From assembly GCA_964016885.1 (NCBI GenBank), contig CAXHJY010000492.1, positions 1 to 64,000 of the forward strand: a stretch of 64,000 nt of DNA. The letters run 5' to 3'. The DNA is from Eledone cirrhosa (lineage: Eukaryota). The stretch's first letter is position 1. Every line of letters begins with the position of its first letter. This document shows, piece after piece, positions 1-64,000 of the stretch. The notes beneath the pieces are model-generated. The model had not been told where the DNA came from. It did not search any database and was given only the letters and a program-made list of their open reading frames with translations. Position numbers and translations under genes: made by a program.

Positions 1-7479
<7,479 letters not shown>

Positions 7480-7582
7480 AGGAGGTGAGTTTTATTGTAG
7501 TACAATAAAGCAATGCAATTCTTTTGACGTTAGAATATTCATCCACAATTATTATTTATTCTCTCTCTCTTCATACATAAAT

Positions 7583-8020
7583 TCCCTTCGTTAATTTTCA
7601 AATTCCTTTAATTTATACATTATCTTCCAACGGTTCTCAACCTCTCTATGTAAAACAATATATCTTTCTCTCAGTTATAAAAACTATCTCTTTCTCTCTA
7701 TCACCCATCTCTCCCTCTCCACCTTCACTCTCATCTCCTCCCCCTTTTTTTTCATCCTTTCCACCCCACCCCCCACCCCCAGCCCCTCCCTAAATAAAAT
7801 ACTTTTTCCTCGCACATATCCTCCCTTCGTTAATTTTCAAATTTTTTTAATTTATACATTATCTTCCAACGGTTTTCAACCTCTCTATGTAAAACAATAT
7901 ATCTCCTCTCAGTTATAAAAACTATCTCTTTCTCTCTATCACCCATCTCTCCCTCTCATCTCCTCCCCTTTTTCATCCTTTCCACCCCCCCCCCCCCCTC
8001 TCTAAATAAAATATTTTTCC
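7583..8020. repeat. Imperfect ~240-bp tandem duplication inside a PLE pLTR-like island
   Basis: CCCTTCGTTAATTTTCAAATT...TAAATAAAATA starts at both ~7584 and ~7823. Confidence 0.85.
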
Positions 8021-8112
8021 CATATCACACATCAATCTAAAACCACTTTTCATATGTTGATTTAAAACTGCACTATCCACAAGTGTTTTTTAGCCTTCAT
8101 ATCATGTTCTCC

Positions 8113-8183
8113 TGTTTTATCTGATGAAAACACAAATATTATTGCATGATGATGTTTGTTTTTGAAATGCGCATAATAAAATA
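8113..8183 (+). ncRNA. Minimal type-I hammerhead ribozyme (PLE pLTR type)
   Basis: Stem I UGUUUUAU/AUAAAAUA; core CUGAUGA at 8121-8127; ~15-bp stem II with one mismatch; GAAA at 8164; palindromic stem III UGCGCA; AUA triplet, predicted cut after 8175. Confidence 0.75.
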
Positions 8184-8300
8184 CATGGAACTCCTTTAAC
8201 CATCTTTTGATCTTATATTATATGTATATATATATATAGATATGTATATATATATATATGTATATATATAGAGAGATATGTATATATATATATGTATATG

Positions 8301-8349
<49 letters not shown>

Positions 8350-8413
8350 ATGTATATATACATATGTGTATATATATATGTGTATGTGTATATATATATG
8401 TGTATCTATCTAT

Positions 8414-8980
8414 CTAAGGCGGGTAAAATTCCCGAGATCCATGGACGAGTTCTCTCCAGCGGTCTCTGTCCCTCATTATCGCTGCCATGTTCTGCATCTC
8501 CAACAGACCAGTGTCTGTCCTTAGGGCATCAACATACGTTAACATTGGTCTTCCTCTTCTAGTGTGTCCATGTAGGGGCTCCCAAAGGAGTACTGAGTGC
8601 AATGTCAACTCTGGATGTCGGTGAGCATGTCCAGCTAACCTCAGTCTCCTCTGTGTCACTTTTGAGCTGAATTTTGGGATGCTCCCATACAGCTCTGAGT
8701 TCTTCATCCTCAGTGTATACTGATTAATGTTCAGAGCCATCCTCAGCATTCTCGTGTAGCACCCATCCACCATATGGGTGAGTTTCTTGGTCAGTGTCCA
8801 AGTGTCAGACCCATACAGCAGCACAGACTCCACTACAGCAATGAAGAGGCGGATTTTAAGGTCTCTACGAAGGTCCGACTTCCACACCGATCTCAAGCTG
8901 TGGCACGCCGCCCAGGCCTTGCTCTTCCTCTCAACCACATCATCCTCCGTATTCCCAATCTTCGCTCCCAAATACAAATA
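8414..8980 (-). mobile_element. 5'-truncated RTE-clade LINE fragment (RT C-terminus) inserted in (TA)n
   Basis: YLGAKI...VESVLLYGSDTWTL...RRLRLAGHAHR...RGRP...DRDRWR; (TAGA)n tail after the stop. Confidence 0.85.
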
Positions 8981-9059
8981 TATGTGTATATATATATATA
9001 TATATATAAGTGTATATTTATATATATATATATATATATACAAAAACTGATATATATAT

Positions 9060-9128
9060 TGTATTTTGTCTGATGAAGGCATACCATAATTTAACTTGGT
9101 ATCCTTGAAATATGTATAATGAAATATA
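9060..9128 (+). ncRNA. Minimal type-I hammerhead ribozyme
   Basis: Stem I UGUAUUUUGU/AUGAAAUAUA with GU pairs; CUGAUGA at 9070-9076; stem II AGGCAUACCA/UGGUAUCCUU; GAAA at 9107; U-AUGU-A then UA. Confidence 0.65.
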
Positions 9129-9181
9129 GTTTTATAAATATAGTTTCCATTTATTAATATCGTATATATATATATATATAT

Positions 9182-9302
<121 letters not shown>

Positions 9303-9581
9303 GCGAGAATCGCATTTCGGCGGCTAGAAAAGACGAAACGAAACGCAAAAATCAGAAATAATGCTGGCAAACGCTCCGTAGTTAAAAAAAAACAGAGCTA
9401 AACAATATGTTAAGACCCCATGCAAAACTGAAATAGTGGTCAAGAAAGCATCAACCACCTAAGCCAAAAAGCAAATCAAGCTAAACAGGTCAAAACAAAA
9501 TAAATGATAAAAAAACGATTAAAAAAAACGATAAAAAAAAATAAAATAACGATTTAAAAAATGATTTAAAAAATGATAAAA

Positions 9582-9685
<104 letters not shown>

Positions 9686-9935
9686 TTCAAGAGTAACCAA
9701 TCTTAAAGAGAGAGATGGAGATAGTAGAGGAGAAGAGAGATTGGTGAATTAGTTAGAAGCCAAAGCATAAAGGCATGTGCTCAATGTGCAATATGCAGTT
9801 GAAGGCAGCTAGGTGGCTGGGTTCATGCAGAGGTTAGGTGCACAGAGCTGGAAATATTCATTAGTTAATCAAAACAAGACCACAAATTTCACAAGGAAGA
9901 CATTATTAAAAGATTTTCAACATATTTTAGTTTGA

Positions 9936-12472
9936 TGTAAGGAATGAAGAGAATAATAATAATAATATTAATAATAATAATGTCCGTTTACAATTGTTTC
10001 GCTACTCCATATAATATTTCTGGATCAAATGATTATAGATCATTATTGATCTGATTCAGTTGAAAATAATTAACATAGGTAAAAATAGACCAGCTCATCG
10101 GAACTTCAAAAGGAATATAAATTAAAATAAAGAAAGAATGTTACATGAATGTAATTTTCCATATATTGGTATTTCACTATGGTGTCCTGGGTATATCTAT
10201 TGTCTGCCATAGTCGAGCAGTATTCTTCTGTCGAGGCTGCATTGTGTGAGATCTGCCTATGGGTAACAAGATGGCCGCCAATGGACATATTTACCTTACT
10301 AATTAGAGGGTGGGTTCAGGGGAAGTAACTCCACGAGAGATTAGAAATTGTGGGTAGTTTATAGTTAAGAAGTGCTAATTTTTTAATTTTTTAATTGAGA
10401 GACAATGTAAGGGAGGTAACTTATAATTATCTAAGTTAGCTATAACTATTTAACTTATTAGCTACAAGTAAAAATGGGGCTAGATGACTATGTTGGGTCA
10501 AATATTCTGTTGGCGAAGGAATTAGCCCTTCGATGTTGACAGCTAATAGTTACCTCCGTTCTATCGTTAATCGGTAGAGGTCGTGATAAAGTTATGTAAT
10601 ATGCTTCGGTAAGACAGAGGTCACAAGAGTTTCTTCGTCCATTGTTGGGCCCTAGCCAAGATATCCCATGTTAGTGATTGTTCAATGTTGGTTAATTTAA
10701 GGTTTTTAATGAGCCTAGCCAGAGATGTCGAACATCTGTTGTTAAGGTCTCGGAAGGAAAAAGAGTGCGCGTTATAGCGTACCTTAAAAGGGTTAGAGGT
10801 AGAGCGAAGCAGTTTTAACCGTGTACCTATAAACTATATTGGGTGTCAGGCAATGTCCATTTAGTGGGCATGCATTAGGGTAACGGCAGTTGCAGTTACT
10901 TCTGCGGTTAGTGAGAGTAGGATTGTTTAATCTAAGCGGTTGGTCAGTGCTAGAAGGATTAGATGGAGGAGGTGTGCTACTGGAGTAAGTATTGGTGTAG
11001 TGGCGTGGTGTATTTGATGGGGTGGTGGTACCGCGGTGTGGGAGTTATACTGTCTTAGTTTATGATGGTTATTGAATTCGATGTGGCTAGCTAGGTTAGG
11101 TGTTGTGGAGAATGAGATTTTAATGTTATTTTTATTAAAGAGTTTGTAATATGTATGGTTGGGGGGGGGGATGTTTAGATAGGATAGAGAAGAAGCGTTT
11201 AGGGATATTAGTGGCTAGATTGGATGAGAATGGGGGGGTTAAGCCAGGTGATATTTCTAGGCCTATTCCTTCTATGGGTTCTAGTGGAGTTGGTAGGGGG
11301 CTTCAGAGGGTTATTATTACCTGGGCATTTGTTATTTGTCATCCTATTGCTCATTCCCATTCTAGGGTTGATTTTTAGTTTGCTACTTGGAGTGGGAAGC
11401 AGGCCACTGCTACCATTAAGGTTCCCTGTATAAGTGCTGTTACTGCTAAAATTCCGGCGTATCTGGCTATATGCTAAGGTATTTCTAGTTCTAATGTTAA
11501 GTTTATTATGGTTGTGGTGAAGTGCTGTGTTATGGCATTTAGGTATGTAGTAAATGGACTGTACATAACCAGATTCAGAAAGAGCCTTATTATAATATGC
11601 CGCATGGTTTATAAATATCTCCTCATTTGCTGATAGCATGGAGATCCTATACGAGATAGATTTGATTACTGCTCTGATGACTGCCGGTGGGTGGTTAGAG
11701 TGTGGCTAATATATGTAAGTATTTCACCTGGTTTATAATAAGGGTAATAGAGGTTATTGTTAATATCTAGGGTAACGTCTAGGAAGTTTACTATTTATGG
11801 TTCGGCTGGATGGTGATAGAGAGACCGTTATTTTTAAATAATCTATGTAACTGTTTTTTGAGCAAGTCAATGCCTCGATTAGTGAAATTGTGGAATGCAA
11901 ATAGGGCGTCGTCCCTATATATTCCGCCTTGCAAGGGTTAGATTTCAGCTCTGATGTTATGTAATAGGTAAATTCCAACTAAATCGGTGATTTGCGCAGA
12001 GTCACTTGAGCCCATCGTGATGTCAAAGTTGTCTGTTCTGTCTTTTCTAGTCCAGACTGCTCCGTTGAATTCAATGATGGTCTGCCTAGCCATAAGTATG
12101 ATGTCAATCTCATTATTGGTTATGTCAGAGTTGGTGCTGGCTAGGGTTAATGCTTTGTTGAGCAGTGTCGGGGTTATTGAAGCGTAATAGCTGTCAATGT
12201 CAAATTGGAGGAACCTCATAGATTCCTTGGACCTTAGATCTGAGAACCATCTAATGACTTGGCCGGTGTTGGACCACAGCTTGTAGGTCATATCATCTCG
12301 TAGCCCAGGGATGATCCTATCAAGGATGTTCTTACTGATACGACCCAAGTCGGGTGTGGTTGGGCTTATAAGTCTAATAGATGGGTTCTCTATAAAGTTT
12401 GGCTTGTGATCCTTGAGAGAAAACCTTGGGGTTGTAGGTACATAAGGGTGGGTAAATCTATCCAGATGCAAG
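9936..12472 (-). mobile_element. Decayed, 5'-truncated Penelope-like retroelement (RT + GIY-YIG remnants + 3' pLTR)
   Basis: LKDHKPNF..IRLISP, FDIDSYYASI, MGSSDSAQITDLVG; YRDD at ~11906-11917; linker CNCRYPNACPLNGHCLTPNIVY at ~10830-10900; FKVRYNAHSFSFR; CDLCLTEAYYI. Frameshifts and stops are present. Confidence 0.9.
9986..10104 (-). ncRNA. HHR-like motif in the PLE 3' pLTR, U4C core variant (CCGAUGA)
   Basis: Minus strand: GUU-CCGAUGA-GCU...(long stem II)...AGC-GAAA-CAAUUG-UA-AAC. Confidence 0.6.
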
Positions 12473-12612
12473 TCAAACTAAAATATGTTGACAATCTTTT
12501 AATAATGTCTTCCTTGTAAAATTTGTGGTCTTGTTTTTCTTAACTAATGAATATATATATATATATAGAATGGAAAACGAAAAATCAGTGATGCATCGGA
12601 ACTCAATTTATT

Positions 12613-12700
12613 GTGTTACAATTGTTTCCCCGGCGAACAGCTCGAGGTGCGATCTGTGTGTGGATCGACCTGACTCTGTATTCGCAGGTTCCTCAGACGC
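12613..12700 (-). ncRNA. Type-I HHR (core CUGAGGA) in left arm of inverted repeat
   Basis: GCGU-CUGAGGA-ACCUGCGAAUA...UGUUCGCCGGG-GAAA-CAAUUG-UA-ACAC; one mismatch in stem I. Confidence 0.6.
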
Positions 12701-12737
12701 GTCTATAGATTTCGTAGCATATCCTCTTTCAATAGAC

Positions 12738-12825
12738 GTGTCTGCGGAACCTGCGAATCCAGAGTCAGGTCGATCGACACAAAGATCGCACCTCGAGCTG
12801 TTCGCCGGGGAAACAATTGTAACAC
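12738..12825 (+). ncRNA. Type-I HHR (A6C core, CUGCGGA) in right arm of inverted repeat
   Basis: GUGU-CUGCGGA-stem II-GAAA-CAAUUG-UA-ACAC. Confidence 0.55.
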
Positions 12826-12947
12826 ACAATAAATTGAGTTCCGATGCATCACTGATTTTTCGTTTTCCATTCTATCATACTCTGCTCCGTAGGAGCATAG
12901 AGTGCTCAACCGGCATACCGCCTATGGAAGCATCTTAGATGCCATTA

Positions 12948-13020
<73 letters not shown>

Positions 13021-13022
<2 letters not shown>

Positions 13023-13395
13023 TTGGTTGTCCATCGTAAATGATAATGACATCTTTATTTTAGTTCCCGTCTGCCATGGGCACGAAGGTGGCTGTGGAGG
13101 CCGATCCTTGACTTGTAGGTCCGGGGACAGTGGGGGGCAGGGGAAGAGACCGGCGTCGCTTGGGGCAGCTGTTGATGCCTTTTTCCTCCTTTCAAAAAGC
13201 CTCAGCCACCACTGCCCGTCTCTTCTCTTCAAAAGAGTCTTTGGCGCGTCTGGTAAGGGCTTGCCACTCAGTCCTGTCCTGAGCATGGGACTCGAGTTGT
13301 TTTGGCGCGATTCCAGTGTTGTTGATAGTGGACTTCACGCAGTCTTTGAACCTCTTGAGACTCCACTAGGAGTTATGGGATCTTTATCCTTATAG
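13021..13395 (-). mobile_element. RTE-clade LINE 3' fragment
   Basis: RRKKAST..., then frameshifted FPCPHCPRTYKSRIGLHSHLRAH (C2H2-like RTE C-terminus); tail abuts (TA)n. Confidence 0.7.
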
Positions 13396-13551
13396 ATTTG
13401 GCAATAAATGTTTGAATTTGAGAAAAATTACAAAAGACACCAGCGTGTAAACGAATTATTCAATAAGAAATATTTTTGCGCAGTTCTAATTCTATATCTT
13501 TGTATTGTTTTCTATATCTTTGTATTGTTTTCTATATCTTCTGTTTTACAG

Positions 13552-13662
13552 GTTATCTACTTTACTGCTACATTTCCATATGTCGTCCTCGTAATATTTT
13601 TCTTCCGAGGTGTTACATTGCAAAACTTTTATGTCGGTCTTAAACACTTCTTTGTACCAAAA
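13552..13662 (+). CDS. SLC6 family transporter (SLC6A15-20/B0AT-like), internal exon; first exon visible in window
   Basis: AG/GT bounded; VIYFTATFPYVVLVIFFFRGVTL is the SLC6 TM5 signature. Confidence 0.92.
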
Positions 13663-14464
13663 GTAAGCTTATCGTTTCTATCTAAATGTTGTTCATGTTC
13701 TCAATATTGGTATAGCTACTATAAGGACAAGAGAAACATACGATAAATCACATTCAGTGTAATTTAAATTTTTCAAGGTTTGGACAGTCAGCTATGATGG
13801 GAAGATACATAAGTTACGTTATCCTAACTGACAAATATATATACTATATATATAGTTCCTACTTTTTATTGAGGTTAACTTTGCCTTTCATCCTTATGGG
13901 GTCGATAAAATAAAGTACCAGTAATACACTGGGATAATTGCTGGCCTTGTGCCAAAAGTAGAAACAATTATATATGTGTGTGTGTGTGTGTCATTTGGTT
14001 AATTTACAAAGCATTGGGTGAAAGCGTTTGCTTTTGGAGGGAAGCCGCGAAAATGCAGATAAGTATAAATAATATGTAATTCAGTCGGCTTCCCATAAGC
14101 GCAACCATGTTTTCAAACACACACACAAATATATATATTCTTATATTTATATAATATTCTTCGACCAACAATTGTTGATTTAATACCGAGAAATATTCTT
14201 GTGCCAAAACATGACTTTATAATGTAACATTAATCATTTTTACGTCTGCAAGTGTAACTTCTCATATTTTCAAAGGTTGGGGAAAAGATTGTGAACATCA
14301 TACTAAACCATCATGTAAGACACTTGTGTGGAAATGAAATAATTACATATAGAACACAAATATAATAGAAATAATATACTATAGTATAAATATCACAGTC
14401 GTGTTCCTCTGGATTGATTAAAGGTTGTTGTAAGTCATTTGAAAAAAAATGAAATGTATGATAT

Positions 14465-14580
14465 GATAGCAGTAGCCCGTCTGAGGAAAGAGCCCCACGA
14501 GGTGGGGTGGCTGTTGCAGCGAGTGTCGCTGGCCATTGTCCGCGGGAATGCTTTTGCAGTCTTGTCAGCGGGGCGTAGCC
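14465..14580 (+). mobile_element. 3' end of CRE-like (RLE-type) non-LTR retrotransposon
   Basis: EPHEVGWLLQRVSLAIVRGNAFAVLSAGA*; the QR.SLAI.RGNA motif also occurs at ~39100-39500 and, degraded, at ~58580. Confidence 0.55.
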
Positions 14581-14778
14581 CCATTACCACCGCGCCCTAG
14601 ACCCAGAGCTCATCGCCCTCCCCTCCCCCATTCTTCTGTGACTCTAGAGCCCTTGCTTTTTCCATTTTTATATTTTCCATTTTTATTTTTTTTCCATTTT
14701 TATATTTTCTTATTTTACATTCTATTCTTTCTTCTCGATCTATTTTTTCCTTTTTCTATTAAATTGTTTTTACTTAAC

Positions 14779-14950
14779 AGTATTGGTAGAACGTCATGCA
14801 CCATGCTTTTCAGCATAGAGTTAAGGCCCTTTATGTTCTGAGTTCAAATCCCGCCGAGGTTAACTTTGCCTTTCATCCTTAAGGGGTCGACAAAATAAAG
14901 AACCAGTAATACACTGGGGTAATTGCTGGCCTTGTGCCAAAAGTAGAAAA
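14779..14950 (+). mobile_element. tRNA-derived SINE, family A (Meta-domain-like core)
   Basis: B-box GAGTTCAAATCCC followed by GCCGAGGTTAACTTTGCCTTTCATCCTT..GGGGTCGA..AAATAAAG.ACCAG. Other copies at ~13870(+), 15120(-), 21575(+), 21730(+), 26910(+), 28770(+), 29190(+), 30186(-), 30470(-), 38018-38530(-, x3), 38660(+), 38750(+), 42955(+), 46468(+) and 58206(+). Confidence 0.85.
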
Positions 14951-15281
14951 AAAACTTTTATAAACATCAATAAAATTAAATTGTTATAGAATACCACATT
15001 GCAAAGGGTTGAGAAAAAGCAGGCAAGTTTACGCACTTATCCTCAAATATCTCTATTAGCAAAGTTAAACTTAGAATCTGCTAATTAGTAAATTCCTTTA
15101 GACAACTAATACTAATACTTGTTTCTACTTTAGGCACAAGACCAGCAATTATCCAGTACATTACTGGTACTTTATTTATCGACCCCGTAAGGATGAAAGG
15201 CAAAGTCAACCTCGGCCTAATACTAATAAATAATATCAATACAGTCCTAATACTAATAAATTGTTTTTCATTGCTTTGCAG

Positions 15282-15483
15282 TTTGAAAAATTAGGAAATC
15301 CACAAGTGTGGCTTGACGCGGCAACACAGATTTTTTATTCATTAAGTCTTGGTTTTGGTGGTTTGATGGCAATGTCATCCTATAATCCCATCAGAAATAA
15401 TTGTTATAAAGACACATTCATTGTTGTTTTTGTTAACTGTGGAACATCTATTTTTGCCGGTGTTGTCATTTTCTCTATATTAG
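15282..15483 (+). CDS. SLC6 transporter exon
   Basis: PQVWLDAATQIFYSLSLGFGGLMAMSSYN...NCGTSIFAGVVIFSILG (TM6-7); AG/GT bounded. Confidence 0.95.
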
Positions 15484-15686
15484 GTAAGCCATACATATGT
15501 GTTTATGTTTACATGTCAACATATTAAACATTTGCGTATTTAGATACACATTGGCGCAGTCTTTGTTACCCACCTTGTATACATACATAACTTTATAAAT
15601 ATACATATAATTAGCTGTTACTTATGACTCACCCTGTGTATATATATATATACATATGTGAGTGTATGTGTGTGTGTGTGTGTTGG

Positions 15687-15728
<42 letters not shown>

Positions 15729-17559
15729 GTGTGTGAGAAAGAGAGAGAGAAGATGGGGCTGTCCGTTTTTCCGTTGCTTTTTCATTGTCTTTGTCTTGTG
15801 TGCTCCTATTTTGAACATATATATGTGTGTGTGTGTATGGACATTTGTTCGAAGAAACTCGGCACGATGATGATGATGATGATGATATTGTATTATATTA
15901 TATTGTGTTATTTTGTTGGATGATGTATGTGTCTGTATCTACCGTGTGTTTGGTGTTGTGTATTTCAGTGTTAAACGGTTATAATGTGGAGTATATACTG
16001 TGTGGGTTGGTGATATAAATGGGTGTCAACTGTGTACAGATGAGTTGTGTTGGTTGTTATTAAAATGCTGGATATAATTAAAGTAAGAATATGCTATGCT
16101 ATTTTATAGGATGATGATTGTGTAAGGTATGTGTTATGTTATATTATTTGGTTGTGATTCAATAGAGTACGAGATATATTGTGTGTTTTTTTATTGAGTA
16201 GTTATTTCATTGATGTGTTGCGGTAGTTTTGTTATTTTATTCTTCTTCTTCTTGCTCTTGCTCGGCGAGGCTGGAGTTATCCTAAGCCAGTGATCTCAAA
16301 GCATCGTTGTACGTAGAACCGGAGTTTTATTAGGTAATAATTTATAGAGCGTGTGTTGTGTGTAAAGAGTGTACTGCTTTAGTTATCCTGTTGAATTCAA
16401 GGTCCTTTGCGTAAGATTTGAGATGTACCTAGTAGAGCTCTCTATTGGACTATGTGTAACTTTGTGAACCTTAGCATAGTTTTATGATTTTATTGATATT
16501 TTGTTTTATCATACTTAGTTCTCCAACAGTGCACTTTTCTCTTTCATAACCCACATTATTATTTTAATGCTTGTTTTAATTTTAAAATCCTTGTATTTTG
16601 ATAGTTCCTCCACTTTTCTAGTGCAGCTAAAATTAAGCCGTCTATTTCTGCTTTTGCTCAGATTATAAGAGGTATTTTACAAAGTTAAACTTCCTCATTG
16701 CTACAGCATTCTTTGTGATAACTATTTCCGTCTCAATCACTACAACAAGCAAGTTTCCTCTTCCTCTCGGATTTCATTTTGTTCTTATATACTCCGTTTT
16801 TGTATTGTTTTTGTTGATCAATTGCCTACCTTTTACTGGAGCTTTGGAAGCGGTATGTTCACCTTCAGTCGAACATTAATTATCTCTTAAACACCAATTA
16901 TTTCCCAGAACATCAATTACTATTATTACTGAAACTGTTCTGTACGCATTCGTTTCGTGTCAGGGCTTTGCTGACTTGTAAAATTATGACAAAGAGTTGT
17001 TGCCGAGTGTAGGAATGATCCGGTTATCAGCCGCGTCCATCATGAGGATTCCTCCACTAACTTTCTTAGATCGAGAAAGGCCAGTAGTTTTCCCGTCCCT
17101 GGTAGCTATGGGGAATGGGATGTATGGTGAACAAGATTGAAAGGACTGTAGACGAACACTTTCCTCTTCGGTCAAATCTTCATCAACTTCAAATTTCATT
17201 GGTGAGAAAAGTGAGAGGGAAAAGTGAATTTGCTGGATGAAAGCGGCAAGAATGGCCTATATAAATAGGAAAATGAGGATATCCCTTCTACTAATGTTTT
17301 GAAATGAGCCTACTCTAACTATGGGGTTGTAGACAGGTGGCAAGGGCTCGGAGAAGACATTTGTTTCTGTGTGTATTGTGTATTAGAGTAATCCAAAGAT
17401 TTGTTAGGGAGGTGACCTGAATCAAACTGATCGTAATAACATCTTGATCACGTGACCTCATTAATTTGGATTTTAACCCAAAAATACTGTTCCCAGTAAG
17501 ATAAAATGTGTTATGGTGATAAAGCAGGTTTAGTCTTTTACTATGTCACATACATACAC

Positions 17560-17610
17560 ACGTGTGTGTATGTGTGTGTCTGCGTGTGTGTGCGTGTGTG
17601 CGTGCGCGTG

Positions 17611-17703
<93 letters not shown>

Positions 17704-17714
17704 GTGTGTGTGTG

Positions 17715-17747
<33 letters not shown>
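17560..17747. repeat. (TG)n microsatellite
   Basis: Direct inspection. Confidence 0.95.
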
Positions 17748-18484
17748 ATGTAAAAAAGATATTCTTTGTTAATGTGTATGTATATATATATATATATGTA
17801 AATACTGAAGATATGACTATACATATAGTTGTGTATGTTAAACAGGCTAGCAGAATTATATATTAATTAAACTTTTAATTACATCTTATCTTTTTTTTTT
17901 TAAATTAATGTAGTGAGCCCCCTTCATCATATTTGTCAGTATTGATATGTGTTCATGTGCAACAGAACGTAAAGAGTTTTACAACTTTTTTTAATTTCTT
18001 TGAACCACATACGAGAAAACTTTCTATTATATTCAGCTCTGGCTCTGATCAAAGTCTTTGTGTCTGATTGCAAGTATACAATTGCTTGTCCTTCGTGAAA
18101 ACCATTATACACAGGTATCTTCCAACAAATGGATATCTTTATTGTTTATCAGTAACTGACCTACGATGTTAATTAATTCTGGAAAATATTAAAACTACCA
18201 TCAAAAATTCTCTGCTTTCACATATTTGAACCAATAATACGATACTACTCTGTAGCGGTGATATTCAACGTTAGTTTAAATCACCATTCAGTCAATTTAA
18301 GTTTTTAACAGTCAATATAACTTCTCTCTAATTTGTGGAAGGAAACATTCGTAAAATGAACATTTTTATCGCTTACTAAAATTACTACAACGCCTACCAA
18401 TGTATTAGTCAACCGAAAGCGGGAGGCTAATAATTAATCATTTGTACTTATATAATAATAGTGGTATATTTCTGTTTCTTGTAG

Positions 18485-18597
18485 GTTTTAAGGCTTTCAA
18501 AAATTTTGAAGCATGTCAGAGTAAATATACGGCAGCAACCATGAACATGACAACAAAAATACCTTCCATTTGTGATTTGGATAAAGAGTTAGAAAAT
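18485..18597 (+). CDS. SLC6 transporter exon (extracellular loop 4)
   Basis: (G)FKAFKNFEACQ...SICDLDKELEN; phase is consistent with neighbouring exons; not in the ORF track. Confidence 0.85.
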
Positions 18598-19822
18598 GTA
18601 AGTAGAAATAACTAGTTGACCTTTTTTCATGTTTCAGTATGTATTGTCTTTTAAATGGAGTAAGCGACAGTCCTTCATCTAGAGCTATGATTCTCTCTTT
18701 ACTGTTTAACCTGAGAGAGAAAGGCAATGTCCTTGATTTTTAAGGGCCTCCGAGACTGGTGGAAAGAATAAATGTAACTTCAAAACGGAGACTTAGTTAC
18801 GATGCTAGACAGGAACTGTATTTTTATCGATGTCCCTTACGATTCCATCAGGAGGTAACGTTTCTTTACCTACCTACTTACCTAAGCAAGTAAAATTAAT
18901 TAAACCTAGAATTGTGTCTTCTTCAACATTCATGCGTTCGCTTTAAAATACTAGGATAGCTTTACTCCGTGCATTATAAATTTAGAGACGTAACTAGTGG
19001 ACTGTTTTAAATATCCATACAGATCATGTGTCGCCGCGTTGAAACACAAAAGAATCCAGTAGCCACTAATGGTAAAGCTAGTAATGACTTACAATAACTG
19101 AGTTATCAAACCTCGAATATAAGTTTATTTTGGGTAGAATTAACTATTAAAATCTGGTACAGTTAACTATTAAAATCTCAATACAAAAATGTTTTACTGA
19201 TTGTAGAAAGACATTTCAAAGACGAATAAATTTCAATAATTATTCCAAGAAGATTATATTTACCATTCCATTCAGTGATTAGTCAAATCACATCATCACT
19301 TGATATATGTGTGAATATTATCAGAACTCAGTTATAACAAATATTATTTTATCATATGGTAACTATAAAAAAAGACTAGGCACTTCCATGACATTATTTT
19401 TTTAATGTAGAGAAATTGCCAGCCCCAAGAATGTTTCAATTATCAACGAAAATAAGATGGATTGCTTTGAGGATAAGGACTCAAATAAAAATTTCTACTC
19501 ATTCACCACAGAAGAGGCAGCCTAGTTACTTCTATAGTAAGTGTATAACTTACTTCGATTTTTTTAAACTTACTCTGGTCGGAAATTAAACAGAAAATGA
19601 GAAGCCATAAACCGAATTATGAAAGTGATACCGATGAAATTAAATACCAGTAAGGCACTGGGGTCGATTTAATCGTCTTTCCCCTCATCCCCAAAATGGT
19701 TGGCCTTGTGTCTAAATCAGACACTATTATAAGATACGTTAGTGTTTTGTTTAATATTACATCTGTAATCTTACTATAAAACGAAATTGCGCTACCTGAC
19801 AATTTTATTGCCTATTTTATAG

Positions 19823-20030
19823 ACTGCTGGAGGACCGGGTTTAGCGTTTATTGTGTTCACTGAAGCAATAAACCAGTTTCCAGCTCCACCGATTTGGGCT
19901 ATACTTTTCTTCTTGATGTTGCTAACCCTCGGGTTAGATTCGATGTTTGGCACTCTTGAATGCATTAGTTCAGCTATCACAGATTCTGGCAAATATAATT
20001 TCCTCCGAAAGAAACAATTTTTTACACCAG
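19823..20030 (+). CDS. SLC6 transporter exon
   Basis: [16 protein letters not shown]...[22 protein letters not shown] (TM8). Confidence 0.95.
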
Positions 20031-33211: not shown

Positions 33212-36200
33212 ATGGATGTGTTAAGAGTAGGATGTTTGAATGCACGTGGCCTGGGCTCAACTTGGAAGCAAGCAAAGCTTCTAAATGACCTCAGGTCATG
33301 TAGTATAAATGTAATGGTTATCTGTGAGACTCGAATCAGCGTCGTGCGGCAGCTGGCCCCCACCTTCGATGACTTTGAGGTGCATGCATCTCTCTGTCAA
33401 CCTGGAGGTGGGGGTGGGGTTGTCGTACTGCTGCAAAAACACCTGGGTCTTGCCGTACAGGTTGTGCACTCGGACCCGGAGGGTCGTTTGTTGGTGCTAG
33501 ACGTTGGCAGTAGTGAAAGTGCGGCCTTGAGACTGGTCGCCGTCTACTCCCCTTTCGGAGCTGAACGGCCCGACTTCTTCCAGCGTTTGGAGACTTTTCT
33601 GGGAACGTCGCGTTCCCTGCTTCTAGCGGGGGATTGGAATGACATCCTGGATGCACGTTGGGACTATGCAGGAGCATGTCCTAATAGAGGAGGGTGTAAC
33701 AGCCTCAAGGGGTTACTCGACCGTTTTAACTTGGTCGATAGATATCGACTAGATTTTCCAACTGTGCCTACCTGGACTTGGAGAAACCACAGTGGTCAAT
33801 CTAGATCGTACTTAGATAGATTCTTAGTTAGAAGTAAGGATAGGGACATATTAAGCTGTTCAGAAATGCGCACGGTTGGCTACACGGATCACAAATTAGT
33901 GACCTGCGTTGTCAATCTCGAGAAAACACATAGACAGGGTCCCGGTTACTGGAAACTTAATTTGTCTTTACCGGCAAAAGAGACTTACAGAAACCGGATT
34001 AGCAGATTAGTTAAGGAGAGGTTGACGGGTGCAATCGTCAACAACCGATGGTGGGCATCTCTCAAAAGAGAGATTAGAACAGAATCAATAAGTTATAGCA
34101 AGATGTTAGCTGCCGATAGGAATAGAAACGAGAAAGAATTAACAGGTAAATTAGAAGAGGCAATCAAGAGCGAAGATGTGGCCAGAGTGCTGGCATCGAG
34201 GACGGCCTTGAACCAGTTTTTCGATGCAAAGCACGAAGGCTGCGTCATTCGAAGTAAAATACGTGCTCTAGGTAATGAGGGGGCCAAAGCCGTTGGATGG
34301 GCCCGCGTGACAGAAGCTAAGAGTGGAAATCGATCCACCATCCGGTCGTTGCAAGACGAAGATGGACGGGTGATCCGGGAGCCTAAGCAGATGTGCGAGG
34401 CCTTTCAAAGGCACTTTGCCCGATTGTTCGGGGGAGGCGAGGGTCCAGGCGGGGGCGTGGATTTCGGTCCATACCTCGACGGCCTGCCGCGTCTCTCGAA
34501 CGAAGAGGCAGAGTCCTGCGAGGGACCAATCTCGGCTGATGAGATCGGAGATGCGCTGAGCCAATGCAGCAGACGCAAATCTCCAGGTCTCGATGGTATA
34601 CCTTACGAACTTTATTTAGCAATGCCGGTCTTCTTCTCCGAACTCCTCGAAGCGGTCTACTGCAATTGGCAGCAGAACGGGAGAATTCCTTGTTCTGTAG
34701 CCAAGGGCGTAGTCACGCTGGTGAGGAAGGACGAGAACAAGGGGGATAATATAAATAATTTTCGGCCCATAACCCTGCTAAACACAGAGTTAAAGATTTT
34801 GGCCAAGGTGTTAGCAAAGAGGTTGGCGCTTGTCGTGGGAGGCCTGGTGGGAGATGCGCAGACATGTGCTATCCCATCCAGGTCCATTCACGATAACCTC
34901 CACCTCATGCGATACATCATAGAGAGGGTTGGCAACAAACCCGGCTTCGGTGGGGCCCTGATCAACTTAGATCAGTCTAAGGCCTTCGATAGGGTCGACC
35001 ATGGTTACCTGGATTCGGTGCTAGCGGCGGCTGGGTTCGGTCCTGTTTTCAGAGGCTGGATCACTGCCTTACATAGCAACCACATCTGTTCTAGGATCAA
35101 GGTGAACGGCTACCTTTCGAAGCCGTTCGAAATCACACGATCCATTCGACAGGGGTTCCCTCTCTCCTCCCTTCTGTACGTATTGACTCTCGAGCCTTTA
35201 CTGAGGAAGTTGGAGTTGTTGCAGGGTATCCCCCTGTAACCAGGATTGAGCAAAGCGGTGTCGGCCTACGCCGATGACGTAACAGTAATGGTATCGACCG
35301 ACTCGGAGATCGAGGCGATCGGTACCTTACTGGAGGAGTACGAAAAGTTGTCAGGAGCGAAACTGAACCGGGAAAAATCCATCGGGCTGCAACTCGGAAC
35401 GTGGAGAGGCAGACCGATGCCTCCTGACGGTGTCGTCGGACACTGGACGGAGGGCCCGGTAAAGTTGCTTGGGGTCTGGTTTGGACCGGACCTCCAGGTG
35501 GAAAAGAACTGGAACGAGGTTACGAACAAGGTGTTTGCACTAACCCAGAAATGGGCCAAGTGTAAGCTGTCCCTAAAAGGCCGGGCGGAGGTGGCGAACA
35601 TTTACATAGCGTCTGTCACTTACTACCGCCTGACTGTCGTGCCTTGCCCTAAGGAAACACTCACCACCATGGAACGCATGCTCTTCCAATTTCTTTGGAA
35701 GAAGCGTCCTCCTATGGTGAGAAGATCCATCTGCTGCCAACAACCTTCGAAAGGAGGGCTGGGGATGCCGTGGTTGATGATGCGTAGGCACGCATTAAGG
35801 CTACGGCACCTACAGGTATTCCTCACTGGTCAACCGGTGTGGGCTCCGTTCGTGAAACGAGCCTTTCCGAGACTCGTCTCGCTCACCGAGCTACAGTCCT
35901 GGGTCAAGCAAAGATCCGGAAAACTGGGAGACTGGCACACTGAGTGTGCTCAGGCGCTCAGAGCTCTCTGGCAAGCGGGCCAGGCCATCGGTGGAGAATC
36001 CACCTCAGCATTCTATAGAGGGCTGGTGGCTAGCAGGGGCGATGACACCCTTGGAGAGTCGCTGGACATGGAAGAGGACGAACTGGCCAGCCTGTTCGGT
36101 AGGACTTTCGGCCCAGGACCAATGGACAACTTCCAGAAGTCACTGGCCTGGCAGTGCTACCGGGGGGCTCTACCCGTTCGAGAGAGGCTCTACAGACACG

Positions 36201-36649
36201 GGCGCCCGGGCAGGGATCCCTCAAAAAAGATTTGCCCTAGATGCGTGCGTCACGAAGAAACCGTTGCGCACGCATTGGTGCAATGTCCGGGCGTGGCTGA
36301 TCTGTGGGGCTACGCCGAACAACTGCTGTCGCGGGTGGCGCCGATTAAATTGACCGCCGAGTCCGTGATGACAATCAAACCGCCTCCCCTCTTCACAAAG
36401 GAAGCAAAGGCGGTTTTTCTGTGCGTAATAGCCATGTTGAAAGAGGTTGTTTGGTGGACACGATTGAAAGGTCTGAGGTCAGGCAACTTCCTCTCTGGCC
36501 ATAGTCTGGTCTACTTCTTCCGATATCACTTCGGAAGAAGGATAAGAATGGAGAGAGAGGTGCTTGGCCACAGGCAGTTTTATGAAAGGTGGGTGATAGT
36601 GGCGAGAATGGCTCGTGTAAATGGGCCTTCTCTGTATACCATCCTGTAG
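33212..36649 (+). pseudogene. Tx1 ORF2 (APE endonuclease + RT + C-terminal Cys/His motif) with one in-frame TAA at 35237-35239
   Basis: LNARGL, GDWN, SYLDRF, YTDHK, GPGYWKLN, KSPGLDG, FRPITLLN, DQSKAFDRV, YADD, CPRC..ETVAHALVQC. The two ORF-track pieces (33212 and 35246) are in the same frame. Confidence 0.9.
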
Positions 36650-36864
36650 GTAAAGAAGTAAAGGAGAGGGGAGCACCTTCTCCATGTGCTCCCCGGGCAA
36701 AGGATTGCACACTTTTTCGGGGGGGTGTGCAACCCCCATCACGTCCCCTCCCTTTTGAGGTTATTTTCGATTATTTTCATGTTACACCCTTTTTACTCGA
36801 TTATATGTAAACTCCCCCTTTGTATTTGTCCCTTCTTTTTATGCCTTTATGGTAAATAAAGAAA

Positions 36865-36914
<50 letters not shown>

Positions 36915-36959
36915 AGACACACCACAACAGAAACACAAACCATCCATCTCACTTTTACT

Positions 36960-36995
36960 CTTTTGATAATCATAAGAACTGTGAAACCGGTAAAG
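36960..36995 (+). ncRNA. Minimal HHR with U3-A8 core in a ~135-bp island between (TA)n tracts
   Basis: CUU-UUGAUAA-UCAUAAGAACUGU-GAAA-CCGG-UA-AAG; palindromic ACCGGU stem III; short stems. Confidence 0.45.
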
Positions 36996-37045
36996 TAAAT
37001 AAATATTCTTAAAAGACTCCAGTTGCATTTTCAAATTCTTTTCCT

Positions 37046-37076
<31 letters not shown>

Positions 37077-37210
37077 CGTCCTTGCCTCTATCTTTACTAC
37101 GGCCCTTGATAAACCTGTTCTACATCATCCACTCTCATCCCAGGAACAGTCTTTGATAGCGCTAGTTTGTGATTTAAATTCAGGAATTTTATATTCTTTG
37201 AGTGTAAAGA

Positions 37211-37294
37211 ACCTTCTGACGAGAATCTCTCTTTGCAACGAGGGCCGTATGGCCTACGTTTTATTTTTGGGATTCGAAACCGATCGGTAAAGGT
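37211..37294 (+). ncRNA. Type-I hammerhead ribozyme, copy 1
   Basis: ACCUU-CUGACGA-GAAUCUC...GGGAUUC-GAAA-CCGAUCGG-UA-AAGGU; canonical core; cut predicted after 37289. Confidence 0.85.
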
Positions 37295-37693
37295 AACTAT
37301 AGTAGGTAAAGTCAATTTTTTAAAATTTATTTTGAAACTTTTTCATTATTTACTAAACCTTGTTTATATTTGTTCTGGCTCGTTAATTTATTAACCCGCC
37401 ATTGAACCACACTGGCACTTGGTTGGACAATACATGCGTACCTTGGCGCCTTGTGCGTGAAAGGACGTATTTCATATTACTACTACCTCCACAAACGTTG
37501 AGAACAAACCGGGTCATTCCGACTGCTGCTGATAACAGCGGTGGCTAGTTTGACCTACCTCCTTTTGCCTCTATCTTTACTACGGCCCTTGATAAACCTG
37601 TTCTACATCATCCACTCTCATCCCAGGAACAGTCTTTGATAGCGCTAGTTTGTGATTTAAATTCAGGAATTTTATATTCTTTGAGTGTAAAGA

Positions 37694-37777
37694 ACCTTCT
37701 GACGAGAATCTCTCTTTGCAACGAGGGCCGTATGGCCTACGTTTTATTTTTGGGATTCGAAACCGATCGGTAAAGGT
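37694..37777 (+). ncRNA. Type-I hammerhead ribozyme, copy 2
   Basis: Same sequence as 37211-37294; cut predicted after 37772. Confidence 0.85.
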
Positions 37778-37873
37778 AACTATAGTAGGTAAAGTCAATT
37801 TTTTAAAATTTATTTTGAAACTTTTTCATTATTTACTAAACCTTGTTTATATATATATATATATATATATATA

Positions 37874-38603
37874 CAGGGTGTCCCAAAAGATGTGTACATA
37901 CTTTGATTACCTGTACAGGCAATATTTATTAGAATGCACAGCCATTCCCAAAAATAAAATTATCTACGAACATAATTCAATTGTATGTAAACACCCAAAA
38001 ATGTTTACATGATTTAAATAATTGTTTCTAGTTTTGGCACAAGGCCAGCAATACCCCCAGTGCATTACTGGTACTTTGTTTTATCGACCCCGTAAGAATG
38101 AAAGGCAAAGCTAACCCCGGCGGGATTTGAACTCAGGCCGTAAAGGGCCATAACTCTATGCTGCAAAGCATAGCATCCAACCCTCTACTGATACTGCCAA
38201 TCCACCGCCCTTAATTTAAATAATTGTTTCTACTTTTGGCACAAGGCCAGCAATTACCGAGTACATTACTGGTACTTTATTTTATCGACCCCGTAAGGAT
38301 GAAAGGCAGAGTCAACCTAGGTGGGATTTGAACTCAGATCGTAAAGGGACGTAACTACGCTGGAAAGCAATAATTGTTTCTACTATTGGCACAAGGCCAG
38401 AAATTACCCAGTACATTACTGGTACTTTATTTTATCGACCCCGTAAGGATGAAAGGCAAAGTTAACCTCGGCGGGATTTGAACTCAGAATGGCAAGGGCC
38501 GTAACTCTATGCGTCAAAGCATGGCGTCATGCATATAAAACAGAATCTATTTTAATGCATTTTTTTGCTGTTGAAGTGTGTATACATTTTTTGGGATACC
38601 CTG
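37874..38603. mobile_element. Tc1/mariner-type MITE with three nested SINE-A copies
   Basis: TA|CAGGGTGTCCCAAAAGATGTGTACATACTT ... AAGTGTGTATACATTTTTTGGGATACCCTG|TA terminal inverted repeats. Confidence 0.75.
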
Positions 38604-39034
38604 TATATATATTTGTTTGGTTACTTTTCTGTTGAACAATTGTTCACTATAGTTCCACATTACGGGGTCGATAAAATAAAGTACCAGTAATGCACTGGGT
38701 AATTGCTGGCCTTGTGCCAAAAGTAGAAACAATTATTATTACTACTTTGGAAAGCGGGGTGGACTGGAAGAATCGGTAGTGTCGGACAAAATGCTTTAAT
38801 GTTTTTAGTGACGATTTTCTACGTTCTGAGTTCAAATCCCACCGAGGTCAACTTTGCCTGCTATCCTTCAGAGATCGACAAAATAAAGTACCAGCTATGT
38901 ACTGGAGTCGATATTATCGAATTTCCTCCCAATTACTGGCCTTGTGCCTAAATTAAAAGCTATTATTGCTACTTTGGTTCTTTTAGTTTCACGGCCTCAG
39001 TGTGAGTGTGTCTGTGAAACATATACATATACAC

Positions 39035-39605
39035 CAGGTCCGAACACAAAGGAACCAAACTCCCACTGTCACTGCCTCCGTCTCTCCTCATCTCTCACTA
39101 TTATGAGCAAATGGGGGGGGGCACGCGCTGGCCACGGCGCACAGAATAGAGAAGGCGTTTCCCCAGAGAAGGATAACGAGGGAGACGCGCTGGAAGAGCC
39201 ATTCCAGCTCGCGAGACTCACCTGCGGGTGGAAGCCACAGACAGTGTCGTGCCTGTCAGAATGTTGAGTATCTCTGACTTACTGAGAACGCTGATAAGCA
39301 CCTCACTCTCTGTTGTAAGAACAATCGTTTTATATGATATCCTTGGCCCTAGGGCTACCTCCCTACTTACCACCATAGGCGCTGAGCTGGCTAGCCGGCG
39401 TGAGCCTTATGAGATGGAATGGTTCTTCCAGCGCATCTCCCTTACCATCCTCCGGGGAAACGCCTTCTCCATTCTGTCCGCCGGGGCTGTGGGGTGACCA
39501 GCACGTGAGACCCCATTTCCTCATAATACAGAGAGATGGGGAGGGCGAGAGAGATAGGGGTGATGACTGTGGGAGTTCGGCTCTTCCGTATTCGGACACA
39601 TTTAT
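39035..39605. mobile_element. Two diverged CRE-like 3'-end fragments in inverted, divergent orientation
   Basis: + strand EWFFQRISLTILRGNAFSILSAG*; the minus strand at ~39125-39230 carries the homologous WLFQRVSL..GNAFSIL. Confidence 0.6.
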
Positions 39606-39699
39606 CAATTCTATGTTGCTGTTGATACTTAAATAATTTTTTAAAAAAAACAACATCCTTGAAACTGTGTTAAGAATGTTCTTTTAGTTTGTACAACCC

Positions 39700-41160
39700 A
39701 AATACGTCTGTGTGTGAGAGTATATGTGTGTGTATGTTTGACAGTGTGAAATACGTCTGTGTGTGAGAGTATATGTGTGTGTATGTTTGACAGTGTGAAA
39801 TACGTCTGTGTGTGTATGTTTGACAGTGTGAAATACGTCTGTGTGTGAGAGTATATGTGTGTGTATGTTTGACAGTGTGAAATACGTCTGTGTGTGTATG
39901 TTTGACAGTGTGAAATACGTCTGTGTGTGAGAGTATATGTGTGTGTATGTTTGACAGTGTGAAATACGTCTGTGTGTGTATGTTTGACAGTGTGAAATAC
40001 GTCTGTGTGTGAGAGTATATGTGTGTGTATGTTTGACAGTGTGAAATACGTCTGTGTGTGAGAGTATATGTGTGTGTATGTTTGACAGTGTGAAATACGT
40101 CTGTGTGTGAGAGTATATGTGTGTGTACGTTTGACAGTGTGAAATACGTCTGTGTGTGAGAGTATATGTGTGTGTATGTTTGACAGTGTGAAATACGTCT
40201 GTGTGTGAGAGTATATGTGTGTGTATGTTTGACAGTGTGAAATACGTCTGTGTGTGAGAGTATATGTGTGTGTATGTTTGACAGTGTGAAATACGTCTGT
40301 GTGTGTATGTTTGACAGTGTGAAATACGTCTGTGTGTGAGAGTATATGTGTGTGTATGTTTGACAGTGTGAAATACGTCTGTGTGTGTATGTTTGACAGT
40401 GTGAAATACGTCTGTGTGTGAGAGTATATGTGTGTGTATGTTTGACAGTGTGAAATACGTCTGTGTGTGTATGTTTGACAGTGTGAAATACGTCTGTGTG
40501 TGAGAGTATATGTGTGTGTATGTTTGACAGTGTGAAATACGTCTGTGTGTGTATGTTTGACAGTGTGAAATACGTCTGTGTGTGAGAGTATATGTGTGTG
40601 TATGTTTGACAGTGTGAAATACGTCTGTGTGTGAGAGTATATGTGTGTGTATGTTTGACAGTGTGAAATACGTCTGTGTGTGAGAGTATATGTGTGTGTA
40701 TGTTTGACAGTGTGAAATACGTCTGTGTGTGAGAGTATATGTGTGTGTATGTTTGACAGTGTGAAATACGTCTGTGTGTGAGAGTATATGTGTGTGTATG
40801 TTTGACAGTGTGAAATACGTCTGTGTGTGAGAGTATATGTGTGTGTATGTTTGACAGTGTGAAATACGTCTGTGTGTGAGAGTATATGTGTGTGTATGTT
40901 TGACAGTGTGAAATACGTCTGTGTGTGAGAGTATATGTGTGTGTGTTTGACAGTGTGAAATACGTCTGTGTGTGAGAGTATATGTGTGTGTATGTTTGAC
41001 AGTGTGAAATACGTCTGTGTGTGAGAGTATATGTGTGTGTATGTTTGACAGTGTGAAATACGTCTGTGTGTGAGAGTATATGTGTGTGTACGTTTGACAG
41101 TGTGAAATACGTCTGTGTGTGAGAGTATATGTGTGTGTATGTTTGACAGTGAGAAACGTC
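39700..41160. repeat. Minisatellite of 49-bp and 33-bp unit variants
   Basis: Unit AAATACGTCTGTGTGT(GAGAGTATATGTGTGT)GTATGTTTGACAGTGTG, about 32 units. Confidence 0.97.
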
Positions 41161-41507
41161 AGCATTTAGATTTGTAATAATAGGAATTCAAAATATCTCA
41201 TCCGATTCACCGGATTCATTACATGTGGGTGGTAAGGGTTCTTGCATCGAACACAGAATGTAAAATAAATCCAGTCAATCAGGCGAGATATTTTCATTTT
41301 CTTCATTCGAAATCTATTGTTAATGAACGATACCCAATATATATATATATAAATTTTTTTTTTTTCAGTATATGCTGGTTGTTTACTGACACGTCAGTGT
41401 GCAGATTGAAGCATTCGACGAAGTACGCAGGTTGGTTTGTATACTTCGGAGTAATGTAAAATAAGTAAGTCAAATATGTAAAATTTGGCTTCGTTTATTA
41501 TAAATTT

Positions 41508-41564
41508 ACTGCTATATATATATTTCGGTGACAGCCATCATTGGCTGTGACCTCTTCAGGCAGT
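41508..41564 (-). ncRNA. Type-I hammerhead ribozyme
   Basis: ACUGC-CUGAAGA-GGUCACAGCCA-AUGA-UGGCUGUCACC-GAAA-UAUAUAUA-UA-GCAGU; perfect stem I. Confidence 0.8.
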
Positions 41565-41873
41565 CCGAATATTTTGACACACAGGTTTTTTGTATTTTAC
41601 ACTCCACTTTTACCTCATTTGTTTTTAAAACGCACCCACCTTTTGTTAGACTGCGTGGACGTAAATAGGTAAATAGATGAATGCACCGAGCCTGTCTTTA
41701 TACGTATGCACGCACAACGGTGCGAGCTGACAGACAATCACACGTACGTACTCTATGATAAAATAAGAATTGTAATTCTTTACACTTCTCGATACTGACA
41801 CACAGGTTTTCTATTTCGGTTTATATTTTTCAAAATTTTTTATATTGGTTGTAACACACGCATTCATTATTTG

Positions 41874-41915
41874 ACTGCCTGGAGAGGTCACAGTCACCGA
41901 AATATATATAGCAGT
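41874..41915 (+). ncRNA. Inverted, mutated copy of the 41508 HHR (A6G, shortened stem II)
   Basis: ACUGC-CUGGAGA-GGUCACAGUCACC-GAAA-UAUAUA-UA-GCAGU; flanks 41474-41565 and 41873-41956 are inverted repeats. Confidence 0.55.
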
Positions 41916-41962
41916 AAATTTATAATTTATAATAAACGAAGCCAAATTTTACATATATATAT

Positions 41963-42088
41963 ATTGTTTCCGAAGAATACGGTCTGATCGAACCTATATA
42001 TGAAATCTGATAATATACAGTTATATAACTGTTATAGATTAGTCAATATGTCAATATGATCAACCCTCCGAAACGATCGTAAAACAAT
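41963..42088 (+). ncRNA. HHR-like motif, U4C core variant, long stem II
   Basis: AUUGUUU-CCGAAGA-...-GAAA-CGAUCG-UA-AAACAAU; 7-bp stem I; base of stem II is decayed. Confidence 0.5.
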
Positions 42089-43800
42089 GATATGAATAGG
42101 TAAAATAACTTGACTGTTATTATTATTTTCATTGTTAAATTAATATCATATATACATATATGTATATATTTATATATATATATATATATACATATATATT
42201 AGAAATTGAACAACACAAAATATAACTACACCATTACCAAAGGTTTCTGGATGACAGACGATAATAATATTCGTCTGGATCGGTCGTCAGAGTTGCTATG
42301 TTTCCTTCGGAATTACCTAAACACATATATATATATGCACGTGTGTGCGTTGTTCAGGGCTACGGTCTTAGATTTGACTTAACTGACACTCTTTCACACC
42401 ACCGTATCTTTTCAAATTTGCTCAAAACATAGTTCACGCTTAATACTTTCGGAAAGTTTCATGGGACATAACTCTTAAAGGAAACGTTAATGAGTTATCT
42501 CCACTATATTTTAAAATTTATATATTTATACTTTATTAAAGCTAAGTGATGAGTCTTGTTACTCTGGAGTCCCACCTTGTATTCACTGGATCATCAGACA
42601 AGACAAGCGCCATGTCTGATAATCCTGTGATTTTTTTTTTCTCAAATTCACGCCTTATTCACAGCTGTATAAATAACATAACGAATTATAATTCTTACAG
42701 AATGAAAATACACACACAAATAAAAAAAAAAATACAATACTTAATTACATAAATATTTCACATAAAAATATAAATATAAAATCAAAGTGAAAGAAAATGT
42801 TAATTTAACACTAAATCATGTGTATCAGATGGACACGGATGCTTCAGACAGGACCCACTGGAGGGAGTGTCTCAGGATTAAGTGGGCAAAGAAGAAGAAG
42901 AAGAAGACAAAATAGAATTAAAGTAAACATTAATGTTCCTTTAAAAAACATTTACTTTGTCAGGTTAGCTTTGTCTTTCATCCTTACAGAGTCGATATGA
43001 TAAAGTACCAGTAATGCACTGAGGTTGATTTAATCAGCATACTAATTCTCTTCAAATTGCTGGCCTTGTGCTAAATGTAGAAACAATTATTGTTGAAGTT
43101 ATTATTGTTGTTTAGGTCAGCCTTTACTGAGAAAATCAGTTATGGGTGAAAAGCATCTAGACATGGCTATCTCATTTCTTCCTATTAAATAAGAGGCATT
43201 CCCTATTATTTTAAAATATATTTTCAGAACTGTATTGAAAAGAAACAGAACAATTTCTCATAACAGATAATATTCACAAATCTCCTACTTCATATTAAAA
43301 TATATTGTAAAAAAATGTTTCCTTTACATTTAACCTTTTAGCATTTACATTATTCTATATTTACTACTGTATTTTCACGGTAAACAATTAATTTCACATA
43401 ATTACATCACATAATATCAAATCTATGAGATTTTGAAATTATTTATTTTGAGAACAATACCTTAACATAAGTATGAGTGGCCGGTTACAGCTGATTTGAA
43501 CGGAAAGAGGTGAGAGAATTCTGGCAGGATGCAGCCAGTTTAAATGCTAAACATTGAAAGATTAACCCCAAACTGGTACTCATCTTTATCCAACTTCTTA
43601 TGACACAAATGAAATAAATTTGGTTTACAATACTATTCAGTAGCCAACAATGAAATAAAGTGAAACAGAAAGATCCAAGAAAACTAGTGATTATCTGTAA
43701 ATTAAGTATATAAAGTTTGTAAAGTATATTATTTTGCCATGAGAAAGAGACATTTCACATTTCAGGCAGAACACTTTGTCAAAGACCCTCCCTACCTTAA

Positions 43801-44007
43801 CCCTTTAGCATTTACATTACTCTGCTAACATATTTTCATGGTAAAGACTTTATTTCACATAATATGGGATCTATGAGATTTTGATGATGTTATTATTTGT
43901 CATGAGAACAATACCTTAATGTCAGTATGAGTGGCTAGTTATGGCCGGTTTGAACAGAAAGAGTTGAGAGAATTCTGGCCAGATATAGCCATTTAAATGC
44001 TAAAGGA
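43801..44007. mobile_element. piggyBac-like MITE (second, older copy at ~43334-43553)
   Basis: TTAA|CCCTTTAGCATTTA ... TAAATGCTAAAGGA|TTAA. Confidence 0.7.
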
Positions 44008-44070
44008 TTAAACATTAGACGTTTTTTTCTATGGCAAAATAGAAAAATAATTAAGTTACATTAACTAAAT

Positions 44071-44453
44071 GGAGGCATATGGCTTAGTGGGTAGAGCATT
44101 GGCCTTGCAATCGAAAGGTTGTGAGTTCAATTCTCAGACCGGGTGATGTGTTGTTTCCTTGAGCAAGACACTTTATTTCACATTGCTCCAGTTTACTCAG
44201 CTGTAGAAATGAAATGATAGGGACTGGGGTCCATATCATTCCACTGTAGAGTGGTTGTGGAGGTGCCACGGCAAAAAAGCACCCAGCCCACACTGTAAAG
44301 TGAACGTGTAGGCGCCACGGAAAAAAAGCACCCAGCACTCACTGTAAATGAGGTTGGTGTTAAGAAGGGCATCCAGCTGTAGAAATCAAGCCAGAATCAG
44401 TTCCTGTCCCACCCTTGCAAGCAGGGAAAAGCGGGCGTAAAATGAAATGATGA
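44071..44453 (+). mobile_element. SINE family B copy with RTE-derived 3' tail
   Basis: tRNA-like head; tail AAGGGCATCCAGCTGTAGAAA is shared with the RTE 3' UTR at ~51170. Confidence 0.75.
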
Positions 44454-45003
44454 AACCAATCTTAGAATGAATATCTATCAAAATAATTCACTAAATAAAA
44501 AATAAAATGGTAAATTCTTTTATCATTCATCGTTTTTTTATGCTTTTCTGTGGTTGTTTGGGTTAGATGAGTTCACTCCAATAGAGCTTCTGTCCATTTT
44601 TCCATATCCTGTGTCATCTCCTTTCTGAGTTTTAGCATCCTGGTTGGCTTTCATTTCTGCCCTTGTCTTCCTTTGTCTTTCTCATCAGCAGCTGCCTTCC
44701 ACTTGAAACATCTGGAACTTCTTCACTCAATGATCATCATCCATATGCAAAATATATCCATACCAGTGCAGCCTTCTCTTCTACACACATCTCATTCCTC
44801 ATATACCCAGTTTTTCTTTCAGTTCATCCATGCTTCATCATTAATGCACACTGACATTACACATACAAAAGAACATGCTTCGTTTGTTTTTCTTCATATC
44901 ATTCACAATTTTGAAGTACCATTTTTGTATTTTAAGGAGAATCATCATTTCAAAAATAAGATATTTAACTAAAGAAAGCTTCTTTTGCAAATACTTTATT
45001 CGA

Positions 45004-45213
45004 TCATCTTGACTGGTTTGTGGTGACAGACTTTCGAAAGATATTAAAATGTTCAAGATATTGTTGTACTGTGTCTGATGGACTATATTCTGATGTTAAC
45101 TTGTTCTTTAAAGTTGCTGGAGGATTGTCTAAAATATTACCCATTACACTTTGGATAAGTTCTTTCATTAAATTCCAACAATCATTTATTACAGCACATG
45201 GGTAGTATTCCAC
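45004..45213 (-). CDS. MED20: Mediator subunit 20, exon 4 (terminal)
   Basis: VEYYPCAVINDCWNLMKELIQS...YSPSDTVQQYLEHFNIFRK; CAG acceptor; stop at 45004-45006. Confidence 0.92.
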   Translation of the reverse strand: MEYYPCAVINDCWNLMKELIQSVMGNILDNPPATLKNKLTSEYSPSDTVQQYLEHFNIFRKSVTTNQSR

Positions 45214-45396
45214 CTGATCAAAAAAAAAGCAAATAATATTAATAACAATGAAAAGGGAAGTCGCTATAAAAACTGTAATTTATGTTAGAGTATTAGAAAT
45301 ATAAAAGTGTCAAACTGATAAAAAGTTTACTTATCCTCAAATAATAATACACACAATATGAAATACTGTGAACAACTTTAGTAATGACAGCATATA

Positions 45397-45561
45397 CCGT
45401 ATTTCCCGGCATCAAAGATGCTACTTTTTTCCTAAGATAAATCTCAAAAATCTACCATGCGTCCTGGAGGCCGAAGGTTGTTTATTTTTTTTCAAATTTT
45501 TGGTTGTTGAAATTAGGGTGCGTCCTCGAGGATGAAGAGCCTTTGGCGCTGGGAAACACGG
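45397..45561. mobile_element. pogo/Tigger-like MITE
   Basis: TA|CCGTATTTCCCGGC ... GCTGGGAAACACGG|TA. Confidence 0.7.
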
Positions 45562-47459
45562 TAAATTAATTGGTCATACATATCCAGGTTACAACAACAT
45601 CCAACACTCTATTGATAATAATATAGAAAGTTTAAAACCTTTCCATAACTATATTTTTAGAGGGAGTTGGGAAGATGCTTGGGGAAATTGGGGATGTAAG
45701 TATAGGGGTGGGATGATTACAGCAAGGGAGGTGTATGGGAGGTGAGATGGTCGGGGAAGGTGTTGCCTACTAGTTATATGCCTCAGCTCAAGCATATGGG
45801 AGGATGGGTTTTCTGTAATACTTCATAGCGCCAGAGATCATGGTCCTGTGTCATCGCTGTGTGAGGTGTAATTGTGTAAAGTCAGCTTTGATGATGATGA
45901 TGAGAACTGCCTATGATTTCCAAATAATTTTGAAAATCCTTAAGAATTTGGATGGGTTTAGTAAAATAACTTTTCCATTAGTCTTGTCTTTGGAAGATAA
46001 CTTAAGAAAGGTTTTTACATAAAATTAAAATGGAAGATTTTAAGATAAATAGAAACATTTTAAAACAAACAGTTTTGTATTGTAGAACCAGGGTTGATTT
46101 CAGTCAGTTTAGTAAGAAAAAAGTTAAAACTAGAACAAAAAAAGCTAGCAAATAATCCATCTAACTGCTGGTTATCTTGAAAACTCCTCTAAAATATTGG
46201 ATAACAGACTATTGGGAAAACATGTCTACTAAAATCCCAAGAGAGAATTTCTTATCAACAAGATGATACTAGACGATGTTTAAGTATGAAGGAAGAATGT
46301 ATCATATACTTGAACTGATTTTTAAAAGGTTGTTAACTCAATCTTGTATTTACAAAACTGCAAAAATTTGATGACATCATATAAAACCTCTCCAAAATAA
46401 TCACTAATTGCCAGAAAAAAATACAATGTAATTAGAATTCCCAAGAATTTCGTTCAAATCATATATCATTGGCAGTATCGGTAGAGGGTCGGACGCCATG
46501 TTTTGACGTATAGAGTTACGGCCCTTGCCATTCTGAGTTCAAATCCCACCGAGGTTAACTTTGCCTTTCATCCTTACGGGGTCGATAAAATAAAGTACCA
46601 GTAATGCACTGGGTAATTGCTGGCCATGTGCAAAAAGTAGAAACAATTATATTAATGAAACATTGAATAAATTCTGAATTTTAAATGTATGTTAGCTTTA
46701 GAGAAGCTGCTTCAACACAGGCTTTTTTAACGATGAAAAATAGTCAAACAAGAGACAGTAAAAGTGAACAGAGGCAATACTGCCTACTTTTTCCCTCACA
46801 AGGGGCGTATGTGCTCAATTTGTTTCAATATTTTTCATAATACTTCTACTGAAAGAGTTCAGATCAGGTCTCTCTATTTTGAGGATAGTTCCACCCGTCT
46901 TGAAGACCGTGGAAAACGTTATGAGCTCTGCCCTTCCCTCCCAGGCTAAAACAATTTTTTTTAATCTGAACAACAATTATCATCATTTAATGTCCACTTC
47001 CTATGCTAGCATGGGTAAGACGGGCTGTCCCTTTGTGAGAGACCTGGTCAGAGGACCGTGTTTCGCTCAGGGCTGATTTTGGCTTGGATTCTATGGCTGG
47101 ATGCCCTTCTTAATGCTAACCACATTTACAGTGTGTACTGGGTGCTTTTTGTTGCGACACCTACACAACCACTTTATAGCATGGACTGGGCACATTTTGT
47201 TGTGTTGCCAAACTGTTATTAATACATTTTCAGTACAATACGGCTGGAATCTGATAACATGAAACATAATAAATTGTAATACAAACTGTTAAAATTCAAA
47301 TCAGTTTCAACAGCTGTACATCTCAAGAAGAGAAACTAACAAGAAACTACTCAGTATCCAAAGGCAACAGCAATATATATTTTAAAGCTACTTTTCCCTG
47401 CTATAGCAGGGTTAGCCTTGTGGGTCTGATAAAAGGCTTCATGTTCATCATGGGGTACA

Positions 47460-47965
47460 TTTTAAAGCAGTGTTTTATGAGATAGTGTACCTCTTCTAAA
47501 CCAAATACAAAAGGACGACTGTATGATGCTGTGCAATGCAGCATGGCAGTGAAATGTGGGCTGTGACTGCAGAGGACATGCGCAGACTGGAGAGAAATAA
47601 AGAAACCCAGCTTTGTTGGATGTGCAATGTAAATATGAAGGAAAGGCAGAGCTTGGATGAACTGAGAGTTTAAGAGGAATACGAAGTGGTGTGCTGGAGA
47701 GAAGACTGCGTTGATATGGACATATGATGTGCATGGAAGATGATCGCTGTGTGAAGTGCCAGGAAATCAGTGGAAGGAAATTACAGAAAAGGTAGACCAA
47801 AAAAGACCTGGGCAGAGTTGGTGAGAGCTGACTTCAAACTGCTGAGACTCACAGACGAGATAACGAAGGAATATGGTAAGCGGAGAGATATTGTGCTGAA
47901 AAAGATCTGTCCAACCCATGCAAGTGTGGAAAAGTGGACGTAAAAACGATGATGATGATGATGAT
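47460..47965 (+). mobile_element. Degraded RTE 3' fragment
   Basis: Homologous to the end of the 48240 RTE ORF; (GAT)n tail. Confidence 0.75.
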
Positions 47966-48239
47966 ACACACCACTTTTAGTATCACATAGCAATTAAGAG
48001 TTTCTTATTGAAAAAAGTTTGCATAATCTATGGATAATACATTACCTCCTTAGACATAATGGTGAAAAAGGGATAATATTTTGTTTATTGATTAATAAAA
48101 CAGTGATGATGATCCAAAGACAATTACTTAATGTGACTCTGTTTGAAATTTTATCATAAAGAAAAATGTTTAATTTGTTTGAAACAAAACATATCAATTA
48201 AAAGTTCAATATTTCTACAATAGCTTATCTATTTAGTAA

Positions 48240-51200
48240 CACATTCTACGAGACACTGATGCTCGCTACCTCCCAAATAACCGACAGTGACTATATAGTT
48301 ATTGCAGGCGACCTAAATGGTCACGTTGGACAACATTGTGACGGCTATGACGGAATCCATGGAGGCTATGGGTTCGGTACTAGAAATGAGGAAGGCTCCA
48401 GAATCCTGCGACGCAAATAACTTAACTATCTGTAACACTAACTTCAAAAAACGAGACAATCACTTGATCACCTATAGATCGGGGGAACACACAAGCCAGG
48501 TAGATTATATCCTTATCAGAAGACGTGACAGAGTGTCTGTTGTTAACACTAAATCCCTCCCCCATGAAGAATTCACCTCCCAACATAGACTGATAATTAG
48601 CGACCTCATAGTCAGGACGAGACGTACTAGACAGCGGAAGAGGACTATCCTCAGGAGAAAAATATGGAAGCTAAAGGACCCCATAGCCAGAAATAAATTT
48701 CAAAGCATATTACTTGACGCTTTCGACAGTAAGGAAAAGCAACTAGAGTCGTATAATATAGAGGAACAGTGGGAATTCCTGAGAGCAAACCTGCTGACGG
48801 CGGCAGACGAAGTCTGTGGCTGGAGCAGGCCTGTAGGTAGGAGGAAAGTAACATGGTGGTGGAACAGTAAGGTGGAGGAGTCAATTAAGGCCAAAAAGCA
48901 GGCTTGGAAAGCATGGCGGGATGGGGGAAGTAGAGAAGACTATCAAGTGGCCAGGAGGGAAGCTAGGAGACAAGTGTACTTCGCAAGAAGAGAAGCAGAG
49001 GAAAGAAAGTTCAAGCATGTTCTACAACGTGAGGACCAAAAACGTGAGGTGTTCAGGATTGCCAGGCAATGTGTCAAGGAAAACCGTGATATTGTCGGGG
49101 AGAAGTGTGTACTTAACGATGATGGCATACTTGCCATCACCGACGCTGATAAGAAGGTAGCTTGGAAGTGTCACTACGAAAGGCTTCTAAATGAGGAGAA
49201 CAAATGGGAGAAAGACAGTCTCCCCCACATCGACCCAATAGAGGGACCAGCAGTGTTAGTCCAGGGTAGTACAATAAGCAAGGCAATCAAAGATATGAAG
49301 ACGGGTAAGGCGGCTGGTCCTTCGGAAATAGTTGCTGAGATGCTGAAGGCATCTGGTTCGGTGGGACACACCATGGTCACCCGGATAGTTAACCAAGTCG
49401 TACAGAATGGGGTTGTTCTGAAGGACTGGCGTAGCAGCATCATCGTTAACTGCTATAAGGGAAAAGGAGATGCCCTAGATAGGAGTAACTATAGAGGCAT
49501 TAAATTAATCGACCAGGTCATGAAGGTCACGGAAAAAGTAATAGCGCAACTAATCAGAGAGAGAATTGATCTAGATGAAATGCAGTTCGGGTTTGTGTCA
49601 GGCAAAAGTACCACAGACGCTCTTTTCATTGTACGACAACTACAGGAGAAGTACCTAGCTAAAAGTAAACCCCTATACTTAGCTTTCGTCGACTTGGAGA
49701 AAGCCTTCGACAGAGTCCCCCGTTCCATTATCTGGTGGTCTCTTAGAAAACTAGGTGTTGACGAATGGCTTGTGAGAGCTATACAAGCCATGTATAAAGA
49801 AACAGTCAGTAAGGTTAGAATTAACAACGAATATAGTGAAGAGTTTAGCGTAAAAGTTGGTGTCCATCAGGGCTCTGTTCTTAGCCCCCTACTATTTATT
49901 ATTGCCCTTCAGGCTATAACAGAGGAGTTCAAGACCAGCTGCCCATGGGAACTCCTATACGCAGATGATCTAACGCTCATAGCTGAATCAATGACCGAAC
50001 TAGAGAAGAAATTCCAAACATGGAAGCACGGCCTAGAATCAAAAGGCCTTAAAATTAACCTGGCTAAGACTAAAGTTCTAGTTTGTAGGAAAGAAAATAA
50101 GGCGGCAGTCCCATCTGGGAAATGGCCATGCTCAGTGTGTAGGAAAGGCGTAGGTAGAAACTCCATTTTATGTCCCAAATGCAAAGTATGGGTGCATAAA
50201 AGATGTAGTGGGATCACAGGTAAGCTAACTAAGAACATAGATTTTACATGTGGCCGGTGCTCTGGTGCAATAAGTAGCAGCAAGTGCCCACAAAATACTA
50301 GCTCCTTCAACTGCGCAGAGGGTTCTATAGAAATAGTGGACAGCTTCCGTTACCTGGGTGACAAAATCAGCAGTGGGGGAGGGTGCTCTGAAAGTACAGT
50401 AGCTAGAGTCAGAACTGGATGGAAAAAGTTCAGAGAGCTTATACCACTATTAGCCGCTAGAGGGTTCTCCCTAAAAATGAAAGGCAGGTTATACGATGCC
50501 TGCATACGAACAGCAATGCTGCATGGCAGTGAGACCTGGGCATTGTGTGCAGAGGATATACGCAGACTAGAGAGGAACGAAGCTTGCATACTCCGCTGGA
50601 TGTGCAATAGTAATATACGTGAACGGCAAAGCATAAACGAACTAAGGAAAAAATTAGAAATAAGAGGGATCAGATGTTGTTTACTCGAGAGAAGGCTACG
50701 TTGGTACGGTCACGTGATGCGCATGAAAGACAACAGCTGTATAACAAAGTGCAGGGCAATAAAGATAGACGGTAGCCACGGAGTAGGCAGACCCAGAAAA
50801 ACATGGGACGAGCTGATAAATTCCGACCTCACACGCTTACACCTCTCCAAGACAATGTCACTGGACCGAGACCTTTGGCGGTACTCAGTAATAGAGAAGA
50901 CCCGCCTTACCTAAATACAAAGTAAAAACCTACTACAGTCAGTAGGCATCTCTATCAAAACACCCCCCGTCCCACCAACTCCACCCCATCCACACCGCCC
51001 CTTTCAATGTAAAGTTATGTTGGTCCCACAACATCCAGGCCGAAACAAATGAGATCGTGTAGGTGTCACGACAAAAAAACACACAGTCCACGCTGTAAAT
51101 GTGGCCGTGTAGGCAACACGGTAAAAACCTCCCAGCCCCACACTGTAAATGTGGTTGGTGTTAGGAAGGGCATCCAGCTGTAGAAAACCCGCCAGACAGT

Positions 51201-51535
51201 CCACGCTGTAATGTGGCCGTGTAGGCAACACGGTAAAAACCTCCCAGCCCCACACTGTAAATGTGGTTGGTGTTAGGAAGGGCATCCAGCTGTAGAAAAC
51301 CCGCCAGACAGTCCACGCTGTAATGTGGCCGTGTAGGCAACACGGTAAAAACCTCCCAGCCCCACACTGTAAATGTGGTTGGTGTTAGGAAGGGCATCCA
51401 ACTGTAGAAAACCCGCCAGACAGTCCTATGCGAGCAAGACAACCACTCTTGCCTCAAGTGGGAAAACCCCCGTCCAAACCCATGCAAGCGTGGAACACGG
51501 ACGCTAAAGCTGATGATGATGATGATGATGATGAT
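48240..51535 (+). mobile_element. 5'-truncated RTE-clade LINE in MED20 intron 3 (antisense to host gene)
   Basis: Partial APE (IAGDLNGHVG, QVDYIL, SQHRL; frameshift at ~48405); RT (YRGIKL, FVDLEKAFDRVP, VHQGSVLSP, YADD, FRYLG) to stop at 50914; 3' UTR with ~112-bp x3 tandem (51084-51425) and (TGA)n tail. Confidence 0.93.
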
Positions 51536-51761
51536 TTGTTGACATAAATTAATGATAAAACAATAAACCAAGCTAGAAACAGTTCTGTATAAGCAAGACA
51601 CGGTCACTGGATCTGACTTGTCTCACAATGGGACAACTTCACTAACCCATGCTAGCATGGAAAATGAATGATGATGATCAATTACCTGAACAAGGATAGA
51701 TTAATGATAAAATAATCGATTGCCTCAACAAGGAAAGATTAATGAGAAAATGATCAATTAC

Positions 51762-52012
51762 CTCAACAAGGATACCTTTAACACTTGACGCCATTAGTAC
51801 AGTCCCAATCTTGATGAGAAAATCTCCATATTCATATCTTTGGCCTTTAGATTCAATTTTAGATCCTTTCTTTAGTTGATAGAATCCTTTCAATCGTTGC
51901 ATGAGCACATCAAACTGACTGTCAGCCACTAAACAATTGCCTGTGTCTAGAACGGCAAAACAAGTGGCGGGTTGTTCACTGTTATGTAATATATGAATCA
52001 AACGCTGAGTAG
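51762..52012 (-). CDS. MED20: Mediator subunit 20, exon 3
   Basis: LHNSEQPATCFA...CLVADSQFDVLMQRLKGFY...KIESKGQRYEYGDFLIKIGTV...GILVE; AG/GT bounded and phase-consistent. Confidence 0.95.
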
Positions 52013-53921
52013 CTGGAAAACAGAATTAATAATGTAATGAGAGTGTAAGATCAGGTCAATAAAGTTTATATAAAAGCTTCAAGCATGTTCTTAAAAAATA
52101 CAATCAACTGGACAAATCTGTTTATTACTGTTCTGCCTTTTCTATATCTATGCTAATATAGAAATGAAAAATTATCATTCACATATTTACTGTAGAACCT
52201 CACAGTATGAGAAATTTGCTGTACGAGCCAAGGCTTGTGCGGATTTTTGTCTTGTAGTATGAGTGGAAATCTGCAGTACAAGTGAGTTTCATACAATTAA
52301 TAAAACCAGTTTATATATTTCTTTTCCATTCTCTTTTATTATGTTTTTATACATGTCATTTTCCTTTTAACTGCAGCTTTTCTGTTTTAAAACACATAAA
52401 AAATGATTTTGTGGTGGTTTGGGGGGGGGGGGGGGGGGGGCTGGAATGGAATGTTTATATTTTAATTAATTTCAATGAGAAAATCGTAAAACGGGCTCAG
52501 TCATGGAATGAATTAAACTCGTACTGCAAGGTATCACTGTAATTGAAAAGTCTCAAATGTTACTTAACATGCTTTCAACTGTTTCGTTCATCTTATCATA
52601 AAAATATTTTGGGGTTTTGTCAACATTCAGACTAAAGAAAATAAACCATTACACTGGCAATATTTAATTTTTTTTTCTTTTTATTATTGCAGGTCTCTAA
52701 GATAATTGAAATTTATGTGGTTAATGGTAAATTTGAATTTCTATGGGTTGATGCATGTAAGAAAAACATGGTCAGTTATGTGAAGAAAAAATTAAATAAT
52801 TTTTTCAGGGTAAGACACAATAAAGTTGAAGAGAAACAGGTACATTAGGTGTGCTAGGTGAAGAGGTGAGTCTGTGCTTATAGTGTGTTGGTGAGTTAAT
52901 CTTTACAAATCAAATGAATAGTTTCCTTCGATATGGTTTTAAGATATTTGTGTGTGTAGCCAAAATTCTTTTAAAGTAGCAAGTAAATTAAATAAATGTG
53001 TATGTATGTGTGTAAGATCAGTTGTAATTTACTTAGTTGATGATTTAATATAATATTCAATAGGTTTCTTACCTATAAAAATTAAAATGTTAAAATAACA
53101 AATAGCATAAATTTTTTTTAAATAGCATTATGAACTCCTAAAACGTAGTGTAATCTGCTATAAATAGCATTCTGGCAACCCTATTTAACCTACCTTCTAA
53201 CCTACTTTAGCCTATATCCTAAATTTATCACTCTAACCTGATATTCAGATTGACCAAGAGTTACCTATCTTTACACAACAAATTTCGAAAAAGAATAATC
53301 AAAATTAAACACTGTAGAGAACAGCTGGGAGTGTACAAGCAAGAGTTAGCCTTGTGGACCTCATGACAAACTTCTCTACTCTTCCTTATCGTCCCTCACC
53401 AACTCCCTGGCTCTCATTTCCCCCTCTATTATTTTTAACCATGCCTTTCTTGGTATTCCTCTTCCTCTACTTCCTTCCACATTCATTTCTAACACTTCTC
53501 TCACCAAGTCAGTTTCATCCTTTATCAACAACCTTTCATAACATTGCTGATTAGCTACACCAAACTAAAACACTACTTTTCAAATACCAACCCATACTTT
53601 CCTTCACCATCAGCTAAAATCTTTCTCATAAACAACTGAAATTTAAAGAGACAAAGGTTAAGCCTTTACATAGTTGTTCGACCTACTAGAAATAGCTGCT
53701 GTATCTCCCTCAAATCACATCATGGTGTCTTAAAATAGAAAGGATAAATTTGTATCCATAATAATACACTCCTGGACACATTATACATTTAAGCAATAGC
53801 AGGATGATTATGACTTAAATGCACATGATCATACATCTGCTCAATCAACAAACTATTTCACATAACTTTCCTACAATATAAAGATACTGAATTGATGAAA
53901 TAATGCAATAATGTAACTTAC

Positions 53922-54067
53922 TTGTATTAGGAATATTGGACTGATATGTTTCACAATCAACATAGAAGTTGCCAGCTTTAACAGCACCCAACAACTCTAC
54001 CTGCTTTTGTAGACTATCAACTATTTGTTGAGCACTCTTGCCTTCAGGGACAGGATAGGAAAATACA
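53922..54067 (-). CDS. MED20: Mediator subunit 20, exon 2
   Basis: [41 protein letters not shown]. Confidence 0.95.
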
Positions 54068-54244
54068 CTAAAAATAATAATAGAATTGAGTTTCACTTTA
54101 GTTTTATTATTAGTTAGGTAACTAATCCATTCCTTGGTTGGATTAGTAACTGAATATTTATTTAATTATCATATTTGTCAAACTCTTTCATCACACATTC
54201 TGTTACCTTCTCTGAATGTGTGAAAAAAGGGCTTTGACAATCAA

Positions 54245-56400
54245 ATCATCATTGTCACCATTTTACGTTCATTTTGCCAAGCTTGCATGGATTGGACAGG
54301 TCATTTTCAGTAAAGCATCCCTCCACTCGTCAGATTCCTTCATCTCCTCTGTGGGCTTCAGCAATTTGAGATCACAACACACCACCTCCCCCCAGGTTTT
54401 CTTTTACTGCAGTTTCCTTCCACAAGTATTTCTTAGCACTTCTTTACCCAGAGATCATCATCCATATGCATCACACACCAGCACAGTCTTCTTTCTTGCA
54501 CACTACATCTGAATCCTCTTATACCTAGTTTTTCTCTCAGTTCATCCAAGCTTTGTCATTCATGCATATTAACATTGTCTTCACATATCCTCTACTTTGA
54601 CTTCCTATGTCTCTCATCACACACAGGTGTCATACAAGAGCCTTTTGTTGTCAACAGGGGTAGTAGCTCCCTGAACCTTTTCCATCCTGTTCTTATTCTA
54701 GCTAATGTGCACTCAGAGCAACCTTCTGTAGTTAATTAGATCACAATAGGTAGCAGAAGCTCTCAACTACTTCTATGGATCCTTCCTGGGATTGGAAAAG
54801 ATTTATTTTGCTGTACAACTAGTAAATACAAAGTCTTCCTTTTCTGTAGTACTCTTCTCTGGCACAAAACCAAGCTGTATCTTATCTAATTTTACTCTTT
54901 TCCTATATAGTTGTGCTAGAATTCTTTCTGTCACTTTCATAACTTGGTCTATCAGTTTTATGCCTCTGTAGTTGCTCCTTTATAGAGTACTAGCAGTAAA
55001 GCCCGGCGTTGCTCGGGGTCCCTCAGTAGCTGTGTTAAAGTTACAATGTTAAGTTTCTTTCTTGGCTTAAAAACTGTAGTGTCTACTGTGCAGACTTGCA
55101 TGTGATGTTTTTGATTAATATTCCCTCAACCAACAATATGCCTTATGAAGTTAAGAAAACATAACGATAACCCGAATGTTATAACAAAAGTGGATGCTGG
55201 GGATAGAAACTGCACTGGTTATTTATTAACAAAGATCGAAAATGTAAACACTGCAACGCAGAGAAAAACATTAGCGTAACCAAATTATCAGTTATGTCTG
55301 TCTGCACGCCTATATCACCTCTCTGCACGACTGTCTGTCTGCACGCCTATATCACCTCTCTGCACGACTGTCTGTCTGCACGCCTATATCACCTCTCTGC
55401 ACGAATGTCTGTCTGCACGACTGTCTGTCTGCACGCCTAACGACGAAATATTTGCTTGTTTTACGTAGTCTTTAAATAGACTTGTTTTCAAGTAAAAATA
55501 TTGTTTTAAAATGCTTTTAAATGGAAATGAAGCAAAACGGAAGCTTAGTGTTCGAACTGATGAATTTTGCAGGTCAATATTTTGCTGGCTCGACAACTGT
55601 TAAAGCCAGCGTAATTTTTTACGTAAGACACTCAATGTAAACAGAACAAAGGGAAATAACTGATAACTTACGCTCAAAAATCGATACATTATATTCGATT
55701 TCGTCACATAGGGTGGGTCAATTTGAAATTTTTTTTTTTCCGATGTCTTCGCTAGGGCTCAATGTACAAGTATAGCAATTTCGGTGCAATTCCGTGAGAG
55801 ATTCTAAGAGGAGATGTGTGCCAAAAATCGATAGACAGACAGACAACCACAGTTTTATATATATAGATTACCTTGTAGCAATTATTGAGTATACAGCTGC
55901 ACCAGTCATTTGATATGACTCCATCCTGTATTACCTGATTGACTAGTTCGGTTCCTACTTCCCCAGACAATTTTAGCATCTCAGCAACTGTTTTGAAAGT
56001 TCAGCGACTTTCCCATTTTTTATCTCTTTGATTACTTCTTTAATTCTATAACTACTAATTTAGATAGCTGGTCTCTCTCTTGGGTTGGCTAGGGATAGTT
56101 TCCCTTCCTCCTATTCATCAGCCTCTCATAGTAACATTTCCAGTCCTCTTTCATTTGAACATCAGTGATGCTAAGTACAATGGTGTCATTTTGAACACAC
56201 TTTTCTCCAACAACCTGTTTCACAATGACACATTGCTATGTGATGCGGAAGATCCCACGTATTTTATCCTCATTTTACAGAACATAGGTAAACCTGTTTT
56301 CAACCTCTTCATCTATCTTCTCTTTTAGTTACCTAGTATTCATCTTTGCTACCCCCATTTTTCCCATCTTTCCACATATCTCTTGGCTTTAACAGCTTTG
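54245..56400 (-). mobile_element. Degraded RTE copy interrupted by a Helitron
   Basis: RT remnants (MLKLSGEVG..VNQVIQDG..DW..NCYK and SNYRGIKLIDQV) lie on either side of 54990-55867. Confidence 0.7.
54990..55867 (-). mobile_element. Non-autonomous Helitron
   Basis: Minus strand 5' A|TCTATATATATAAAA; 3' hairpin CCCGAGCAACGCCGGG followed by CTAG|T; internal 37-bp tandem repeat at ~55295-55439. Confidence 0.85.
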
Positions 56401-57077
56401 TCCTCAGTAGCTTTCGAATCATTTATGCTTTCAGTGTTCTACTTCATTACACTGAAGTAAAGCAATAAGCTATAGCTAATTATAATTGCAGTAACGAGTA
56501 AGAAAACGTCACTGATGATTGATAAAAAAAATCCTGAAACACTAGTGTCCGTCATTCTCATATAGCTACTGAGATAACTGTGAAATTATCACAGATTAAA
56601 ATAGTCATAGCGAGACGCATGTTTTTTTTATATACATAAACTATCATATACACCTTTATTATGAATCACGCTGTTAGTGCTGCTGCTTGTGTATAAATGT
56701 GTGTGTACAACGACTAAACAGCAAAAATAAATTACTTCCGGCATAGAAACTGCCGAAATCATTGTTTACATGATGTAGACCTAAGACGAAGGCTCACCCC
56801 CATCAATTTCTTCAATGTGATTTAACTTCATTATGCGAACCATTGTGAAACAATTAAAATAATATTAACTTTATTTCGATATTGTTTGTAAACAAAAATA
56901 AAAAAAATGCACGTGCAGACAAACAAATGAACAATGCGTACTACTAACTAAACAGAATATGTATTTTGCACGAGTTTGATTCGTAAAATATTCAGGATCC
57001 AAGATCAAAATATAATAAAATGCCTTATATAAATTTTAGCAATTAAAATTAAAACTTAGAGAATAGATACCACTTAC

Positions 57078-57091
57078 CAAACAACTCCCAT
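57078..57091 (-). CDS. MED20: Mediator subunit 20, exon 1 (start codon)
   Basis: ATG GGA GTT GTT TG|GTAAGT gives MGVV(C), matching the MED20 N-terminus MGVTC; the spliced CDS is 206 aa. Confidence 0.85.
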
Positions 57092-57728
57092 AATTCGTAT
57101 ATCTTGTTTAAAAACGTGTAAAATAGTCAGTTCAAACTTTGAAGATCATTAAAATATTTTCGATGAAATGTAATTTTAGATAATGTTTACATCAATATTC
57201 GATCAATTAGATTAGATCGATACGAAGATAAACATTTAAATATGTACAACAGTTTAAAATAAAAGTGCTACTTCAAACATATTTTGTTATTTTACATGAG
57301 TTATATTTTCCTTGGTTTTAAATTTAAATTAGAAAAAATTGAGACCGCATCTAAAAACTAATCTTACTCCTATACTAGTACCAAAACATTTAATAACCTT
57401 CAAACATTAACGTTTTAAGATAAAATTGTTTTTTTACTGCTACACATGTTTATTGTCAATGTAAATTCAGCATAAAATATACCCAAATTATTATTTTTAT
57501 TTTTGTTGAAGAATAGTAATTAGATACAAATTTGTTTTTAAATTATTCATCATATAATATTAAGAATAATATTGAGAAAATTTCTTCTTAAATTTACTAA
57601 ATTAATTTTAAAAGTCTCCGGCAGAAAATACCCTATATAATGCGCATGTACAATTCTTGTAGTGACGGCGTGCATTTCACTGACTGTAAATTTCCTGTAT
57701 AATTTTTATCCATATATAAAAATAAACC
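57092..57728. promoter_or_regulatory. Putative bidirectional promoter / 5' UTR region for MED20 and SNRPF
   Basis: Divergent ATGs separated by 637 bp; NRF1-like TGCGCATG at 57641; YY1-like ATGGCGGC over the SNRPF start. Confidence 0.6.
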
Positions 57729-57737
57729 ATGGCGGCT
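57729..57737 (+). CDS. SNRPF: snRNP core protein SmF, exon 1
   Basis: ACC ATG GCG GCT|GTAAGT; phase 0 matches the next exon. Confidence 0.7.
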
Positions 57738-58539
57738 GTAAGTAAATGTTTTTATATAATTTTAAAAATTGATCTTTAAAGCTGCTACTTTGTAGCAAGT
57801 TTTATGTATCTTAAATAATGAAGCATTTGTTTTTGTCGGTTAATTCAAGCCTTCCTCGGAAGGCATTCTTTGTTCATCTTATTGCTTAAACATTGTTTTT
57901 GTCGTAATGTATCATTTTTATAGTTGATATTAATTATATTCACAATATTTGGCGCGTGTTCGTTTTTACCCCGCATTTCAAATTGAAATAAATGTTACCT
58001 TAACGCAACTCTAACCAGCTTATTACAGGTACAACATAGATTTTCCGGTAACTGGTGGTCCGGCACCTCGTTTTATCCGGATATAATTATGAGAAGACAC
58101 TTAAATTTCCCGCGACCTACTACACTTTAAATTCATGTTAGGGGGTTACCGCATGGCATTAGATTTAATTTTTATATATATGCGTCATTATATTATAGTT
58201 GAGGAAATCCCGCCGAGGTTAACTTTGCCTTTCATCCTTACGGGGTCGATAAAATAAAGTACCATTAATACACTGAATAATTGCTGGCCTTGTGCCAAAA
58301 GTAGAAACAATTATTTACTTAGGGCGGGGATTGGCAGTATCGGTGGAGCGCCTGACAACATGTAGAAACAATTGTGCAAAAAGTAGAAACAATTATATTA
58401 TAGTTGAGGAATAAAGGATTGTATTTCCGTTTTCATAATATGTTTCTAGTAAAAAAAAAAAAAAATGGAGGGAAGAAAAACCAAAAGCGAAAACGGTCAT
58501 CAATTCACCACCAAGTGCGATAATCGGCACATCACAAGG

Positions 58540-58960
58540 GTCAACTAAATATTTTGAGGCAAGCCAAAACTCTCGCAGCATCACCGCGGGTGATCGCGAG
58601 GCTAAGGCGCTGAAACAACCAAGCACCCTCACTGGCATCATCTGATACCTCAGTAAGGCGAATGTCAAGCACTTCGATGTCAGAGGCCCAACTCCACCAA
58701 ACGTGTCTAACGCCACAGGCTGGAAAAAATAAATATTAGATAAATTCAGGTATTTCCGAATTTTATTCCGTTCGGCAACGGAAGCAGTGATCCCCACATT
58801 TACTGTAGCATCCATGATGTGGAAGGAAGCAAAAGAGTCACTGACTGTGGTGTCCCTGATGAGACACCTACCTCTTACCCAGGGACAAAGGGTAATTCCC
58901 ATCATTTCTGGATAATCCAGCCGGCTCCAAAATTGAGAGGATATTTACCCAAACTAGGAC
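58540..58960 (-). mobile_element. Degraded CRE-like non-LTR fragment (restriction-like endonuclease region)
   Basis: PWVRGRCLI.D.TV.D..A...AERNKIRKY..L...FFQPVALDTFGGVG. Confidence 0.65.
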
Positions 58961-59160
58961 CCGTTTAATGATCAGATTTAGCTAATGAATTATACAGTCC
59001 GTCAAAACATAATCTAGCATGAGTCTGGAACCAAGGGTGTCGGGAAATCGGTGTTGTACTTCAATTAGTTTCCGTAGCTAAAAGAAAAGTGAAAGCAAAA
59101 GACCGGGTGTGACCGATATATAGTAAGAAAGAAGTGAAAGTAAATGCAACACATGTATAT

Positions 59161-59222
59161 AATTTCTGAACAAGTATTCCTCCAATAAATTAATTTATTG
59201 GAGGAATACTTGTTCAGAAATT
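59161..59222. repeat. Perfect 62-bp spacerless palindrome
   Basis: AATTTCTGAACAAGTATTCCTCCAATAAATT followed directly by its reverse complement. Confidence 0.95.
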
Positions 59223-59336
59223 TTAAACTTATTTATCCACATACATTTTTCGGTTGTCTCCAAATGCTGTTCTGGCATCTTGTCTTCCTGGTTACATCGT
59301 ATGATCACTCATGTCTGAAATATGGAATCTCCTACA

Positions 59337-61072
59337 CATTAAATTAATTGACCAGGTCATGAAGGTCACAAAAAAAGTAATAGCGCAACTAATCAGAGAG
59401 TGAATTGATCTGGATGAAATGCAGTTCGGGTTTGTGTCAGGTAAAAGTACCACAGATGCTCTTTTCATTGAACGACAACTACAGAAGTACCTAGCTAAAA
59501 GTAAACCCCTATACTTAGCTTTTGTCGACTTGGAGAAAGCCTTTGACAGAGTCCCACGCCCCATTATCTGGTGGGCTCTCAGAAAACTAGGTGTTGATGA
59601 ATGGCTTGTGAGAGCTATACAAGCCATGTATAAGGAAACAGTCAGGTTAGAATTAACAACGAATATAGTGAAGAGTTTAGCGTAAAAGTTGGTGTTCATC
59701 AGGACTCCGTTCTTAGCCCCCTCCTATTTATTATTGCCCTTCAGGCTGTAATAGAGGAGTTCAAGACCGGCTGCCCATGGGAACTCCTATACGCTGATGA
59801 TCTAACGCTTATAGCTGAATCAATGGCTGAACTAGAGAAGAAATTCCAAACATGGAAGCATGGCCTAGAATCAAAAGGCCTTAAAATTAACCTGTCTAAG
59901 ACTAAAGTTCTAGTATGTAGGATGGGAAATGGCCATGCTCAGTGTGTAGGAAAGGAGTAGGCAGAAACTCCATTTTATGTCCCAAATGCAAAGTATGGGT
60001 GCATAAAAGATGTAGTGGGATCACAGGTAAGCTAAGAATATAGATTTTATATATGGCCGGTGCTCAGGTGCAATAAGTAGCAGCAAGTGCCCACAGAATA
60101 CTAGCTCATTCCATTGCACAGATGGTTCTATAGAAATAGTGGACACCTTCCGTTACCTGGGTGACAAAATCAGCAGTGGTGGAGGGTGCTCTGAAAGTAC
60201 AGTAGCTAGAGTCAGAACGGGATGAAAAAAGTTCAGAGAGCTTATACCGCTGTTGGGCCACAAAAGGTTTCTCTCTAAAAATGAAAGGCAGGCTGTATCA
60301 TGCCTGCATACGAACAGCAATGTTACATGGCAGTGAGACTTGGGCATTGTGTGCAGAGGATCTACGCAGACTGGAGAGGAACAAAGCTTGCATGCTCCGT
60401 TGGATGTGCAATAGTAATAGACGTGAACGGCAAAGCATAAATGAACTGAGAAATTAGGAATAAGAGGGATCAGATGCTGTTTACTCGAGAGAAGACTACG
60501 TTGGTATGGTCACGTGATGCGCATGAAAGACAGCTGTATAAAAAAGTGCAGGGCGATCAAAATAGACAGTAGCCACGGAGTAGGCAGACCCAGAAAAACC
60601 TGGGACGACTTGATAAATTCCGACCTCACACACTTACACCTCTCCAAGACAATGTCACTGGACCGAGATCTTTGGCGCTACGCAGTAATACAGAAGACCC
60701 GCCTTGCCTAAGTGCAAAGCGAAACCTACAGTCAGTGGGCACCTCTTACCAAAATACACCCATCCACACCACCCCCCTTCGATGTAAAGATATGTTGGTA
60801 CCACAACATCCAGTCTTAAATAAATGAGATCGTGTAGGTGTCACAACAAAAATACACACAGTCCACGCTGTAATGTGGCCATGTAGGTAACACGGTAAAA
60901 ACCTCCCAGTCCACACTGTAAACGTGGTTGGTGTTAGGAAGGGCATCCAGCCATAGAAAACCCACCAGGCAGTCCTATACGAGCAAGACAACCAATCTTG
61001 CCTCAAGTGGGAAAATTCCCGTCCAAACCCATGCTAGCGTGGAAGATGGACGTTAAACAATGATGATGATGA
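59337..61072 (+). mobile_element. 5'-truncated, degraded copy of the same RTE family in SNRPF intron 1
   Basis: Closely similar to 49500-51530, with frameshifts and stops; (TGA)n tail. Confidence 0.9.
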
Positions 61073-62482
61073 ACACTGGAATGCTGCAGTCTCAATTTCT
61101 TCAAGAATTATGATTGGCTCTGTTGGAATATCAGTTTCATAGATATTATAGCTAAATTATTCACTATCGTTTTACTACAAAGACTTCAATGCACTCAACC
61201 AATTCAGTTTGGTTTTCATCAGGCCCAATGCTGCACAAAACAAACGTACACCTTAAAAGGGTTCTAGAATAACATAGAGCAGCAAACCATCACTTGTTCT
61301 GTGGACTTTGTGGCTGGCATTTATTCTGAAACATGATTACAGATGGACAGCCTATGAAGCCATTTTAAGCACACTACAGTTCTACATGAGCAAAGATTCA
61401 CTGTATTATTGAAGTTCATGCAGGTATCCAGCTGGGCTGTTCTAACTTTCCTATTCTTTAATTATGCCATCAACTAGATTGTGAAGCATCCCCTGAGATA
61501 ATTTCCCAGCTGATACTGTAGGGCAAGACTTCAGTGTCCCTGAATTACATTGATATTCAATAAGCCGTTGAATGCCTCACTTTGTACATATTGCATGTTA
61601 ATAAGGAGATCAATGCAACCTAGACAAAAATAGTTTCTGATACCATCTGAAATGGCATAACTTTACTAGAAGTCAATCAATTCAAATCTCTTGACACTAC
61701 CTTCACTGATGGCCATATTAACCATGCATGCACTGCATTCCATTATCTTTAAAGAAAACTGTTCTAGGTTGGACATCCATCTGGCCACAAAAATTCACAT
61801 TTACCAAGCATTTGTTTGCACCATATAGCTGTGAGAAGTGAGCAAGGAGATTGATAAACTTATACAAGCTGAAAGTATTTTATCACTGTTGCTGTTTCCC
61901 TGTTTTCACATTGCATTTCATGTCAGATTCTGAAATTCGTCATTGCCAGTTCTTATTCAAATGACACCTCCATTGGTTTGGTCACACCCTCAGCCATGCA
62001 CAAAGTAAACTCATCTACAATCTGTCATACCAGGCACCCTTTGCAGCATGGTGTAAACAGTGAGGTAGGAAGCTGAAAATGTGGATTAGTATGATCGAGT
62101 TGGATCTTGAGTTAATATATGGTATCTACCATATGTAATCACTGAGCATGGGTGGCTTCTGTTTCTAAATCTGTGGGTAAACACTGACACAAGTACAATA
62201 TATATATATCATCATCATCCTGTAACATCTATTTTCCATGCTTGCATGGGTTAGACGAGGCTTGGTTTCTACTGCTGGATATCCTCCCTAACCTCAACCA
62301 AGTGTGTATTTGGAGCATTAAAAGAAATGATTATCAATGTATTTTAACTCGTAAGTCTTTGCTTTTACTGATTATATTTATGTCCTTGAGTAGATCTTCC
62401 AGTCAATTACTGGACCAATATTTACAAATCATTATTTTAAATCTTGCTCTCAGTTGTAACTTAATTCCCATTTTCTTTTCAG

Positions 62483-62608
62483 ACTATGCCAATTAACCCC
62501 AAACCATTTTTAAATGGCTTAACGGGGAAACCAGTCATTATAAAATTGAAATGGGGAATGGAATATAAAGGCTATCTTGTATCTATAGATGGCTACATGA
62601 ACTTACAG
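62483..62608 (+). CDS. SNRPF: snRNP core protein SmF, exon 2 (remaining exons lie beyond the window)
   Basis: [42 protein letters not shown]; AG/GT bounded; not in the ORF track. Confidence 0.95.
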
Positions 62609-63614
62609 GTAAGATCATTTTTCCAATTTTTGCAGCATAATACTGTTAATTCACCAATTTAATTTTAAAAGTCAAATATGGTACAAATCATGGTCTATAA
62701 AGAATGCAACATTCTGTACAAATTAATTCCAAATAAGAGGAATCCTTATTTGAATGGTTTATTAATATCAATTCCATTTGACATAATGGTAATCAGCTTA
62801 GTTATTGTTGTTTAGCTTTAGATCAACTCTGATAGTGCAAACCTATGATCAAGAACATTTTAGTCATGCCCATCTCCTCTATCTCAGATATTATTCATAA
62901 AATGACTACAATTTCCAGTGTCTTTTTCTCTTCAAGACTACCATGAACAATTTGAAGGCAATCTGGCTGCAATTTTTTGCATCATATTTCAAGTTAACCA
63001 CACTCACTTTAATTACCATTGCTCTTGTTTAAAGCAGTGTGCTATATCTACAATTGAGCTGAATAAACTTTAACTATAGGTCAAGTAGACCTATATATAA
63101 GCATTACAGTTTTGACCACTCCTACTTTTTGAGGGAAACTAAGACTATTGTCTAAAATGTCCTTTCCTTATTTCAGACAATTGTGTAATTTGAGGGTGGT
63201 TTGGCTCACTTCTGCACATCAAGTGACCACATGGTGGCTCCCCAAAGAAGTTCACTTGGCAAACATATGGTTTCGGGTTTAATCCTACTGCATAGCACCT
63301 TAGTCAAATGTTTATTGCTATAGCCCCAGACCAACTAATGATTTATGAGTGAATTTGGTGGAAAGTAAACAGTAGGGAAACCCATCATGTGTATGTCTGT
63401 CTCTGCATGTGTCTTCATCCCAAATGTTGCCATTTATGTCTCACAGTTTAACAGTTCAGTGAAGATTAGTGGAATTAAATACCATACTTAGAAGTAAAGT
63501 ATGGATTGGCATCAGAAAGGGCATCCAGTCATAAAATACTGCATGTAAAAGTGGACATGAAAACATGATGGATGTATGTTATAGACAGATCTAAACACAT
63601 TACTTTTATATACC

Positions 63615-63885
63615 ATCATCATCATCATTTTACGTCCGCTTTTCTCTGCTTTTCCATTCATCATGCTCCTTTGTCATCTCCTCCGTGAGCTTCAGCGGTC
63701 TGAAGCCTGCTCTCACTACCTCTGCCCATGTTTTTCATGGTCTTCCTCGGCTGCGTCTTCCTTCTACTGGGATTTCTTGGCATTTCTTTACCCATCGCTC
63801 ATCCTCCATGCACACTACAGCCTATCCCTCTTATACATAATTTCTCTCTCAACTCCTCTATGCTTGGTCAGAAAATAGGTATCTG
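63615..63885 (-). mobile_element. RTE 3' fragment
   Basis: Reverse complement of (GAT)n tail and RTE C-terminus (SRRRRSRGRP.KTW). Confidence 0.6.
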
Positions 63886-64000
63886 CTGTCCTATGTTCAA
63901 TTCTGTTTTGAGATTTCATTAACAGCCAAATGGGTGTAATGGTAACACTTTGGCCTGGTATCCACAGAAATACTGTTTGTAAATTAGTTTCACTGATTTG

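What the first reader, a model, noticed from the sequence alone, without database searches (positions are those of the whole stretch)
37067..37852. Two identical canonical hammerheads 483 nt apart in a young non-coding tandem element
Seen: two apparently identical 288-bp direct repeats each contain a canonical HHR (ACCUU/AAGGU stem I, CUGACGA...GAAA, palindromic CCGAUCGG stem III, GUA site). A 17-bp inverted copy of internal sequence caps the 5' end, and both flanks are (TA)n. No RT or endonuclease sequence is recognisable. Established: PLEs carry minimal HHRs in tandem pLTRs that cleave via dimeric stem III, and their insertions often have 5' inversions. Inference: read-through transcription would release a 483-nt unit (37290-37772) that could circularise, making this a recent retrozyme-like or non-autonomous PLE insertion.
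Basis: partly seen in the sequence, partly recalled or inferred. Interest (0 to 1): 0.8.

Follow-up and report, generated by a model that had tools for sequence, protein, structure and literature searches.

The report
Octopod hammerhead retrozyme, Penelope-type insertion
A 483-base non-coding repeat carrying a hammerhead (self-cutting RNA) motif sits here as 1.6 head-to-tail copies inside a TA microsatellite and belongs to a many-copy family, so it is likely a new member of a known kind of RNA-circle parasite (a retrozyme) of Penelope-like jumping genes, not a new kind of system.

Summary
There are two identical 288-nt repeats 483 nt apart, each with a complete type I hammerhead core, a 17-nt inverted cap and (TA)n on both sides. 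No such ribozyme match arose in 100 shuffles.

Public reads show a large, heterogeneous family: 810 contigs and 2,091 reads in one species label, fewer in two others. The 483-nt head-to-tail joint is real DNA in three of four runs laid, including a 513-nt (483+30) cyclic contig. Relatives also end in TA runs.

The anatomy is that of Penelope-like (PLE) insertion: partial tandem, 5' inversion, TA microhomology at both ends. The ribozyme is PLE/Hydra-type (7-bp helix II, 39-nt insert, weak palindromic helix III), not the canonical retrozyme fold. A decayed Hydra-clade PLE lies in the window, but no sequence link was found.

The cDNA crosses the cut site twice, so the template was likely a circle, or else an uncut multimer. 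Cleavage, expression and circles are untested, and folding models disfavour the ribozyme in the full unit.

Verdict: a new member of a known kind (non-LTR retrozyme / non-autonomous PLE), and a clean test case.

The parts
37046..37070 (.). left (TA)n run, likely half of the target microsatellite
37067..37083 (-). 17-nt inverted cap, reverse complement of 37461-37477; overlaps the TA run by 4 nt and the repeat by 2 nt
   Evidence: chance test
37082..37369 (+). direct repeat 1 (5'-truncated unit, pseudo-LTR-like), 288 nt
37211..37294 (+). type I hammerhead 1: stem I 37211-15/37290-94, core 37216-22, stem II 37223-29/37269-75 with a 39-nt insert, GAAA 37276-79, stem III with palindromic GAUC loop; predicted cut after 37289
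37290..37772 (+). predicted 483-nt monomer between the two cut sites (untested)
   Evidence: 483-nt period seen in reads
37300..37355 (+). predicted hairpin just after the cut site and just before the commonest family 3' end
   Evidence: loose ends
37370..37564 (+). 195-nt spacer, the rest of the unit; non-coding; holds the source of the cap (37461-37477)
37565..37852 (+). direct repeat 2; its last 5 nt (TATAT) overlap the right TA run
37694..37777 (+). type I hammerhead 2, identical to 1; predicted cut after 37772
37848..37873 (.). right (TA)n run

Best explanation
This is one insertion of a multi-copy, non-coding 483-nt hammerhead repeat family, likely a non-LTR retrozyme copied into a (TA)n tract by a Penelope-like reverse transcriptase from a circular RNA monomer. 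Steps: (1) A tandem source copy would be transcribed through two ribozymes (inferred). (2) The ribozymes would cut, probably helped by pairing of the two palindromic helices III, and a host ligase would close the 483-nt monomer (inferred from other retrozymes). (3) A TA-targeting PLE endonuclease, most likely Hydra-clade, would nick (TA)n, and the 3' end would prime at the unit's internal UAUAU, 80 nt past the cut site (5-nt overlap shown; priming inferred). (4) The RT would run 1.6 times round the circle, giving 483+288 nt with identical repeats (structure shown). (5) The other target strand would prime at an internal AUAU and copy 13 more bases, leaving the inverted cap, as in twin priming (overlaps shown; mechanism inferred).
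For: Family: 810 contigs in run X1 and 2,091 reads in X10 (organism A), 4 contigs in X4 (organism B) and 1 in X6 (organism C) lie on the unit. Tandem joint 37564->37082/3: 175 X10 reads (143 from 16 starts, 32 from 8), 2 X1 contigs, and one 513-nt X4 contig that covers the whole unit with a 30-nt overlap and 9 differences; so 3 of 4 runs. Relatives' loose ends run into TA repeats near 37357-37369 (X1, X4) and near 37443 (X1, X4), i.e. more than one internal priming point. Both repeats carry the same minority letters (37205: other letter in 647 of 662 X10 reads; 37242: in 395 of 418), as expected from one template. Partial tandem plus inverted 5' copy is the published PLE pattern, and Hydra PLEs target (TA)n and carry hammerheads (PMC8557442). 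Hydra-1_Obim is listed from Octopus bimaculoides with a (TA)n target. A Hydra-type remnant lies in this window. Several Hydra ribozymes have a 7-bp helix II and a helix III written like ours. Read variants in helix II and its inner hairpin keep pairing as G-U or A-U (37229, 37242, 37253). A helix III dimer is predicted at -18.6 kcal/mol against -0.9 for the monomer hairpin. Circle-templated, more-than-unit cDNA is the published model (PMC4209133; PMC7229834).
Against: Nothing here shows transcription, cleavage or a circle. The folding model gives the hammerhead helices probabilities of 0.00-0.02 in the circular unit and the whole element, 0.00-0.08 in 37071-37312, and about 0.5/0.5/0.05 in a 117-nt local piece. 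PLE-type ribozymes cut weakly even as dimers, and 1 of 9 Xenopus retrozyme dimers cleaved in vitro. An extra T in 124 of 575 X10 reads at 37283 breaks the helix III palindrome. No convincing DNA similarity to the window's PLE was found (best scores 35.5-39 against shuffle means 27-30, reached by 1-5 of 100 shuffles; AT-rich), nor to Hydra-1_Obim (exact short motifs and by eye only). No read covered the cap, so this locus and its copy number are not confirmed by reads. An uncut linear multimer explains the same DNA.
Confidence: 0.55

Rival explanations
1. Same family and same PLE machinery, but the template was an uncut linear read-through transcript of a tandem array; the ribozyme is slow, or only trims transcripts, and no circle is used.
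For: The ribozyme fold is predicted to be rare in the full unit. PLE ribozymes show low activity and 8 of 9 retrozyme dimers did not cleave. Naiad PLEs make the same partial tandems without canonical hammerheads. Tandem joints exist in DNA.
Against: The core and helices are intact, and variants in helix II keep pairing. Under classical twin-priming geometry a linear template would need about 875 nt with two uncut sites, longer than this 771-nt locus (inferred). Circles are shown for other animal retrozymes.
Confidence: 0.28
2. It is the non-coding end (3' UTR and pseudo-LTR) of a truncated autonomous PLE, not a self-standing non-autonomous unit.
For: Summed contig depth in X1 is about 50-fold higher over 37290-37410 than over 37492-37564, and some contigs and reads enter at 37276-37284 from other sequence, so related elements share only the part around and after the ribozyme. 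Hydra ribozymes lie about 50-100 nt from the 3' end.
Against: Upstream of 37082, reads continue into 37564, closing a 483-nt cycle with no ORF, in 3 of 4 runs. No coding remnant was found. Only 16 of 175 loose-end rows were shown, so a link to an ORF may be hidden.
Confidence: 0.1
3. A single unit was inserted, and the second repeat arose later by local duplication or gene conversion, or is an assembly error; the locus could also be a collapsed longer array.
For: Perfect identity fits these causes too. No read or contig laid covers the cap or the flanks (the flanks were not in the stretch laid).
Against: The same 483-nt joint is present in independent runs from two species labels. The cap has microhomology at both of its ends.
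Confidence: 0.07

Closest known systems
Animal non-LTR retrozymes (Cervera & de la Pena 2020, PMC7229834; Li, Clavereau & Pollet 2026, bioRxiv 10.64898/2026.07.22.740005)
   Same: Non-coding, low-GC, tandem unit with one type I hammerhead per unit; many copies; co-occurs with PLEs. It has two consecutive complete motifs, Li et al.'s criterion for 'active', and 483 nt lies within their 51-972 bp range.
   Different: Longer than the 170-400-nt circles that were validated. Helix II is long, with a 39-nt insert and no recognisable loop 1-loop 2 motif. It is a 1.6-mer with a 5' inversion in (TA)n. RNA is not shown.
Hydra-clade Penelope-like elements, e.g. Hydra-1_Obim (Craig et al. 2021, PMC8557442)
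   Same: (TA)n target; hammerhead near the 3' end; 7-bp helix II and similar helix III layout in several members; the PLE pattern of partial tandem with an inverted 5' piece; present in octopus.
   Different: No RT/GIY-YIG ORF. Ribozyme sequence differs from Hydra-1_Obim. Loop 2 is 39 nt against 3-10 nt in the Hydra rows seen. No sequence link shown.
PLE minimal hammerheads (Cervera & de la Pena 2014, PMC4209133)
   Same: Helix II 7-8 bp, helix I 4-5 bp, palindromic helix III region suited to dimer cleavage.
   Different: Helix III is present (2 bp plus GAUC loop), and the motifs flank a 483-nt non-coding unit instead of a 3-kb ORF.
MRC1 and other non-autonomous Chlamys PLEs (PMC8557442)
   Same: Non-autonomous PLE derivatives that form pseudo-LTRs and head-to-tail insertions.
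   Different: Algal; they generally share 3' sequence with an autonomous family, which was not found here; most Chlamys elements lack canonical hammerheads.

Membership tests
non-LTR retrozyme | type I hammerhead in each unit | tested here: met
non-LTR retrozyme | head-to-tail tandem units of a few hundred bp | tested here: met
   1.6 units here; 483-nt joint in 3 of 4 runs
non-LTR retrozyme | non-coding and multi-copy | tested here: met
   810 contigs and 2,091 reads
non-LTR retrozyme | canonical helix sizes with loop 1-loop 2 tertiary contact (typical, not universal: mussel motifs lack most of it) | tested here: not met
   5-bp helix I, 7-bp helix II with 39-nt insert; no Rfam hammerhead hit; mussel case
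non-LTR retrozyme | self-cleavage as monomer or dimer | not testable with these tools
   folding prediction only
non-LTR retrozyme | expressed as linear and circular monomer RNA | not testable with these tools
   only DNA or unlabelled runs could be laid
non-autonomous Penelope-like element | partial tandem (pseudo-LTR) with inverted 5' piece | tested here: met
   against PMC8557442 and PMC3846280
non-autonomous Penelope-like element | microsatellite target, (TA)n | tested here: met
   relatives' loose ends
non-autonomous Penelope-like element | 3'-end similarity to an autonomous PLE of the same genome | tested here: inconclusive
   no genome held; no convincing match to the window's remnant or to the held part of Craig et al.'s supplement
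autonomous PLE (Hydra clade) | ORF with RT and C-terminal GIY-YIG endonuclease | tested here: not met
   483-nt cycle closes without an ORF
plant-type LTR retrozyme | type III hammerhead, PBS, PPT, 4-bp TSD | tested here: not met
   the motif is type I, in an animal; ends merge into (TA)n; PBS and PPT were not searched for

The most novel reading that the evidence does not exclude
The first cephalopod retrozyme family, mobilised by Hydra-clade PLEs, whose insertions record rolling-circle reverse transcription directly. TA targets prime at several internal UA-rich points of a ribozyme-made circle, the RT passes the cut site twice, and twin priming closes the 5' end. The ribozyme, with its long structured helix II insert, is switched off in the circle and on in the nascent tandem transcript.
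Probability: 0.3. Interest if true: 0.62.

Novelty: new member of a known kind. Interest (0 to 1): 0.4.

Why it matters
How animal retrozymes and PLEs get their more-than-unit insertions is proposed but not shown; the papers read call for mechanistic work. This locus has sharp ends, identical repeats, visible priming overlaps and a sub-kilobase size. One PCR product would test monomer versus dimer cleavage, and one RNA experiment would test for the circle. It also points to Hydra-clade PLEs as a partner, which the vertebrate-focused preprint could not examine. It does not define a new kind of element.

Tried and rejected
No whole genome is held, so copy number, empty sites and the partner search could not be done genome-wide.

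Rfam: 0 hits at the gathering score in the window. At E<=10 around the locus, all 12 rows were TA-run artefacts.

Exact 24-nt ribozyme patterns gave 0 matches in viral, metagenome and prokaryote genome collections.

Sequencing-run search: no RNA holder listed. I laid 4 of the 12 listed runs.

Piles of read starts and ends in X10 at 37185, 37317-37324 and 37385-37388 lie at or next to AATT sites of the window. I read them as RAD-library cut sites, not RNA ends. Summed contig depth was not used as a copy number.

Intronic read-through from a host gene was rejected: the SLC6-like gene (+) ends near 25,700 and the MED20-like gene (-) ends near 45,000, so the element is intergenic.

No tRNA module was found. 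The sigma-70 scan is not meaningful for an animal.

Short open frames through the repeat had no Pfam hit (2 tested); a third, on the minus strand, was not scanned.

Naiad as the identity of the window's PLE remnant was dropped in favour of Hydra, because of its C-terminal endonuclease motifs.

Look-ups of earlier findings by sequence and by genome returned nothing.

The supplement of PMC7229834 could not be read. The preprint's supplements were not seen, and the PMC8557442 supplement is cut; any of these might list a cephalopod retrozyme.

Full report
OBSERVATION. Window 37082-37369 and 37565-37852 are identical over 288 nt, 483 nt apart, with no extension on either side. Each holds a type I hammerhead: stem I ACCUU/AAGGU, core CUGACGA (37216, 37699), a 7-bp stem II, GAAA, then CC-GAUC-GG and GUA. 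The predicted cuts follow 37289 and 37772. A descriptor of this stringency hit only these 2 sites in the window and 0 sites in 100 shuffles. The cap 37067-37083 is the exact reverse complement of 37461-37477 (0 of 2000 shuffles gave a 13-nt match). TA runs flank both ends. No RT or endonuclease is visible in six frames, and 0 of 2 short frames tested hit Pfam. Rfam gave no hammerhead match, probably because stem II encloses a 39-nt insert with its own hairpin.

HOST AND SETTING. The best named protein match to a host exon is an Octopus sinensis SLC6 transporter (87% identity over 93% of a 41-residue query), and exon matches to it are 52-87% identical. The host is therefore likely an octopod or other cephalopod, but not shown to be that species. 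The element is intergenic, between a SLC6-like gene ending near 25,700 (+) and a MED20-like gene ending near 45,000 (-) (the MED20 name is recalled). It lies about 200 nt after the TA run that ends a near-complete LINE on the same strand. That LINE could supply read-through transcription (inferred).

JUNCTIONS. At the 3' end the repeat's last five bases, TATAT, are also the start of the TA run; in the internal copy the same bases continue into the spacer. At the 5' end the cap's first four bases, ATAT, overlap the TA run, and its last bases overlap the repeat start by 2 nt (5 nt with a 2-base slip). Between the cap's source and the repeat start, 87 nt are missing. This is the inversion-with-deletion pattern that twin priming gives (mechanism recalled from LINE-1 work, from no call). 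PLE insertions are described as partial tandems with an adjacent inverted 5' piece and a microsatellite bias (PMC8557442, passages; PMC3846280, passages). The second paper prefers self-priming on an antisense template for head-to-head inversions with palindromic junctions; no such palindrome is evident here.

FAMILY. Twelve runs were listed, 7 holding the stretch or part of it, from 4 studies. I laid 4 of the 12 on 37067-37564 at 80% likeness. Run X1 (organism A contigs) gave 810 contigs: 133, 191, 238 and 248 in the bands 99+, 95-99, 90-95 and under 90%. X10 (organism A, RAD reads) gave 2,091 reads, X4 (organism B) 4 contigs, and X6 (organism C) one 241-nt contig with 9 differences and 1 gap. 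The joint from 37564 back to 37082/37083 was seen in 175 X10 reads (143 from 16 starts, 32 from 8), in 2 X1 contigs, and in one X4 contig of 513 nt that covers the whole unit with a 30-nt overlap and 9 differences. It was not seen in X6. The 483-nt period is thus real DNA in the family; contigs cannot tell a tandem from a circle. Loose ends run into TA repeats near 37357-37369 and near 37443 in both X1 and X4 (16 of 175 loose-end rows were shown). No run covered the cap: first-bin depth is no more than two covered bases of 17 would give. That proves nothing, because the tool filters some records and RAD samples only part of a genome. The window copy carries minority letters in both repeats (37205, other letter in 647 of 662 reads; 37242, in 395 of 418), as one template or a homogenised source would give. 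None of the 40 variant rows shown (of 104) falls in the catalytic core, and those in helix II and its inner hairpin (37229, 37242, 37253) keep pairing. An extra T at 37283 in 124 of 575 reads breaks the helix III palindrome.

RIBOZYME TYPE. Metazoan canonical motifs have a 6-bp helix I and 4-bp helix II with loop contacts; PLE motifs have a 7-8-bp helix II and 4-5-bp helix I, and cut weakly even as dimers (PMC4209133, parts 1-2 of 4 read). Ours is of the second build, and its helix III is laid out like several Hydra-clade rows of File S2 of PMC8557442. The folding model gives the three helices probabilities of 0.00-0.02 in the circular unit and whole element, and about 0.5, 0.5 and 0.05 in a 117-nt piece. 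A helix III dimer is predicted at -18.6 kcal/mol against -0.9 for the monomer hairpin. The unit folds somewhat better than shuffles (z -2.5, 2 of 100; circular -114.9 against -98.5 +/- 5.4 in 40 shuffles). Efficient monomer cleavage is therefore doubtful, and dimer or co-transcriptional cleavage is open.

PARTNER. A decayed PLE lies at about 10,500-12,480 (-), with RT, a CxCX5C linker and CxxC..E..N..CxH endonuclease motifs. These are the Hydra-clade marks; that clade targets (TA)n and carries hammerheads (section 11 read). Its RT piece resembles Hydra-1_Obim by eye; Pfam did not recognise it. Hydra-1_Obim is listed from O. bimaculoides, 2,507 bp, (TA)n target, with its ribozyme about 50 nt from the 3' end. 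Octopus Naiads also target (TA)n, so they remain possible partners. Local alignment of our unit to the window remnant gave only weak AT-rich matches (1-5 of 100 shuffles reached them), and three ribozyme motifs had 0 hits in the held part of that supplement. The partner is inferred, not shown.

MECHANISM. The insertion starts 80 nt past a cut site and crosses the cut site twice, so a cleaved linear monomer cannot have been its only template. A circle (best, 0.55) or an uncut multimer (0.28) could. Circles from tandem hammerheads are shown for coral, mussel and axolotl retrozymes, with PLEs proposed as helpers (PMC7229834: outline, results parts 1-2 of 3 and discussion read). A 2026 preprint links vertebrate retrozymes to PLE pseudo-LTRs, gives unit lengths of 51-972 bp, and found cleavage in 1 of 9 dimers (parts 1-3 of 5 read). 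PMC7761336 was seen as passages.

NOVELTY. Searches for octopus or cephalopod with hammerhead, retrozyme, Penelope or circular RNA listed no paper describing a cephalopod retrozyme; 'retrozyme' with 'twin priming' gave 0 papers. These are listings of an open-access library only, and unseen supplements may hold one. Earlier unchecked scan notes describe similar tandem non-coding units with PLE-type ends in other genomes, so the pattern is recurrent.

VERDICT. A real, recent-looking insertion of a new octopod-type family of a known kind; interest 0.4.

Noticed in passing
window ~10,500-12,480 (-): Decayed, frameshifted Hydra-clade PLE (RT, CxCX5C linker, C-terminal GIY-YIG motifs); no CUGANGA core on its strand.
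   Followed up: partly
window 8113-8183 and 9058-9130 (+): Two more hammerhead-like motifs (CUGAUGA cores at 8121 and 9070, long helix II, near-palindromic helix III) in islands between TA arrays; likely ends of other TA-targeting PLE families; no similarity to the 483-nt unit.
   Followed up: partly
window 4488 and 6545 (+): The same ~20-nt fragment beginning with a CUGAUGA core is embedded twice in the 7.5-kb (TA)n array; possibly truncated PLE ends.
   Followed up: no
window 31,226-36,865 (+): Near-complete LINE (zinc-knuckle ORF1; endonuclease-RT ORF2 with one in-frame stop at 35,239) ending at a (TA)n run about 200 nt upstream of the element; Tx1-like (recalled); a possible source of read-through RNA.
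   Followed up: partly
window 37,865-38,612: MITE-like element with ~39-nt inverted ends between TA bases, directly right of the insertion, holding three ~150-nt SINE-like copies at 38,018-38,506 (octopus SINE, recalled).
   Followed up: no
window 12,570-12,870: Long inverted repeat (arms of about 100 nt) next to a TA run at the 5' side of the PLE remnant; seen by eye.
   Followed up: no
loose ends at 37,238 and 37,284: A sister subfamily in organisms A and B has a different helix II insert but the same core and downstream part (75 and 97 X10 reads; 1 X4 contig).
   Followed up: no
window 8,414-8,960 (-) and 48,317-50,914 (+): RTE-type LINE pieces (recalled from their translations), one with an 865-codon open frame.
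   Followed up: no
window 39,700-41,156: Compound 33/49/82-nt minisatellite, partly 98% homogeneous.
   Followed up: no
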